Positions 1-64,000 of a stretch of DNA of 64,000 bases are shown here, piece after piece. The DNA is taken from contig JAIPEW010000005.1 of the NCBI GenBank assembly GCA_021736985.1, positions 26,413 through 90,412 of the forward strand. The letters run 5' to 3'. This stretch comes from Clostridiales bacterium (GTDB lineage Bacteria; Bacillota; Desulfotomaculia; Desulfotomaculales; VENG01). Every line of letters begins with the position of its first letter. The first letter of the stretch is position 1. Below the pieces are notes generated by a model. It did not search any database. It had not been told where the DNA came from and saw nothing but the letters and a program-made list of their open reading frames with translations. The translations under genes were made by a program, and so were the position numbers.

Positions 1-735
1 GCGGCCTTTTCGTTCGCGCAGCTTCGTAATTGCGCCTGGATCTTTCCCGCTGCAGGCCAGGTGAAAACCGCCAAGGCCTTTTATTGCTAATATTTCTCCC
101 CGGGTTAGAAGCTGCCGGGATTTTTCCAGCCAGCTGTCGTTAATTTCTTTACCCTGTTTATCTGCAAGCCATGCCCGGGGACCGCACTCAGGACAGGCAA
201 CAGGCTGGGCGTGAAAGCGCCTGTCTGCAGGATTTATGTATTCTTTCTCGCATTTTTTGCACATGGGAAAAGTGGACATGGAAGTCTGGGAACGGTCATA
301 TGGCAAATCCTTGATTATGGTAAAGCGGGGCCCGCAGTTAGTACAGTTGGTAAAAGGGTAGAAGTAGTGGCGGTTAGAAGGATCAAAAATCTCTTTTTGA
401 CATTCTGCACAGGTTGCTACGTCCGGTGGCGCAACTGATTCTCCGGTTGCATTTCCCCCGGTAGAACTAATTATAAACTTTTCATGCCCCTGCAGGGAGT
501 TATCTTGTATTCTGCAGGTATTTATCTGTGCAAGACGCGGTGGTTTGTTTCTTAGCTTGCCAGTAAATTTTTCAACTTGATCTTTTTCGCCTTCTATTTC
601 TATAAATACACCACTGCCGGTGTTGCATACTGTTCCTCGCAGTTTCATTTTACAGGCCAGGTTGTATATATACGGCCTGAATCCCACTCCCTGAACTGTT
701 CCGGTTACAGTAATTTTACGATTGATTTGTTTCAA
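1..735 (-). CDS. hypF: [NiFe]-hydrogenase maturation carbamoyltransferase HypF, N-terminal part (gene runs off the left edge of the window)
   Basis: Absent from the ORF track because it has no stop in the window. My minus-strand translation from TTG at 735 gives LKQINRKITVTGTVQGVGFRPYIYNLA (acylphosphatase-like). It then shows two zinc-finger pairs (CAECQKEI..CTNCGPRFT and CKKCEKEY..CPECGPRAW) and LAIKGLGGFHLAC (start of the YrdC-like domain). It begins 15 nt after the hypE stop. Confidence 0.9.
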   Translation of the reverse strand, partial: MKQINRKITVTGTVQGVGFRPYIYNLACKMKLRGTVCNTGSGVFIEIEGEKDQVEKFTGKLRNKPPRLAQINTCRIQDNSLQGHEKFIISSTGGNATGESVAPPDVATCAECQKEIFDPSNRHYFYPFTNCTNCGPRFTIIKDLPYDRSQTSMSTFPMCKKCEKEYINPADRRFHAQPVACPECGPRAWLADKQGKEINDSWLEKSRQLLTRGEILAIKGLGGFHLACSGKDPGAITKLRERKGR

Positions 736-750
736 TAAGAACACCTCTAT

Positions 751-1758
751 TTAGCATATCCTTGGTAAAGGATTGCCTGCAAGCAAATTTAATGTCTTGG
801 TGCCTCCCAGTGCAGTTTCTAGATAAACGCTGCCGCTGCCTTCCCGGACGTCACCAATAATTACAGGGTCAGGCCCGTAAGGACTTTCCTGCAGGAGCTC
901 CAGGACTTTTTCTGCATCTCCGGGGGCTGTAATAACCAGGAATCTGCCCTCGTTGGCCAGGTACAGCGGATCTAATCCCAGTATTTGTGCAGCTCCTTCT
1001 ACGGCGGGGTCTGCGGGGAGGGAATTTTCTTTTACACGTATATCTATTTCGCTGCCTTCGGCTATTTCTCTGGCAGCAGTAGCCAGTCCACCCCTGGTTA
1101 AGTCGCGCATAATTTTGACTTTCGGGCAGTTGTCCCAGATTTTACTTATAATATTGTTTAGCGGTGCACAGTCGCTTTCCAGGGGCCCTTCAAGCCCGAG
1201 ATCTTCCTGCGCTGATAGTACGGTAAGGCCGTGTTTACCGAGACTACCGTTAATTATAACCTTGTCTCCCGGCTGCGGGGCCCGTCCGGGAGACAAGCCC
1301 GGTGGAACTGTGCCTATCCCGGTAGTATTTATGAAAATTTTGTCTGCATGCCCGCGGGGAACAACCTTGGTATCCCCGGCAACTATTGTTGTACCGGCCT
1401 CGATACAGGTATTAGCCATAGAAGATGTTATTCTTTCCAGGTCCTCTAAAGAAAAACCTTCTTCAATGATAAAAGATGCGGTAAGGTATTGCGGGCGTGC
1501 TCCGCTTACTGCTAAATCGTTTACTGTTCCGCACACGGCAAGCTTCCCGATATCCCCGCCCGGGAAAAAAATAGGGTTAACGACAAATGAGTCAGTTGTC
1601 ATGGCCAGTTTACCTTTTCCCGGTGTAAAAACTGCTGCATCTGACATCTGCTGCAGCAGGGGGTTATTAAAATATTTTAAAAATAAATTGTCTATAAGCT
1701 GGCGGGTTAATAATCCTCCATCCCCGTGAGCTAGGAGTATTGTAGAATTGCCTGGCAT
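751..1758 (-). CDS. hypE: hydrogenase expression/formation protein HypE (PurM-like, C-terminal PRIC)
   Basis: 335 aa. N-terminal LLAHGDGG, a PurM/AIR-synthase-like fold, and the protein ends in the HypE-specific ..PLPRIC cysteine. Confidence 0.92.
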   Translation of the reverse strand: MPGNSTILLAHGDGGLLTRQLIDNLFLKYFNNPLLQQMSDAAVFTPGKGKLAMTTDSFVVNPIFFPGGDIGKLAVCGTVNDLAVSGARPQYLTASFIIEEGFSLEDLERITSSMANTCIEAGTTIVAGDTKVVPRGHADKIFINTTGIGTVPPGLSPGRAPQPGDKVIINGSLGKHGLTVLSAQEDLGLEGPLESDCAPLNNIISKIWDNCPKVKIMRDLTRGGLATAAREIAEGSEIDIRVKENSLPADPAVEGAAQILGLDPLYLANEGRFLVITAPGDAEKVLELLQESPYGPDPVIIGDVREGSGSVYLETALGGTKTLNLLAGNPLPRIC

Positions 1759-1844
1759 AATAACACCTCTTTAATTTGGAAACTTTAATATGAAAATAGT
1801 TAAAGGTACCATAAGGGGTTGCATTAGAAAACTTTGTTGTTTAC

Positions 1845-2068
1845 CGGGCCGGTGGTACTCTCCGCTCCCTACTCCGGCACATAAAATTGTTCGAGCTCAA
1901 TCGGCCTCGGGCGCCGGAAAACTCGCTCCCTGCGGTCGCTCAGACATGCACCGGCGCTTTTCCTCGGCCTCATTCGCTCTTTGAATGCGCCTCCGTACGT
2001 CCGCTCCAAGTACCACCGGCCTTTACATGGTTGCTGAAAGAGTTTTCATACTCCGTTGTGAGCAATGC
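1845..2068 (-). repeat. GC-rich structured repeat module, full-length copy U1, in the hypE-hypD spacer
   Basis: About 85-90% identical by eye to the reverse complement of 39722-39945. A 12-bp closing stem joins ggccggtggtac (1847-1858) and gtaccaccggcc (2010-2021). The conserved leader ccgttgtgagcaa lies at 2053-2065. The element is clearly more GC-rich than the AT-rich intergenic DNA elsewhere in the window. Confidence 0.85.
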
Positions 2069-2089
2069 AAGTCAAGAACCGTCCCCGTA

Positions 2090-3196
2090 TTAATTTTTTT
2101 CGTACTGGTAATAAGCTGCACAGGCTCCTTCTGAAGAGACCATGCAAGGACCTACCGGATTGGCCGGTGTGCACTTGCGGGCAAATAAAGGGCATTCCGG
2201 GGGAGTGATTAAGCCCTGTAAAAGTTCGCCGCATCTGCATCCTTTAGGTTCAGGTGGTTCCTGTATATCTATGGAAAACCTGCGTGCTGCGTCGTAATGG
2301 CTGTATTTATCTTTTATTAAGAGTCCGCTATTTTCAATAAAACCAAATCCCCGCCAGGGTGCCTGTCCGCAGTAAAAACAGTTGTTAATTGCTTTTTGTG
2401 CTTCCGGGTTGCCGCTTTCTTTTACGGCCCAGCGGTAGGCATTAACAACTTCAGGCTCTTTTGAGATAATTCTGTCAAGCAGGGTATATATAGAATTAAG
2501 TATATCGACAGGTGTAAAACCGGTAATAACTGCCGGAATACCGTAATTGTCTCCAATAAAATTGAAAGGCTGCTTGCCAGTGGTTATACTGACGTGCCCG
2601 GGAAGAATAAAACCGTCCAGCGACATTTTATTGTTATTCAGCAGGGTGTCAATTGCAGGCGGCATTATTTTATTAGCCGGGTAGACGCTGAAATTATGAA
2701 TATTAAGTTCATATGCCTGTTGTATACCCAGGGCAACAAGGGGGGCAGTGGTTTCGAAGCCAACCCCTAAGAATATAATTTCTTGTTCCGGTTTTTCCCG
2801 GGCAAGTGCAGCAGCATCAGCAGGAGAATATACAATCTTAATGCTGGCTCCTGAAGCACGTTCTTTTTCCAGGGTAGTATGCAGCCCGGGGACGCGCAGC
2901 ATGTCCCCAAAAGTAGTTATTGTAACCCCTGGAATTCGGGACAGGGCTATCATTCGTTCCATGTCACCGGCAGAGGTTACGCAAACCGGGCAGCCGGGCC
3001 CGCTGCGAAGTTCCAATACCGCTGAAAACAGGCTGCGCAATCCAAATTTGGAGACTGCTGCAGTATGAGTACCGCATACTTCCATTAGCCTTACCGGGCG
3101 GCCGAGGTGTTGTGCTGCCTGGTTCGCTTTGTTTTTAATTTTTTTTATCATTAGCCTGCCAAGTTCAGGATCATTCAGCCTGTTTAGTGCCTTCAA
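2090..3196 (-). CDS. hypD: hydrogenase formation protein HypD
   Basis: 368 aa with MEVCGTHT, GPGCPVCV and a C-terminal GACAAYY-type Fe-S motif region. It overlaps hypC by 26 bp. Confidence 0.92.
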   Translation of the reverse strand: MKALNRLNDPELGRLMIKKIKNKANQAAQHLGRPVRLMEVCGTHTAAVSKFGLRSLFSAVLELRSGPGCPVCVTSAGDMERMIALSRIPGVTITTFGDMLRVPGLHTTLEKERASGASIKIVYSPADAAALAREKPEQEIIFLGVGFETTAPLVALGIQQAYELNIHNFSVYPANKIMPPAIDTLLNNNKMSLDGFILPGHVSITTGKQPFNFIGDNYGIPAVITGFTPVDILNSIYTLLDRIISKEPEVVNAYRWAVKESGNPEAQKAINNCFYCGQAPWRGFGFIENSGLLIKDKYSHYDAARRFSIDIQEPPEPKGCRCGELLQGLITPPECPLFARKCTPANPVGPCMVSSEGACAAYYQYEKN

Positions 3197-3410
3197 TGCT
3201 TAATAATTCCTCCCATAACTTTATTGTTTCTTCTGCCTCGGCCAGGTCCAGTTTTTCTATTGCATAGCCGGCATGAACGAGTACGTAGTCACCCGGCTCT
3301 ACTTCGCCTACCAGGTGAAGTCCTACCTTGCGTTTTATTCCGCCTGTTTCTATAATTGCCCATTGTTTTTCCGGTATTTCTATTATGGGAGCAGGTATTC
3401 CCAGGCACAT
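3171..3410 (-). CDS. hypC: hydrogenase assembly chaperone HypC/HupF
   Basis: The track ORF begins MKIMCLGIP. HypC needs an N-terminal Met-Cys, and the internal ATG at 3410 gives MCLGIPAP with GAGGTG 6 nt upstream. Confidence 0.88.
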   Translation of the reverse strand: MCLGIPAPIIEIPEKQWAIIETGGIKRKVGLHLVGEVEPGDYVLVHAGYAIEKLDLAEAEETIKLWEELLSIEGTKQAE

Positions 3411-3454
3411 TATTTTCACCTCTTGTATTTACAAACTCTAAATTGCTTTACACG

Positions 3455-4123
3455 TTAAGCTTCTTGACCATTGCCTTTTGTAATGGATTTTAGCCAGCTG
3501 CACCACTCGTCTAAGCCTTCTTTTGTAGTTGTTGAAGTCACAAATATGTTGGTGCCGGTGTTTATTTGCTTTATTTCATTGATGCATGTATCAAGATCAA
3601 AATCTAAATGGGGCAGCAGGTCTATTTTATTAATAACTGTTGTACCGGCATCTCTAAATATCCCGGGATATTTAGAGGGCTTATCTATACCTTCTGTTAT
3701 ACTTAAGACTGCTACTCTTGTGTGTTCACCCAGGTCAAAATTTACCGGGCAGACCAGGTTGCCAACGTTTTCAATAAATAGAAGGTCCAGCTGTTCCAGG
3801 GGCAGTTCTTTAACTGCGCGGGCTACCATGCTGGAATTGAGGTGGCACATCCCTTCGGTATTTACCTGGACTGCATGCAGGCCTGCTTTTTCAATTCTTT
3901 CTGCATCTCGTGCAGTATAAAGGTCGCCTACAACTACGCCTATATTGTAATCTCTTAAAGAATCTGCACTTTTTTCTAAAAGGGTGGTTTTGCCGGACCC
4001 GGGAGAACTTATCATGTTTATGACTGATACATTATTTTTGTTGAAAAGTTCACGATTTTGTTCGGCCTGGTCAGTATTAGCCCGGAGCAGGTCTTTTTCC
4101 ATGATTACTTTCAAAGTTTTCAA
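3455..4123 (-). CDS. hypB: hydrogenase nickel incorporation GTPase HypB
   Basis: 222 aa. P-loop SSPGSGKTTLL, EGMCHL metal-site motif, NKIDL G4-like motif; CobW/UreG/HypB family. Confidence 0.9.
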   Translation of the reverse strand: MKTLKVIMEKDLLRANTDQAEQNRELFNKNNVSVINMISSPGSGKTTLLEKSADSLRDYNIGVVVGDLYTARDAERIEKAGLHAVQVNTEGMCHLNSSMVARAVKELPLEQLDLLFIENVGNLVCPVNFDLGEHTRVAVLSITEGIDKPSKYPGIFRDAGTTVINKIDLLPHLDFDLDTCINEIKQINTGTNIFVTSTTTKEGLDEWCSWLKSITKGNGQEA

Positions 4124-4129
4124 CTCCCT

Positions 4130-4471
4130 TTAGTCGCCTTCATAGTAGTCTATATACAATTCCCTGCCGCTTATCTGTTTGACATTCATACTGCTGCAGG
4201 CTGTACACCTGTATGAAATACCTTCTGGTTTAAATTCAGCATTACAATCTTTGCATTTTATAATTACAGGTTTTTTTTCAACTTCTAATACAGCACCTGC
4301 ACATATTGTATTTTCAGTTAATATTTGAAAGGCAAAATCAAGTGCATCTGGAAGGGCCCCGTGGCTTTCTCCGATAACCAGTTTAACCTTGTGAACTTGC
4401 GTAATATCGTTTTCTGCGGCACTTTCATTGACTATTTCCATGAGGTTTTGTATAAGCGACAGTTCATGCAT
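4130..4471 (-). CDS. hypA: hydrogenase nickel insertion protein HypA
   Basis: 113 aa. N-terminal MHELSL and a zinc site CKDC..CTAC. Confidence 0.9.
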   Translation of the reverse strand: MHELSLIQNLMEIVNESAAENDITQVHKVKLVIGESHGALPDALDFAFQILTENTICAGAVLEVEKKPVIIKCKDCNAEFKPEGISYRCTACSSMNVKQISGRELYIDYYEGD

Positions 4472-4935
4472 ATAAGACCTCCGCTTTTACGGTATTAGCT
4501 GCTTCACCAACCACTTCTTTTATAGGTTGTGATAGTTCTGCAATCCATCGTTGTGGTTGTAAAATTTCTATGCCTATTATAACAATTTCAGAAGGAGATT
4601 GATCAGGCATTACAGCACGGGCAAAGGATAATGCTCCTCTTAATCCTATGCCGTGGGATTGTCCCGGACACAGTATTTTATCCCGGGTAATTCATTTTCA
4701 GTAAACCGTTTAATTGTTCCCGGTGATTTACCTAAAAAGGAGTCTACAAGTATGACTTTGTCAGCTCCCAGCATTAATTCTACCAGGGAAAGCCCCTGAA
4801 CACCTGCTTCTATGATATATTCCTGGGTAAATCAGTATATTCGGTTAAATTTCTTACTACAGCTGTACCAACACCGTCATTACCAGCCAGGTCGCTGCCG
4901 CAGCCAATTATATAAATGTTTTTATCTTTAGTCAT
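4464..4935 (-). pseudogene. hydrogenase maturation endopeptidase (HybD/HoxM/HycI family), disrupted by two frameshifts
   Basis: My translation is split over three frames. Frame 1: MTKDKNIYIIGCGSDLAGNDGVGTAVVRNLTEYTDLPRNIS*. Frame 2: EYIIEAGVQGLSLVELMLGADKVILVDSFLGKSPGTIKRFTENELPG..*. Frame 3: SHGIGLRGALSFARAVMPDQSPSEIVIIGIEILQPQRW..KAEVLYA*. The last stop overlaps the hypA ATG (ATGCATGA). The track has no ORF of 60 aa or more here. Confidence 0.7.
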
Positions 4936-4949
4936 TGAATTATCCCGCA

Positions 4950-5115
4950 TTAATCTACATTTTTTTGTATATCATTAACTATATCACCGTTGGAATCATA
5001 TACAACGGCCCTGAGGAGTATTTCACCGAAAAATAGAATGTGTAGCGCAGCTTATATACGGGTCGTAGGATCTAAATGCCATTTCTACCATGTTTAAAAA
5101 GAGGGATAGAATATT
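4950..5115 (-). pseudogene. relic of a [NiFe]-hydrogenase large subunit, C-terminal ~50 codons only
   Basis: The minus strand reads ..LNMVEMAFRSYDPYISCATHSIF, then after a +1 slip in a T5 run GEILLRAVVYDSNGDIVNDIQKNVD*. This is the DPCxxCxxH nickel-site motif with the first Cys replaced by Tyr (TAT), followed by a protease-cleaved-type tail. There is an in-frame TAA upstream and only AT-rich non-coding DNA 5' of it. Confidence 0.7.
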
Positions 5116-5222
5116 TTATTTTGTTTCATAAAATCCTTATATAAAATAACCAGGTAATTTTATATAATAGTAATATATTCTTTAATTGTTTGTGTAATGT
5201 GAATAATATAAGGAGGAGTTTT

Positions 5223-6107
5223 GTGTTAAAAAGTACACGAAATATTGTTTTTATTTTTCTAGTTGTTGTACTAGTATTAAATATTTATATGATGAGGCAA
5301 ATCAGTAATTTAAAAACTGAAGTTAATCAGCTAAAAGGAAATAATCAACAGCATTCACTAGAACACCGCATAAATACACTCCAGAACAAGTTAAATGATA
5401 TTCAGGAGGCACAGAGGTGGATTACACCGGTTAAACCGGAACTCGGGCCCAGGATAGGAGATAACAAACAGGTAATAAAACTTTCCTGGCAGGTTAAAGA
5501 TTATCAACAGGGGGAATCGGTGTCATTTTTTTACCGCAAGCCCGGTGAAACTAATTTTAATAGAATTGATGCGTCGCATACAGGTGGAGGGCGTTTTGAA
5601 GTTGAATTGAATACAGAAGTTAAGTTAAATCCCTTTATACAAGTAGTATTTAATGAAGAAAACAGTAAAAGTTCAAGAGCAATTGAATCCAATATTGGCG
5701 GTGAGTCTTTCCCTGAATATATTTATTATATAGCTGTGCAAAACGGTGACCAGGTGCGCAGCATTGAAGAAGAAAGAATAAACCCGGGTAAATTAGCGTA
5801 TCACACGGTTTCTCCTTTAAAAGTGGAAATTAAGCCTCTTCCTCAAGGAGAATACGAGGTGGTATTGTTTGAGGAAAATCCTCAAGAACCCAATTTCAAG
5901 TTATCTTCAGCATTTTTAGAAGCTTACTACGATGAGAGACTTATATCCCGGGTAGAATTACAAAAATCCGGTTTACAGGAAAAAAGTTGGCAGGCTCCTA
6001 TTTACAAGGGAGTTTTTGATAAAGAAAAAATAAATGCTTTGTCCCTTGAGCTTGAGTATGATAACGGGAAAACAATTAGAAAGGAACTTCCGAATATACT
6101 ACGTTAA
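5223..6107 (+). CDS. hypothetical membrane-anchored protein (N-terminal TM helix, coiled coil, beta-rich domain)
   Basis: Track ORF 5190-6107. AGGAGG at 5211-5216 favours the GTG at 5223 (VLKSTRNIVFIFLVVVLVL..). No motif recognised. Confidence 0.6.
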   Translation: MLKSTRNIVFIFLVVVLVLNIYMMRQISNLKTEVNQLKGNNQQHSLEHRINTLQNKLNDIQEAQRWITPVKPELGPRIGDNKQVIKLSWQVKDYQQGESVSFFYRKPGETNFNRIDASHTGGGRFEVELNTEVKLNPFIQVVFNEENSKSSRAIESNIGGESFPEYIYYIAVQNGDQVRSIEEERINPGKLAYHTVSPLKVEIKPLPQGEYEVVLFEENPQEPNFKLSSAFLEAYYDERLISRVELQKSGLQEKSWQAPIYKGVFDKEKINALSLELEYDNGKTIRKELPNILR

Positions 6108-6135
6108 AATAGTCACCCGCGCGGGTGGCTATTTT
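6108..6135. terminator. bidirectional hairpin between convergent genes
   Basis: aatagtcacccgcgcgggtggctatttt: a GC stem flanked by an A-run and a T-run. Confidence 0.6.
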
Positions 6136-6791
6136 ATATTATTAATAACAAGCTGTCCTTTTGCATTTTTATAATAAGAAAATTTAATATACTGGTTGCT
6201 CTGGAGTTTGGTCTTAAGTTTGCCGTATGCAGGTAATTTAAAAGACTGCGGCTTGCCGTCAATTTTTATTTCCACGAAATTATTGTCTATTCTTCCTACA
6301 TAAGTTCCTTCTGCAGTAATGTAGTTTTTACCCTTATTATTTTGTATAAACTTAAAATTATCGTTATCTGTGTTTAAGACAGTAATGTTTTTGGAAATAT
6401 TACCTTTTATTTCAACCAGTGTAATAGGATAAGTCAATACCTGGTTAACAGCACTGTCTTTATCCGGTTCTGTCTCTTTTACCGTTATTACAATATTTTT
6501 GTTTTGCCTGTTAATTCCTATTGGAGTGATATCATAACCGCTGGTTCTTTTTTCACCCGAACTTATTAATACCAGGCTGTTTTCCAGGTTATATTTGCCG
6601 GGTTTGAAAACATAATATCCCCTTTTATTTTTAATGTCAGGTATTTCTTCTGTAATATTTGCCGGTAAATTTTTAAGGCTGTTAATTTCTTTATAGTTAA
6701 TATCTTTTTGACTTTGATTGTCTTGACTGCTGCAGCCTACAAGAGCGATTGACATTATTAAGCCCAATACTATTGTTAGTAGTTTTTTCAT
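6129..6791 (-). CDS. lipoprotein, possibly PrcB-C-terminal-domain family
   Basis: Lipobox signal MKKLLTIVLGLIMSIALVGCSS. The segment SGEKRTSGYDITPIGI resembles the PrcB_C signature, but this is from memory only. Confidence 0.45.
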   Translation of the reverse strand: MKKLLTIVLGLIMSIALVGCSSQDNQSQKDINYKEINSLKNLPANITEEIPDIKNKRGYYVFKPGKYNLENSLVLISSGEKRTSGYDITPIGINRQNKNIVITVKETEPDKDSAVNQVLTYPITLVEIKGNISKNITVLNTDNDNFKFIQNNKGKNYITAEGTYVGRIDNNFVEIKIDGKPQSFKLPAYGKLKTKLQSNQYIKFSYYKNAKGQLVINNIK

Positions 6792-6985
6792 AAAAATTTC
6801 TCCCTGTTAATTATTCTTGTGCTTTTAGACGGGTAAGTTTATATTTTGTTCCAGCGGACAGATAATAGGATGCATGTGTGTAAAATCCTGTAATTTCCTC
6901 TGTCTTTTTTAGAGATAGAAAGGGATGTTTTTTTTAGATGTCGAAATTATTATTATAAGCTATCTAAATTTTGGGGGGCCCGACA

Positions 6986-7840
6986 TTGAAAAAATATGCA
7001 TCACTGGTAATTATTCTATCATTTATTTTAGCAATTGGTTATTTCGCTAATACCGGAGAAATACTATCCAGCATCTTTAATAAAGTATCCCTTGGACAAG
7101 CCCGTGCTGTAGATGAACCTGCAGACAATAAAGGACATATAAATAATAATGAGAACTCTGCTGTTGAAAAAAAACCTGGTAAGGATGATGAGCCAGTGGA
7201 ATCTTATCTTGAAAGAACTGTTGTATCAAATGAAGAAGGTAAAAAAATAATAAAAGAACCATCAAAGACTTTAGTACTTGTTAATAAAAAACGCAATCTT
7301 CCGGCGGGTTATGAACCACCTAACCTGGTAATCCCCAATATACCTTTTCCTTTTAAAGAAAACCTGGAAAAAAAATATCTGAGGAAAATTGCTGCCGGGG
7401 CGCTGGAAGAGTTGTTTAAAGAAGTCAAAAATAAAGGTCTTGATATGTATGGTTTGTCCGGCTATCGCTCCTATACAACTCAGAAAAATATATTTGATTA
7501 CAAGGCCGAAATGCGCGGGGAAGAAGTAGCTAATAAAACCAGCGCTCGACCGGGACAAAGTGAACATCAAACGGGCCTTGCCATGGATGTGACCAGCCCG
7601 AAAGTTAATTTCAGGCTGCTGCAAAGTTTTGGGGAGACTGAGGAGGGTATATGGCTGGCGAAAAATGCCCATAAGTTCGGGTTTATAATAAGGTATCCCG
7701 AGGGGAAAGAGGATATAACTGGTTATAGTTATGAACCGTGGCATCTGCGTTATGTAGGGAAGGACATTGCAGAAGATATTTATGAAGAAAGAGTAACCCT
7801 GGAAGAGTATATGGCAAAAACATATACAGGAGAAAAGTAG
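6986..7840 (+). CDS. D-alanyl-D-alanine carboxypeptidase, peptidase M15B (VanY-like)
   Basis: SEHQTGLAMD and EPWHLRYVG zinc-site motifs plus an N-terminal TM helix. The track start is 6971; the in-frame TTG at 6986 has GGGGGG 7 nt upstream. Confidence 0.85.
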   Translation: MKKYASLVIILSFILAIGYFANTGEILSSIFNKVSLGQARAVDEPADNKGHINNNENSAVEKKPGKDDEPVESYLERTVVSNEEGKKIIKEPSKTLVLVNKKRNLPAGYEPPNLVIPNIPFPFKENLEKKYLRKIAAGALEELFKEVKNKGLDMYGLSGYRSYTTQKNIFDYKAEMRGEEVANKTSARPGQSEHQTGLAMDVTSPKVNFRLLQSFGETEEGIWLAKNAHKFGFIIRYPEGKEDITGYSYEPWHLRYVGKDIAEDIYEERVTLEEYMAKTYTGEK

Positions 7841-7845
7841 GTTTT

Positions 7846-7870
7846 AAAAGGGCCCCGGGCCCTTTTTTCT
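7846..7870 (+). terminator. intrinsic terminator after the vanY-like gene
   Basis: aaaagggccccgggcccttttttc. Confidence 0.75.
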
Positions 7871-7889
7871 TTAATCCTGAAAAATCTAT

Positions 7890-8030
7890 GATCTGACATG
7901 TACCGGCGCTTTTCTTCGGCCTCAATCGCTTTTTGAATACGCCTCTGTACGTCCGCTCCGAGTACCACCGGCCTTTAAACGGTTGATGAAAGGTTTTCAT
8001 ACTTACGTTGTGACCAAAAAGTTCGTGAGG
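7890..8030 (-). repeat. GC-rich structured repeat module, 5'-arm-truncated copy U2
   Basis: It aligns with the right half of U1 (ctgacatgtaccggcgcttttcttcggcctca..gagtaccaccggcctttaaacggttgatgaaaggttttcatacttacgttgtgacc). The left closing-stem arm is missing. Confidence 0.8.
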
Positions 8031-8145
8031 GGTTAATTAGAAAATGTTAATTATGTGTTTTTATGCTTGTTTGTTCTGGAAGGTTTATGTTTATGCTTCA
8101 AGAATAATTATATAAATTTATTTAATTATTAAGAGGTGATAATTA

Positions 8146-9324
8146 TTGTCCAAGCCTGTTGTTTATTTTGCTAATGCCAGGTGTCATGCTTATGATTATG
8201 ACTACGGGTTACTGGGAAAGTTTGAAGAGATGCTAAATAGGGTAAACCTGGAAAAATATATATCTGCTAAAGAATACGTGCCTGTCAAAATGCACCTGGG
8301 ATCCCGTGGAGCTTACCGCACAGTACGGCCGGTATTTGTACGCAAAATAGTAGAAGCAGTAAATAAAATTAATGGACAGCCTTTTATTACAGAAAGTGTG
8401 CGTTTGCCGGGTTTAAAGTACCTGCAGGTGGCTAATGCTAATGGTCTAAATGAACAATCTTTGGGAGCGCCAATAGTTATTGCAGATGGTATTTTCGGTT
8501 TAGATTCTGTAAAAGTTGAAAGCGGCCCCATTTTGAATGAAATCGGCGTTTGTTCTGCAATATATGATGCCCCGGCCATGATAGTTGTTTCACACTGCAA
8601 GGGGCATATTGCCAGTGGTTACGGTGGTGCAATAAAAAACCTGGGAATGGGGGGCATTGCTTTTAAAGACCGCAGCAGCGGCATATCGCAGCGTGGGCGC
8701 ATGCATTTCCTGGAAAATGAAGAGCTTACCTGGAACGAGGAAAAATGCAATATGTGTTACCAGTGTGTTAATGTATGTCCGCATGAAAGTTTAGCTTTTG
8801 ATGAAAATAATCAACTGCAGATTGACCAGGAAAAATGTATTCGCTGTGGGCGCTGTGCACGCGTTTGCCCGGAAGGTGCATTAGTGCTGCCTCAAAATGA
8901 AGATTTATTTCAAAAAGTTTTAGCAGAGGCCACGTGTGCCGTACTAAAAACGTTTGATAAAAAAAGAGTACTATATATAAATTTTATAACAGAAGTAATC
9001 CCCGAGTGTGATTGCATGCCCATGACGGATACTCCCCTGGTTCCTGATATTGGGATAATGATTTCAGATGATATTGTGGCCATAGAAAAAGCAACACTGG
9101 ATATGATTAATAAATCTCAATTAATTCAAGATTCTAAAGTTGGTGATAATGGGATTACTACCAATGAAAATATTTTTAAACAGGTAACCGGTAAAGATCC
9201 ATACAAGCATGTAAAAGCTGCAGCTGAGTATGGACTGGGTTCGCTGGATTATGAAATAGAAATGATAGATTGTAAGCCCAAGCCGGACGGCAGTACGGCA
9301 CCAAAAAGTGTATTGGACAAGTAG
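8146..9324 (+). CDS. DUF362-type protein with a 2x[4Fe-4S] ferredoxin insert
   Basis: CNMCYQCVNVCP and CIRCGRCARVCP cluster motifs lie inside a DUF362-like scaffold (SHCKGH, ECDCMP). Confidence 0.7.
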   Translation: MSKPVVYFANARCHAYDYDYGLLGKFEEMLNRVNLEKYISAKEYVPVKMHLGSRGAYRTVRPVFVRKIVEAVNKINGQPFITESVRLPGLKYLQVANANGLNEQSLGAPIVIADGIFGLDSVKVESGPILNEIGVCSAIYDAPAMIVVSHCKGHIASGYGGAIKNLGMGGIAFKDRSSGISQRGRMHFLENEELTWNEEKCNMCYQCVNVCPHESLAFDENNQLQIDQEKCIRCGRCARVCPEGALVLPQNEDLFQKVLAEATCAVLKTFDKKRVLYINFITEVIPECDCMPMTDTPLVPDIGIMISDDIVAIEKATLDMINKSQLIQDSKVGDNGITTNENIFKQVTGKDPYKHVKAAAEYGLGSLDYEIEMIDCKPKPDGSTAPKSVLDK

Positions 9325-9343
9325 TTTTTGCAGCGGCGTTACT

Positions 9344-10252
9344 CTAATTATCTAAGCTGGAAATAATGTAATCTGCAATTTTCTCTTGCTGTAGTATTTG
9401 TTCATGTCCATATATGCTTCCAGGCAGTTTATTTAGTGGATTTACAGAAATAAAGCCGCCGTTCGTTAATAAGTGATCCTCCTGATCCAACAAGCAGGCT
9501 GACCGTGGAAGGACGATTAAATCCTGTGATGTTGCAAAAGTAGCTATGTCTATTCCATTTTTTTGAGCTTTTTTGACTACTTCTATTCTCCAGCTTTCTA
9601 TTTTGGGTTTGTATTTATGCTGCAGCATAAGCTGGCGAACTGCTGTGCTGCCCCAGATGTAACCGTTGTTTTCCAGTATGTTTAAAATATAACCAGGTAT
9701 GTTATAAATATTTCCCGTGAGCGGGGAATTTAGAGTAATTACATTTTTTATTTTATTAACCTTTTTATTGTCATTTTCTAAGTATTTGCTTACAAGGTTA
9801 AATGCTATAAGGCCGCCCAGGCTGTGCCCGACAAGTATGAACTTTGCTTTTGGGTAGGCCCGGGATACGTTTTCAATAAGATTATCCAGGTACATCATAC
9901 TTATTTCAACAGGCTGTCCTGTATCTTCAATGCTGTATTTGTTGGGATGCCATTTACCGTTTATTATGTTTCCCCCGCGATAACTGTATTGTATAAACCT
10001 GCAGTCCTTATAATTAAAACCGTATGGAGTCAACTTCTTTCTAAAAAAATTAAAACACATGTTGTTATAGCAAGTCCCATCGCATTTTGTACTTAAACCT
10101 TTTATAAACACTATGTATGTGTTTGTAAAAGTGTTTTTTTTTGTACTTGCACCGGCGTTTTTTACCAGATAATTGCACAAGTAAAAACAGGTTATAAAAA
10201 TTATAACCGCTGCTGCAGAATTGAGAAATAAAAAAGATTTTTTACTGGTCAT
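9344..10252 (-). CDS. membrane-anchored alpha/beta hydrolase (lipase/esterase-like)
   Basis: N-terminal TM helix and the nucleophile elbow VGHSLGG. Confidence 0.65.
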   Translation of the reverse strand: MTSKKSFLFLNSAAAVIIFITCFYLCNYLVKNAGASTKKNTFTNTYIVFIKGLSTKCDGTCYNNMCFNFFRKKLTPYGFNYKDCRFIQYSYRGGNIINGKWHPNKYSIEDTGQPVEISMMYLDNLIENVSRAYPKAKFILVGHSLGGLIAFNLVSKYLENDNKKVNKIKNVITLNSPLTGNIYNIPGYILNILENNGYIWGSTAVRQLMLQHKYKPKIESWRIEVVKKAQKNGIDIATFATSQDLIVLPRSACLLDQEDHLLTNGGFISVNPLNKLPGSIYGHEQILQQEKIADYIISSLDN

Positions 10253-10439
10253 ATTTTTAGCAATTGCAAAAATTATATTATTTACTCCAGGTAATAATAT
10301 GTAATTATTCTGTTAATTTTAGGTTTTTCAACAATGTTGAATTTTGTAAACTTACAATAGTATTGCTTATGTTATAATAAAAGTGTTTTCTATATTAATT
10401 TTAATCAAATTAGTACTGTTATTGCTAGGGGTTTTAAAA

Positions 10440-12290
10440 ATGAGACGACAAGATGCGAGAAAAAGAATAATTGCCTTAATGGTAATATTAGGATTAATTT
10501 TTGCTGTACTAGTAGGAAGACTGGCTTATTTGCAATTAGTAAAAGTGAACAGGTATAAAACGCTGGCCAGGGAAAACATGGTGCGTATTATACCTATGAA
10601 AGCACCAAGAGGTAAAATAGTCGATCGTAATAAAAAAATTATAGTAACAAATAAGCCTGAGTATGCCCTGTCGCTTTCATTTCTCGGGATGAGTGAAAAA
10701 GAGCGCCAGAATATAAAGAAGCTGCTGGCCCAGATATTGTCCAGAGATAAAAGTTTAGAACTTACAGCAGCTGAGTGGCACGAAAAAATAGAAGAAAAAC
10801 TAGAAAAACAGACTAAGTCATATATACCTGTTAGAATTGTTTCCGGGGTATCCTGGAATACAGTGGTTGAAGTGAAAGAACGGGGACTTGATTTGCCCGG
10901 TGTGATTGTAGAAGAAGAACCGGTACGGCAGTATCCCCACGGAGACTTGCTTGCTCATGTGGCAGGTTATGTCCGGCAGATTAACAGCCAGCAGTTAAAG
11001 GCTCACCAGGATGAAGGTTATCAACTGGGTGATATGTATGGCCAATCCGGCCTGGAGAAATCGTTTGAAAAGTATTTACGCGGTGAGAAAGGGGCCCAGC
11101 GTATAGAAGTAGATGCATACGGGAGGCCTGTAAATGTGTATGGTGTCAAAAAATCTATTCCGGGAAGCGACCTGGTTTTAACTGTGGATAACAGGTTGCA
11201 AAAGGCTGCAGAGGAAGCATTGGTAGAAGGGATAAAAATGGCCCGGGAAAACGGGCACGAAGAAGCTGAAAATGGAAGTACGGTAGTTATGGATGTTAAT
11301 AGTGGTGCTGTACTGGCCATGGCCAGCTATCCTTCTTATAACCCCGAGATCTTTACAGGCATAGTGACACAAGAAGAATTAAAAGGAATATCTTTATTGA
11401 ACAGGGCTATAAATGCTTATCCTCCTGGATCAGTATTTAAGCCAGTTACTGGTGCGGCTATATTGGAAAACGATATTGTAAATCCTGATCATGCTATTTC
11501 AGATCCGGGTTATTATATGCTTGGAAGTACGCGATTTAATGATTGGAAGCCCGGGGGACATGGGAAAGTTGATTTTAGAAAAGCTCTGCAAGTGTCCTGC
11601 AACACGTATTTTTATAAGTACAGTCGTAAAGTTGGACACGAGGCAATAGCTCATTATGCCAGGGAATTTGGCCTGGGGCAAAAAACTGGTATAAGATTAC
11701 CCGGGGAAGAAAAAGGATTATTACCAACTTTGGAAAATAAGCGTAAAAAATTTGATAAGAACAGCTGGGAATACGATTGGCATACTTATGACACATTAAA
11801 TATGGGAATCGGACAGGGATACAGTAAGTATACTCCCCTTCAGCTGGCAAATTATGTATCTTCTATTGCCAACGGTGGAACCTTGTACAAGCCTTATGTT
11901 GTAGAAAAGATTGTAAAACAGGACGGGAGCCTTGAAAAAGAGTACGAGCCAGAAATTAAAAAAACAGTGGATGTATCTGAAAAAACGTTGCAAATAATCA
12001 GGGAAGGCATGCATATGGTTACACAACCTGGCGGTACAGCTGCAGGAGTTTTTTGGGACTTCCCAATTGGTGCTGCAGCTAAAACAGGGTCTGCAGAGGT
12101 AGGTGACCATGATACACATGCTCTTTTTGCTTCCTTTGTTCCGTATGAAAATCCTGAAATAGCGGTGATTACAATTATAGAGCACGGGGGTTCTGGGAGT
12201 GCATCAGCGGGGCCCGTTGCCCGTGATATACTGGATGTTTACCTTGAAATAAATAAGGATCTTATTGATTACCAGGAGCCTCAAAAATAA
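10440..12290 (+). CDS. mrdA: penicillin-binding protein 2 (class B, elongation-type)
   Basis: SVFKP (SxxK), SCN (SxN) and KTGSAE (KTG) motifs. The ATG at 10440 (MRRQDARKR, then a TM helix) is preferred over the track start at 10383. Confidence 0.85.
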   Translation: MRRQDARKRIIALMVILGLIFAVLVGRLAYLQLVKVNRYKTLARENMVRIIPMKAPRGKIVDRNKKIIVTNKPEYALSLSFLGMSEKERQNIKKLLAQILSRDKSLELTAAEWHEKIEEKLEKQTKSYIPVRIVSGVSWNTVVEVKERGLDLPGVIVEEEPVRQYPHGDLLAHVAGYVRQINSQQLKAHQDEGYQLGDMYGQSGLEKSFEKYLRGEKGAQRIEVDAYGRPVNVYGVKKSIPGSDLVLTVDNRLQKAAEEALVEGIKMARENGHEEAENGSTVVMDVNSGAVLAMASYPSYNPEIFTGIVTQEELKGISLLNRAINAYPPGSVFKPVTGAAILENDIVNPDHAISDPGYYMLGSTRFNDWKPGGHGKVDFRKALQVSCNTYFYKYSRKVGHEAIAHYAREFGLGQKTGIRLPGEEKGLLPTLENKRKKFDKNSWEYDWHTYDTLNMGIGQGYSKYTPLQLANYVSSIANGGTLYKPYVVEKIVKQDGSLEKEYEPEIKKTVDVSEKTLQIIREGMHMVTQPGGTAAGVFWDFPIGAAAKTGSAEVGDHDTHALFASFVPYENPEIAVITIIEHGGSGSASAGPVARDILDVYLEINKDLIDYQEPQK

Positions 12291-14370
12291 TCTTTATCTT
12301 TGTTTCCGGGGGGACTTTACTCCCCGGTTTTATATTTTGTTTGACAGCTAACCCGGTACCTTCGGGATCTAACAGCAGTTGAATGTTTTGTAATGTGTTA
12401 GCTGTTTCTTTTATTGTAAGTCCTTTCAAGTTTGGGACAGTAATTTCTTCATTTTCTCCGGTTGTAGAAGCCAGTTTTAAGTTTATAGTACTACCTTTGC
12501 TTACCCTGGTGTTTGGAGAAGGCTGCTGGCTGTTTACAATGTTTCCCTCGCCGGTAGTACTGAATCTCAAGCCTAAAGAGTTTAGTATTTTTTTAGCACT
12601 TTGTACCGGGCGGTTTTTTAAACCAGGGACGGTTACATTAGACTGCTGGAGATTATCTTTTTGTTCCCCGGAATTTGAAGTTGAGATGCGCGGTATGTCC
12701 AAGTATCTTAGAGTATTTTCTGTTATATTCTTAAAAGCAGGTGCTGCAATTTCTCCTCCGTGATATCTTGGGCCTTCAGGGTCCGCTATCATAACCAGGA
12801 CAGAAACCTGCGGGTTGTCTGCCGGTGCAAACCCTGCAAAGGATGCCACATATTTTCCTTCTATATAACCACTATCTCCCACGACCTGGGCTGTACCCGT
12901 CTTCCCGGCTACGCGATAACCTTCTATATAAGCCTTTTTACCTGTTCCCTGGGAAACTACTTTTTCTAACATGCTCCTTATTATTTTAGAAGTGTCTTTT
13001 GAGATTACTTTTCTTTTAATATGTGGTTCGAATTTTTTAACAGTTTTCCCCCCGGGGGTTGTAATTTCTTCTACAATATAAGGCTTCATAAGTTTTCCGC
13101 CGTTTGCTGCTGCCGATATTCCATTTATAAGTTGAATGGGAGTTACGGCTATAGATTGTCCAATAGCCATTGATGCAATATTTAATTCGGTAGCTTCTTT
13201 TTCTGGAATCATAATACCTTTTTCTTCCCCGGGTAAATCTATACCGGTGCTTTTATTGAAACCAAAATCTTTTATATAAGGGTAAAAACCTTTTTTACCA
13301 AGTTCCAGGGCAACTTTTACAAATCCTGGGTTGCAAGAATTTTGAACTACTTCTTCGAATGTTTGTATGCCGTGTCCCCCGTTTTTCCAACAATGAATTC
13401 TTTCCCCGGAAACATTAATATAACCGGGGTCGTAAAATGTATCCTGTGGGCTAACAGTGTTTGTTTCAAGTGCTGCAGAAGCAGTGATGATTTTAAAGGT
13501 AGAACCTGGTTCATAATTGTACCAGGCAGCAGGATTGTGGTTCCAAACTTCTTTTGAGCTTTTTTCCCAGTGATTGGGATTAAATGTAGGCGTATTTTCC
13601 ATGGCCAGTATTTTGCCGGTTTGTGGATCCATTACTATTCCAACTGCTAATTTAGGATTAGTAGTCTGCATAATTTTTTTTAATTCTTTTTGTACATAAT
13701 ACTGTATAGTCTTATCTATAGTAAGTGTCAGGTTGTTTCCCTGTTTTGGTTTAACATATTGTTGCGTGGTGCCTGGTATTTTTCTTCCAAGTGCATCGAA
13801 TTCGGCAATGATCTTTCCGCTTTTTCCTTTTAATGTGCTGTCGTAGCTTTTCTCTATACCAAGCAGTCCCTGGTTGTCAATGCCGGTAAAACCCAGTAAA
13901 TGAGAAGCCATAGGACCGTTTAAGTAAAAACGGTCGCTTTCTTGTACTGATTTTATGCCTTCCAGCTTTAAGTTTTTTATTTTTTGAGCAGTTTCAAAAT
14001 TAATTTTACGTGCTATCCATTGAAATTCATTACTTCCAGTTAATTTTTTAATAATAGTATCTTTGTCCAGGTCAAGTAATGTACTTAATTTTTGAGCAGT
14101 TTTATCTGGATTATTTATTTCTTTGGGAATGGCATAGATTGAATCAACACTTATGTTAGTAACAAGCTTATTTCCCCTGGAGTCTTTTATTATGCCGCGG
14201 CTTGGAGCCAGGGATATGCTGTGAATTCGTTTATTGGATGCTTTATTTTCTAATTCTTCTCCTTGTACAAGTTGAATCCAAACTAAATGAGCAGTTAATA
14301 ATATAAAAGATAAACTAAATAAAATAAAAACTTGCGTAAGTCTTCTATGTACGATATTTTTTTTGTTCAT
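12262..14370 (-). CDS. class B penicillin-binding protein with two C-terminal PASTA domains (SpoVD/PBP2B-like)
   Basis: STFK, SCN and KTGTAQ motifs, plus two PASTA-like repeats (VTVPGLKN.. and ITVPNLKGL..). The 3' end overlaps mrdA by 29 bp. Confidence 0.85.
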   Translation of the reverse strand: MNKKNIVHRRLTQVFILFSLSFILLTAHLVWIQLVQGEELENKASNKRIHSISLAPSRGIIKDSRGNKLVTNISVDSIYAIPKEINNPDKTAQKLSTLLDLDKDTIIKKLTGSNEFQWIARKINFETAQKIKNLKLEGIKSVQESDRFYLNGPMASHLLGFTGIDNQGLLGIEKSYDSTLKGKSGKIIAEFDALGRKIPGTTQQYVKPKQGNNLTLTIDKTIQYYVQKELKKIMQTTNPKLAVGIVMDPQTGKILAMENTPTFNPNHWEKSSKEVWNHNPAAWYNYEPGSTFKIITASAALETNTVSPQDTFYDPGYINVSGERIHCWKNGGHGIQTFEEVVQNSCNPGFVKVALELGKKGFYPYIKDFGFNKSTGIDLPGEEKGIMIPEKEATELNIASMAIGQSIAVTPIQLINGISAAANGGKLMKPYIVEEITTPGGKTVKKFEPHIKRKVISKDTSKIIRSMLEKVVSQGTGKKAYIEGYRVAGKTGTAQVVGDSGYIEGKYVASFAGFAPADNPQVSVLVMIADPEGPRYHGGEIAAPAFKNITENTLRYLDIPRISTSNSGEQKDNLQQSNVTVPGLKNRPVQSAKKILNSLGLRFSTTGEGNIVNSQQPSPNTRVSKGSTINLKLASTTGENEEITVPNLKGLTIKETANTLQNIQLLLDPEGTGLAVKQNIKPGSKVPPETKIKIIFEAPGNQ

Positions 14371-14648
14371 TGTTTTTCACCCTTGAATTTAAAATTTAAG
14401 TTTTGTAACAATAAAGTACCTTTGATCATATTATTATAAAGATGCAACGGCGAACGGGTGATGCCATGAATTTATATATGGTGTTACACGATAGATACCC
14501 GGGTTAAAATACCCCGGGTATTTTAATTTTAGATAATATTTCTTATTGTATTTTTCTACTTTTTTGGTTTTTATTCCTTTGTTTTTATTAAGTATCCCGG
14601 CTAAAAATATTTACTTTTGTGCAAGATAAATAAAAAGGAGGGATAGTT

Positions 14649-15071
14649 ATGCGCAGAGGAAAGATCCCTTTTGTAGGGAGTAATATGTCACTCAAACGCC
14701 CGATTGAAGAGATATTTCGTGTAATGGATGATTCTTTTGAGAGATTAAAGAAAATTTTTGTAGATGTCTACGAGGAAAATAATACAATAGTTGTAGAAGC
14801 TGATTTGCCGGGGTTTAAAAAGGAAGATGTCAGGGTTGATGTTAGAGATGATTCATTGTTTCTCCATGCCAGCCGTGACAATAATGAAGAAGAGAAAAAC
14901 AGAAATTATTATCGCAGAGATCGAGTAGATGCACAACTTAAAGAAGAGATATCCCTTCCTTTAGAAGTAGACAAGGAAAATGCTGCTGCCACGATGAAGG
15001 ATGGGGTTTTAGAAATAAGATTGCCCAAAGTAGAAAGTTATGAGGATGTTAATCGCATTGATATTAAATAA
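14649..15071 (+). CDS. Hsp20/alpha-crystallin small heat-shock protein
   Basis: The alpha-crystallin core runs from IVVEADLPGFKKEDVRVDV to GVLEIRLPK. Confidence 0.85.
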   Translation: MRRGKIPFVGSNMSLKRPIEEIFRVMDDSFERLKKIFVDVYEENNTIVVEADLPGFKKEDVRVDVRDDSLFLHASRDNNEEEKNRNYYRRDRVDAQLKEEISLPLEVDKENAAATMKDGVLEIRLPKVESYEDVNRIDIK

Positions 15072-15087
15072 TTATTATAAAGAGATA

Positions 15088-15115
15088 TAAAAATGGCCTT
15101 AAGGCCATTTTTATT
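15088..15115 (+). terminator. intrinsic terminator after hsp20
   Basis: aaaaatggccttaaggccatttttatt. Confidence 0.75.
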
Positions 15116-15230
15116 ATAGTTTAAGTGATAAGTTTTCAAAGGACAAAAAGCATTTTTTGAAGAATATTCACAGCAGGGCGAATCTCTCTTCTATTTTGCT
15201 CAATTACTTTAAAGAAGGAAAGTTATAAGT

Positions 15231-15803
15231 ATGAAATTTGACATGGAATTGACGCGAAAAAATTTAATTATGCTAAGTATATTATTCTCTCTTGTTTTAA
15301 TCATTTTATCTTTCTTTATAAAAGGTATATATTTAAAAGAAAATTTTAATATATTTACAGGTAATTTATTAATACAATTAATAATAGGAATAACTTACGG
15401 AATAGCTGCAGGAAGTATAAGCCTTTTTTTATTGATTAAATTAAAAATTTTTAAAGAACTGAAAAGTCTTTTTCAAGAATTAATAATAAAGACGAAAATA
15501 ACTATGCCCGTTATCTTGTTTATTTCTATTAGTGCAGGTATAAGTGAAGAATTAATGTTTCGTGGGGTTCTACAACAATTAATTGGTATTTGGTGGTCTT
15601 CACTTATGTTTATTGCCTTACACGGATATTTTAACCCTTGTAATTGGAAAATAACTACGTACGGCCTGCTCATGTTCTCAATAAGTTTAGGCCTGGGCTT
15701 ATTGTATGAGACCTGTGGTTTAGTTTCTGTTATTTCAGCCCATGCACTGGTAGATATAGTTATTTTTCAGGGACTGTTAGTAAATGTATCAGAATCTAGT
15801 TAG
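15231..15803 (+). CDS. CPBP family intramembrane glutamic endopeptidase (CAAX protease-like)
   Basis: Polytopic protein with SEELMFRG, FIALHG and AHALVD motifs. Confidence 0.8.
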   Translation: MKFDMELTRKNLIMLSILFSLVLIILSFFIKGIYLKENFNIFTGNLLIQLIIGITYGIAAGSISLFLLIKLKIFKELKSLFQELIIKTKITMPVILFISISAGISEELMFRGVLQQLIGIWWSSLMFIALHGYFNPCNWKITTYGLLMFSISLGLGLLYETCGLVSVISAHALVDIVIFQGLLVNVSESS

Positions 15804-15833
15804 TTGTTAAATCTTCTGAATGGAAGTGATTTT

Positions 15834-16586
15834 ATGAGTGATTATAAGTTTATAGAAATGTATTTAGATAAAAATTCTAACGGTAGGCCTGGAGTTAAAA
15901 TTAAACCTAAGGCCCTGGTAATTCATTGGACTGCTAATACTGACGTGGGAGCGGATGCAAAGGCAAATAGAAATTACTTTAATAATTCCGGTGATTATGC
16001 AAGTACTCATTATATTGTAGATGATCAAGTTGTAATACAATGTTTGCCGGAAGATGAAATGGGTTTTCACGTTGGTTCAAGCTACTACAAACCTGATGCA
16101 CTGAAGTTATTAAGCAATTATCCCAATGACTGTACAATTGGTATAGAAATGTGTGTGAATAAAGATGGGGATTTTCAAAAAACCTATCAAAATACTGCGG
16201 CTTTAAGTACGGAAATAGTAAACCGGTACAATTGGAACCAGGAGAATCTCTGGCGCCATTATGATATTACCGGCAAATATTGTCCCAGGTATTTTGTAAA
16301 CGATATTACAGCCCGGGAATATAATTTTTCATCTGCCAGCAAGGGGTGGGAAAGTTTTCAAGATGAAGTATTAAGAGTTTCAGAAGAAAATAACAGTAGC
16401 AAGGGACTATTTAAGGATTTACAGGGGTACTGGGCACAAGAAACAATAGAAAGAGCTTATAAACTGGGGCTGGTTTCTGGGGTAAGTGAAGATGAATTTG
16501 CACCGGATAAATTTTTAACGCGGGCTGAAGGCGTTGTTTTACTTATGCGATTATATGATGAAATTAAAGAAACCGGTATTACTTAG
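15834..16586 (+). CDS. N-acetylmuramoyl-L-alanine amidase (Amidase_2/PGRP) with a C-terminal SLH domain
   Basis: Amidase core (VIHWTAN, ASTHYIVD, CPRYF). The C-terminal FKDLQGYWAQETIERAYKLGLVSGVSEDEFAPDKFLTRAEG is an S-layer homology repeat. The track start is 15804. Confidence 0.8.
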   Translation: MSDYKFIEMYLDKNSNGRPGVKIKPKALVIHWTANTDVGADAKANRNYFNNSGDYASTHYIVDDQVVIQCLPEDEMGFHVGSSYYKPDALKLLSNYPNDCTIGIEMCVNKDGDFQKTYQNTAALSTEIVNRYNWNQENLWRHYDITGKYCPRYFVNDITAREYNFSSASKGWESFQDEVLRVSEENNSSKGLFKDLQGYWAQETIERAYKLGLVSGVSEDEFAPDKFLTRAEGVVLLMRLYDEIKETGIT

Positions 16587-17034
16587 CTCCGGCTTCTTTT
16601 AATAATTTTATAACCTCAGAGAAGTTGTCATTTTCTGCTATCATCAAAGCTTTTAACCCGTTTTTACTTTGCAGGTTTACGTCGGCACCGTTGTCTATAA
16701 GCTCTTTTATAATATCCAGGTGCCCTTTGTGTACTGCTGCCATCAATGCAGTTATACCGTCTTCACTTTGGGTGTTCACGTTAGCACCTTTTTTAAAAAG
16801 GGATTTTATCATGGAAAGATGACCATTATATGAAGCTAATATGAGTGGTGTTGCATCGTAAACATTTTTTACTTCGGTGTCCATACCGGCATCTATAAAA
16901 ATTTCTACTGCAAGATTATTGCCTTCGTCTACCGTTTTAAAAAAAGTTTCTCTATCGTTTGATATATTCATATCTTCTAATTCCTTTTGTGCGTCTTCTG
17001 GGGTTCTCGGAAAATCTGCATGCATATCTATCAC
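16579..17034 (-). CDS. ankyrin-repeat protein
   Basis: Three or four ANK repeats (TPLILASYNGHLSMIKSLFKKGANVN, ITALMAAVHKGHLDIIKELIDNGADVN). Confidence 0.85.
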   Translation of the reverse strand: MIDMHADFPRTPEDAQKELEDMNISNDRETFFKTVDEGNNLAVEIFIDAGMDTEVKNVYDATPLILASYNGHLSMIKSLFKKGANVNTQSEDGITALMAAVHKGHLDIIKELIDNGADVNLQSKNGLKALMIAENDNFSEVIKLLKEAGAK

Positions 17035-17390
17035 CCTTTCATTTTTGTGGACCTAAAAACTCAAGTATATAAAAAACTCTGGTTAGTTTACCAGAGAGTA
17101 ATTCTATTATGTAAAATTAATTCCTGCATATTTTTTAAATTATGTTCAAAATTAAATTTGTTTGTAAATAAACACGTTTTGTTATTGTGCAAAAATTCTA
17201 AAAACATAGACTAAAAAGAAGAGCCCGTTAAGGGCAAATAACGTAAAGAAGATGAAAGAAACTTCGATGTTATTCTACATTTTGTTACTTTTATAGTCAA
17301 TGTTTTTTATATATTAATTATTGGTTATTTTCAGTTTATAAAATTGAGTCTATACTAAAATATAATAATACTAACAGGGAGTGAAAGTAT

Positions 17391-17810
17391 ATCAGTGAAG
17401 GAAAAGTTTTAGCAGTTAATTTTAGTGAGGTCAGGGGAAATAAAAGCAGTGTAGAAAAGATTAGGGTTATTGAAGATTGGGGAGTAGAAGGCGACGTACA
17501 TGGAGGAAATTGGGACCGGCAGGTAAGTATTTTTCCCGTGGAATCCTTGCAAAAAGTTCCAGATTATAAAAAAGAAGAAGTACTTAATGGAGAATATACT
17601 GAGAATATAACAATTTCCGGTGTAGCATTAAATGATTTGATGGAAGGTAGTACAATAAGGGTTGGAGAAGCTGTAATTAAAATTATGCATGTAGGTAAGG
17701 AAAAATTTAAGGAAAACGGTCGTCCTTATATTGTGAGCAGGGAAGGTCGTTTTGGTCGTGCATTAAAAGGTGGAAAAGTTCAGACAGGTGACTCCGTGAA
17801 AGTAATATAA
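17391..17810 (+). CDS. MOSC domain protein; apparent non-canonical ATC start
   Basis: The track shows only 17538-17810. The frame is open from 17385 and encodes ISEGKVLAVNFSEVRGNKSSVEKIRVIEDWGVEGDVHGGNWDRQVSIF, the normal MOSC N-terminus. An in-frame TGA sits at 17382-17384, and there is no ATG/GTG/TTG between that stop and the conserved region. Confidence 0.7.
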   Translation: MSEGKVLAVNFSEVRGNKSSVEKIRVIEDWGVEGDVHGGNWDRQVSIFPVESLQKVPDYKKEEVLNGEYTENITISGVALNDLMEGSTIRVGEAVIKIMHVGKEKFKENGRPYIVSREGRFGRALKGGKVQTGDSVKVI

Positions 17811-17877
17811 TGGAAGTAATACAAGAATAATATAAGTTTGTAAGGTTAAAAAAACTTGATTTATTTGTAAAAAAGAA

Positions 17878-17913
17878 ACTCTTGCTGTAAAAATAACAGC
17901 AAGAGTTTTTTTT
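17878..17913 (+). terminator. intrinsic terminator after the MOSC gene
   Basis: actcttgctgt-aaaaata-acagcaagagt followed by T7. Confidence 0.8.
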
Positions 17914-18053
17914 ACTAGATATTTAGGTAGGTTTAATATTTTTTTTAACCTTTTAATTTAGTATATAAAAAAACACGTTATGAAAGGAGGGTGTAAATAA
18001 TTAGTGCAATTAATTTTATAAAAAGGATAGTAAAAACTAAAAATGATAATTTA

Positions 18054-20282
18054 TTGCATATTAGTAATAAAGATTATCTTTTAAAACTAATAAAAATTAA
18101 TCAAAATATGGGTTATAAAGTGTTTATTTTGTATTTCGATATTATAAAATTTCGTGAAATAGAACAGGTTTGTGGAAGTAGAGCAGCTGAAAAAATAATT
18201 AACTTAGTCAGGGAAAAGCTTGAAAATAAGATACCATTTGAAGAAAATGTAAATATTTTAAGAGTTAGCAATATATGGGGCGATGATTTCATTGTCGTGG
18301 GTGCTTGTAGTAGTAATTGTGATATAAGAAAGCTGCAAGAAATTGCACTAACCTCGCGGGTTAAAATATTAGACATGATAAACTCGGATGTCAGAGAAAT
18401 AAGTGGGCAGGAAATAGAACTGCATGTTGGGTACTCAGTTATGTCTTACAGTGATAGTTTTAATATGGGAAGTAAGTTGTATGCAGCAATCCGGGATGCC
18501 CAAAATGTGGCCAAGGGGAAGGTTGATCTTAGTGTAGCCGAGGTCTTTCCTGAATTTAAAGAAATAGTAGAGAAAGAACAATTAAATGTAGTGTATCAAC
18601 CCTTAGTATCTTTAAGTTCAGGAAGGATATTGGGTTGGGAATCGCTTGTACGTGGTCCTGATAATTCTGCTTATCGATCTCCTGCTGTGCTTTTTAAATT
18701 TGCCGAGCAAACAGATATGCTTTATGCAATAGAAAAAGTTTGTAGGAAAAAAGCTATAAAGGATTTTGGTGAGCTCGGGCCCGGGCAAAAAATTTTCGTA
18801 AATATACACCCTCGTACAATAAGCGACCCCAATTTTGTCAGCGGGGAAACTTTAAACCTGATAAAAGAATCGGAATTTCAACCAGAAAATATTGTATTTG
18901 AGATAACAGAAAGACATCATATTAAAGACTATGCGCTTTTTAATGAAACGCTATATCATTATCGAAAGCAGGGGTACCTGGTAGCTATAGATGATATGGG
19001 TGCTGGATTTTCATCACTTCAGTCTCTTGCTGAGATTAAGCCTGATTACATAAAAATTGATATGTCCCTGGTTCGTGATATTAATAATGACCGTGTAAAA
19101 AAATCGCTCATAGAAACTTTTACAGCTTTTGCCGAGAAAATTGACTGCCAGGTTATTGCTGAAGGCATTGAAACAGCGGAAGAATTAGAAACTCTGGCCA
19201 GTATAGGTGTACATTACGGGCAGGGTTTTTATCTTGCCAGGCCGTCTTTCCCTAAACCGTATATGAAAGGCAATGTAATAAATGAAATTTTAACAATAAA
19301 ATATGAACAGACCTGGGGGTATTCTTTGAAGGTAAAAGATATAGCCGAGGCTGCTTCAAAATGCGAAAAGAATATGCCGGTGAAAAAAGTCAAAGAATTA
19401 TTTGATGTTTATGAACCAATTAACGGGCTAGTAATTGTAGAAGATAATCGTCCCGCAGGTTTACTAATGTACCATAATCTTAACCAACTGCTTGGAAGCC
19501 AGTATGGTATTCCCCTGTATTTTGACCGTCCGGTAAGTGAAGTAATGGATAGAATGCCCTTGATTATTGATGAAAATACTACCGTAGAACAAATCTCACA
19601 GGTAGCCATGAACAGGGAAAGAAAAAAACTGTATGATTCAATAATAATAACCAGGGATGGAAACCTGGCAGGCGTAGTCTCTGTACAAAGACTTCTTGAT
19701 ACATTAACAAAGATGCAGCTGGAAATGGCTAGAGGAACTAATCCTTTAACAGGGTTTCCTGGCAATATAGCTATTGAACAAAAGTTTTACTATTTGAGCC
19801 GCCGGGGTTTTAATTTTGCAATTGTTTACGTAGATCTGGATAACTTTAAGGCCTATAATGATAGGTATGGTTTTGAAGATGGAGACCAGGTAATACTTTT
19901 TACAGCACGACTCCTTAAAAGTATTTTTAAGAAGTATGTTTCGCAGGGTTTTATTGGACATGTCGGGGGGGATGATTTCATATTAATGCTTGATGAAGAT
20001 AACGCTGATTATATTTGCGAAAAAATTAAGCGTTGTTTTGACCGGCTTATACCAGGTTATTACAATATAGAGGATCGTACTAATAATGCATATAAGGGGT
20101 ACAACCGTCATGGAGATGAAACATGGTACTCCATTATGTCAATATCTATGGCAATAATAGATTGCAGTAATTCTAAGTATAAAGATTTTAAAGTTGTTAG
20201 TCAAAAGGCTTTTGAATTAAAGTATTATGCAAAATCTATTGATAGAAGTGTTTATGTTAGAGACAGGCGCATATCAAGATAA
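18054..20282 (+). CDS. c-di-GMP signalling protein: degenerate GGDEF-like N-domain, EAL, CBS pair, C-terminal GGDEF-type domain (GGDDF)
   Basis: EAL domain features: QPLVSL..GWESLVRG, EITE, DDMGAGFSSL, KIDMSLV, EGIET, GQGF. C-terminal VDLDNFKAYND..GHVGGDDFILM. The N-terminal domain has WGDDFIVV. Confidence 0.8.
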   Translation: MHISNKDYLLKLIKINQNMGYKVFILYFDIIKFREIEQVCGSRAAEKIINLVREKLENKIPFEENVNILRVSNIWGDDFIVVGACSSNCDIRKLQEIALTSRVKILDMINSDVREISGQEIELHVGYSVMSYSDSFNMGSKLYAAIRDAQNVAKGKVDLSVAEVFPEFKEIVEKEQLNVVYQPLVSLSSGRILGWESLVRGPDNSAYRSPAVLFKFAEQTDMLYAIEKVCRKKAIKDFGELGPGQKIFVNIHPRTISDPNFVSGETLNLIKESEFQPENIVFEITERHHIKDYALFNETLYHYRKQGYLVAIDDMGAGFSSLQSLAEIKPDYIKIDMSLVRDINNDRVKKSLIETFTAFAEKIDCQVIAEGIETAEELETLASIGVHYGQGFYLARPSFPKPYMKGNVINEILTIKYEQTWGYSLKVKDIAEAASKCEKNMPVKKVKELFDVYEPINGLVIVEDNRPAGLLMYHNLNQLLGSQYGIPLYFDRPVSEVMDRMPLIIDENTTVEQISQVAMNRERKKLYDSIIITRDGNLAGVVSVQRLLDTLTKMQLEMARGTNPLTGFPGNIAIEQKFYYLSRRGFNFAIVYVDLDNFKAYNDRYGFEDGDQVILFTARLLKSIFKKYVSQGFIGHVGGDDFILMLDEDNADYICEKIKRCFDRLIPGYYNIEDRTNNAYKGYNRHGDETWYSIMSISMAIIDCSNSKYKDFKVVSQKAFELKYYAKSIDRSVYVRDRRISR

Positions 20283-20318
20283 GATGTTTAAAAATTTTAT
20301 CTCCCGGGGGTTAACTAA

Positions 20319-21875
20319 TTGAAAATAGGACAAAAAATATACTTTATCATATTTATAATCCTATTAATTACCTGCGTGTCTTATGGTGTTATGTATTTAC
20401 AAGTAGAAAGTTTAAAAGATAATATGAATGAGACGTTTAGTACTTCTAAAAAAAACATGGAAGTTATGAAGTTGCAATCTAATTACTGGACATCTATCGA
20501 TACTTTAAAAGATTTTTTAATCACAGCAGACGAACTAAAATATGATGCTTTCGGTGAAATTTCTTACAAGTCTATAACGCAGGAAGAAAAGTTAATTAAA
20601 CTAACTAAGAATAAGGAAGCCAGGGAACATTTAAAAAAATTGCAGTCGCTGCACATATCTTTTACTAAACTTGTTAACGAAAAAATGGTTCCACTGGTGA
20701 GAACGGGCGAAAGTGTAAAAGCCCTTAATTTGTATAGTAAGGAAATAAAACCCAAGGCCTTGCAATCTATGGAAGAATTAAAAACATATTTAGATCTGCA
20801 CAAGAAGGAAATGGAAAAAATTAATGATGTATCAGCCAAGAAGGCTAACCTGGTCAAAAACTTAACTATTATTATAGGGATAATTATTATTTTACTCGGG
20901 ATTCTCATAAGTGTGTCAGCATCAAGAGCTATTATCAGGCCGTTAAAGAGGTTATCAACAGAAGTTAAATTAGTAGCAGGAGGTGATTTAACCAAGAAAA
21001 TTAATTTGAAATCAAAAGATGAGCTAGGGGATCTCGCTGCGGCTTTTAATGAAATGATTGACAATTTCAAACAAATACTTGGAAGCATCAAGGATTATTC
21101 TTTGAATCTTTCAACCCAAAGTGAGGAAATGTTTTCTGCTACAGGACAGGTTAGTTCTAATATGAGTAAAATTACCAGTAATGCAAATGATGTAACTACA
21201 GCGGTACAACAAACATCTCAAAATGCCCAGGATGCAGCTGACAAATCGCAGGAGATGTACAGCAGTGCTGAATATGGTGGACAGGCAGTTGATGAAACAG
21301 TACAAAAGATAAGAGATATAGATACTGCTTCACATGATGTAGCTGACAAGCTTCATGAAATGGAAGATAAGCTGACTAAAGTAAATGAAATAACGGATAC
21401 AATTACAGGTATAGCTGAGCAAACAAATTTACTAGCTTTAAATGCAGCAGTAGAAGCAGCAAGAGCGGGAGAACATGGAAAAAGTTTTGCTGTCGTAGCA
21501 GATGAAGTACGCAGTTTAGCCGAGCAATCGGCAGAAGCAGTAAAAGGAGTAGAATCTATAATAACAGAAATACGGCAAGGCATGTTTGCCTTAAATAACA
21601 GTATGAAAGCAAGTACAGAAATAGTTAAGCAGGGTGTATCTACTGCAGAAGATGCTGGCAAAACAATTAACGATATTGTTTGCTTGATTAAGGAGAATGT
21701 TTCCTTAATATATGAAATATCACAAATGGCTCAGAAAAGCAGTTCTTCAATAGAAAATCTAGCGTCATCTTCAGAACACATTAATTCAACTATGCAGCAA
21801 GTTACTACTTTTTCAAAGGAACTTGCCCGGATGTCAGAGGAGTTAAGCAGGTTAACCACGCGCTTCAAGTTGTAG
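20319..21875 (+). CDS. methyl-accepting chemotaxis protein
   Basis: Two TM helices, a HAMP domain ([13 protein letters not shown]) and the conserved MCP hairpin [35 protein letters not shown]. Confidence 0.9.
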
Positions 21876-22004
21876 AACAAGTTGTTAAAATAATGTTTAA
21901 TTTTCCTTAACAAATTTTACTTTAGTTTCAATCTGCTTTTATAAATATTTGCTATATTCTAAGTCGAACAATTTTTTACTAAATTTTTATGAAGGAGAGA
22001 TAGC

Positions 22005-22895
22005 ATGTTCAGACCCTTGTCTAAGTTAGCATTAGTATTTGCTGTTGTGTTTTTGCTGGCAGGTTTAGTAGCCGGCTGCGGCGGTAACTCCGATTCCGGT
22101 CAAGAGCAAAGTGCTGATCAGAATGATGGTAAAGAAGAGTTAAGCGGTACATTACAGGTTAACGGTTCTACTACTGTAACCCCTGTTGCTCAAGCCTGGG
22201 CAGAAAAGTTTCATCAGAAGCATTCTGGCGTAGAAGTAGTTGTTAGTGGTACAGGTTCTGGTAATGGTATAGCAGCTCTTATCAACGGTACTACAGATAT
22301 TGCTATGGCATCCCGCAAAATGAAAGAAAAAGAAGAAGCTAAGTTTGATGGCACACCTAAGTGCCACGTAGTCGGTCGCGACGGAGTTGCTATTGTTGTA
22401 CATCCTGGTAATTCTGTAGAGTCTTTAACTATGGAAGAAGCAAAAGCTGTATTTACTGGTGAAGTTACTAACTGGAAGGAAGTTGGCGGAGCAGATCAAG
22501 AAATCACTGTTTACACCAGGGATACAAGCTCCGGTACTTACGGATTTGTTAAAGAAAAAGTATTAGAAGATGAAAATTTTGCTAAAGCTGCACGTAAAAC
22601 TGCATCCAACGCTTCCATGGCAAAAACTATAGCACAAGAAGAATCCTCCATTGGCTATTGCGGTCTTGCATTTGTTGATGACAGCCTCAAAGCTGTTAGT
22701 ATCAGCGCAGATGGTGCCGATCCTGTTAAGCCCAGCTTTGAAACTGCAGCGTCCGGAGACTACCCCGTTGTGCGTGACTTAAACATGTATACTATCGGTG
22801 AAGCTGAAGGTTTAGCAAAAGCATTCTTTGATTACGGATTCAGTGAAGAAGGTCAGGCAATAGTTAAAGAAATTGGTTACCTGCCTGTTAAGTAA
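22005..22895 (+). CDS. pstS: phosphate ABC transporter substrate-binding lipoprotein PstS
   Basis: Lipobox LAGLVAGCGG, with GSTTV and SGTGSG motifs. Confidence 0.85.
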   Translation: MFRPLSKLALVFAVVFLLAGLVAGCGGNSDSGQEQSADQNDGKEELSGTLQVNGSTTVTPVAQAWAEKFHQKHSGVEVVVSGTGSGNGIAALINGTTDIAMASRKMKEKEEAKFDGTPKCHVVGRDGVAIVVHPGNSVESLTMEEAKAVFTGEVTNWKEVGGADQEITVYTRDTSSGTYGFVKEKVLEDENFAKAARKTASNASMAKTIAQEESSIGYCGLAFVDDSLKAVSISADGADPVKPSFETAASGDYPVVRDLNMYTIGEAEGLAKAFFDYGFSEEGQAIVKEIGYLPVK

Positions 22896-22946
22896 TAAAC
22901 TTAAAAATTTATAAATAGAAAGTGCGAGTGAAATACTCATAATTCT

Positions 22947-22972
22947 GCGGTCCTTAACGGGGCCGCTTTTTT
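22947..22972 (+). terminator. intrinsic terminator after pstS
   Basis: gcggtccttaacggggccgc followed by tttttt. Confidence 0.7.
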
Positions 22973-23357
22973 ATTTAAAATATCTTCTTAAAAAACTCTG
23001 CTAATTATATTAAGCTAAAGTTATAATGTGATGTTCAGGAAGAAATTACATGTACTGTTTAAAAATAATGCTCCAGGTACGTATACGCTTATAATAGCAG
23101 TCTTATAAAAGAAGGGAATGTATTAACCTGGTCAGAAGGCCGTTAGATATTGCAAGTTATTATATTATTAGTAAACCAATTTAAAAATCTCAGGAATTTA
23201 TATTTAAATTTATATTAAATTAAAATATGTTTATTTTTTTTTAATAATCAGTTTATAAATAAATGGTAAATTTATTATAAATAAAAGGTTTCTAGTATTT
23301 TTTTGTTAAGTAGAATTGCTGCAGCTTAGTTTAAAATTATATACAGAGGTGTAAATA

Positions 23358-23555
23358 ATGTCTTTAGCTAAAAAGAAGTCAAATACAAGTAATAAAAATT
23401 CTAAGCCTCGGAAAGTTAATGCTAATAATAAGCAATCTTGCAGCTTATCTAATCAGTTTGAAAATCCTATTATTCATGTGGATATAAAACAGCAAAAAGT
23501 ATTAGTTAATAGATTATGTGAAGTATGGACTCATGAACGTATGGATATAATTTAA
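23358..23555 (+). CDS. small basic hypothetical protein (65 aa)
   Basis: AGAGGTG SD 6 nt upstream of the ATG, its own terminator at 23619-23645, and a Lys/Asn-rich N-terminus. No motif recognised. Confidence 0.5.
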   Translation: MSLAKKKSNTSNKNSKPRKVNANNKQSCSLSNQFENPIIHVDIKQQKVLVNRLCEVWTHERMDII

Positions 23556-23618
23556 ATTTATAATATATTATAATTTACTTTCCTGATCCCTGATTGAACA
23601 ACTAACCCCAATTCTTTT

Positions 23619-23645
23619 AACGCTTTCAAAAGCGTTATTTTTTTG
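23619..23645 (+). terminator. intrinsic terminator after the 65-aa gene
   Basis: aacgctt-tcaa-aagcgtt followed by a T-run. Confidence 0.65.
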
Positions 23646-23658
23646 TTATATGAACAAT

Positions 23659-23692
23659 AAAAAAAACTGTCCTATTTGTAAATAGAACAGTT
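23659..23692 (-). terminator. intrinsic terminator after the 242-aa gene
   Basis: Minus strand: actgttctattt-ac-aaataggacagt followed by T8. Confidence 0.7.
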
Positions 23693-23713
23693 CTAAATCT
23701 ATGCTCTCATATT

Positions 23714-24442
23714 TTATGCAGATTTGGTAATCCAATCACGATAGTCGTATAGAAAATCTGTTATTTTATTAGTGTAATAATTTTTAATCTCTATTTGTAT
23801 ATTATCCAGATATCCATTTAGGTATTTTAGTATATGAGTCTTGTGATACTTATTTAAGTTGTTGAAATAAAAGTTTTTACACAGCTTTTTCGATATTTCA
23901 GTTGTATCTAAAAGAAAATCAAAATAAAACGGCAAGCAGATATCCAAAACTACATCAATTGATTTGATACTTAAGTAGTTTAAAAAGCGATTTTTATTTT
24001 CAGCTTTATAAATAATGCTTATTTCATCATGTGATGGAAATACATGTACTAGCTGTGCGCTTCCTTGTAAGTTTAAAATTTCTTTTATCTGATTATAGTT
24101 TAAAAAGCTTATATTTTTGCTTATTGAGGAAGTTATTTTGTAATGCAATTCATTTAATTTTTTTGAAGACAACAGTTCTTTTATTACTTCATAATTATTT
24201 ATATTTTTTTTATTAAATATTTTTTCTAATACATAATTTAATTCTTTTTTTTGAATTTTAAAAAAGTTATCTACTTCGTTGCTAATAATGTTATGGCAAT
24301 TTTCTACTGTTCTATGTGTAGCTTCATCCAGCAAAAATTGGCTAAGACTATTACTAGTTAATATAGAAAGAAATAAATTGTATTTAATATTAGTGTTTAG
24401 CATATTAGTTAGTGTGTCGGGCAAAAAATTTCCTCCTAACAT
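23714..24442 (-). CDS. hypothetical protein (242 aa, N/K/I/Y-rich)
   Basis: A long ORF in extremely AT-rich DNA with its own terminator. No motif recognised. Confidence 0.5.
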   Translation of the reverse strand: MLGGNFLPDTLTNMLNTNIKYNLFLSILTSNSLSQFLLDEATHRTVENCHNIISNEVDNFFKIQKKELNYVLEKIFNKKNINNYEVIKELLSSKKLNELHYKITSSISKNISFLNYNQIKEILNLQGSAQLVHVFPSHDEISIIYKAENKNRFLNYLSIKSIDVVLDICLPFYFDFLLDTTEISKKLCKNFYFNNLNKYHKTHILKYLNGYLDNIQIEIKNYYTNKITDFLYDYRDWITKSA

Positions 24443-24599
24443 AAAAACTAGATGTATTTTATAATTAGCTTATTAATTTAATGTTGAATTTATTTAAATA
24501 AAATTAAAATTTTATGAAAAAATATTCCATAATTGTATAAAATATCTTTTAGTGTAATATAATACAGATTAAACATTTTTATTGTAAGGGGAAAGTTAG

Positions 24600-25226
24600 A
24601 TGATAAGAAGCCGATACAGGTATAATAATGTAGATAATCAAGCTTTGGAGAATGTACAAAAAGATATGTCTCGTGATATTGATGAATATAGTAAGATTCG
24701 TAAAGAAAGAAAAGGATGGCTTAAACAAAGGTCAGAAAAGCGACAGTATGTAAAGGATAGAAATGAACGATATAAACAAACAGAAAATTTACGTAATGAT
24801 GTGAAGCGAGAGCTGCGTGCTGTAGGTAATATAGAAAAACGAATAGGCAGGATTCGTTCCCCAGAAGTACAGGAAGTAGTTTATGATATTTTAAATCAGG
24901 CCAGGGAACGTGGGATGTCAGTAGATGAAGTTTTGCAAGCACTTCCTGACGGGGGAATAAAAGGACGTGTATCACCTGCGTCAAGAAGCAGTTTGTATTG
25001 GATTTTGGGGTCTTTATTATTATCTGCCCTGATATTTCCGTCAGCAAATCAAAATATGCGCAATTTTGCCGGGAAAGTTGCAGATGGAGCTTCTGATCTA
25101 TCTGATAAGCTGCAAGCTTTTGTAGAAGAAACCAGGGAAGGCCTGGAGGATATAATTGCAGAAGCTCATTTTAACAGGCTTAAAAAATCAATGGACAGTG
25201 GGGATGAAGGGGAACCACAGGCATAA
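24600..25226 (+). CDS. hypothetical protein: basic coiled-coil N-half, one TM helix, amphipathic acidic tail; paralogue of 30207-30569
   Basis: The C-half LYWILGSLLLSALIFP..LQAFVEETREGLEDIIAEAHF parallels GYLAAGTLIGAGIPFI..KLFEETREELQAIKAEAAE in the gene on the other side of the ATPase. Confidence 0.6.
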   Translation: MIRSRYRYNNVDNQALENVQKDMSRDIDEYSKIRKERKGWLKQRSEKRQYVKDRNERYKQTENLRNDVKRELRAVGNIEKRIGRIRSPEVQEVVYDILNQARERGMSVDEVLQALPDGGIKGRVSPASRSSLYWILGSLLLSALIFPSANQNMRNFAGKVADGASDLSDKLQAFVEETREGLEDIIAEAHFNRLKKSMDSGDEGEPQA

Positions 25227-25249
25227 AATAATTACAGGAGGATATTAGT

Positions 25250-25480
25250 ATGGCAGATATGGAAAGTATAAATAACAAGTTAGATCAAGCTTCACAACTG
25301 TTAAATGAAGCAGTGGATTTAAGCACAGAATTAAGAAAAGAAGGCCCCGGAAACAGTAAAGAAGTTTCTGCTGCATGGGAAAATTTTTTAAATAATTTTT
25401 TTTCATATATAAAAACAAAAAGTAAGGAAAGCGGCCAGAATTTAATGGCCGGTATATCCTGGAGAAAAATAAAACCATAA
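25250..25480 (+). CDS. hypothetical small protein (76 aa)
   Basis: AGGAGG 8 nt upstream of the ATG and a terminator immediately after. No motif recognised. Confidence 0.55.
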   Translation: MADMESINNKLDQASQLLNEAVDLSTELRKEGPGNSKEVSAAWENFLNNFFSYIKTKSKESGQNLMAGISWRKIKP

Positions 25481-25511
25481 AAAACAGCCTTTTATAAAAG
25501 GCTATTTTTTA
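25480..25511. terminator. bidirectional terminator shared by the 76-aa gene and the ATPase
   Basis: aaaaacagccttttataaaaggctatttttt. Confidence 0.75.
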
Positions 25512-28500
25512 TTTGTTTAGTATATCAAGTCCCTGGCTCATTATAGAACTGACAAAAACAACGCCCCATTGTGAGGGATCAAGTGAGCATGTCCCAAAAA
25601 TTCTTTGCCCGGCAGGTAAATGAATTGCTGAAAAGAGCAAACCTGCAGAAGATGCTACTGCACTTCCTACATATAAGTTTGATGATGTTTTGTTATCCTT
25701 ATTTTTGCGGCAATCAAGTACATGTAAAAGCTGACTTAGGGTAATTGAACTCAGCGTCATGCTGCGTGCAGTGGAAAGATTGTACCGGTTTAATCCCCAC
25801 ATGTATGCTCCGATTCCTGTAATTCCAATAGTAAGACCGCGGCTTATTATCTGGTTTCTTGTCTTTTTGTCTATAAAAGCTTCATCTTTATCCCTTGGTG
25901 GCTGTTTTATCAGGTCAGGAGGGAATTTGTCTATAGACAATGCTAAAGCAGGTAATCCATCTCCTAACATATTCAGCCACAGCAGTTGAATAGGAAGCAG
26001 TGGAAGCGGTAGGCCTCCTGCTACGGCAGTAAACATCAGGATAATTTCACCAACATTAGTAGCAAGAAGGTAGCGTATAGATTTCTTAATATTTTCATAA
26101 ATTCCACGTCCTTGTTCTACGGCAGTTACAGCTGTACCAAAATAATCATCTGTAATAATTATTTGTGCAGCTTGTTTTGTAACATCTGTACCGCTTTTAC
26201 CCATGGCAATTCCTATGTCTGCTTCTTTAACTGCTGGAGCATCATTTATTCCGTCGCCTATCATGCCAACAATATGCCCCTGTTGTTTAAAAGTATTTAT
26301 AATTAATACTTTTTGATTCGGATAAAGTCTTGCAAATACTCTTACTTTGTGAATAACATTTATTAAATCATTTTCATCCATTTCATCTATTTCTTTGCCT
26401 GTTAGCACTTCATTCGAACTATTTACCAGGCCTAATTCGCTTCCAATTGCAAATGCGGTTTGTTTATGATCTCCGGTAATCATGGCTACTCCTATTCCTG
26501 CCTGTTTACACTTGTTTAAGGCATGAGTAACTTCGGGCCTTGGAGGATCGGTCATACCTATCAGGCCTAGAAAGACTTGTTCTGTTTCTTCATTCTTTTC
26601 CACGTTATTTTCAAAGGCTTCCGGAAGTATTTTATATGCTACTCCGAGTACGCGCATGCCGCGTGTAGTCATGTAGTTGTTTGCTTCAACGATGGACTGG
26701 TAGTATTCATTGTCCAGTAAATTTTTATTGTTTTCAGCTCGATAGTGAGTACAGTTTTCTAATATAACTTCAGGAGCCCCTTTTGTAAAAGCTATATACT
26801 GGTTTTTAGGCCCCCTGCATATCTGCGTCATTTTGCATTTCTCAGAATCAAAAGGAATCTCTCTAACAGGCATGTATTCTTCATTCAAGTTATTTAAATT
26901 AATCCCTGCACGACCGGCTGCAGTAAGTATTGCACCTTCTGTTGGATCTCCTTTTACTTCCCATTCGTTATCGTTTTTAACAATTTTAGACGTACAGCAT
27001 TGTGCTGCAGCACAAAGGGTAAAGTATATATTATCCTGGTTGTGTATATCTTGACCGTTTGCAGGTTTAATAAAGCCATTTTCAGGGTTATATCCATCTC
27101 CTTCAATACTCCACCATTCATTTTGTCCACAGTAAACAAGTTTTATAGTCTGCTGATTTTGAGTCAGGGTACCCGTTTTATCAGTACAGATCATTGTAGC
27201 ACATCCCAGCGTCTCTACTGCCGGCAGTTTTCGTACAATTGTATTTGCTGAAGCCATTTTGTGTACGCCGGAAGCAAGGGCAAGAGTTACAATAGCCGGC
27301 AGTCCCTCGGGGATTGCAGCGACCGCTAGGCTTACCCCTGTTATAAGCATTTGCAGCAGTGATCCTCCGCGCATTAGTCCTGCAATAACAACAATGCCGC
27401 TAACAACGGTAGAACCCTTTAATATGGTTTTCCCAAGGTCTGCTAATCTTTTTTGCAGTGGGGTCGTTTCATTATCATTATTATTTAACATTTGTGCTAT
27501 ATGTCCGAGTTCTGTGTCCATACCCGTGCCAACTACAATTCCTTTTCCATGTCCCTTGGTAATTATGGTTCCCATAAAGGTAAGGTTATGGCAGTCCAAT
27601 AAATACATGCAGTTGTTTTCTGTAGAAATTTTCTTGGGTACGGGATAAGATTCCCCTGTTAAGGCAGATTCTTCTACTTCCAGTGCGTTTGATTCTATTA
27701 ACCTGGTGTCAGCAGGTACAATATTACCCTGTTCGATTATTATTATATCACCGGGTACTAATTCTACCGCGGGAATAGATTGTTCTCTGCCATCACGGAT
27801 TACAGCAGCAGTAGATGTTGTCATTTTCTTTAATGCAGATAAGGATCCTTCTGCCTTGTGTTCTTGTACAGCACTTAAGACGGCATTAATAATTACAATT
27901 GATATAATAGCCAGAGCATCACCTTTCTCGCCTAACAGCAGACACACAACGCTGGAGCCGACAAGTACATATATAAGGAAGTCTTTTAGCTGTGCTAATA
28001 CTCTACTAAAAAAACTTGGAGGGGGGGGTTCAGCTAACATGTTTTTGCCGTATAAAGTCAGGCGTGAATTCACTTCTTGTAGATCTAGTCCTGTTGAACC
28101 ACTGCTGTTTAATATATCTATTACTTTTTCCCTGGACATCATGGCCCATGGTTTCGTGTAAATACTTTCATCATTAGTATTATCAGAGGCAGCTGCATAT
28201 TGTTTTACGGCCAGGTTGTCGTAATACTTATGTGTATTATTGCTCAATTTCTTTAATAATTTTAAAGAATGTACTGTGATTAATATACTTGTAACATTAT
28301 TAAATAATCCAGCCCCTAAGGGGGAGATAAGGCTTGAGGCAGCCAGCGCCAGACCAAAGGAATTAAAACCGCCTGAAAGTGCAAAACTCTGGCGGGTTGT
28401 TTCCCCCACGTGAAAAGAGACTTTAAAGGCTGTTGGTAGATTTTTAATACCATTATCTACAATAATATCTGTTTTAGAATTGAGTTTAGATAATGTTTTT

Positions 28501-30140
28501 TCAGTTTTTAGCAGGATGTTCACATCAGTTATATTGGACAAATTTGTTATATCATCAAGGTTATTTGCAATTAGACCTACATAATTGTTGTTTTTATGTA
28601 ATAATGACATTTCATCCAGCATTTCTTCGTTTGATTTTACTGTATGCAAACCTAGTTCTTTTGCAATTATGCTAGTACTTTCATTATTATCTTTGTTCAT
28701 AACGTAGATAGATTTAATTCCCCGGGTTCTGATATTGTATATTGTTTCTTTTGCTTGATTAGATACAGAAGATTTAATACCAATTAAACCTATAAGTTCA
28801 CCTTCCTGATAGATATAGTAAGGACACTGGTAATGATGCTTTAATCTTTCTGCCTTGTAAAAGTTAAAATCGCATAAATCTATTTTAGAAGATATATACC
28901 TGTAGTCTCCTATCAATACTTCTTTGGAATATATTTCACCGCATATGCCGCTGCTGGTAATATCTTTAACAGTGACATGTTCCAGGTTTTGCACCTGTAT
29001 ACTGGAGGAAAATGCTTCATTAAGTGCATGTCCTGCTTTTTTAAAGAGTGAAGCAGCAATAGTTAAAACATCTTCTTCAGTATATCCTTGCAGAGGTATT
29101 ATTTTACCGATCTCGAGACCTGGGTCAAACATTTCTTGCTCTGTAAAAATTAATGTATCCACGTGCTCCAACACTTCCAGGGACTTTCTGTTATGTACTA
29201 AAATACCGTGTTTTGCTGCAAGGGCCATGCCTGAAGATATGGATGAGGAACGATAGAGTTGAAGTGGTCCTGGAGATGCAGCAATAAGCATTGCTAAACT
29301 TTTTTCAAAATTACGTGCTGCTAAACCAGCAAGACCGGCAAGTCCAAAATATACTGGCGTGATCTTTTGTGCATAATTTTCTGCTTCTTTCTCAAGTGGG
29401 GAAGCTGCAATTCTTCTATTTTTAGAATTAAATGTACTTATAGGTTTAGAACTAAATTTTACATTTTCAATTGTGTTGTCAGCATATTCTTCTGCAATAT
29501 CGCGCGTCTGTTTTACTAGTATAGATTGAAGTAAAGATCCCAGGTTAGAAAGCCAGATCACCAGCAGACCGGAAATATTCTCCCGCAGCAGTATAGTAAT
29601 CAAACTTGTTATACTAATAATTAGGTCATGATTAATTTGCTTTTTTCTGGTTAGAGCAGTAATCCCGCTGCGAATTATAGGATAGCCTGAAATTAATGTA
29701 GTTGCATTGGCTATGTAGGATAAGCTTGTAGACCGCGACAAAGATGAAGGTCCTGCGATCAAACGCTTTACAGTAAAACCAGCAAGTATAGTGCCGCCCA
29801 GAGTTACATTAAATAATTCTCGCCTTATTGGCAAATCTCCATATTCTTTCTCTACATGTTCTTTTTCGTTTTTAGAAACTGCTGTATCATTAGTAGATAG
29901 GCATAGATAATTTATTTCATTGATAATCAGATCATAGCTAATTAGATCCTTATTATAATGAATAAGCATACGACCTGAATTTATACTTCCTTTAACATCA
30001 GTTATACCATTCAAGCTAGATAGTTTATTTATTAAATGTGATAATAAGACTATATTTTTATTTAGACCTGGTATTTTAATACGTATTCTTTCAGGCAAAT
30101 TATGAACTACTTCTGGTGATGTGTTGTGTATTGCTTTCAT
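25509..30140 (-). CDS. tandem P-type ATPase (1,543 aa): degenerate P1B-like N-module fused to an intact P2A (Ca2+/cation-type) pump
   Basis: N-module (aa 1-~660): an HMA-like start VHNLPERIRIKIPGL without CxxC, AASPGP in place of the CPC helix, VDTLIFTEQEMF in place of DKTGT, and LIANNLDDITNL in place of GDGxND. C-module: TGES, ICTDKTGTLTQN, KGAPE, DPPR, MITGDH, GDGINDAPAVK and IPEGLP. Confidence 0.85.
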   Translation of the reverse strand: MKAIHNTSPEVVHNLPERIRIKIPGLNKNIVLLSHLINKLSSLNGITDVKGSINSGRMLIHYNKDLISYDLIINEINYLCLSTNDTAVSKNEKEHVEKEYGDLPIRRELFNVTLGGTILAGFTVKRLIAGPSSLSRSTSLSYIANATTLISGYPIIRSGITALTRKKQINHDLIISITSLITILLRENISGLLVIWLSNLGSLLQSILVKQTRDIAEEYADNTIENVKFSSKPISTFNSKNRRIAASPLEKEAENYAQKITPVYFGLAGLAGLAARNFEKSLAMLIAASPGPLQLYRSSSISSGMALAAKHGILVHNRKSLEVLEHVDTLIFTEQEMFDPGLEIGKIIPLQGYTEEDVLTIAASLFKKAGHALNEAFSSSIQVQNLEHVTVKDITSSGICGEIYSKEVLIGDYRYISSKIDLCDFNFYKAERLKHHYQCPYYIYQEGELIGLIGIKSSVSNQAKETIYNIRTRGIKSIYVMNKDNNESTSIIAKELGLHTVKSNEEMLDEMSLLHKNNNYVGLIANNLDDITNLSNITDVNILLKTEKTLSKLNSKTDIIVDNGIKNLPTAFKVSFHVGETTRQSFALSGGFNSFGLALAASSLISPLGAGLFNNVTSILITVHSLKLLKKLSNNTHKYYDNLAVKQYAAASDNTNDESIYTKPWAMMSREKVIDILNSSGSTGLDLQEVNSRLTLYGKNMLAEPPPPSFFSRVLAQLKDFLIYVLVGSSVVCLLLGEKGDALAIISIVIINAVLSAVQEHKAEGSLSALKKMTTSTAAVIRDGREQSIPAVELVPGDIIIIEQGNIVPADTRLIESNALEVEESALTGESYPVPKKISTENNCMYLLDCHNLTFMGTIITKGHGKGIVVGTGMDTELGHIAQMLNNNDNETTPLQKRLADLGKTILKGSTVVSGIVVIAGLMRGGSLLQMLITGVSLAVAAIPEGLPAIVTLALASGVHKMASANTIVRKLPAVETLGCATMICTDKTGTLTQNQQTIKLVYCGQNEWWSIEGDGYNPENGFIKPANGQDIHNQDNIYFTLCAAAQCCTSKIVKNDNEWEVKGDPTEGAILTAAGRAGINLNNLNEEYMPVREIPFDSEKCKMTQICRGPKNQYIAFTKGAPEVILENCTHYRAENNKNLLDNEYYQSIVEANNYMTTRGMRVLGVAYKILPEAFENNVEKNEETEQVFLGLIGMTDPPRPEVTHALNKCKQAGIGVAMITGDHKQTAFAIGSELGLVNSSNEVLTGKEIDEMDENDLINVIHKVRVFARLYPNQKVLIINTFKQQGHIVGMIGDGINDAPAVKEADIGIAMGKSGTDVTKQAAQIIITDDYFGTAVTAVEQGRGIYENIKKSIRYLLATNVGEIILMFTAVAGGLPLPLLPIQLLWLNMLGDGLPALALSIDKFPPDLIKQPPRDKDEAFIDKKTRNQIISRGLTIGITGIGAYMWGLNRYNLSTARSMTLSSITLSQLLHVLDCRKNKDNKTSSNLYVGSAVASSAGLLFSAIHLPAGQRIFGTCSLDPSQWGVVFVSSIMSQGLDILNK

Positions 30141-30166
30141 CTATCGTCCTCCAATAATTTTAATTT

Positions 30167-30213
30167 AAAAAAAACTTATAACTTAAGCTGTTTAATGCAG
30201 CTTAAGTTATGAG
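30167..30213 (-). terminator. strong intrinsic terminator between the small membrane-protein gene and the ATPase start
   Basis: Minus strand: ctcataacttaagctg-cattaaa-cagcttaagttataag followed by U8. It is a 16-bp stem with one G-U pair. The upstream TAA stop (30207-30209) lies in the 5' arm. The ATPase ATG is 27 nt after the U-run. Confidence 0.75.
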
Positions 30214-30569
30214 TTTTTTTCTTCAGCAGCTTCTGCCTTGATTGCTTGCAATTCTTCCCTGGTTTCTTCAAACAGTTTAGCCAGCTCTTTTTTTGTTTGT
30301 TCTAATTCATCCTCAACATTTGTTCCTGCGTAATTTCTTTTATCAAATTCAAATGTTTCCGGTCTATTTTCCTGTTTGGACCTTATCTCTTGTACTAAAT
30401 TGTTCCAACCTTCGGACATCTGTTTTCCAGTAGATCTGACCTTTTCGTTAACAGTTAGAGTACCTTCTGCTGTTAATAAAGCAAGTCCCCGAACCCTTCT
30501 TTTGATAAATGGGATTCCAGCACCAATTAAAGTGCCTGCTGCCAGATATCCCAGTGGATATGGATTCAT
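30207..30569 (-). CDS. small membrane protein (120 aa; glycine-zipper TM helix plus amphipathic/acidic tail, YtxH-like architecture)
   Basis: The internal ATG at 30569 (MNPYPLGYLAAGTLIGAGIPFI) has AGAGGTG 6 nt upstream; the track start is 30614. It is a paralogue of the C-half of 24600-25226. Confidence 0.65.
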   Translation of the reverse strand: MNPYPLGYLAAGTLIGAGIPFIKRRVRGLALLTAEGTLTVNEKVRSTGKQMSEGWNNLVQEIRSKQENRPETFEFDKRNYAGTNVEDELEQTKKELAKLFEETREELQAIKAEAAEEKNS

Positions 30570-30862
30570 GTAAACACCTCTTTTTTTAATTTTACATATA
30601 AATAATTTTGTCATTTATCTTTTTTTATTATACAGGAAAGATATTTAAAAGTTGTAAAAATTTATATGTAAACAGGGTTATATAATATATAAATTATAAA
30701 AATTACTTGTAATAAAATAATAAAGTTATTAAAATATCTAATAGAAACATTAACAAAATGTTAGGTGGATTTTTTACTATAGGATTGTGAAAGTTCAAAC
30801 ATATGTTAAATACTCATACAGATAAGCTCCGGCTTTTTACTGTATTAAAGGGGGAAGTTGTT

Positions 30863-31108
30863 ATGCCTTTAGAAAACGTTAAAAACGCGATAGATAATCT
30901 TAATATGGATGAACTCTGGCGCCTGGCTTTAGAACATCCACGCGGTGTTTTAAATAAGATATCTGCGCGGCAGCTTGGAAAAAGGCGCATAGAAAAACTT
31001 TATACATATGTTAGTGCTATGGATACTGAAAAATTGAAAGAAACACATGCATTTGAACTGCTCTTATATATTTGTGCTGAAAAGGAAATGAATAATCAAA
31101 ATAATTAG
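30863..31108 (+). CDS. hypothetical protein (81 aa)
   Basis: The ATG at 30863 follows AAGGGGGAAG. No motif recognised. Confidence 0.45.
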   Translation: MPLENVKNAIDNLNMDELWRLALEHPRGVLNKISARQLGKRRIEKLYTYVSAMDTEKLKETHAFELLLYICAEKEMNNQNN

Positions 31109-31149
31109 TAAGAATAAATCAAAATAAATACTATGTCTAATTGTCTAAC

Positions 31150-31178
31150 AAAAAAACCGGTCGCTGACCGGTTTTTTA
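31150..31178. terminator. bidirectional terminator
   Basis: aaaaaaaccggtcgctgaccggtttttt. Confidence 0.75.
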
Positions 31179-31213
31179 AAACTATTTTAATATATATTTT
31201 ATTAAAATATATA

Positions 31214-31747
31214 TTAAAGCATATTTTGCAGTTGTTTACGAGATATCCATACTTCTGTAAGTTCTCTATGTATTCTAGTGCGCGCAAAGGGTAAGGCATA
31301 AGTTCTTGCCAGTAGATATTCCCATGATGCTATAAAAGAGTTAACGGGATTTCGGGGAAGTTTTCTAACATGAAATCCCAATCTTTTTGCTCCTGCACTT
31401 GCTACAGTAATACTATAAATACCAGTAACTGGTGTTAATTCTGTATTTTCTTCAATCTCTTTTGCCAGTAGATACAGTTCATTTTTCAGTACGTGAAGCA
31501 TGCTCCATTCAGTGGATTTTTTATGTTCTGAAATATGTTTTAATTTTAAATTAGCTAAATGTATTTCTCCCACTTTGCTGCCAGGCATAATTTCCGTTCC
31601 ATCCGGCAGAGTAAAAGGCTTACCCCGGTATTTGTGATAGCCAACAAGGATTATTCCGCAGGCATCGGAATGTACGGGATGGGTGCGTTTGATAAAAGAA
31701 AAAAATTTTTCCCACGGAAGTAATATAAGTGCTGCCCATCTATTCAA
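31214..31747 (-). CDS. conserved hypothetical protein, possibly YkoP-like, translationally coupled to the deacetylase
   Basis: 4-bp ATGA-type overlap with the upstream gene. The family assignment is from memory of B. subtilis ykoN-ykoP context only. Confidence 0.4.
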   Translation of the reverse strand: MNRWAALILLPWEKFFSFIKRTHPVHSDACGIILVGYHKYRGKPFTLPDGTEIMPGSKVGEIHLANLKLKHISEHKKSTEWSMLHVLKNELYLLAKEIEENTELTPVTGIYSITVASAGAKRLGFHVRKLPRNPVNSFIASWEYLLARTYALPFARTRIHRELTEVWISRKQLQNML

Positions 31748-32451
31748 TATTTTTCCTCCTCAAATAACCCGTCTAGTGTAACTAATTCCCACCCGTTTAT
31801 TTTACAAAAATCTAATATTATAGGTAGAGCTTGAAGCATAGTTTGTGTAGAGCCCCGGGCATAGTTATGATCGTGTAATAGTACTATAATTCCAGGTTTT
31901 AAATTTTTACATATTCTTTTTACGATGTATTGGGAAGTTATATTGTGTATCCAATCCTTGCCGGCAATAGACCATAGAACTGTCTTTTGACCGAAACGAC
32001 CGGGCCAAAAAACGGTTCCCATATTAAAACATCCCCAGGGCGGCCTGTACCACCTGGGTGTGTCTCCCGTAATAGCTTTTAATGTTTTCTTGCATTTTTT
32101 CAAGTCTAATGCTACACCCCAGGGTGTAACTAACCAGGGATGACGGTGTTTCCAAGTATGTATGCCAATAGTGTGACCGGCGTTATAAGCTTGCTGCACT
32201 AAATCTGGGTACTTTTGGGCTGATTTTCCTACCACAAAAAAAGTTGCTTTTGCCTTGTAGTCTGTCAGAATGTTTAAAAGGTGTGGGGTAAAGTAAGGAT
32301 CGGGACCGTCGTCAAAAGTTAAAGCTACAGCAGGTTTATCGGGCCCGCGGCGTATAATAGAAGGAGACTGCTTGTGTGCAAAAAAACTAGCTCCAGCAGT
32401 ATATATCATGTATGCAAATGTTAAGTTTAAGAAGTTAGACAATATTATCAC
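31744..32451 (-). CDS. polysaccharide deacetylase (NodB homology domain)
   Basis: LTFDDGPDP, HTWKH and RPPWG motifs. Confidence 0.85.
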   Translation of the reverse strand: MIILSNFLNLTFAYMIYTAGASFFAHKQSPSIIRRGPDKPAVALTFDDGPDPYFTPHLLNILTDYKAKATFFVVGKSAQKYPDLVQQAYNAGHTIGIHTWKHRHPWLVTPWGVALDLKKCKKTLKAITGDTPRWYRPPWGCFNMGTVFWPGRFGQKTVLWSIAGKDWIHNITSQYIVKRICKNLKPGIIVLLHDHNYARGSTQTMLQALPIILDFCKINGWELVTLDGLFEEEKY

Positions 32452-32484
32452 CTATCATAGCTGACAACTAATATCTGAAAAATA

Positions 32485-33672
32485 TTAAGTTGTCTGGGCT
32501 ATATGGTATTCTTCTTCATCAGATTTTTTTTTAGCATCGGCCATTTCTAATACTAGATTAACTGTGTCATTTACAGCGTTAGGTTTAGAATGCAATAGGG
32601 CCGCATCACTCATTTTTTTTAATGATGCAGGAGTTTTATATAAGTATTGGACAGTATTAACCAGGTCTTTTGTATTTTTAAAAGATTTTCCTGCACCAAT
32701 ATTGATTAAGAAGTTCGTATTTCCCTCTTCTTGTCCTGGAATAGGACGGTAAACTAATAGAGGTAAACCCTTGGATAGTGCTTCGTAAACAGTAATACCT
32801 CCAGCTTTGGAAATTAAAAGGTTGGAAACTTGCATTAAGTCTGCAATTTTTTCGGTAAAGCCTAATACATGCATCTTATTTCTAAACCGGTACTTAAGGT
32901 TTTGCATGCGTTTTAAAAGCATTCGATTGTGTCCGCAAACAATTATTATTTGTATATCTTCCGGCAAATTTCCAAGGAGCTGGCAAATCTTGGATTCTTT
33001 ACCCAGCATACCGTAAGCGCCGCCCATCAAGAGTACAGTAAATTTGTTAGATAAACCAAAATTTTGTCTTATTTGCTCGCAACTGCAGTTTTTACTAAAG
33101 CTTGGCCTGAGGGGGATGCCTAGTGGGTGAATACAAGATGTAGGAATATTCCTATCAATCAACTTATTAATTGAATACTTATCAGGTATGATATAAATGT
33201 CAGTATGGGGATGAATCCACTGCGAGTGGATTATAACATCTGTAATAATAGTTATTACTTTAGGTACGTCCTTACCTCTTTCGCTTAAAGCAGATAATAC
33301 CCCGGCAGGGGTAGGAAATGTACAAATAATAATACAAGGTTTAATGTCTTGTATAAGTTTTGCAAGACGTTCATGTCCCAGGTTGTCTAACCAGTGCTGC
33401 ACCGGGGAATCAGGTTTTATTGAACCAGTTAGTTTAAAAAATACCCGGTAAGCGTTAGGGAAATAACGAACTATTTTTATAAAACTTTTTTTAGTAACGT
33501 GATTAACGCGCGGTGCCAGAAAGTTAAAAAAGTCTTTTATTTCTACGCTTAAATCAGTTCTGTATGCATTAATGATGTCTTTAACAGCGTGGGCAACAAG
33601 GTTATGCCCGGCTCCGTAATTAGCGGATAATATAAGAATATCATAATGCGATTGAGTCCTCAATAGAAACAC
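32485..33672 (-). CDS. MGDG-synthase-family glycosyltransferase (UgtP/YkoN-like diacylglycerol glycosyltransferase, GT28)
   Basis: N-terminal ILSANYGAGHNLVAHAV and a C-terminal GT-B motif SKAGGITVYEALSKGLPLLVYRPIPGQEEGN. Confidence 0.8.
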   Translation of the reverse strand: MFLLRTQSHYDILILSANYGAGHNLVAHAVKDIINAYRTDLSVEIKDFFNFLAPRVNHVTKKSFIKIVRYFPNAYRVFFKLTGSIKPDSPVQHWLDNLGHERLAKLIQDIKPCIIICTFPTPAGVLSALSERGKDVPKVITIITDVIIHSQWIHPHTDIYIIPDKYSINKLIDRNIPTSCIHPLGIPLRPSFSKNCSCEQIRQNFGLSNKFTVLLMGGAYGMLGKESKICQLLGNLPEDIQIIIVCGHNRMLLKRMQNLKYRFRNKMHVLGFTEKIADLMQVSNLLISKAGGITVYEALSKGLPLLVYRPIPGQEEGNTNFLINIGAGKSFKNTKDLVNTVQYLYKTPASLKKMSDAALLHSKPNAVNDTVNLVLEMADAKKKSDEEEYHIAQTT

Positions 33673-33910
33673 CCCTCTTATAAGGTTCAGCTTTTATTAT
33701 ACTACGTTGACCTGATAACCTTAAAGTAGGGATATTAACTTGTTCTAAAAAATTAAACCAAAAGCCTGCTGTTACCCTTTGAGTAAGCGGAAGCAGATAT
33801 ATTTTTATTTTAGTAAATGTATATCAAGTTTAAGCAAAGATTGTTTTAAGATTTTTTTTGTTTTAATTAATATTGATTACTTGTAAAACCATAAGTATTT
33901 TACTGCGGAA

Positions 33911-33941
33911 ATAAATACCCGGTGGGTAAAGTTCACCGGGA
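33911..33941 (-). terminator. terminator after the NifX-like gene
   Basis: Minus strand: cccggtg-aactttac-ccaccggg followed by a U-rich tail. Confidence 0.55.
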
Positions 33942-33951
33942 GTAGAAATTT

Positions 33952-34263
33952 TTATTGTTTTTTGGAATTTCCGATATATTCTTCAACCGCGTTGGAAACT
34001 GCGCCCTTATATCCATCAATAACTTTTAATTGCTGTTTAATAAAACTCTCGTATGCACGCCTGCCAATACGATTTACTAAAGTTATTTCTACGCCTTCAT
34101 TGCGAAGGACTATGGCTATATCATGATAATTTTTTTCATGGCTTACGTCGAGAACATCAATAAGATTATAATTATTACCATTAATAGTAAATATGCTATA
34201 CTTAGTAAATTGATTTAACTGGGGACTTATAAATCCCTGTTTATTAGGAACAGCAATTTTCAT
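33952..34263 (-). CDS. NifB/NifX-family (dinitrogenase Fe-Mo cofactor-binding-like) small protein
   Basis: 103 aa. It starts MKIAVPNKQG and has the size and pattern typical of the family, but the usual HFG motif is not present. Confidence 0.5.
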   Translation of the reverse strand: MKIAVPNKQGFISPQLNQFTKYSIFTINGNNYNLIDVLDVSHEKNYHDIAIVLRNEGVEITLVNRIGRRAYESFIKQQLKVIDGYKGAVSNAVEEYIGNSKKQ

Positions 34264-34387
34264 AATGCCAGCTCCTTTTACTTAACATATGTTCATAATA
34301 AAATTTACCAGAGTTATAAACCTGTGTCAAAAAAATTTTTACAATTTTAAATTTTTATTAACATACTGTTATGTAATTTTGTAATGC

Positions 34388-34430
34388 AAGCCGCGAAGAA
34401 TACGGTTTTTCGTGGCTTTATTTTATTATT
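34388..34430 (+). terminator. orphan plus-strand intrinsic-terminator-like hairpin in the leader of the BtuF-like operon
   Basis: aagccgcgaa-gaatacggttt-ttcgtggctt followed by tattttatt. There is no plus-strand gene upstream, and it lies 130 nt before the 34562 start. Confidence 0.45.
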
Positions 34431-34561
34431 AGTTACTGAGCTATTTTAGACGCATAAAATTAATACTTATAATTAATGTAATAAAGTTTGATAATTTATC
34501 CTCAAGTGATAAAATACTAGCATTAGAGGAACTTTTATAAAATACAGGAGGGAAGTTTAAC

Positions 34562-35503
34562 TTGTTATCAGGAATTGGAAAATTATACAAAATGTTTGTG
34601 GTTTTGTTAATGCTGGTTATTATATTATTGTCAGGATGTGGTCAAACAGAGATAAGTACGAGTAATTCTGAATTTCCAATGACTTTTATAGATGACTTGG
34701 ATAGAAAAGTAACGATTAATAAAGTTCCTCAGCGAATAGTATCTTTAGCTCCTGCTAATACAGAAAATCTTTTTTCTTTAGGACTGGGTGATAAAATTGT
34801 TGGAGTTACCAGGTTTTGTAATTATCCACCTGAAGCGAAAGAAAAGCCTGTAATCGGTGGGTTTTCTAAGCCTAATGCTGAGCTTGTAGTTGCTGCAAAC
34901 CCTGACCTGGTAGTGGCTACTAATAGACATAAGGAATTTATTAATCAACTAGAATCTAGTGGAATTAAGGTAATTTCAATTGAAGGTTATGAATTAACTA
35001 AAATTTTAGATAATATTAAACTGATTGGTAAAATTACTGGAAAGTCAAAAAAGGCAGAAGAGTTAGTATCTGATATGCAGAAGCGTATTGATAGGGTTGT
35101 TGTTAAGGTAAAAAATCTTTCTCAAGAAGAAAAACCTTCTGTATATTTTGAGATATGGCCTGATCCTCTTACCACGGGTGGGGCAAAAAGCCTTTTAAAC
35201 AATTTAATTGAAACGGCAGGAGGAAAAAATATCGTTGGGGACGTGGAAAAAGATTGGGTGACTCTTAATCCTGAAGTGTTACTGGCAGAAAATCCTAAAG
35301 TTGTAATCATATCTCATCACGGGGCGTCTAAAAAAACATTGTCCCAGGTGAAGGCTCGAGAAGGTTGGAAGAGAATAGAAGCAATTAAAAACAATCGCGT
35401 ATATTATATTGAGGACAAGGATATTGTCCATCTTGCAGGACCCCGGATAGTGGATGGCTTGGAAGTTGTAGCAAAATGTATTCACCCTAAACTTTTTGAG
35501 TAA
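34562..35503 (+). CDS. ABC transporter substrate-binding lipoprotein, BtuF/cobalamin-siderophore (Peripla_BP_2) family
   Basis: Lipobox LLSGCGQ. RIVSLAPANTENLFSLGLGDKIVGVTRFCNYPPEA is the classic BtuF-like N-lobe. Confidence 0.8.
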   Translation: MLSGIGKLYKMFVVLLMLVIILLSGCGQTEISTSNSEFPMTFIDDLDRKVTINKVPQRIVSLAPANTENLFSLGLGDKIVGVTRFCNYPPEAKEKPVIGGFSKPNAELVVAANPDLVVATNRHKEFINQLESSGIKVISIEGYELTKILDNIKLIGKITGKSKKAEELVSDMQKRIDRVVVKVKNLSQEEKPSVYFEIWPDPLTTGGAKSLLNNLIETAGGKNIVGDVEKDWVTLNPEVLLAENPKVVIISHHGASKKTLSQVKAREGWKRIEAIKNNRVYYIEDKDIVHLAGPRIVDGLEVVAKCIHPKLFE

Positions 35504-35521
35504 CAATAGGAGGCACCTTTT

Positions 35522-36565
35522 TTGAATTTTCGATGGCGTTGGAGAATTGTATTTTCTTTGTTGTTTGCTGCACTGGTATTTACAGTAATTTTTTGCACGG
35601 CCATAGGTCCGGTCTCGATAGGATTCTTTACTGTAGTAAAAATAATAATTAATAGTTTGCCGGGGGCTAAAAATTTTATGCCAGCTGAAAATTGGCCGAT
35701 TACTTATGAAACTATAGTGTTTAATTTACGATTAGCAAGGGTGATTTTAGCTCTATTAGTTGGTGCTGCACTAGCAACTTCGGGAGTGGTTTTGCAAGGA
35801 CTCTTGCAAAATCCAATGGGAGATCCCTACATATTAGGTATTTCTTCTGGTGCAGCTTTAGGGGCTACAACAGCGATACTGTTTGGACTGGGGAATTACA
35901 TGTTAGGTATTTTCACCATACCTGCAATGGCTTTTTTAGGAGGGGCAGGTACTACTTTTGTAGTGTATAATATTGCTAAGGTAGGTAACCGGGTATCAAT
36001 GTCAACTCTATTGCTGGCAGGTATTGCTGTAGGTTCTTTTCTTTCTGCTGTTGCTTCTTTAACTATGGTAATAAGTGGTGAAAATTTACACCAGGTGATT
36101 TTTTGGTTAATGGGTGGATTATCCAATCGCGGTTGGAAGCATGTAATGATTTTATTACCCTATATTATAATTGGTATTATTCCCATGATTTTATATTCTA
36201 GAGATTTAAATGTTATGCTGTTAGGCGAAGAATCTGCTCAACATATGGGAGTAGAGGTGGAAAAGTTAAAAAAAATAATGTTGGGAGTTGCTGCGCTTGT
36301 GACAGCTTCTGCCGTATCTGTTAGCGGTATTATTGGATTTGTAGGTTTAATAATTCCTCATATCGTCAGGTTGTTGGTTGGTCCTGATCATCGTGTTCTT
36401 TTACCAGCTTCAGCTCTTTTAGGTGCAATTTTTCTTGCCGTTGCAGATACCCTGGCCAGAGTAGTTGCAGCACCATTAGAAATACCTGTTGGGATAATTA
36501 CAGCATTATGTGGAGGTCCTTTTTTTTTATATTTGCTTAGAAAAAAGAAAAACCCGGGATTTTAG
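35522..36565 (+). CDS. FecCD/BtuC-family ABC permease
   Basis: Polytopic protein with LLVGAALA..SG, GDPYILGISSGA and GIITALCGGPFFLYLL. Confidence 0.88.
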   Translation: MNFRWRWRIVFSLLFAALVFTVIFCTAIGPVSIGFFTVVKIIINSLPGAKNFMPAENWPITYETIVFNLRLARVILALLVGAALATSGVVLQGLLQNPMGDPYILGISSGAALGATTAILFGLGNYMLGIFTIPAMAFLGGAGTTFVVYNIAKVGNRVSMSTLLLAGIAVGSFLSAVASLTMVISGENLHQVIFWLMGGLSNRGWKHVMILLPYIIIGIIPMILYSRDLNVMLLGEESAQHMGVEVEKLKKIMLGVAALVTASAVSVSGIIGFVGLIIPHIVRLLVGPDHRVLLPASALLGAIFLAVADTLARVVAAPLEIPVGIITALCGGPFFLYLLRKKKNPGF

Positions 36566-36607
36566 GTTAATATATGTTTAATGCAGAGAATAATGGGGGT
36601 AAACAAT

Positions 36608-37885
36608 ATGTCCGCAATATTAAAAATCCTGGATATTGACTGTGCTTATGAATCTGTAAAAGTATTAGATGGAATAAACTTCTCTATAGATAAAGGAAGT
36701 TTTACTGGTATTATCGGGCCTAATGGTTCCGGGAAATCAACACTTCTACGCTGTACTACACAAGTTTTGAGACCTGAAAAAGGTACAGTATTTTTAAATG
36801 ATTTTAATTTAAGTATGATGAAATCTCCTGAAATAGCTCGACTCATGGCAGTGGTGCCGCAAGAGACGTCAATCACTTTTTCTTTCACTGTTAAGGAAGT
36901 AATTATGATGGGGCGCTCACCCTATTTGAACCGTCTTCAGTCTGAAAGTAAAGAAGATTACGAGATAGTTAATTATGCAATGAAATTAACTAATACTCAT
37001 TATCTTGCAGAGCGTCCTGTTACTGCTATTAGTGGAGGAGAGCGCCAGAGGGTTATTATAGCAAGGGCTTTAGCTCAACAGCCGGAAATACTTTTATTAG
37101 ATGAACCTATTTCTCATCTTGATATTAATTACCAGCTTGAAATTCTAAATCTGCTTCTTAAATTAAATCAAGAAAAAAGGCTTACTGTTATACCGGTATT
37201 TCACGATTTAAATTTAGCTGCCCAGTATTGTGATCAATTGATTTTATTAAAAGAGGGTAAAGTTTTTGCAATTGGCACCCCTGAAGAAGTATTAACAGAA
37301 AAAAATATAAAGGATGTATATGGTACAAATGTTATGATAAAAAAACATTTTGTTACCGGGCGTCCAAATATTGTATGTTTTTCTACTTGTTCTCAACATA
37401 CATCTTTTAAAGGTAAAGTTCATTTAATCTGTGGTGGCGGAGCTGGTTCATCAATTTTAGAATTAATAGTTAGCCAGGGATATAAGCTGACTGCTGGAAT
37501 ATTAAATACCGGTGACTTTGATTGGGAGATGGCTAAGTTTTTAAGTGTAAAGCTGGTAGAAGAATCCCCATTTTCATCTATTTCATATTATAATCATAAA
37601 AGAAATCTTGAATTAATAAAAAATACTGATGTTTGCGTAATGGCGAGCATCCCTTTTGGACAAGGAAATTTAGAGAACCTGAAGGCTGTAGAATATGCAT
37701 GTGATCTTGGGAAACCAGTTATTTTAGTAGAAGAACAGGGAATAAATAAACGTGATTTTACAGGGGGACAGGCCAGGATTATTTATAATAATTTGAAAAA
37801 TAAAAAAGGTGTAATAGTTGTAAATTCAAGTGTTGAGGTATTAAATGTGCTGCCAGGTTTGTTATCTTCAGAGCAGCATAATTAA
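36608..37885 (+). CDS. ABC transporter ATPase (FepC/BtuD-like) with an extra ~165-aa C-terminal domain of unknown function
   Basis: Walker A GPNGSGKST, signature SGGERQR and Walker B LLLDEP. After aa ~265 comes an additional domain (KVHLICGGGAGSSILELIVSQGYKLTAGILNTGDFDW..). Confidence 0.85.
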   Translation: MSAILKILDIDCAYESVKVLDGINFSIDKGSFTGIIGPNGSGKSTLLRCTTQVLRPEKGTVFLNDFNLSMMKSPEIARLMAVVPQETSITFSFTVKEVIMMGRSPYLNRLQSESKEDYEIVNYAMKLTNTHYLAERPVTAISGGERQRVIIARALAQQPEILLLDEPISHLDINYQLEILNLLLKLNQEKRLTVIPVFHDLNLAAQYCDQLILLKEGKVFAIGTPEEVLTEKNIKDVYGTNVMIKKHFVTGRPNIVCFSTCSQHTSFKGKVHLICGGGAGSSILELIVSQGYKLTAGILNTGDFDWEMAKFLSVKLVEESPFSSISYYNHKRNLELIKNTDVCVMASIPFGQGNLENLKAVEYACDLGKPVILVEEQGINKRDFTGGQARIIYNNLKNKKGVIVVNSSVEVLNVLPGLLSSEQHN

Positions 37886-37909
37886 AAGATCACAGTGCAA
37901 TTTGGTATA

Positions 37910-38593
37910 TTAACTTTTACAATCTTTTTTAAAGATATCATTATATAATTCAACAAACTTGAATTTAATTTCTATATCTTTATTTGTTTTATTAGCCGTA
38001 TCTATTGCTTGTGGCGAGGTAGACAGCTTGAAAGCTTTGACGGCTTCTTTTTGTTTTATGCTGCTGTTATCTTGATGATTAACAAAACAAAGCGGCGGGA
38101 AAAGTACACACCACCAGTTAGAACCTTTCCCTTCACCTATAACTACGCGTACGGCCTCGTATGTGCCTTCTGGCAGTGTCAGATATTCTTTTTTCCCATC
38201 TTTGACGCCAAGATTATATGATTTTGCAGGAAAAGGGTAATTGCCTAATGAAGCCTTTACATGGTAGCTTTTGCCATAAGAATTGATTTCACTAAGGGCT
38301 AATTTTTCAATATAATTCATATTATTATTAACGATATTTCTTGCGTCGGATACATCGTCTATTCCTTTAAGTTGTTTAGACATGCCGTTAATAACAGCAT
38401 CTCGTACCTTGTATTTTAAGGCTTGATCCAGGGCCGAATCACTGTTAGCTATTACGTGAAATCTAATTAAATCGTTTTTATCGTAACTTATTACTGTTTG
38501 TTCCCTGTTTACATGCCAGCCGGCAAAAAAAACTATTAATCCAATAACTAATAATATTAAGCTGTATTTTAATCTTTTGTTGTTTATATTCAT
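37910..38593 (-). CDS. spoIIR: stage II sporulation protein R
   Basis: IRFHVIANSDSALDQALKYKVRDAV and NWWCVLFPPLCF signatures. Confidence 0.88.
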   Translation of the reverse strand: MNINNKRLKYSLILLVIGLIVFFAGWHVNREQTVISYDKNDLIRFHVIANSDSALDQALKYKVRDAVINGMSKQLKGIDDVSDARNIVNNNMNYIEKLALSEINSYGKSYHVKASLGNYPFPAKSYNLGVKDGKKEYLTLPEGTYEAVRVVIGEGKGSNWWCVLFPPLCFVNHQDNSSIKQKEAVKAFKLSTSPQAIDTANKTNKDIEIKFKFVELYNDIFKKDCKS

Positions 38594-38725
38594 AGTTTCA
38601 CCCCATTTGCTATCTAATTAATAGTTTTCCCGAATATTAACTTGTTAAAACTAGCAGTAAAATAAACAGAAGGAAATAAGAAGGAATGATTCATTTTTTT
38701 TGTTGTACTAAAATGCAGCCTGTAG

Positions 38726-38771
38726 TAATATAATCTACAAATGCAAATATTTGCATTTGTAGATTATATTA
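38726..38771. promoter_or_regulatory. perfect 46-bp palindrome overlapping the znuA promoter region (candidate Zur operator)
   Basis: TAATATAATCTACAAATGCAAAT|ATTTGCATTTGTAGATTATATTA. I checked it base by base and both 23-nt arms are perfectly complementary. It ends 24 nt before the znuA GTG. Confidence 0.7.
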
Positions 38772-38784
38772 TCTATCGGTTAAG

Positions 38785-38794
38785 GGGGGGGGGC
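38785..38794 (+). repeat. G10 homopolymer forming the znuA ribosome-binding region
   Basis: taaGGGGGGGGGGcaGTG. The tract ends 1 nt before the 2-nt spacer and the GTG start at 38796. Confidence 0.9.
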
Positions 38795-38795
38795 A

Positions 38796-39659
38796 GTGAA
38801 TAGAATAGTTTTTTTATTGACAGTACTGGTTGTGGTAATAATTGTATGTGCAGGTTGCAGCAAGCCAGTGATTGATACAAGTGTTGATGATACCGGTATT
38901 GAAGATATAAAAGTAGCTGTTAGTATTTTGCCGCAGGCCAGGTTTGTAGAAAAAATTGGTGGAGATAAGGTTAAAGTTCAGGTGATGATCCCACCCGGTG
39001 CTTCTCCTGTAACTTATGAGCCAACTCCAACCCAGTTAAAAAATCTAAGTCGAGCCGATATGTATGTCAGAGTAAAATGTTTACCGTTTGAAAAGGCATG
39101 GATGGGTAGAATTAAAAGTGCCAATGATAATATGCATATCATTGACTCTTCCATGGGAATTAAAATAATCAATAAGGACCCGCATATATGGCTTTCTCCA
39201 GTTCTTGTAAAGAAACAAGTGGAGCATATATATCAAGGTCTGGCTGAGATTGACCCGCAAAATAAAGATTATTATAAAAATAATAAAGAAAGATATGTCT
39301 CTGAGCTTGAAAAGTTAGACCGTGAAATAAAAAATGTTTTATCAGGGATTTCAAATAAAAAGTTTATAGTGTTCCACCCGTGCTGGGGGTATTTTGCAAG
39401 GGAGTATGGCTTAAAGCAAATTCCAGTAAAAACCGAAGGTAAGAAGTTAACTCCCCGGGATATAACCAGAGTTGTAGATAAAGCAAGATCAAGCCGTGTT
39501 AAAGTTATTATTGTTTCGCCGCAGCATGATACAAAGAGTTCAGAAGTAATAGCAAGAGAGATTGAAGGTGAAATTATATTAGCTAACCCGTTAGCGAAAG
39601 ATTACATTGAAAATATTAGACATTTTGCCGGTAAGCTGTCCAAACTAAATCGATCCTGA
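38796..39659 (+). CDS. znuA: metal (probably zinc) ABC transporter substrate-binding lipoprotein, ZnuA/TroA family
   Basis: Lipobox VCAGCSK plus DPHIWLSP and FHPCWGYFAREYGL motifs. Operon context with znuCB-zur. Confidence 0.8.
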   Translation: MNRIVFLLTVLVVVIIVCAGCSKPVIDTSVDDTGIEDIKVAVSILPQARFVEKIGGDKVKVQVMIPPGASPVTYEPTPTQLKNLSRADMYVRVKCLPFEKAWMGRIKSANDNMHIIDSSMGIKIINKDPHIWLSPVLVKKQVEHIYQGLAEIDPQNKDYYKNNKERYVSELEKLDREIKNVLSGISNKKFIVFHPCWGYFAREYGLKQIPVKTEGKKLTPRDITRVVDKARSSRVKVIIVSPQHDTKSSEVIAREIEGEIILANPLAKDYIENIRHFAGKLSKLNRS

Positions 39660-39704
39660 GCGTTTAGTTTGGCCTGTGAGGTAAACGAAGTGAACGAGGG
39701 GCAA

Positions 39705-39945
39705 TGGCAAGCCCTATGAGCTTCTTGCTCACAACGGAAAATGAAAATCTTTCATCAACTGCGTAAAGGCTGGTGGTACCCGGAGCGGACGTACGGAGGC
39801 GCATTTAAAGAGCGAATGAGGCAGAGAAAAAGCGCCGGTGTATGTCTGAGCGACTGGAGGAGCGAGTTTTCCGGTGCCCGGGGTCGATTGAGTACGAACA
39901 ATTTTATGTGCCGGAGTAGGGAGCGGAGAGTACCACCAGCCTAGC
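39705..39945 (+). repeat. GC-rich structured repeat module, full-length copy U3, in the znuA-znuC spacer
   Basis: Leader tgctcacaacggaaaatgaaaatctttcatcaactgcgtaaa, then a 12-bp closing stem of ggctggtggtac (39768-39779) and gtaccaccagcc (39930-39941). It is the reverse complement of U1. Confidence 0.85.
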
Positions 39946-39981
39946 AAAAACTAGAGTTTTCTGATCGCCCATGGGTCATGG

Positions 39982-40162
39982 CCCACAACGCTGAATGAAA
40001 ACTTTTCTGACAGCTGGGTGGAGGGTCGGGGCAAAGGGCAGAGGTGAGAAGTGGGAAATTAGATGGTGGAAAAAAGAAAAGGTCTACGCAGCAGATTTCC
40101 TCACACTTCTCACCTCCCATATCACACTTTGCAAATGACGGGCTATGCAACGCACCCAGACT
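39982..40162 (+). repeat. variant repeat module U4: same leader, different hairpin body
   Basis: The leader ccacaacgctgaatgaaaacttttctgacag matches the U3 leader. Closing stem ctgggtg (40014-40020) / cacccag (40153-40159). An inner ~19-bp hairpin pairs gaggtgagaagtgggaaat (40041-40059) with atttcctcacacttctcacctc (40095-40116). Confidence 0.7.
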
Positions 40163-40255
40163 TTACTACCTTCCGGAAATCCCCAGTTTCTTTGGATTTA
40201 TAGATTGTTAATTGTGCTTAAGCCAGAGTTTTTGAATTAAGGTAGGGGTTTTTAT

Positions 40256-40987
40256 ATGAAAAAATTAAACCGGGTAAACAGTGAAATTTTACGTTTAAAA
40301 AATATATGTGTTCAGTATAATAATGCTACTGTTCTGGAGAATATAAATCTATCTGTCTACAAAACGGATTTTTTAGGTGTTATTGGGCCTAATGGCGGAG
40401 GGAAAACTACATTACTTAAAGTAATGTTAGGATTAATAAGGCCTACTACGGGAAAGGTTGAATTTTTAGGTAATAATCCTGATAAAAAACAAAAGCATAT
40501 GGGTTATGTGCCTCAAAATTTTTATTTCGATAGAACTTTTCCAATAAGTGTACGGGATGTTGTGCTAATGGGACGGTTAGCCCGCGGGGGGCTTTTAAAA
40601 AAATTTAATGATAACGATAAAAAAATTGTTGATAATGCCCTGGAGAAAGTTGGAATCTATACGATAAAGGACAGGCAGATTGGACAGCTTTCAGGGGGAC
40701 AAATACAAAGGGTTTTAATTGCTAGGGCACTGGCAACTGAGCCGCAAATACTTTTTTTTGATGAACCCACGTCAAATATTGACAGGCGTAATCTAAAATT
40801 GATCTGTAGTTTGCTTAAAATTATAAACAAAAACATACCTATTGTTATAGTATCGCATGACATAGAATATATTTCTACTTTTGTTAATAAAATTGCATGT
40901 CTAAATAAAAGATTATTAAATAAAAATCTATGTGGAGTAAATAAGAAAACAATTGAATTTGCTTATAATTGTTCCGTGAATTTGTAA
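40256..40987 (+). CDS. znuC: zinc/metal ABC transporter ATPase
   Basis: Walker A GPNGGGKTT, signature SGGQIQR and Walker B LFFDEP. Confidence 0.85.
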   Translation: MKKLNRVNSEILRLKNICVQYNNATVLENINLSVYKTDFLGVIGPNGGGKTTLLKVMLGLIRPTTGKVEFLGNNPDKKQKHMGYVPQNFYFDRTFPISVRDVVLMGRLARGGLLKKFNDNDKKIVDNALEKVGIYTIKDRQIGQLSGGQIQRVLIARALATEPQILFFDEPTSNIDRRNLKLICSLLKIINKNIPIVIVSHDIEYISTFVNKIACLNKRLLNKNLCGVNKKTIEFAYNCSVNL

Positions 40988-41022
40988 ATCAGCTATTTTT
41001 TGGTAAAGAACAAAATGAGAAG

Positions 41023-41868
41023 ATGGTGAAGTTAAGATATATGATAGAAGCACTGCAGTATGAATTTATGAGAAATGCACTTGCAGCAGGTATACTTGCA
41101 AGTATAGCTTGTGGTATAGTAGGTTCTTATGTAGTCGTAAAAAGGATAGTGTTTATAAGTGGTGGGGTATCGCACAGCGCATATGGTGGAATAGGATTGG
41201 GCTGCTTGTTTGATTTTAACCCGGTTTTAGGGTCAACATTATTTAGCCTGGCAGCAGCATTGATAATTGGAGTTGTAAGCAAGGAGTCTAGCCAGCGCGA
41301 AGATACTGTTATTGGTGTTATATGGGCTATAGGCATGTCGCTAGGAATTATTTTTATAAGTATGAGTCCCGGGTATTCTGCAAATCTTTTTAGCTACTTA
41401 TTCGGAAATATTTTAACTGTACCTACGAGTGATATTTTTATTATGCTTGTACTTGATAGTCTTATTATCACCGTAGTGTTTCTTTTATACAATCATTTTT
41501 TAGCCCTGTGTTTTGACGAGGAATTTGCACTTCTTGTTAGTTATCCTCAAAAGTTATATCTCCTGCTTTTATGTTTGATTGCACTAACTGTTGTAATTTT
41601 GATTCGAGTAGTTGGAGTTATCCTGGTGATAGCAATGCTTACTATACCAGCAGCTATAGGTGCTCAATTTACTAATAATTTAAAGAAGATGATGTTTATT
41701 TCAACAATATTAGGGATTATTTTTACTACTGTTGGATTAAGCATATCTTATATTTTTAATATAGCCTCCGGTGCAACAATTATATTATTTTCAGGGATTA
41801 CTTATTTAATTTCTATAGGGGTAAGTTTTCTGTGGCAAAGAAGAAATTTTTCATGTAATAAACTTTAA
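41023..41868 (+). CDS. znuB: zinc/metal ABC transporter permease (ABC-3 family)
   Basis: Polytopic protein; ALQYEFMRNALAAGILASIACGIVGSYVV is the typical ZnuB/TroC N-terminus. The start could be 41023 or 41041; the track gives 40969. Confidence 0.85.
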   Translation: MVKLRYMIEALQYEFMRNALAAGILASIACGIVGSYVVVKRIVFISGGVSHSAYGGIGLGCLFDFNPVLGSTLFSLAAALIIGVVSKESSQREDTVIGVIWAIGMSLGIIFISMSPGYSANLFSYLFGNILTVPTSDIFIMLVLDSLIITVVFLLYNHFLALCFDEEFALLVSYPQKLYLLLLCLIALTVVILIRVVGVILVIAMLTIPAAIGAQFTNNLKKMMFISTILGIIFTTVGLSISYIFNIASGATIILFSGITYLISIGVSFLWQRRNFSCNKL

Positions 41869-42029
41869 TTTAAAATGCAGTTAATAATTTGTAAACCCAA
41901 AGGACCGCGAAATTCCGATAGGTAGTGGCCTAGCACTCAGCCTATCTTTACTGTAGGAAGAATAGGAGTAAAAGTATTTTTACCTGCTATTTAATACAGT
42001 TTTTTTAAACTACGCTGCAGTACTGAAAT

Positions 42030-42105
42030 GAAGGAAACCACCGGCCATCATCCAGCTATGAGAAAAGTTTTAATACTTTGTTGTGAGCAAAAAGCTCGTG
42101 GATGT
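42030..42105 (-). repeat. repeat module fragment U5 (leader plus one stem arm only)
   Basis: ggaaaccaccggcc..gagaaaagttttaatactttgttgtgagcaaaaagctcgtgga matches the leader end of U1/U2, including the extension caaaaagctcgtg shared with U2. Confidence 0.65.
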
Positions 42106-42160
42106 TTAATCAAAAACTCTAATTTTCTCGCGGATTTTATACATCAAGGAGTAATGTTTT

Positions 42161-42592
42161 GTGTTTAATGATTTAGAAAAAAAATTGGTACAAGAAGGTT
42201 ATAAAATTACAAAAAACAGGCGGGTTATACTGGAAGTATTTAATGAAACACCAGAAAGCTGGATAACTGCCCAGGATTTATTTGAAAAAGTATTAAATAA
42301 AAATCAAAAGATTAATTTCTCAACTGTGTATCGGAATCTGAATATGCTAACTAAAATAGGAATACTGTACCAGGTAAATAAAGAACAGGGATTGGGTTAT
42401 TACAGGCTAAATAATAATCAGAGTTACCACCATCACTTGATTTGTAAGTCATGCGGGAAAACCTGGAGAGTGCAATTTTGTCCTTTAAAAGAACTTGGGG
42501 TTGAGCATATTCAGGGTTTTACTATTGTAGACCATAAGTTTGAGATATACGGGTATTGCAGCGACTGTAAAAAACAAGGCAAAATTGATTGA
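42161..42592 (+). CDS. zur: Fur-family metalloregulator, probably Zur
   Basis: 143 aa with a winged-helix N-domain, HHHLICKSCGK and CSDC zinc-site motifs. It lies directly downstream of znuACB. Confidence 0.7.
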   Translation: MFNDLEKKLVQEGYKITKNRRVILEVFNETPESWITAQDLFEKVLNKNQKINFSTVYRNLNMLTKIGILYQVNKEQGLGYYRLNNNQSYHHHLICKSCGKTWRVQFCPLKELGVEHIQGFTIVDHKFEIYGYCSDCKKQGKID

Positions 42593-42617
42593 CGAACTAC
42601 TATATTAATGATACTAT
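42589..42617 (+). promoter_or_regulatory. sigma-A-type promoter for the riboswitch transcript
   Basis: TTGACG (42589-42594), a 17-nt spacer, then TACTAT (42612-42617). It overlaps the zur stop codon. Confidence 0.6.
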
Positions 42618-42629
42618 ATACAAAAGTTG

Positions 42630-42795
42630 AATTTGTATAGGTGCTTTAAAAGCTTAATAGGGAAACCGGTGTAAATCCGGTGCGGTCCCCGCCACTGTGA
42701 TGGGGAGGAACTTCATGTTAATGCCACTACCCAAGTTTGGGTGGGAAGGTATGAAGCTCCTGTGAACCTGAGCCAGTAGACCTGCCTTTATAGTT
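42630..42795 (+). promoter_or_regulatory. cobalamin (B12) riboswitch aptamer
   Basis: AATAGGGAAACCGGTGTAAATCCGGTGCGGTCCCCGCCACTGTGATGGGG .. GCCACTACCC..GGGTGGGAAGG .. GAGCCAGTAGACCTGCC (B12 box). All the hallmark blocks occur in the canonical order. Confidence 0.9.
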
Positions 42796-42859
42796 ATAAT
42801 GTATTTACCACTGCCTACGGGTGATAGGGAAATGGTTATTTTTATTGTTTTTATACAGT

Positions 42860-42900
42860 AAAAAAACCGGCGCCTCTAAGTGGGCCGGTTTTTATTTTTT
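42860..42900. terminator. strong bidirectional terminator between the riboswitch transcript and feoB
   Basis: aaaaaaaccggcgcctctaagtgggccggtttttattttttt. Confidence 0.8.
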
Positions 42901-42981
42901 TACAAGTTTATCCCATACTCTAAACTCATACATTTTAAAACTCGGTTATACTGCCGGGTCTTTTTTTTGTTTATAGTTGTA

Positions 42982-44370
42982 TTAAACTAATCCAAATCCT
43001 TTTGCCAGCAAGTTTATTATCATACATGTTACAATACCAACTGCAGTAGGTATTGCGATAGCTAAAAAGGTCCAGTACCAGCTGTGTTGTTCTTTTTGTA
43101 TAGTATACAAAGTAGTACCGCAAGGCCAGTGGCAAAGGGCAAAAACCATTGTACACAGTGCAGTAAGCCAGGTCCAACCGTTTTCATCTACGAGAAGATG
43201 GCGCAGGGCTTCTAAACTGCTTAGTTCTAACATCCCACTGCCTGATATATAGCTCATTATTAATATCGGAAAAACAATTTCATTTGCCGGTAAACCCAGT
43301 ATAAAGGCGGTTAATATGAAACCGTCCATCCCCATAAGCTGGGCAAATGGATTCAGCCAACTTGCAAAAGCTGCTAATAGACTTGTATCACCTACCATGG
43401 TGTTAGCCATTATCCAAACTATACCGCCTGCTGGAGCAGCTATAATCATAGCCCTTGTGAGTACGAATATTGTTCTGTCCAGTATTGAACGTACAATAAC
43501 TTCACCTATTTTAGGTTTTCTGTATGGAGGTAATTCTAAAGTAAAGGATGAAGGTACTCCTTTTAATAATGTTTTAGAAAGCAGCCAGGATATAAACAGG
43601 GTTATGGTAATGCCAAATACAACCAGGCCTGCTACTGTTAATGTTGCAATTATACTGCTGATGCTTGCGGCAACAGAGCCCCCGATAAAGATTGTAGCCA
43701 GGGCTATTAATATAGGGAATCTACCGTTGCAGGGAACAAAGTTGTTAGTAAGAATAGCTATTAATCTTTCCCGCGGTGATTCAATAATCCGGCAGGATAT
43801 AATACCTGCAGCATTACAGCCAAAGCCCATGCTCATTGTCAGTGCCTGCTTGCCGTGGGCCCCGGCTTTTTTAAAAAACCGGTCCATATTAAATGCCACC
43901 CGTGGTAAATAACCCAGGTCTTCTAAAAGAGTAAATATAGGAAAGAATATAGCCATGGGCGGCAGCATTACTGAGACTACCCAGGCCAGGCTACGGTAAA
44001 CACCCGTAACTAAAAAACCGCGCAACCATCCGGGAGCATTTAAAGCCATGAATACCTCTGTTAACCTGTCTTCAATCCAGAAAAGTCCTGTAGCTAACAT
44101 AGAAGACGGGACGTTTGCTCCTGCAATAGTTATCCAGAATACAGTTGTTAGAAGTGCTAGCATTATAGGAAAACCCCATATGGGCGAGGTTAAAATATTA
44201 TCTATTTTGCGGCTCCAATCTGTGCTTTTTTTATCTTCAACATATTGTGTATTGCTGGTAATGTTTTCTGCAGAACTGTAGATGCTTTTTACAATATTGT
44301 CCCTGACTTCATTTTGATTAGGACAACTTTTAGCTGCTTCATCTAAAAGTTGCCTAATTGGGGAACTCAT
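42982..44370 (-). CDS. feoB: ferrous iron transporter FeoB, membrane (permease) portion as a separate polypeptide
   Basis: 462 aa and polytopic, with FeoB gate-region motifs (GFGCNAAG, FVPCNGRFP). Its ATG overlaps the upstream stop (ATGA), with GGAGG 7 nt upstream. Confidence 0.85.
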   Translation of the reverse strand: MSSPIRQLLDEAAKSCPNQNEVRDNIVKSIYSSAENITSNTQYVEDKKSTDWSRKIDNILTSPIWGFPIMLALLTTVFWITIAGANVPSSMLATGLFWIEDRLTEVFMALNAPGWLRGFLVTGVYRSLAWVVSVMLPPMAIFFPIFTLLEDLGYLPRVAFNMDRFFKKAGAHGKQALTMSMGFGCNAAGIISCRIIESPRERLIAILTNNFVPCNGRFPILIALATIFIGGSVAASISSIIATLTVAGLVVFGITITLFISWLLSKTLLKGVPSSFTLELPPYRKPKIGEVIVRSILDRTIFVLTRAMIIAAPAGGIVWIMANTMVGDTSLLAAFASWLNPFAQLMGMDGFILTAFILGLPANEIVFPILIMSYISGSGMLELSSLEALRHLLVDENGWTWLTALCTMVFALCHWPCGTTLYTIQKEQHSWYWTFLAIAIPTAVGIVTCMIINLLAKGFGLV

Positions 44371-45143
44371 GCCATTACCTCCTTTGACATTTCTAATATC
44401 TTATGTTTGTCGTAAAAATCTTCTAAGGCACTTATTAATTTTGTGTCTCTATCAAGAAGGCGCAGTGCTATCCATCGTGTACTCAGTTCATCGCCCAGCA
44501 AAGGCTTGATTTTTGATTCTAAATGTAAAATAGCATCTTCTAACTTTTTATCATACTTTACCAGGTTAGGCCGGGGTTTTATTTGCCCGCTAATTAACTT
44601 GTTAGTTGTATTCATCAATTCTTCTATACCTTCTTTATTGCGTGCCGCAGTAGGGATGACTGGTATTCCCAGTGTCCTGCTTAATTTTTCAGTGTCGATT
44701 TGTATTTTCTTTCTCCGGGCTTCATCAATCAAATTTAAACAAACGATTACATTACTGGTTATTTCCATGACTTGTAATACCATGTTCAGATTTCTTTCCA
44801 TGCAAGTTGAATCAACAACTACAATTGTAACTTCAGGCTTAGCAAAACAAATAAAGTCTCTTGCCACTTCTTCTTCTACTGAATTTGCTAACAGAGAATA
44901 TGTTCCTGGCAAGTCAACTACCAGGTATTTGCGAGTATTATAAATGTAAGTACCTTTACTTTGCAGTACAGTTTTGCCGGGCCAGTTTCCAGTATGCTGG
45001 CGCAATCCAGTTAAAGCATTAAACAGGGTGCTTTTTCCAGTATTAGGATTACCAGCTAGTGCAATTACAGGTTCGTTGCTGATACATGTTATATTGAAGT
45101 TTTCTCTAGAAGTAATGCCAGTAGATTGATAAGTTAATCCCAT
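44367..45143 (-). CDS. feoB: ferrous iron transporter FeoB, cytoplasmic G-domain plus helical domain as a separate polypeptide
   Basis: G1 GNPNTGKSTLFNALTG, G3 DLPG and G4 NLID. Confidence 0.85.
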   Translation of the reverse strand: MGLTYQSTGITSRENFNITCISNEPVIALAGNPNTGKSTLFNALTGLRQHTGNWPGKTVLQSKGTYIYNTRKYLVVDLPGTYSLLANSVEEEVARDFICFAKPEVTIVVVDSTCMERNLNMVLQVMEITSNVIVCLNLIDEARRKKIQIDTEKLSRTLGIPVIPTAARNKEGIEELMNTTNKLISGQIKPRPNLVKYDKKLEDAILHLESKIKPLLGDELSTRWIALRLLDRDTKLISALEDFYDKHKILEMSKEVMA

Positions 45144-45173
45144 TTTATACCCTCCAATTATTTATAAAATATT

Positions 45174-45407
45174 TTACCTGCTTGTTTGAACTTGACTTGA
45201 CTCTTCTTTGCGTAAGGCTATAACTGCACCACGAATATTATACGCAACAGGATCGCCCATAGGGCTGCGCTGCAAAACTTCTACCCGGGTACCCGGTACT
45301 AATCCTAAGTCAAGCAATCTTCTGCGTGTTGGACCGTCAGCATTTATACTGGTTATCAGGGCAAAAGTATTAGAAGGAACAGTATCTAATGTAATTGAGC
45401 CCTTCAT
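45174..45407 (-). CDS. feoA: FeoA
   Basis: 77 aa with an SH3-like FeoA pattern (RRRLLDLGLVPGTRVEVLQRSPMGDPVAY). Confidence 0.85.
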   Translation of the reverse strand: MKGSITLDTVPSNTFALITSINADGPTRRRLLDLGLVPGTRVEVLQRSPMGDPVAYNIRGAVIALRKEESSQVQTSR

Positions 45408-45613
45408 AAGTTTTCCTCCTTGATTTAGAGTTGATTAAGATTGTTAAGTGTATCTAACAACCTGACATAAAAATAATATGACAATTTTGTACTTCTTGTG
45501 ATAAAAAAATATTATTGAAAATAAGAAAAGTTAGTTTTTACTAACTTTTTACATATCAAGTGCATAAAATAACCTGCGCAATATCTATATATAAGAGGGA
45601 AGGAGGATCGGCT

Positions 45614-46561
45614 GTGGAACAAAATATGAATGATAATTCATTAATGCAGAGTAGAAAAAGAATACTTTATTCAATATTGCTGGTAGGCATTATTTTATGT
45701 GCTAAGTTTATAGGTGCTTTTATTACAAACAGTCTGGCACTTTTTTCAGACTGCTGGCATTTAATGACTGATTTAGCATCACTGCTGATAAGCTGGTGGG
45801 GATTGAAAGTGGTTAATAAACCCGAAACATATACTTTTACTTTCGGGTATTACCGGCACAGTATCTTAACAGCACTTATTAACAATGTTTCTCTAATGAT
45901 CATTGCTGTGTTTATATTATACAAATCAGTTATGCGCTATCTGAATCCAGTTGAAGTAGAACCAGAAGGTATGATGCTTCTTGCTGTTCTTGGACTGGTG
46001 ATAAACAGCATAATTGTATTTAGCTTAAAAAGTAACTCTACTAATCTTAATGTAAAAAGTGCTTTTCTGCACTTTATAGGAGATGCACTTGCTGACGTGG
46101 GAGTTCTGGTAGGCGGGTTGCTAATCTACTTTACTGGCTGGACGGGTGTAGATACCCTGTTAAGTGCTGTGTTAGGGTGCTTTATTCTTAAAAACGCCGT
46201 AAAAATGAGTAAAAGATGTATTAATATATTCTTAGAAGCTGCTCCAGATGATATTTCCATAAATAAAATGAAAGAACGTTTAAAAAGTATAGAGAAAATA
46301 TACGAGGTTACAGATTTGCATGTATGGAGTCTTACTGCAGAAGTGCCGCTATTAACCGCTCATGTATGTGTAGAAGAAGAAAATTTGAAAAAATGTGAAG
46401 AAATATTATTTGAAATACAATCCTTATTAAAAAATGAGTTTAATATAGAACATTCTACAATCCAATTTGAACATGCGCCGTGCAGCAGTTGTTATTTTAA
46501 TTATGTTAATAAGCTACCTGGTTGTGTTATGTGTATTGACTCGTCTAAATCTAAGCAGTAA
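45614..46561 (+). CDS. cation diffusion facilitator family exporter (CzcD/ZitB-like)
   Basis: HLMTDLASL and HFIGDALADVGV metal-site motifs, six TM helices and a C-terminal cytoplasmic domain. The GTG at 45614 has AGGAGG 7 nt upstream. Confidence 0.85.
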   Translation: MEQNMNDNSLMQSRKRILYSILLVGIILCAKFIGAFITNSLALFSDCWHLMTDLASLLISWWGLKVVNKPETYTFTFGYYRHSILTALINNVSLMIIAVFILYKSVMRYLNPVEVEPEGMMLLAVLGLVINSIIVFSLKSNSTNLNVKSAFLHFIGDALADVGVLVGGLLIYFTGWTGVDTLLSAVLGCFILKNAVKMSKRCINIFLEAAPDDISINKMKERLKSIEKIYEVTDLHVWSLTAEVPLLTAHVCVEEENLKKCEEILFEIQSLLKNEFNIEHSTIQFEHAPCSSCYFNYVNKLPGCVMCIDSSKSKQ

Positions 46562-46873
46562 TTTTTACCTGTTTTATATAAATTTTTAGTACTTGGAATA
46601 TGTGCTTGAATCCGGAAAATTAAACAAAAAACATTATAATTGCTGTATGAAGCAATTAGCTCTGTATTGCTGGTTCAGATTGTTTTATATAAGAAGAATT
46701 TAGACTGCATAATTGTTGAACTGATTAATAAAATATATTAATATGTAATTAGAAACAACTTAAGTAGATTATAAAGTTGCTTGGCAAAAACAAGATTTTG
46801 GTCAGGAGGTGATGCGGAGTATACCTGGCAGCTTTATGCTTGATAAATAATATTTAACGAGGGAGGTTATATA

Positions 46874-47635
46874 ATGTCAAATACAGCAGTAGATAATTAT
46901 ACTGATAATTACTTAAATGAATATACTAAGCCTTTTGTAGATAAGTGGGATGAATTGGTGGATTGGAATAAACGCTGGGAGAATGAAAATTTATTTTTTC
47001 AAAATTTATTAAAAGGACATAATTGTCGTACTGTGCTTGATATTGCCACGGGAACTGGTTTCCACAGCGTGATGTTAAGTCGTGATGGTTTTTCAGTAAC
47101 ATCTGCTGACGGTTCAGATAATATGTTGAGAAAAGCTAAAGAAAACGGTAGGAAATACGGGGTGGATTTATCTGTAGTAAGGGCGGACTGGAGGCATCTT
47201 AGTTCTTATATTTTTGATAAGTTTGATGCAGTTGTATGCCTGGGTAATTCTTTTACACATATATTTGATAGTAATGAACGCAGGTTAGCTATGAAAGAAA
47301 TCTACAAGGTTTTGAAAAATGGTGGGCTTGCAATAATAGACCAGAGAAATTATGATGCAATAATAAAATACGGGTATACCAGCAAGCATACCTATCATTA
47401 TTGCGGCAAGAACGTAGAAATAGACCCTGACCATGTATCACGGGATGCAGTCAGGCTGCGTTATACATTTAGTGATAAATCAAATTATCTGCTTACTATG
47501 TATCCTATTCTTCAAGATAAACTTACAGAGATATTGAAAGAATCTGGATTTAAGAATGTAGAAAGATACGGTGATTTTAGTAAAGATTATGAATTTTACG
47601 AGCCTGATTTTATCACCCAGGTTGGATATAAGTAA
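46874..47635 (+). CDS. class I SAM-dependent methyltransferase, glycine/sarcosine N-methyltransferase-like
   Basis: Motif I region VLDIATGTGFHSVMLSRDGFSVTSADGSDNML closely resembles GNMT/GSMT proteins. LGNSFTHI is also present. Confidence 0.6.
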   Translation: MSNTAVDNYTDNYLNEYTKPFVDKWDELVDWNKRWENENLFFQNLLKGHNCRTVLDIATGTGFHSVMLSRDGFSVTSADGSDNMLRKAKENGRKYGVDLSVVRADWRHLSSYIFDKFDAVVCLGNSFTHIFDSNERRLAMKEIYKVLKNGGLAIIDQRNYDAIIKYGYTSKHTYHYCGKNVEIDPDHVSRDAVRLRYTFSDKSNYLLTMYPILQDKLTEILKESGFKNVERYGDFSKDYEFYEPDFITQVGYK

Positions 47636-47667
47636 AAAAAAAGCCGGGTAATCTCCGGCTATTTTTT
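47634..47667. terminator. bidirectional terminator
   Basis: aaaaaaaaagccgggtaatctccggctatttttt. Confidence 0.8.
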
Positions 47668-48108
47668 ATAACCGTTTACCAGGCCCAACCCTTTATTTTC
47701 ACGATAGCGGCTGTGTTTTTCAAATTTTTCTCTGCACTCTATATTGTTTTCCAAAAAATCAAGTAAATTTTCAATCGATCTAATTGTCGGAAGAGTTAAG
47801 TAATGTTCCATTGCTTCAGCTTCAGCATTTATATTGCATTTTGAATCTATAACCTGTAAAAATCTTTGCAGTATACTGTTTCTTTCTACTAGAAATTTAC
47901 CTAACCTGCGCCCTTTATCAGTTAAAACTAGTTCTCTATATTTTTTATATATTAAATAATCTTTTTCACTTAGCTTGTGTATGGCATTATTAACCGAGGG
48001 GAGGGTTACATCCAGGCATGCTGCAATATCGCTAACACGTGCAGCATCATTGTTTTGTAATAAACGGTAAATTTCCTCCAGGTAGTCTTCCAGGCTTGGT
48101 GAAAGCAT
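47659..48108 (-). CDS. mntR: DtxR/MntR-family metal-dependent transcriptional repressor
   Basis: MLSPSLEDYLEEIYRL..RVSDIAACLDVTLPSVNNAIHKL. Its 149 aa and lack of an SH3-like domain suggest MntR-like. Confidence 0.75.
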   Translation of the reverse strand: MLSPSLEDYLEEIYRLLQNNDAARVSDIAACLDVTLPSVNNAIHKLSEKDYLIYKKYRELVLTDKGRRLGKFLVERNSILQRFLQVIDSKCNINAEAEAMEHYLTLPTIRSIENLLDFLENNIECREKFEKHSRYRENKGLGLVNGYKK

Positions 48109-48312
48109 GTTGTTACACCCCTTTGAAGAAAGAAGAATATTAATATATGTTTTATATATATTAACAGTTTATGCTAGTTAATATATTTTTTTTATACTAC
48201 ATTTTTATTAACATTAATTTAACTATTTAAGGCTTACCAGTTATTCTTACTAGCCGCTATTTATTTACAGTTAAGAAAAAGAACTGTCATATAATAATGC
48301 TTCCATTTTTAA

Positions 48313-48352
48313 AAAGCCGGGAAAGTTTTTATAAACTTACCCCGGCTTTTAT
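48313..48352 (-). terminator. terminator after the HAD hydrolase gene
   Basis: Minus strand: agccgggg-taagtttataaaaacttt-cccggct followed by a U-run. Confidence 0.7.
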
Positions 48353-48379
48353 AGCTATATAAAAAATATACAAATATAT

Positions 48380-49090
48380 TTAATCACCAGTTGTTTTTAG
48401 CATTTCTATAAGATCAGCTAATGTTCCTGACCAGTCTGGCTGCAGTTCTTCTTGTGGGGAACCGATAAGATGATCTGTTACCAGGCAAGTTTTCATTCCA
48501 AGTTTGGCTGGTACAAGGTCTTCTTCTGCATGGTTTCCAATCATGATACATTCACGGGGCAGAACTTCAAGCTGTTCCGTGATTTCCGTAAAGTATTCCG
48601 GGTGCGGCTTGCAAAAATGCATATTTTCATAACTGGTAATTAATTCCCATGGCATATCATTGACTCCTGCCCATGTCATCCGGTCGTGTATGGCTGAAGT
48701 GGGAAATACAGAGTTTGTTGCTAGAGCAATACGATAACCTTTTTCTACGGCCGTTTGTACGGCGAGGTGTGAGTACTTATTGTGTCCGGCCAGGTTTCCA
48801 AGCTTATGAAACTCATTTTTATAAAAATCTTCAATAAGTGGTTCTAAATCTTGTATGTATTTACCCAGGTAAGAGTTAAACGCTGCCCAAAAAACGTCAG
48901 AGTTATAAGCAGAGGCATCCCGGTTTTCTATCATTGCCTGGGTGCTTGCCATGAGAGCCCGGGTGAACAATTGTGGATCTACAACCTGTGCCATAAATGA
49001 AGAAATTTTCTTAGTGTATTCTTTCATGAACTTTTCTGTATCTATTGGTAAGAGCGTTCCATCAAGATCAAAAAGAGCTGCTTTTAGCAA
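48380..49090 (-). CDS. HAD-superfamily hydrolase
   Basis: Motif I AALFDLDGTLL, with downstream TNS and GNHAEED motifs. Confidence 0.8.
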   Translation of the reverse strand: MLKAALFDLDGTLLPIDTEKFMKEYTKKISSFMAQVVDPQLFTRALMASTQAMIENRDASAYNSDVFWAAFNSYLGKYIQDLEPLIEDFYKNEFHKLGNLAGHNKYSHLAVQTAVEKGYRIALATNSVFPTSAIHDRMTWAGVNDMPWELITSYENMHFCKPHPEYFTEITEQLEVLPRECIMIGNHAEEDLVPAKLGMKTCLVTDHLIGSPQEELQPDWSGTLADLIEMLKTTGD

Positions 49091-49282
49091 GTATTTATCA
49101 TCCTTTCTGTTGTGATATTAATAATATACTGGTAAAATACATCTTTGAATAAAAATAACAAGTTATTTTTGGAACCTGTTATAATTCATAATTAATTATA
49201 TAAAAAATTGATCTTTGTTTTTTAATTATAATAATTATTGATTAAAGTTAAGAGCGTTTAATTTTCAGGGGGGATTAAGCTT

Positions 49283-49948
49283 TTGAAAAAGATTATATAT
49301 TACTTGCTGCAGTACAGCTGGTTAACGCTGGGACTTTTTGTGCTTAGTATCGGTATTGTTTTATTAATTCGCGCTAATTTGGGTCCTGCGCCATGGGATG
49401 TTTTTCATACTGGTATAACGAATTATATATCTTTAACATTAGGTCAAGTAATGATACTTGCCGGGGGTATAATAGTATTATTAAGCTGGGTATTGGGTGT
49501 CAAGCCTTATACGGGTACCGTTTTAAATATGACACTTATAGGTTTTTTTGTTGATTATATTATGAATCAGGGATGGTTTATAGTGCCGCATCTAATGTTT
49601 TACTGTATTATATACATGATTTTTGGTATTATACTCTGTGGTGCAGGTTCTGGAATATATATAAGTGCAAATCTGGGAGCCGGGCCCCGTGACAGTTTAA
49701 TGCTGGCCCTGTGTAAAATAACAGGCCAGCGTGTTGGAGTGGTAAGAACAATTTTAGAAGTTAGTGTAGTCATAGCAGGGTATCTTTTGGGCGGTCTTTT
49801 CGGCCCGGGAACAATAATGTTTTCCTTATTTATTGGTTGGGTTATAGAATTCTCTTTAAATCTAATAAGAAAACTTACCAGTTATTCTGTTTTTATAAAT
49901 GTACAAAATATGTTGTTGAGAAGAGCACACTGTCATAAATCGTGTTAA
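49283..49948 (+). CDS. YczE/YitT-like integral membrane protein
   Basis: Polytopic, with LGPAPWDVFHTG and GAGPRDSLM motifs. Confidence 0.55.
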   Translation: MKKIIYYLLQYSWLTLGLFVLSIGIVLLIRANLGPAPWDVFHTGITNYISLTLGQVMILAGGIIVLLSWVLGVKPYTGTVLNMTLIGFFVDYIMNQGWFIVPHLMFYCIIYMIFGIILCGAGSGIYISANLGAGPRDSLMLALCKITGQRVGVVRTILEVSVVIAGYLLGGLFGPGTIMFSLFIGWVIEFSLNLIRKLTSYSVFINVQNMLLRRAHCHKSC

Positions 49949-49995
49949 CCTTTGAGATACATAATATGTAATAAAAAGGAGATTGATGCTGCAAC

Positions 49996-50781
49996 ATGGT
50001 AATTGAAAATGCTGTATTAATTCTTATTATTGGTATTGCTGCAGGGTTTATAAATGTGCTGGCTGGAGGCGGATCTCTATTAACCATGCCGGTGTTAATT
50101 TTTCTGGGATTGCCGTCAGCTGTGGCAAACGGTACCAACCGTATAGCCCTGTTAGTACAAAACATAATCGCAGTTTATAACTTTAAAAACAAAGGATTTT
50201 TTGACTGGAAATTAAGTTTATTGCTTGGTATTCCTGCTGTATTAGGTTCTATAGTAGGAGCAAATATAGCTATTACACTGCCGGACCAGGTTTTTAACAA
50301 AATACTTGGCGTAGTAATGCTGATGGTACTCATCCTAATATTATGGGAACCTCAGAAAAAAATAGCTTTGCAGGATGATAAAGATACAAACGAACTCAGT
50401 ACAGGTCGTAAGATAATGTCTGCAGCAGCTTTTTTCTTTGTTGGGATATATGGAGGCTTTATTCAAGCAGGCGTAGGCTTTATTATAATAGCCAGCTTGT
50501 CACTTTTAGCCGGGATGACCCTGGTGAAAATCAATAGTATAAAAGTATTTGTAGTTGGCGTATACATGTTGTTTTCACTGGTTGTTTTTATAATTAACGG
50601 CCAGGTAAACTGGATGCTCGGTGCTGCTCTTGCTGTAGGTAATGGTATTGGTGCCTGGTTGGGCAGTAATTTTGCTGTGGATAAAGGAGATAAGTGGATA
50701 CGCCGGGTTCTTTTTATTACTGTTATTTTTATGGCAGCCAAATTGCTGGGAGTATTTAAATTTGTTATGAAAATTATATAA
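49996..50781 (+). CDS. TauE/SafE-family anion (sulfite-type) exporter
   Basis: Eight TM helices, with AGGGSLLTMPVLIFLGLP and GTNR motifs. Confidence 0.75.
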   Translation: MVIENAVLILIIGIAAGFINVLAGGGSLLTMPVLIFLGLPSAVANGTNRIALLVQNIIAVYNFKNKGFFDWKLSLLLGIPAVLGSIVGANIAITLPDQVFNKILGVVMLMVLILILWEPQKKIALQDDKDTNELSTGRKIMSAAAFFFVGIYGGFIQAGVGFIIIASLSLLAGMTLVKINSIKVFVVGVYMLFSLVVFIINGQVNWMLGAALAVGNGIGAWLGSNFAVDKGDKWIRRVLFITVIFMAAKLLGVFKFVMKII

Positions 50782-50803
50782 TGATTACGGATAAAATTTG
50801 CTT

Positions 50804-51226
50804 TTAAGTCTGCTCTTTTAAAAACCTGGTCCAATCACCATCAGATATTATCACACCATTTTTTTTCAGCCACTGTCTTTTACTGGGCGGCCACATATAT
50901 AAGTGTGCTTTTATAGTTTCACCGGTATCAATAATTTCTACGTCCCGGATTTCCCTTATAAGATGACTCTGGGTTTCAATATCGGTATACTTGTGAATTT
51001 CATCAATTTCCGGAAGTATAACAGGTAATTCCTCTGTATTATACAAAACACCTTTTATATATCTCTCACCATCAATTACGACGGGGTAACCGTCTTCAGG
51101 CAGGTAGTACATAATTCCTTTAGTCCTGGCATTATAAATGTTAGGATTGTATTTTTTTATAAAATAATTATAATTATTTAGTCCCGGAAGTAGTGTCCCA
51201 AATACAAAAAAATTATTTAAATACAT
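50804..51226 (-). CDS. gamma-glutamylcyclotransferase (AIG2/GGACT-like)
   Basis: N-terminal FVFGTLLPG motif and typical size. Confidence 0.65.
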   Translation of the reverse strand: MYLNNFFVFGTLLPGLNNYNYFIKKYNPNIYNARTKGIMYYLPEDGYPVVIDGERYIKGVLYNTEELPVILPEIDEIHKYTDIETQSHLIREIRDVEIIDTGETIKAHLYMWPPSKRQWLKKNGVIISDGDWTRFLKEQT

Positions 51227-51308
51227 AAAACATCACCCGCCCGTATTGTAACACAAAAAACAAGAAGTATATAGGTAAAATAAGGGAGCTAAACTTTTGC
51301 CGGGTTTT

Positions 51309-51578
51309 TTACCCGGCTTGTTCAACTAATTCTAAAAAATCGTCCCCTAGTTTTGTAAGTGTGCAAATTTTGCTCTTTCCTTCAGTTTCAACTTCTACAA
51401 GGCCCAGTGCATAAAGCTGTAAGAGTATATGATCCAGTACAGCCCTTTTAACACTAGCTGTAAGTGACAACCCCTCTTTGTTCATACTTCCTTCTTCACC
51501 AAGTACTTTTAATACTCTTGTTGCTTCATCAGGTAAGCGATTACTTGCTTTAAGTAAGTATTCATTTAGTGTTAGCAT
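51309..51578 (-). CDS. small hypothetical protein, possibly winged-helix
   Basis: The internal ATG at 51578 (MLTLNEYLLK) has AGAGGTG upstream; the track start is 51665. Confidence 0.45.
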   Translation of the reverse strand: MLTLNEYLLKASNRLPDEATRVLKVLGEEGSMNKEGLSLTASVKRAVLDHILLQLYALGLVEVETEGKSKICTLTKLGDDFLELVEQAG

Positions 51579-51844
51579 TTTAAAAACACCTCTTTGCAAA
51601 AAATTATATTTAGCATATATATTAACCAAATTATCTTTGATTAATAAGTTAGATTTATGAAACATAAGAAAATTTTACATAGATAAGCAATTATTAATTT
51701 AAATTTGAACTATAATTAAGAGCATGCAGCGTTTCAGTACCCTGGATACCAAATGAAAAATTTTTAACAATAACTTGACTTTAGTTCTTTAGTTAGTTAA
51801 ACTGTTAGCAGAAAAAATAGTATGGATGGTGGAGGAGTAGAGAA

Positions 51845-52687
51845 ATGAAAAAAAATTTATTATTATGGGTTATTTCTGCGGTTTTGGGGTTGTCATTGGT
51901 AGCAGCAGGGTGTGGTGGACAAGATAATGAGAGCAATTCAGGAGATCAAAATGATAAAGCTAAAAGTACAACATGGCAGCAAGTACAAGAAGATGGTGTA
52001 TTAAAAGTAGGTTTAGATGATACTTTTGCACCCATGGGATATCATGATCCAGATACCAATGAATTAATTGGTTTCGATATTGATATGGGGAAAGAACTAG
52101 CCAAGAATTTGGGAGTTGAAATTGAGTGGCAGCCGACCGAGTGGGAAGGTGTTATTGCTTCACTTAAAACAAAGAAATTCGATGCAGTTATTTCAGGCAT
52201 GAGTGTTACTGAAAAACGTAAAAAACAAATTGCTTTTTCTGATAACTACCTGCAGGCAGGTATCGGCATGGTAGTGAAGAAAAGTAATGATAATAGTATA
52301 AAAACAGCAGAAGATTTAAAGGAATTAAAAAGTGATGAGATTGCAACGCAAACTGGAAGTTCCGGTGAGACAGCATGTGATGAACTGGAACTAGGTGAAG
52401 TGAAACTGTATGATCAATATCCCGAGGCTTTTCAAGATTTAGCAATAGGGCGTGTGAATGTAGTTATAGTAGATGTAACTACTGCAGCGCACTATGTAAG
52501 TAAAAAACCGGATACTTATAAAATTGTTGGAGAGCGCTTAGTTAAAGAACCGTACGCTATCGGTCTTCGGAAAGCTGATGCTGAGCTTCAGAAAGAGATT
52601 AATAAAGCTCTGTCTGAAATGAAAGAAGACGGTACTTTAACTGAAATATCTCAGAAATGGTTTGGAAACGATTTAATTCCTGAATAA
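51845..52687 (+). CDS. polar amino-acid ABC transporter substrate-binding lipoprotein
   Basis: Lipobox LVAAGCGG plus the family-3 SBP pattern (LKVGLDDTFAPMGY, GFDIDM). Confidence 0.85.
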   Translation: MKKNLLLWVISAVLGLSLVAAGCGGQDNESNSGDQNDKAKSTTWQQVQEDGVLKVGLDDTFAPMGYHDPDTNELIGFDIDMGKELAKNLGVEIEWQPTEWEGVIASLKTKKFDAVISGMSVTEKRKKQIAFSDNYLQAGIGMVVKKSNDNSIKTAEDLKELKSDEIATQTGSSGETACDELELGEVKLYDQYPEAFQDLAIGRVNVVIVDVTTAAHYVSKKPDTYKIVGERLVKEPYAIGLRKADAELQKEINKALSEMKEDGTLTEISQKWFGNDLIPE

Positions 52688-52712
52688 TAAATTAGACAAC
52701 GGAGTGTAAGCA

Positions 52713-53384
52713 ATGAAATTTGGGCCATTAGATATAGGTTTTCAATGTAACATTTTCCCAGTGCTGCTCAAGGGTGCTTTAATGACCCTTGAGTTAACAC
52801 TTTTAGCGATTTTTTTCGGAACTGTTATCGGTCTTTTTATAGCACTTGCAAAAATATCAAGGGTGCGAATACTTGAATTTATAGGGGGGATTTATACCTG
52901 GGTTGTCAGGGGGATCCCCCTTCTTGTGCAGCTTTTTCTTTTATATTATGGTTTGGCCCAGGTTGGTATAGAGTTAAGTTCTTTTACCGCTGCAGTTATG
53001 GGATTAAGCATATGCGGGGGAGCATATATAGCAGAAATTTTCCGTGCTGGAATACAGTCTATAGACAGGGGGCAGAAGGAAGCTGCTTTGTCCCTGGGTA
53101 TGTCATCAGGCCAGGCTTTTCGCCGGGTAATTTTGCCCCAGGCATATCGTAGGTTGCTTCCGCCCATGGGTAACGAATTTATTACGCTAATGAAAGATTC
53201 TTCTCTGGTTTCTGTAATAAGTATGACTGATTTAATGCGTACGGGACAGCTTTTGAACAGCTCACATTTTAAGCCGATGGAAATATACTTGCCGGTTGCA
53301 ATCATATATTTAATATTAACGACTATATTTATTTATTTACTAGGTAATATAGAAAAGCGTCTGGCTATATATGACGGTGATTAA
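52713..53384 (+). CDS. polar amino-acid ABC transporter permease (HisMQ/GlnP family)
   Basis: EAA-loop region IDRGQKEAALSLGMSSGQAFRRVILPQA. Confidence 0.88.
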   Translation: MKFGPLDIGFQCNIFPVLLKGALMTLELTLLAIFFGTVIGLFIALAKISRVRILEFIGGIYTWVVRGIPLLVQLFLLYYGLAQVGIELSSFTAAVMGLSICGGAYIAEIFRAGIQSIDRGQKEAALSLGMSSGQAFRRVILPQAYRRLLPPMGNEFITLMKDSSLVSVISMTDLMRTGQLLNSSHFKPMEIYLPVAIIYLILTTIFIYLLGNIEKRLAIYDGD

Positions 53385-53393
53385 AGAGGGTGA

Positions 53394-54155
53394 ATGCTTG
53401 TGATTGAAGCACAAAATATAACCAAGAGTTTTGGTGATTTCCAGGTACTAAAAAAAGTTAACCTCTTTGTTAAACAGGGTGAAGTCGTTGTGATAATAGG
53501 TCCCAGCGGGTCCGGTAAGAGTACTTTTCTGCGCTGTTTAAATTATTTAGAGCCTATTGATGACGGGTCTATTACTGTAAATGGACAAACAGTAGGTAAA
53601 AGAAAGCTAACTAGCGGGCAATTAGTTGAAGTTCATAAAAAGAATATATATCGCCTGCGAAGCCAGATAGGTATGGTTTTTCAGCAATTTAACTTGTTTC
53701 CCCATAAAACGGCGCTGGAAAATGTAATGGAAGGCCCAATAACAGTAAGTAGAATTTCTGAATCTGAAGCCCGTGAAAGGGCAGAGGTACTGTTAGACAA
53801 GGTAGGGCTTGTAGATAAAGCCGGTACTTATCCTGTTCATCTTTCTGGCGGACAGAAACAGCGCGTAGCTATAGCAAGGGCTCTTGCCATGCAGCCGCGT
53901 GCAATGCTTTTTGACGAACCTACCAGCGCGCTTGATCCGGAATTAGTAGACGGAGTTCTGGCAGTTATCAAGGAATTGGCCCTGGAAGGAATGACAATGG
54001 TAGTAGTAAGTCATGAAATGAGTTTTGCGCGTGAAGTTGCTGACAGGGTAATTTTTATGGATGAGGGCTGTATAATAGAAGAGTCTACACCGCAAAAAAT
54101 TTTTTCAGAACCTGATCATCCTAGAACAACAGAATTCTTAAGTAAAATATTATAG
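53394..54155 (+). CDS. polar amino-acid ABC transporter ATPase (GlnQ-like)
   Basis: [24 protein letters not shown] and [10 protein letters not shown] motifs. Confidence 0.9.
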
Positions 54156-54168
54156 AAAATTAAGTAGT

Positions 54169-54200
54169 AAAATCGCGTAGCAATCACTGCGCGATTTTTA
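54169..54200 (+). terminator. intrinsic terminator
   Basis: aaaatcgcg-tagcaatcactg-cgcgatttttat. Confidence 0.75.
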
Positions 54201-54335
54201 TGTCTATATGCTGTTTTACTTTTTTTTACAAAATATTGTTCTTAAAGCTATTTGGAGGTATTTTAAATATGCATAAAGAATGATAACTAGGTAGAGTAAT
54301 AAAAAAAAACTATTATACGGGTGGAGGAAAAAGCA

Positions 54336-55043
54336 ATGGCTCAAAAAGTACTCATTGTTGATGATGAAGAATCAATAGTAAGGTTGTTGTCTTTCAATTT
54401 AGAAAAAGAAGGCTTTGTGATGCTGTTTGCTTATAATGGTGAAGATGCACTGAGTATAATTTCTGAGAAAGAACCGGATTTAGTAATATTAGATATTATG
54501 CTGCCCCAGATTGATGGTTTTGAAGTTTGCAGGCGTATTCGACAGCAGAATAAACCTATCGCTGTAATAATGCTTACTGCTAAGGACCAGGAAATAGATA
54601 CTGTACTGGGCCTGGAATTGGGTGCAGATGATTATATTGTTAAACCTTTCAGCCCACGGGAGCTAGTTGCACGTGTAAGAGCCGTTCTTCGTCGGACAAA
54701 GACAAAAGCTGTTGATAAAATTCAAGAACCAGATGAGATAACAAAAATTGGTAACCTGACTATAGATTCAGCAAAATATGAAATAACGGTAGATGACAGG
54801 CCTGTAGAACTTACTCCCAAGGAGTTTGAATTACTTGATTTTATGGTACGCAACGCAGGGAGAGTAATGAGCAGAGATGCTCTGCTTGATAATATTTGGG
54901 GGTATACATATACTGGTGATACTAGAATTGTAGATGTTCATATGAGTCATTTGCGAGAAAAAATAGAGAAAAATCCTAGGTCACCTGTTTTTTTAAAAAC
55001 TGTCAGGGGCGTAGGATACAAGTTTAAAAAGCAGGAAAATTAA
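54336..55043 (+). CDS. phoP: OmpR/PhoB-family response regulator (PhoP-like)
   Basis: Receiver domain (VLIVDDE, DLVILDIMLP, KPF) and a winged-helix output domain (TVRGVGYKF). Context with phoR and pst. GGAGG 8 nt before the ATG at 54336. Confidence 0.8.
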   Translation: MAQKVLIVDDEESIVRLLSFNLEKEGFVMLFAYNGEDALSIISEKEPDLVILDIMLPQIDGFEVCRRIRQQNKPIAVIMLTAKDQEIDTVLGLELGADDYIVKPFSPRELVARVRAVLRRTKTKAVDKIQEPDEITKIGNLTIDSAKYEITVDDRPVELTPKEFELLDFMVRNAGRVMSRDALLDNIWGYTYTGDTRIVDVHMSHLREKIEKNPRSPVFLKTVRGVGYKFKKQEN

Positions 55044-55112
55044 CTCAATAAATGTTTATGACTGAAATAAAGTATTTGTTCATATTACAAGAGGGAGCGA
55101 TAAAGTTAACTT

Positions 55113-56879
55113 ATGTTTAAGCATTTGCGTTGGAGGTTAACCTGGATATATATTTTTATGATTGTACTGCCCATGGTATTGCTAGGTGCTTATATGATTT
55201 TTTTTCAACACCAGTATGTGCAAAATAACCTTCAGGCGGAATTGAAAACACAGGCGAGTTTAGCTGCCTGCATGGTGGAAGATAATATAAAAGAAGAGTT
55301 CCCTGGTAATTTAAAAGGTATAACCGGTAGAATTAATAATAATACAAAAGCTCAAGTTGCACTAATCCTGGATAATGGTGCTGTATATGGTGATTTTCAA
55401 ACGGAAGAATTGTTTTTTTATAAAGGACAAGGTTGGCCGGAAGAGATTTTAAAGGCTTTTAATAAAGGACACGGGGAATCTGTACGATTTAACAGTAAGT
55501 TGAATTCTAAGATAGTGTATGCTGCCAGTAGTTTTTCTAGCAATAATACAATAGGTGTTGTATGCCTTGCTGCTCCTGTTAAAGATAGGGCTATTTTTTC
55601 GCTTTCCAGGATTTATTTTATAGTTTCTTTACTGGCACTTCTCCTAACTGTTTTAGTTACTCGTGTTGTAAGTAAACAGTTAACTGAACCTGTTGGTCAA
55701 CTAACCAAGTTTGCAAGAAGATTTTCAAGGGGAGATTTTAAATACCGGGCGCCTATAAGCAGCCGTGATGAGATTGGTGAGTTGGCCGGTACATTAAATA
55801 CAATGGCAGAAACCATAGAGGAAAAAGTAAAACAGATATATGAAGGTAAAAATAAACTGGAAACAGTTTTAACAAACATGATTAGTGGAGTTATTTTTGT
55901 AAATAAAGATGGAATTGTAGAACTGGTTAACCCGGCTGCAAGAAAATTTACATCTTTTACAGAAAACGAAATGACTACAGGACTACCCTATGATATAGTT
56001 TTAAAAAATTCTGGTTTGTTAAGTGCTATAAGTAAAGCATTGGAGAAAGGTAAAGTAGTAGAAGAAGAAATTAAAATTAGCCAGGACAAAGAGAACGAAT
56101 TAGAAGTAATTGTTTCACCTATCAGTGATGACAGTGGTTATCCATCAGGTGTTGTTGTAGTTTTACATGATATAACTCAAATACGCAAGCTAGAAAAAAT
56201 GCGCACTGAGTTTGTTGCTAATGTATCTCATGAACTTAAAACACCGGTAACATCCATAAAAGGGTTTACAGAAACACTTTTGGACGGGGCTATTAATGAA
56301 GAAAGTACATGCCGTGAGTTTGTGGAGATAATTGATAAGGAATCGGGGCGCTTGCAGAGTTTGGTTGAGGATCTCCTCGAATTGTCTAAGATAGAATCTA
56401 AACAAGTCAATTTAGAGTTTGAAACAGCTGATGTTTGTAAAATTGCCTCTGATGTTGTGACCAGGTTAAAAGGAAAGGTTCAAAATAATGGCTTAAAAAT
56501 TAAACAAAAATATCCTTGCTATCCAGTGTTTGCAAAGGTAGACAGAAATCTTATAGAACAGGTCTTAGTAAACCTGGTAGACAATGCAGTAAAGTATAAT
56601 GTTCGGGATGGTAAAATAGAGATAGTTATAAATACCGAGGGGAACTTTGTTGTTGTATGGGTACGAGATACAGGTATAGGTATTACCCCCGAGGATGTAG
56701 ATAGGGTGTTTGAGAGATTTTTCAGGGTGGAGAAAGCCCGGAGCAGGATTCTGGGCGGCACAGGCCTGGGGTTAAGTATCGTAAAACACATAGTTGATGC
56801 ACACGGGGGAATAGTAGGAGTAAATAGTAAGCCGGAAGATGGTTCTGACTTTTTCTTTACATTACCCAGAGTTTATTAG
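55113..56879 (+). CDS. phoR: sensor histidine kinase (PhoR-like: TM, HAMP, PAS, HisKA, HATPase_c)
   Basis: H-box SHELKTPVTS, N-box LVDNAVKY, and G-boxes DTGIGI and GGTGLGLSI. Confidence 0.8.
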   Translation: MFKHLRWRLTWIYIFMIVLPMVLLGAYMIFFQHQYVQNNLQAELKTQASLAACMVEDNIKEEFPGNLKGITGRINNNTKAQVALILDNGAVYGDFQTEELFFYKGQGWPEEILKAFNKGHGESVRFNSKLNSKIVYAASSFSSNNTIGVVCLAAPVKDRAIFSLSRIYFIVSLLALLLTVLVTRVVSKQLTEPVGQLTKFARRFSRGDFKYRAPISSRDEIGELAGTLNTMAETIEEKVKQIYEGKNKLETVLTNMISGVIFVNKDGIVELVNPAARKFTSFTENEMTTGLPYDIVLKNSGLLSAISKALEKGKVVEEEIKISQDKENELEVIVSPISDDSGYPSGVVVVLHDITQIRKLEKMRTEFVANVSHELKTPVTSIKGFTETLLDGAINEESTCREFVEIIDKESGRLQSLVEDLLELSKIESKQVNLEFETADVCKIASDVVTRLKGKVQNNGLKIKQKYPCYPVFAKVDRNLIEQVLVNLVDNAVKYNVRDGKIEIVINTEGNFVVVWVRDTGIGITPEDVDRVFERFFRVEKARSRILGGTGLGLSIVKHIVDAHGGIVGVNSKPEDGSDFFFTLPRVY

Positions 56880-56884
56880 ATTAT

Positions 56885-56918
56885 AAAAAGAGCAGGCACC
56901 TGGGGCCTGCTCTTTATT
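56885..56918. terminator. bidirectional terminator between phoR and phoU
   Basis: aaaaagagcaggcacctggggcctgctctttatt. Confidence 0.8.
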
Positions 56919-56922
56919 ACGT

Positions 56923-57579
56923 TTAATCGTTTAGTTCTACTCTTTCACCCGTGGCCATGTAGATTATCCACTCGCTTACATTTGTTGCATGGTCGCCTAT
57001 GCGCTCAAAATGACGGGCAGCCATTAATAAATAAGTAGACTGCCTTATATTGCGGGAGTCTTTGGTCATAAATACTAATAAATCACGAAATATCTGGTTG
57101 TACAAGTGATCTATTTCATGATCTAGTGCGGCTGCCTTAATTGCCATTTCGCGGTCCCTGTTAATGTATGCAGTCATGTTTTTTCTGACCATCTCCTGTG
57201 ATAATTCTGCCATGCGCGGCAGGTCAATTAAAGGTTTTATAAAAGGTTCGTCACCAATGCTAAGTACTATTTTAGATATATTTGCTGCATAATCGCCCAT
57301 TCTTTCCAGGTCAGTGTTTATTTTTATAGCTGTTCCTATAAATCTTAGGTCTCGTGCCATAGGCTGTTGTAATGCGATAAGTGACAAACAATTTTGTTCA
57401 ATTTCCAGTTCAAGTTTATCTATTTTTTCGTCATCCATTATTATTTTCTCAGCAACATCTTTATTGCGAGATTTTAGTGCAGTTATGGCAGATCCAATGG
57501 CATCATCTACAAGGTTGCCCATTTTTAATATCTTGTTTCTAGTTTCTTCTAAATTATCATGAAACGACTTATTAGTCAT
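56923..57579 (-). CDS. phoU: phosphate signalling accessory protein PhoU
   Basis: Two PhoU repeats (DLERMGDYAANI and HFERIGDHATNV). Confidence 0.9.
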   Translation of the reverse strand: MTNKSFHDNLEETRNKILKMGNLVDDAIGSAITALKSRNKDVAEKIIMDDEKIDKLELEIEQNCLSLIALQQPMARDLRFIGTAIKINTDLERMGDYAANISKIVLSIGDEPFIKPLIDLPRMAELSQEMVRKNMTAYINRDREMAIKAAALDHEIDHLYNQIFRDLLVFMTKDSRNIRQSTYLLMAARHFERIGDHATNVSEWIIYMATGERVELND

Positions 57580-57604
57580 TTAAATTACCCCTTCATAGTT
57601 AATT

Positions 57605-58360
57605 TTATCCGAATCTTCCGGTTATATAGTCTTCCGTTTGTTTTTCCCTGGGCGCAGTAAAAATAATGTTTGTTTGATCATATTCTATTAATTTTCCATT
57701 TAGAAAAAAACTTGTATAATCTGATATCCTGGCAGCCTGCTGCATGTTGTGAGTAACAATTACAATAGTATAATTATTTTTTAATTCTCTGACAAGTTCT
57801 TCAAGTTTGCTGGTGGATATAGGATCAAGAGCAGAGGCAGGTTCGTCCATTAATATCATTTCTGGTTCTACTGCCAGTACTCGTGCTATTACAAGTCTTT
57901 GCTGCTGCCCGCCTGAGAGTCCGAGTGCCGAGTCATGTAGCCTGTCTTTAACTTCATCCCACAGGGCAGCGGATTTTAAGCTGCTTTCTACTAATTCTTG
58001 CAGCTTTTGTTTATTTTTAATCCCGTGTATGCGGGGCCCATAAGCAATATTATCGAAAATAGAAATGGGAAAAGGATTAGGCTGCTGAAATACCATTCCT
58101 ACTTTTTTTCTTAGTTCAACGGGGTCTACGTCAGGATCATAAATGTTTTTATTATCCATTAGTACTTCCCCTACCACCTTAGTTTTCTCAATAACGTCGT
58201 TCATGCGGTTTAAAGTGCGCAAAAATGTTGATTTACCGCATCCCGAAGGCCCAATTAGAGCTGTAACTGCATTTTTTTCAACTGGCAAATTGATGTTAAA
58301 TAGTGCCTGTGTATCTTTATAATAAAAATCTAGGTGTTTAGCTTCCATTTTGTTGATCAT
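57605..58360 (-). CDS. pstB: phosphate ABC transporter ATPase PstB
   Basis: [18 protein letters not shown] and a PstB-type N-terminus. Confidence 0.92.
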
Positions 58361-58375
58361 AATCTCACCCTTTTT

Positions 58376-59221
58376 TTATCTTGTATTTTTTAATCTCATT
58401 TTTGTACGAATAATTATAGCTATTAAGTTTAATCCACATACTATAGCTATTAAGACAATTGCAGCACCAAAGGCCTTGCTTTCTGGTACATTGGGTACCT
58501 GGGTTGCTACTGCGTAAAGATGATAAGGTAGTGCCATAACCTGGTCAAAAATTGAATTTGGTAAAGATGGGATATATATTGCTGCACATGTAAACATAAT
58601 AGGTGCTGTTTCTCCTGCTGCACGCCCTATGCCCAGGATAGCGCCAGTAAGTATCGAGGGCATCGCGGTTGGAAGTACTATACGGCTGATAGTCTGCCAG
58701 TGCGTTGCTCCCAGGGCGAGACTGGCATTTCTATAATCATCCGGCACAGCTATCAGGGCTTCTTCAGCGGCAGAAATAATTACTGGTAGAGTAAGAAACC
58801 CTAAAGTTAGTGCTCCTGCTACTAAAGAACGTCCAAAGTTTAACATTAATACAAAAAGACCTAGTCCAAATAAACCATAAACTACTGAAGGAACCCCGGC
58901 AAGGTTTATGATAGCAATTCTTATCAGGGTTGTGAAGAAGTTTTGTTTTGAGTATTCAACCAGGTATATAGCTGTGCCTATGCCCAGTGGTAGCGCTACT
59001 ATAATAGTGCCCGTTGTTAATCCGAGAGTTCCTATTATAGCAGGAAAAATCCCACCTTCTTTTAAAAATCCATGTGGTGGTTGAGTTATAAATTCCCAGG
59101 TTATAGCAGGGCCTCCTACATATATAAGATAAGCTATTATTAATAGAACCGGGATAATAGCAAGAAATGTACATACAGCTAGACTGCCGAAACCAATTTT
59201 TTCTTTAAGTTTTCTAGACAT
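58376..59221 (-). CDS. pstA: phosphate ABC transporter permease PstA
   Basis: Polytopic, with EAA-loop region YRNASLALGATHWQTISRIVLP. Confidence 0.9.
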   Translation of the reverse strand: MSRKLKEKIGFGSLAVCTFLAIIPVLLIIAYLIYVGGPAITWEFITQPPHGFLKEGGIFPAIIGTLGLTTGTIIVALPLGIGTAIYLVEYSKQNFFTTLIRIAIINLAGVPSVVYGLFGLGLFVLMLNFGRSLVAGALTLGFLTLPVIISAAEEALIAVPDDYRNASLALGATHWQTISRIVLPTAMPSILTGAILGIGRAAGETAPIMFTCAAIYIPSLPNSIFDQVMALPYHLYAVATQVPNVPESKAFGAAIVLIAIVCGLNLIAIIIRTKMRLKNTR

Positions 59222-60120
59222 TACAGTTGTGCACCTCTTTGTATGTTAGATGTTTTTGCAAAAACAAGATCAGTAATTAAATTGATAACAAAAGTCATTG
59301 AGAATAGGATCACACCCAGGCCGAACAGCGCCTGGTAATGAGTTCCTCCCTGTACGGTCTCTCCCATCTCTGCAGCAATGTCTGCAGTTATAGTTCGTAC
59401 AGGATCAAATACAGAATGAGGAATAATGGTAGCATTACCTGCTACCATTAATACTGCCATAGTTTCACCTATAGCTCTTCCCAGTCCTAGCATGGAAGCT
59501 GCAAGCAATCCGGAGCGGGCACTGGGTAAAATTATGCGTATTGTTGTTTCCCACTTGGTAGCTCCTAAAGCCAGCGATGCCTCTCTGTAACTATCCGGAA
59601 CTGCATTTAAGGCATCTTCAGATATGCTCACTACTGTAGGCAGTGCCATTATTCCTAATACAAGGGACGCTGTAAAAGCATTTAACCCGCTGGAAAGATT
59701 AAAAAGGTCCTTAATGATAGGAGATAATACAATTAATCCTATAAAACCGTAAACAACTGAAGGTATGCCTGCCAATAATTCAATGATGGCCTTTAAAATT
59801 TCACGCAAGTTTCGGGGAGCAACTTCAGCAAGAAACATTGCAATACCTATGCCAAAAGGTATTGCAATTATACCTGCTCCCACGGTTACGACTAATGAGC
59901 CAACAATCATGGGCATAGCACCAAATATAGGTGGTTCTGAGGCAGGAAGCCATTCCATTCCAAATATAAAGTTTAAAATACCAACTTTTGCAAATATGCC
60001 TATACCTTCTTTAAATAAAAAGATAAATATTAAAAAAAGTATAAGAATAGACGTGCCTGCTACTAATGCCAATAAGTACTTTATTCCTTTTTCGTAATAT
60101 TTTACAAACTTTTTATTCAT
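59221..60120 (-). CDS. pstC: phosphate ABC transporter permease PstC
   Basis: Polytopic, with YREASLALGATKWETTIRIILP. Confidence 0.9.
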   Translation of the reverse strand: MNKKFVKYYEKGIKYLLALVAGTSILILFLIFIFLFKEGIGIFAKVGILNFIFGMEWLPASEPPIFGAMPMIVGSLVVTVGAGIIAIPFGIGIAMFLAEVAPRNLREILKAIIELLAGIPSVVYGFIGLIVLSPIIKDLFNLSSGLNAFTASLVLGIMALPTVVSISEDALNAVPDSYREASLALGATKWETTIRIILPSARSGLLAASMLGLGRAIGETMAVLMVAGNATIIPHSVFDPVRTITADIAAEMGETVQGGTHYQALFGLGVILFSMTFVINLITDLVFAKTSNIQRGAQL

Positions 60121-60195
60121 GTTGAGCGTATGCCCCCAAATTAAAAGTATTTATCTTCACCTTATCAATTTTTTTTTTAGTTTTTATGATAAAAA

Positions 60196-60212
60196 TGTAA
60201 AGATGATGTAAA
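60196..60212 (-). promoter_or_regulatory. candidate PhoP (Pho box) direct repeats upstream of pstC
   Basis: The minus strand reads TTTACAtcatcTTTACA: two TTTACA hexamers with 11-bp periodicity, about 80 nt upstream of the pstC start. Confidence 0.45.
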
Positions 60213-60547
60213 TTCATTGAAATTTTTACGGACTTTTAGCTCACAATAGAGCAAAAAAATTTTACTAATGCTTTTGTGCTGCTGCACAGTAAGCTTGACC
60301 TGGTACTCAGTAAAATATATTAGACTTTTAATTGTTTTGTCTTTTGTGATAGCAGGATTACCTGGCTGTTTTATTTTTATGAGGCTTGCTCTGCCGCAAA
60401 AGAGTTTTTACGCTTTATTGCGGTCCAAAAGCCGTGGGCATTTAATTAATTACAACTGTATAATAAAGTTTCACAAAAATATTAATAGGAGTATACATAT
60501 AATGCTAAAGATAAATAAAATTATGTTTTTTTGAATGGAGGAAGACA

Positions 60548-61588
60548 ATGAGTTTTAGAATTCTAAATGGCAAAAATAATATGCATTATTTTTTGAAAGT
60601 ACCTTCTTATGTTTATAGTAACCAACTTGTACCGCCTACTGCCAGCAGTTATTCTACTATGATGCGTTTTTTCCGGCCAGCTAATTCAGTGCTGCAGCAC
60701 CTGCACTATGCTAATTTTACTGTAGTTGATGAAGACCGCCCCGTAGGAAGAATATGTGCTGCCGTAGATGACCTGAATCCCCGGAAAAATGAGGGGTTCT
60801 GGGGGTGTTTTGAGTGTATTAATGATTATAAAATAGCTAAGTCCTTGTTTGATGCTGCTGCAGATTGGCTTAAAAAAAATAATAAAACAATTATGCTTGG
60901 CCCTGCAACTTTGAATACTAACCAGGAAGTGGGGTTGTTAATTAAGGGGTTTGAACATGAAATGCAAAATGAAATTCCTTATAATCCTCCATATTACCAG
61001 GATTTAGTAGAAAACGCGGAGATGGAGAAAGTTCAGGACTTAGAGTGTTTCAAATGGCAATTACCTGATTCGCTTCCAGAAAAGTTAGTTAAGGCCAGGT
61101 TTCCTGATAACCTGGTAATACGTCCAATAAATTACAAAATGCTATCTAAGGAGTTAAAAATAATAAACCAGGTAATTAATAAATCAATGGCACGTATCTG
61201 GGGTTTTATCCCCATGACGCAAAATGATACCAGGGAATTTCTAATGGCGATGGCAGAACGTGTTCCACGAAATTTGTTTAAAATTATTGAAGTAGATGGA
61301 AAGCCGGCAGGAATGTTATTGTCTATTCCTTACGTGAAACCGTCCCATAACAGGGGTGGAAAATTAAGGTTGGCTGTAGGAGGTATGGTGCCTGATTTCC
61401 AGTGCAGGGGGATACACTGGGCAGTATTAAATAATTTTTATAATACTTGTAGAAAACTTGGTTTTACCGAGGGAGAGGCTTCTCAAGTAGCAGAAAGTAA
61501 TGACGCGGTAAAAAGAAGAATAATAAAGCCTCTATTCGGGGGTGAAATAATTAAAAATTACCGTGTATACCAGTGGGATATAAGTTAA
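60548..61588 (+). CDS. hypothetical protein, possibly a GNAT-fold acyltransferase-like family
   Basis: 346 aa with GGAGG upstream. The FWGCFECIND..MLGPATLNTNQEVGLLIKGFEHE pattern is one I associate with an uncharacterised GNAT-like family, but the recall is weak. Confidence 0.4.
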   Translation: MSFRILNGKNNMHYFLKVPSYVYSNQLVPPTASSYSTMMRFFRPANSVLQHLHYANFTVVDEDRPVGRICAAVDDLNPRKNEGFWGCFECINDYKIAKSLFDAAADWLKKNNKTIMLGPATLNTNQEVGLLIKGFEHEMQNEIPYNPPYYQDLVENAEMEKVQDLECFKWQLPDSLPEKLVKARFPDNLVIRPINYKMLSKELKIINQVINKSMARIWGFIPMTQNDTREFLMAMAERVPRNLFKIIEVDGKPAGMLLSIPYVKPSHNRGGKLRLAVGGMVPDFQCRGIHWAVLNNFYNTCRKLGFTEGEASQVAESNDAVKRRIIKPLFGGEIIKNYRVYQWDIS

Positions 61589-61613
61589 TTTATAATTTAT
61601 ATTATAAAATGTA

Positions 61614-61652
61614 TTAAAAAAAACCCAAACACTATTAAGAGTTGGGTTTATC
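61614..61652. terminator. bidirectional terminator
   Basis: aaaaaaaacccaaacactattaagagttgggttta. Confidence 0.75.
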
Positions 61653-61848
61653 TTTGTGTTTGTTCATGTTTTTGTTTAAAACCGAACTGCAGTGAATTTA
61701 TACCTTCATGTATAGAAGTTAATGAATATGCTGTCCGGTCGACGAGTTGTTTTAAAAGCATAAGTTTTGCCTCAGATCCTTTATCTGTGCTTAGTAGAAG
61801 CAGAATTAAAATTAAAAAAAGTGTATATGGACTGTCTTTATCAAACAA
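61648..61848 (-). CDS. small hypothetical membrane protein (66 aa, TTG start)
   Basis: AAGGAGG 7 nt upstream of the TTG, and a hydrophobic stretch YTLFLILILLLLS. Confidence 0.5.
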   Translation of the reverse strand: MFDKDSPYTLFLILILLLLSTDKGSEAKLMLLKQLVDRTAYSLTSIHEGINSLQFGFKQKHEQTQR

Positions 61849-61940
61849 CTATATACCTCCTTTGACCCTTGCATAAGGTTACTACTATAGTATGCACAAA
61901 CTCTTATGAGGTGAAGTTGTTCTTTGCTTATTTGAAGTTC

Positions 61941-63257
61941 TTATCCCAGCATTATTTTGCCTTCTGGGTGACGCAATTCAGGTTGCTTTTTCTTTAGTGC
62001 CAGGGCAGAACCTATGGTCAGGGGGCCCAACCGCCCCAGGAACATAGTTATGATTAATATAATGCGTCCAATTTCATTAGTTTCTCTAGTTAATCCAAGG
62101 CTGAGACCTACTGTGCCCATTGCAGATACTGCTTCAAACAATACTTTTATGAAATCTGCCTGTTGAGTAATAGATAATAAAAAAGTTACTATAAAAATTA
62201 GCAGTAATGCTAAAGACATAATCGACAGTGCACGAAGTATTTCTTGTGAAGCAATTCTTCTGTTTAATATTTCTGGTTCTTTTTTACCTCGTAGTACACT
62301 GTAAACGGCAATCCATATTACGGCATTGGTAGTAGTTTTAGTTCCCCCGGCTGTAGATCCAGGAGATCCACCGATTAACATAAAGGACATTATTAAAATT
62401 TGTGTAGATACTAGAAATGAACTTATATCCAAAGTATTAAAACCGGCAGTTCTGGGCGTTACTGCATGGAAGTAAGCTGCCAGCAATTTTTTCCCCGCAG
62501 TAAATTCTTGCAATGCGTGATTAGACTCAGTAACATATATTATGAGGGTGCCTGAAATTATTAAAAACAGTGTGGAAATTAATACTATCTTTGAATGCAG
62601 GGATATCTTTTGATTATTTTTAAGATTGAATATTTCGTTTATTACTACAAATCCCAGCCCGCTAATTACAAACAGTGTAGATATTATTAAATAAGTTGCA
62701 GTGTCCTGCTGGGTGGTCAGGCTGTTAAAATTACCAAATAAAGCAAATCCAGCATTATTAAAAGCAGAAACCGAGTGAAATACTCCGTACCACAATGCTT
62801 TGGTAAAAACATAATCAGACATCCAGTGTAGAGTTAAAAGTATTGTACCTGCTAATTCAGCAATAAAAGAGAACACTAATAAGTAGCGGAATATTTTTAC
62901 GATACCCTCTATGGAAGGTTTATTTAGGGCCTCTTGCATAATAAGTCTTTGCCGCAGCTGTATTTTTCTACCCAGTAAAAGGGCAAAAAAAGTTGCAAAT
63001 GCCATAACACCCAATCCACCGATTTGTATGAGCATTAATATTATGAATTGTCCCGCGGAAGACCAGTATGTACCCGTATCAACTACTACCAGGCCAGTTA
63101 CACATACGGCGGAAGTTGCAGTGAATAAAGAAGTAAGCCAATCTGCATTTTCATTGCTGACTGCCCATGAAGTATGTAACAGGATAGTTCCCAGCAGTAT
63201 TAAAGATATGAAGCTTGCTGCAAGCAGCTGGTTAGGAGTTAACTGCTTATTTTTCAT
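61941..63257 (-). CDS. ktrB: potassium uptake membrane subunit KtrB/TrkH family
   Basis: 438 aa, polytopic, with repeated selectivity-filter-like MPM segments (TGL, GGLG, GGSPGSTAGG). Confidence 0.88.
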   Translation of the reverse strand: MKNKQLTPNQLLAASFISLILLGTILLHTSWAVSNENADWLTSLFTATSAVCVTGLVVVDTGTYWSSAGQFIILMLIQIGGLGVMAFATFFALLLGRKIQLRQRLIMQEALNKPSIEGIVKIFRYLLVFSFIAELAGTILLTLHWMSDYVFTKALWYGVFHSVSAFNNAGFALFGNFNSLTTQQDTATYLIISTLFVISGLGFVVINEIFNLKNNQKISLHSKIVLISTLFLIISGTLIIYVTESNHALQEFTAGKKLLAAYFHAVTPRTAGFNTLDISSFLVSTQILIMSFMLIGGSPGSTAGGTKTTTNAVIWIAVYSVLRGKKEPEILNRRIASQEILRALSIMSLALLLIFIVTFLLSITQQADFIKVLFEAVSAMGTVGLSLGLTRETNEIGRIILIITMFLGRLGPLTIGSALALKKKQPELRHPEGKIMLG

Positions 63258-63278
63258 GTTTTATACCTCGTTTTGAAG

Positions 63279-63938
63279 CTATAAATCCATTTCACTTAAT
63301 TTAACCAGGTGATCATTTTTACCTATAACTACCAGTACATCATCTTTTAGAATGATTTTTTGCGGTTGGGGGGCGATAATAATATCATCATTGCGGCGAA
63401 TTGCCAGGATGGTTACTTTTAATTTTTCTCGCATATCAAGATCCAGTAATTTTTTGTTGACAAAATTTTTAGGAGCTACTAATTCCATAATGCTGTAATC
63501 GGTCGAAAGGTCAATTTGCTCCAGTATATTTTTAGAAACTAGCGACCGGGCAAGTTTTTTAGCCATATCTCTTTCAGGATATATAACCAGGTCGGTTCCT
63601 ATTTTCTCCAGTACTTTGCCGTGCAGGGCATTTCTTGCTTTGGATACTATTTTGGCTACACCCATCTCTTTTAATAAAATAGTTGTTAATATATTATTTT
63701 GTATGTTTTCTCCAATAGAGATTATTGCTACATCAAAATTTTTTATACCCAGGGATTTTAAGGCATGTTCATCCAGTATGTCTGCTATTACAGCATGAGT
63801 TGCAATGTCGGTAGCATCGTTGATTTTGTCTTCATCCCGGTCAATTGCTAAAACTTCGTAACCCAGGTTGCTTAATTCTTTTATCATGCTCATGCCAAAT
63901 CGTCCGAGGCCAATCACAGCGAATTGCTTATTTTTCAT
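63279..63938 (-). CDS. ktrA: potassium uptake peripheral subunit KtrA/TrkA (RCK domain)
   Basis: VIGLGRFG Rossmann motif plus a TrkA-C domain. Confidence 0.88.
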   Translation of the reverse strand: MKNKQFAVIGLGRFGMSMIKELSNLGYEVLAIDRDEDKINDATDIATHAVIADILDEHALKSLGIKNFDVAIISIGENIQNNILTTILLKEMGVAKIVSKARNALHGKVLEKIGTDLVIYPERDMAKKLARSLVSKNILEQIDLSTDYSIMELVAPKNFVNKKLLDLDMREKLKVTILAIRRNDDIIIAPQPQKIILKDDVLVVIGKNDHLVKLSEMDL

Positions 63939-64000
63939 TTATTTCACCCGCAATTGTAATAATTTTTAATTATTATTATCATTATGCAGAAACTTTACTT

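What the first reader, a model, noticed from the sequence alone, without database searches (positions are those of the whole stretch)
42589..42900. Orphan cobalamin riboswitch with its own promoter, no downstream ORF, and convergent on feoB
A textbook B12 aptamer (42630-42795) is preceded by a near-consensus promoter (TTGACG-17-TACTAT, 42589-42617). No plus-strand gene follows it. It is followed by a weak hairpin plus U-tract (42807-42852), then a strong bidirectional terminator (42860-42900), then the 3' end of minus-strand feoB (42982). The BtuFCD-like importer 8 kb upstream (34562-37885) has no B12 riboswitch. This may therefore be a stand-alone B12-sensing RNA of about 230-290 nt. Precedents for the concept are the riboswitch-controlled sRNA EutX/Rli55 and the B12-controlled antisense AspocR in Enterococcus and Listeria. 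Any read-through would be antisense to feoB, which could couple B12 status to ferrous iron uptake.
Basis: partly seen in the sequence, partly recalled or inferred. Interest (0 to 1): 0.72.

Follow-up and report, generated by a model that had tools for sequence, protein, structure and literature searches.

The report
Cobalamin riboswitch with no gene to control
A complete, intact vitamin-B12-sensing RNA switch sits between a zinc-uptake operon and an iron transporter gene with nothing to regulate downstream, so it is either a free-standing B12-sensing RNA or a leader recently cut off from its operon.

Summary
Infernal places a full-length RF00174 cobalamin aptamer at 42622-42803 (+), scoring 120.8 bits against a cut-off of 31.5. 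A promoter-like site overlaps the zur stop codon, and no credible ORF lies before the 3' end of feoB.

- The "bidirectional terminator" T1 (42860-42901) is the riboswitch's own expression-platform terminator. It lines up with the terminators of two related riboswitches, one of which is followed 40 nt later by a cbiK-type gene.
- A second terminator, T2 (42936-42968), works on the + strand only and ends 13 nt before the feoB stop. Read-through into the feoB coding sequence is therefore unlikely.

Only two metagenomic relatives have a riboswitch after zur:
- In L025 it is again promoter, aptamer, terminator and no ORF, followed by a second riboswitch.
- In L028 the adenosyltransferase gene cobO lies between zur and the riboswitch.

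Three relatives have feo and znu head to head, whereas the window has them tail to tail, so a rearrangement touched this junction.

My estimates are a self-contained B12-responsive non-coding RNA at about 0.47, a stranded leader at about 0.40, and antisense control of feoB at 0.08 or less. No transcript or binding data exist, and no close genome was found.

The parts
42161..42592 (+). zur (Fur-family repressor), last gene of znuA-znuC-znuB-zur. There is no terminator between its stop and the riboswitch.
   Evidence: PF01475 FUR. The closest homologues are named zinc uptake regulators. No + strand terminator was found between 42592 and 42860.
42589..42617 (+). Promoter-like site TTGACG-17-(TGa)TACTAT. 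The -35 hexamer overlaps the zur stop codon. The predicted start is near 42624.
   Evidence: 9 of 12 matches with TG before the -10. The count in the region is at chance level. Its position matches the promoter-like sites of related riboswitches.
42622..42803 (+). Cobalamin riboswitch aptamer, class-I RF00174 architecture, full length.
   Evidence: 120.8 bits, model positions 1-189. The B12-box helix is kept through a compensatory G-C to A-U change, visible in the printed alignment.
42686..42691 (+). L5 loop UCCCCG, closed by G42684-G42685 / C42692-C42693.
   Evidence: Position in the cmscan alignment; coordinates.
42814..42828 (+). P13-like hairpin CCUA[CGGGUGA]UAGG. The loop can form 6-7 pairs with L5, with one bulged U.
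   Evidence: duplex of -9.2 kcal/mol. It occupies the same position as the 6-bp P13 hairpins of L025 RS1 (9364-9382) and L021 (5021-5040). A competing local hairpin GCC-UACG-GGU is the MFE of the isolated 20-mer, so this is an inference.
42832..42861 (+). Nine-codon mini-ORF MVIFIVFIQ* behind GGUGAU. Judged not to be a gene.
   Evidence: Read from the sequence. It is U-rich and of low complexity. L025 has no equivalent peptide.
42860..42901 (.). T1: A7, a stem CCGGCGCC/GGGCCGG, then a U-tract. It is the riboswitch's platform terminator on + and the likely feoB terminator on -.
   Evidence: -17.6 kcal/mol on + and -16.5 on -. It aligns with the terminators of L025 RS1 and L021.
42902..42935 (+). 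Spacer of about 35 nt between T1 and T2. It is present only in transcripts that read through T1.
   Evidence: No ORF, no Rfam family above chance, and no repeat elsewhere.
42936..42968 (+). T2: a + strand-specific intrinsic terminator (ACUCGGU-UAUACU-GCCGGGU, then C and U8). It ends 13 nt before the feoB stop.
   Evidence: -9.7 kcal/mol on +. On - it is -6.5 with a C-A mismatch and only four U.
42982..44370 (-). feoB-C, the membrane half of a split FeoB, convergent on the riboswitch.
   Evidence: PF07670 and PF07664.

Best explanation
This is a complete cobalamin-riboswitch transcription unit with no coding sequence attached. It consists of a promoter, a class-I aptamer, a P13 docking hairpin and its own intrinsic terminator T1.

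**Proposed mechanism (inferred).**
- Transcription starts near 42624. It may also arrive from the znu-zur operon, which has no terminator of its own.
- With B12 bound, the L5-L13 kissing loop docks P13 and RNA polymerase stops at T1, giving an RNA of about 270 nt.
- Without B12, some polymerases pass T1 and are stopped about 70 nt later at T2, giving an RNA of about 340 nt.
- Neither form enters the feoB coding sequence.

**Consequence.** The only output is the RNA itself, and the only B12-dependent difference is the T1-T2 segment. That segment is complementary to the feoB 3' UTR.

I take the unit to be a maintained, self-contained B12-responsive non-coding RNA linked to zur. It is of the riboswitch-controlled ncRNA kind, and its target is unknown.

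**Shown:** the aptamer, the absence of an ORF, both terminators, and the similar unit in L025.

**Inferred:** promoter use, the B12 dependence of T1, and any trans function.
For: - **Intact aptamer.** It scores 120.8 bits over the full model. That equals the riboswitch in L021 that sits in front of a cbiK-type gene (113.5 bits) and L025 RS1 (121.2 bits).
- **Platform looks intact.** A P13-like hairpin has an L13 loop complementary to L5 (6-7 bp with a 1-nt bulge, -9.2 kcal/mol). This is the docking geometry described for cobalamin riboswitches (PMC10907184).
- **T1 belongs to the riboswitch.** It aligns with the platform terminators of L025 RS1 and L021.
- **Same layout in a diverged relative.** L025 has zur, no terminator, a promoter-like site, a 121-bit aptamer, P13 and T1. 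About 170 nt without an ORF then lead to a 13-bp terminator, a new promoter-like site and a second riboswitch. No pseudogene remnant was found by tblastn. Two intact gene-less units at the same syntenic position argue for selection.
- **Gene-like boundaries.** T2 closes the unit before feoB.
Against: - Only one other gene-less instance exists. Its orthology rests on position and terminator similarity, and its contig ends 70 nt into the next riboswitch.
- Most Zur relatives have no riboswitch after zur. This covers L026, L030-L036, L114 and L003 by Infernal, and 80 metagenome loci by nhmmer.
- The T1-T2 segment is only about 35 nt plus a hairpin, with no recognisable functional motif.
- No preferred pairing was found with the translation start regions of btuF, feoA or 33 other genes in the window.
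- The window lineage has a rearranged feo/znu order, and an importer without a riboswitch lies 8 kb away. Both fit a stranded leader.
- There are no expression data.
Confidence: 0.47

Rival explanations
1. Stranded leader. The riboswitch once headed a B12 transport or synthesis operon. A rearrangement or deletion in this metal-homeostasis island removed the operon and left the promoter, aptamer and T1. T2 may be the lost operon's terminator. The unit is still transcribed but regulates nothing and has not yet decayed.
For: - In L025, L026 and L028 the feo and znu operons are head to head. In the window they are tail to tail, and the riboswitch sits exactly at the new junction.
- Relatives have B12 elements after zur: cobO followed by a riboswitch in L028, and a second riboswitch in L025.
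- In L113 an operon with cbiC, cbiQ and a cobN fragment converges on feoB-C, the same geometry as here.
- In L021 a riboswitch and a cbiK-type gene follow feoB-C.
- The BtuFCD-like importer 8 kb upstream lacks the riboswitch such operons usually carry.
- The short spacer between T1 and T2 would fit a deletion scar between a leader terminator and an operon terminator.
- The riboswitch after zur is patchy among relatives.
Against: - No decay is visible. The aptamer score equals those of riboswitches with genes, the P13/L5 complementarity is retained, and the promoter-like site is intact.
- L025 would need a second, independent stranding at the same position.
- No pseudogene remnant was found, and no repeats mark a breakpoint at T1/T2.
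Confidence: 0.4
2. B12-controlled antisense regulator of feoB, of the AspocR type. Without B12 the transcript runs on against feoB and lowers ferrous iron uptake.
For: - The orientation is convergent, with only 178 nt between the aptamer end and the feoB stop.
- T1 is shared by both strands, so the two RNAs overlap by about 40 nt at T1, or about 110 nt if the riboswitch RNA reaches T2.
- This FeoB subfamily is repeatedly found next to B12 elements in relatives.
Against: - Two + strand terminators in series, T1 (-17.6 kcal/mol) and T2 (U8 tract), stand before the feoB stop. AspocR has only the riboswitch terminator and yields a 1,400-nt antisense RNA (PMC8079631).
- In L025 the same kind of unit faces a second riboswitch, not feoB, so antisense to feoB cannot be the conserved role.
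- No known logic links B12 to Fe(II) uptake.
Confidence: 0.08
3. Leader of an unannotated tiny ORF: the 9-codon MVIFIVFIQ at 42832-42861 behind GGUGAU, or the 51-aa GTG ORF at 42821-42976.
For: A GGUGAU Shine-Dalgarno-like motif lies 6 nt before the AUG at 42832, inside the P13 region.
Against: - The peptide is a run of U-rich codons in a U-tract.
- L025 has no homologous peptide.
- The 51-aa ORF contains both terminator hairpins and has no Pfam match.
Confidence: 0.03

Closest known systems
Rfam RF00174 cobalamin riboswitch (class I, AdoCbl type) with a transcription-terminator platform
   Same: Full-length match at 120.8 bits. It has an L5 loop, a P13-like hairpin and an intrinsic terminator in the usual order. 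The platform is laid out like those of L021 and L025 RS1.
   Different: It is not in the 5' leader of any gene. It sits after zur and faces the 3' end of feoB.
EutX (Enterococcus faecalis) / Rli55 (Listeria monocytogenes): B12-riboswitch-controlled sRNA that sequesters EutV
   Same: A promoter and B12 riboswitch with a terminator, then an extension and a second terminator, with no ORF. B12 would choose between a short and a long RNA (PMC8079631).
   Different: - Those aptamers are class IIb (PMC11477304), whereas this one matches the class-I model.
- The extension here is about 70 nt. T2 has the hexaloop UAUACU and T1 a 7-nt loop, so there is no dual-hexaloop ANTAR site.
- No eut genes or ANTAR regulator were found among the ORFs of 100 aa or more in the window.
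AspocR (Listeria monocytogenes): B12-riboswitch-controlled antisense RNA to pocR
   Same: A B12 riboswitch convergent on a protein gene, giving a short terminated form of about 230 nt (PMC8079631).
   Different: In AspocR, read-through gives a 1,400-nt antisense RNA across the target. Here T2 stops read-through 13 nt before the feoB stop, and feoB has no known link to B12.
SreA/SreB (Listeria): terminated SAM riboswitch RNAs acting in trans
   Same: The terminated riboswitch RNA itself would be the active product (PMC8079631).
   Different: SreA still controls a downstream operon in cis. Here there is no cis target, and no trans target was found.
Orphan riboswitches of unknown function, for example the c-di-GMP-I element between CD2517 and CD2517.1 in Clostridioides difficile
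   Same: A recognised aptamer with no gene downstream and no known role (PMC11477304).
   Different: A different ligand class. Here a second instance exists at the same syntenic position in a relative.

Membership tests
RF00174 cobalamin riboswitch | Covariance-model score at or above the curated gathering score (31.5 bits) over the whole model | tested here: met
   120.8 bits, E 9e-30, model positions 1-189 of 189.
RF00174 cobalamin riboswitch | Expression platform with a P13 hairpin whose loop can kiss L5 (PMC10907184) | tested here: inconclusive
   CCUA[CGGGUGA]UAGG at 42814-42828 pairs with L5 UCCCCG (6-7 bp, 1-nt bulge, -9.2 kcal/mol). It occupies the position of P13 in L025 and L021. Cross-pairing controls were not specific, and a competing local hairpin exists.
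RF00174 cobalamin riboswitch | Lies in the 5' leader of a B12 transport, synthesis or B12-independent isozyme gene | tested here: not met
   There is no ORF between 42804 and the feoB stop at 42982, and no gene is called there in the NCBI or Logan records.
RF00174 cobalamin riboswitch | Binds a cobalamin and changes termination or translation | not testable with these tools
   Needs in-line probing, ITC or in-vitro transcription with AdoCbl.
EutX/Rli55-type riboswitch-controlled sequestering sRNA | Own promoter, B12 riboswitch terminator, extension and second terminator, no ORF | tested here: met
   Promoter-like site at 42589-42617, T1 at 42860-42901, T2 at 42936-42968.
EutX/Rli55-type riboswitch-controlled sequestering sRNA | ANTAR target site (two adjacent hexaloop hairpins) in the extension | tested here: not met
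   Only T2 lies in the extension. Its loop is UAUACU, and there is no second hexaloop hairpin.
EutX/Rli55-type riboswitch-controlled sequestering sRNA | Class IIb aptamer and eut / EutVW neighbourhood | tested here: not met
   The best clan hit is RF00174 at full length. Among the window ORFs of 100 aa or more, Pfam-scanned here or carrying precomputed Pfam hits on the source contig, none is an eut, pdu or ANTAR gene.
AspocR-type riboswitch-controlled antisense RNA | Riboswitch convergent on the target gene | tested here: met
   feoB-C is on the minus strand, with its stop at 42982-42984.
AspocR-type riboswitch-controlled antisense RNA | Read-through of the riboswitch terminator yields a long antisense RNA over the target's coding or initiation region | tested here: not met
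   T2, a + strand-specific terminator with a U8 tract, ends 13 nt before the feoB stop. Whether it is efficient in vivo was not tested.
Decayed riboswitch remnant | Loss of conserved nucleotides or pairs and a sub-threshold score | tested here: not met
   The score equals those of riboswitches with genes: 120.8 against 113.5 and 121.2 bits.

The most novel reading that the evidence does not exclude
A zur-linked, gene-less class-I cobalamin riboswitch unit is conserved in a clade of uncultured Clostridia/Desulfotomaculia-like bacteria. It would work as a free-standing B12 sensor RNA. It could also ride on the 3' end of the zinc-uptake operon transcript. Its B12-dependent 3' extension, or the ligand-bound RNA itself, would act in trans. 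That would tie B12 status to metal homeostasis by a mechanism different from ANTAR sequestration (EutX/Rli55) and from long antisense RNA (AspocR).
Probability: 0.25. Interest if true: 0.7.

Novelty: new member of a known kind. Interest (0 to 1): 0.45.

Why it matters
Almost all known cobalamin riboswitches act in cis on a downstream gene. The few that drive non-coding RNAs (EutX/Rli55, AspocR) revealed new regulatory logic.

A class-I B12 riboswitch kept without any gene, at the same place next to zur in two diverged lineages, would be a further example with a different and still unknown output. It would be a simple unit on which to test how riboswitch-only RNAs act.

If it is instead a stranded leader, it marks a recent rearrangement in a metal-homeostasis island. 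It would also show that an orphaned riboswitch can look perfectly intact, which is a useful caution for annotation.

Tried and rejected
- **Genome scan with Zur.** No close relative was found. The best was 48% identity in Alkaliphilus serpentinus, and the Infernal scan of that locus (L003) found no riboswitch.
- **Metagenome scan with a Zur alignment.** It returned 80 loci, none with a B12 aptamer by nhmmer. nhmmer is less sensitive than a covariance model, so three of these loci (L034-L036), together with six loci, were rechecked with Infernal. These were also negative.
- **Extending L113.** The aim was to see whether the cbi operon converging on feoB starts with a riboswitch after zur. The 10-kb flank did not reach the operon start.
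- **Pseudogene remnants.** tblastn with CobO, the CbiK fusion, BtuF-like, MscS, ArsP and CN-hydrolase proteins found nothing in the window intergenic region or in L025 8869-9937.
- **Small ORFs.** No Pfam match and no conservation.
- **Trans targets.** Duplex energies of the platform/T1/T2 RNA against 35 translation start regions in the window showed nothing for btuF (-15.3) or feoA (-13.6) against a mean of -16.5. The top hits are terminator GC cores. An earlier whole-length duplex run was uninformative.
- **Sub-threshold Rfam hits over 42821-42993** (PrrF, STnc370, Thr and Leu leaders). All are far below their gathering scores and are driven by the terminator hairpins, so they were rejected.
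- **Antiterminator prediction by MFE folding.** No clear antiterminator appeared. None appeared for the L021 control either, so the test is uninformative.
- **Repeats marking a breakpoint at T1/T2.** None found.
- **Orthology from the 5' 60 nt of the aptamers** (window against L025 RS1, RS2 and L028). The regions are too conserved to discriminate.
- **An early reading that P13 is degenerate in the window.** This was withdrawn after the CCUA/UAGG hairpin and its L5 complementarity were found.

Full report
**What is there**

Infernal against all of Rfam finds one gathering-level hit in the 64-kb window. It is RF00174, the cobalamin riboswitch, at 42622-42803 on the + strand, scoring 120.8 bits against a cut-off of 31.5 and covering model positions 1-189 of 189. 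The conserved cores are present. In the B12-box helix a G-C pair is replaced by A-U through changes on both sides, so the helix is kept (alignment).

Upstream lies the promoter-like pair TTGACG-17-TACTAT, with TG before the -10, at 42589-42617. Its -35 hexamer overlaps the stop codon of the preceding gene. The scan gives as many such sites as shuffles do, so the site is not significant alone. However, L025 RS1, L025 RS2, L028 and L021 all carry a comparable pair 20-45 nt before the aptamer.

**Surroundings**

- The + strand genes upstream are znuA (38796-39659), znuC, znuB and a Fur-family repressor (42161-42592). The repressor's closest named homologues are zinc uptake regulators.
- No terminator separates zur from the riboswitch. 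Operon transcripts should therefore also run into the aptamer.
- Downstream and convergent lie feoB-C (42982-44370), feoB-N and feoA.
- The source is NCBI MAG GCA_021736925.1 ('Clostridiales bacterium'). An independent Logan assembly carries the same junction.
- Neither record calls a gene between zur and feoB. The 51-aa and 36-aa ORFs there run through terminator hairpins and match no Pfam family.

**The platform**

After the aptamer a small hairpin can be drawn: CCUA[CGGGUGA]UAGG at 42814-42828.
- Its loop can form 6-7 pairs, with one bulged U, with the L5 loop UCCCCG at 42686-42691 (-9.2 kcal/mol).
- This is the L5-L13 kissing-loop geometry by which cobalamin riboswitches dock their expression platform (PMC10907184).
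- L025 RS1 and L021 have clean 6-bp hairpins with 7-8-nt loops at the same position.
- The assignment is an inference. Cross-pairing controls were not specific, and an alternative local hairpin competes.

A U-rich linker then leads to T1 (42860-42901): seven A, a GC-rich stem and a long U-tract.
- T1 folds at -17.6 kcal/mol on the + strand and -16.5 on the - strand.
- It aligns in position and sequence with the terminators that follow L025 RS1 and the L021 riboswitch.
- In L021 the start codon of a CbiK/TP_methylase fusion gene follows that terminator by about 40 nt.
- T1 is therefore best read as the riboswitch's own, presumably B12-dependent, terminator. It also serves feoB on the other strand.

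- It has a 7-bp stem and a U8 tract on the + strand (-9.7 kcal/mol).
- On the - strand it is a poor hairpin (-6.5 kcal/mol, a C-A mismatch, four U).
- T2 ends 13 nt before the feoB stop.

**Relatives**

No close genome exists in the collections. The nearest FeoB-C proteins are 73-76% identical and the nearest Zur proteins 60-66%. They come from uncultured Bacillota and Desulfotomaculum-like organisms.

| Locus | Zur identity | What follows zur | Riboswitch after zur |
|---|---|---|---|
| L025 | 62% | 290 nt, then a promoter-like site and RS1 | Yes, 121.2 bits |
| L028/L029 | 60% | cobO (PF02572), then a promoter-like site and a riboswitch | Yes, cut by the contig end |
| L026 | 60% | MscS-family channel gene | No |
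| L030-L033, L114 | 56-66% | other genes or no called gene | No |
| L034-L036 | 48-52% | not examined | No |
| 80 metagenome Zur loci | 57% or less | not examined | No (nhmmer) |

In L025, RS1 is followed by P13 and T1. About 170 nt without a credible ORF then lead to a 13-bp terminator, a 10-of-12 promoter-like site and a second riboswitch cut by the contig end. No pseudogene remnant was found there.

B12 elements also neighbour this split-FeoB subfamily elsewhere:
- In L021 the order is feoB-C, a riboswitch, then the cbiK-type gene.
- In L113 an operon with CbiC, CbiQ and a CobN fragment converges on feoB-C.

In L025, L026 and L028 the feo and znu operons are head to head. In the window they are tail to tail, with the riboswitch at the junction.

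**Interpretation**

The anatomy leaves one cis-independent output, the RNA itself.
- With B12 the unit should end at T1, at about 270 nt from a start near 42624.
- Without B12 it should end at T2 at the latest, at about 340 nt.

The only ligand-dependent difference is about 70 nt that is complementary to the feoB 3' UTR. Antisense transcription across the feoB coding region, the AspocR mode (PMC8079631), is disfavoured by T1 and T2 in series. It is also disfavoured because the similar unit in L025 faces a second riboswitch rather than feoB.

An EutX/Rli55-like layout (riboswitch, terminator, extension, terminator) is present. The defining ANTAR site, the class-IIb aptamer and the eut context are absent.

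Two readings remain close:
- **Maintained, self-contained B12-responsive ncRNA.** In favour are the undiminished aptamer score, the retained platform, the gene-like boundaries, and a second intact gene-less unit at the same position in a lineage diverged to 62-75% protein identity.
- **Stranded leader.** In favour are the rearranged gene order exactly at this junction, B12 genes or a further riboswitch downstream of zur in relatives, a BtuFCD-like importer 8 kb away without a riboswitch, patchy distribution, and the lack of any recognisable functional element or target.

I put these at 0.47 and 0.40, with antisense to feoB at 0.08 and a tiny ORF at 0.03.

**Limits**

- The contigs of L025, L028 and L029 all end inside a B12 aptamer core, so what lies behind those riboswitches is unknown.
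- No expression or binding data exist.
- The B12 dependence of T1 rests on homology of layout, not on a predicted antiterminator.

**Verdict**

The stand-alone-RNA idea is plausible but unproven, and the feoB antisense idea is unlikely. The riboswitch is an ordinary family member in an unusual, possibly conserved, gene-less setting, and is of moderate interest.

Noticed in passing
window 39660-40255; copies at 1851-2065 (-) and 7902-8000 (-); short pieces at 39981-40020 and 42049-42097 (inverted): A roughly 600-nt GC-rich insertion (GC 0.50-0.53 against 0.31-0.38 around it) sits inside the znu operon between znuA and znuC. It folds better than all 100 shuffles on both strands (z -3.7 and -3.0). 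Its 215-nt core is a multi-copy element: 90% identical to a copy between hypD and a hypE-like gene, co-oriented with that operon, and 86% identical to a partial third copy. There is no ORF, no transposase and no Rfam family, and relatives' znu operons lack it. It looks like a MITE-like structured intergenic repeat of unknown kind.
   Followed up: partly
window 38726-38771: A perfect 46-bp palindrome (TAATATAATCTACAAATGCAAAT | ATTTGCATTTGTAGATTATATTA) lies 25 nt upstream of the znuA start. It is a candidate Zur operator.
   Followed up: no
window 42982-45143 (-); L021, L022, L024-L028: FeoB is split into separate GTPase (258 aa) and membrane (462 aa) genes that overlap by 4 nt. The split is conserved in dozens of homologues of 456-469 aa from Desulfotomaculum-like and other Bacillota.
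   Followed up: partly
L021 4830-6696; L113 2444-9245: B12 elements recur beside this split-FeoB subfamily. In L021 an RF00174 riboswitch and a CbiK/TP_methylase fusion gene directly follow feoB-C with no terminator between. In L113 an operon with CbiC, CbiQ and a CobN fragment converges on feoB-C.
   Followed up: partly
L025 9158-9937; ends of L028 and L029: L025 has two cobalamin riboswitches 500 nt apart, each with its own promoter-like site. Between them lie repeated GGCTGATCA words, a perfect 8-bp GC-rich hairpin and a 13-bp terminator, with no Rfam match. Three independent contigs (L025, L028, L029) end inside a B12 aptamer core. This is probably assembly breakage at repeated riboswitch cores.
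   Followed up: partly
window 36581-37885 (+): The ABC ATPase of the BtuFCD-like importer carries an extra C-terminal domain of about 170 aa (PF27219 MJ0874, in the precomputed hits). Its best match is an archaeal-type corrinoid ABC transporter ATPase model at 327 bits, below the cut-off of 537.
   Followed up: no
window 25509-30140 (-): A 1543-aa P-type cation ATPase has an N-terminal extension of about 650 aa. Only an HMA_2 domain matches at its start.
   Followed up: no
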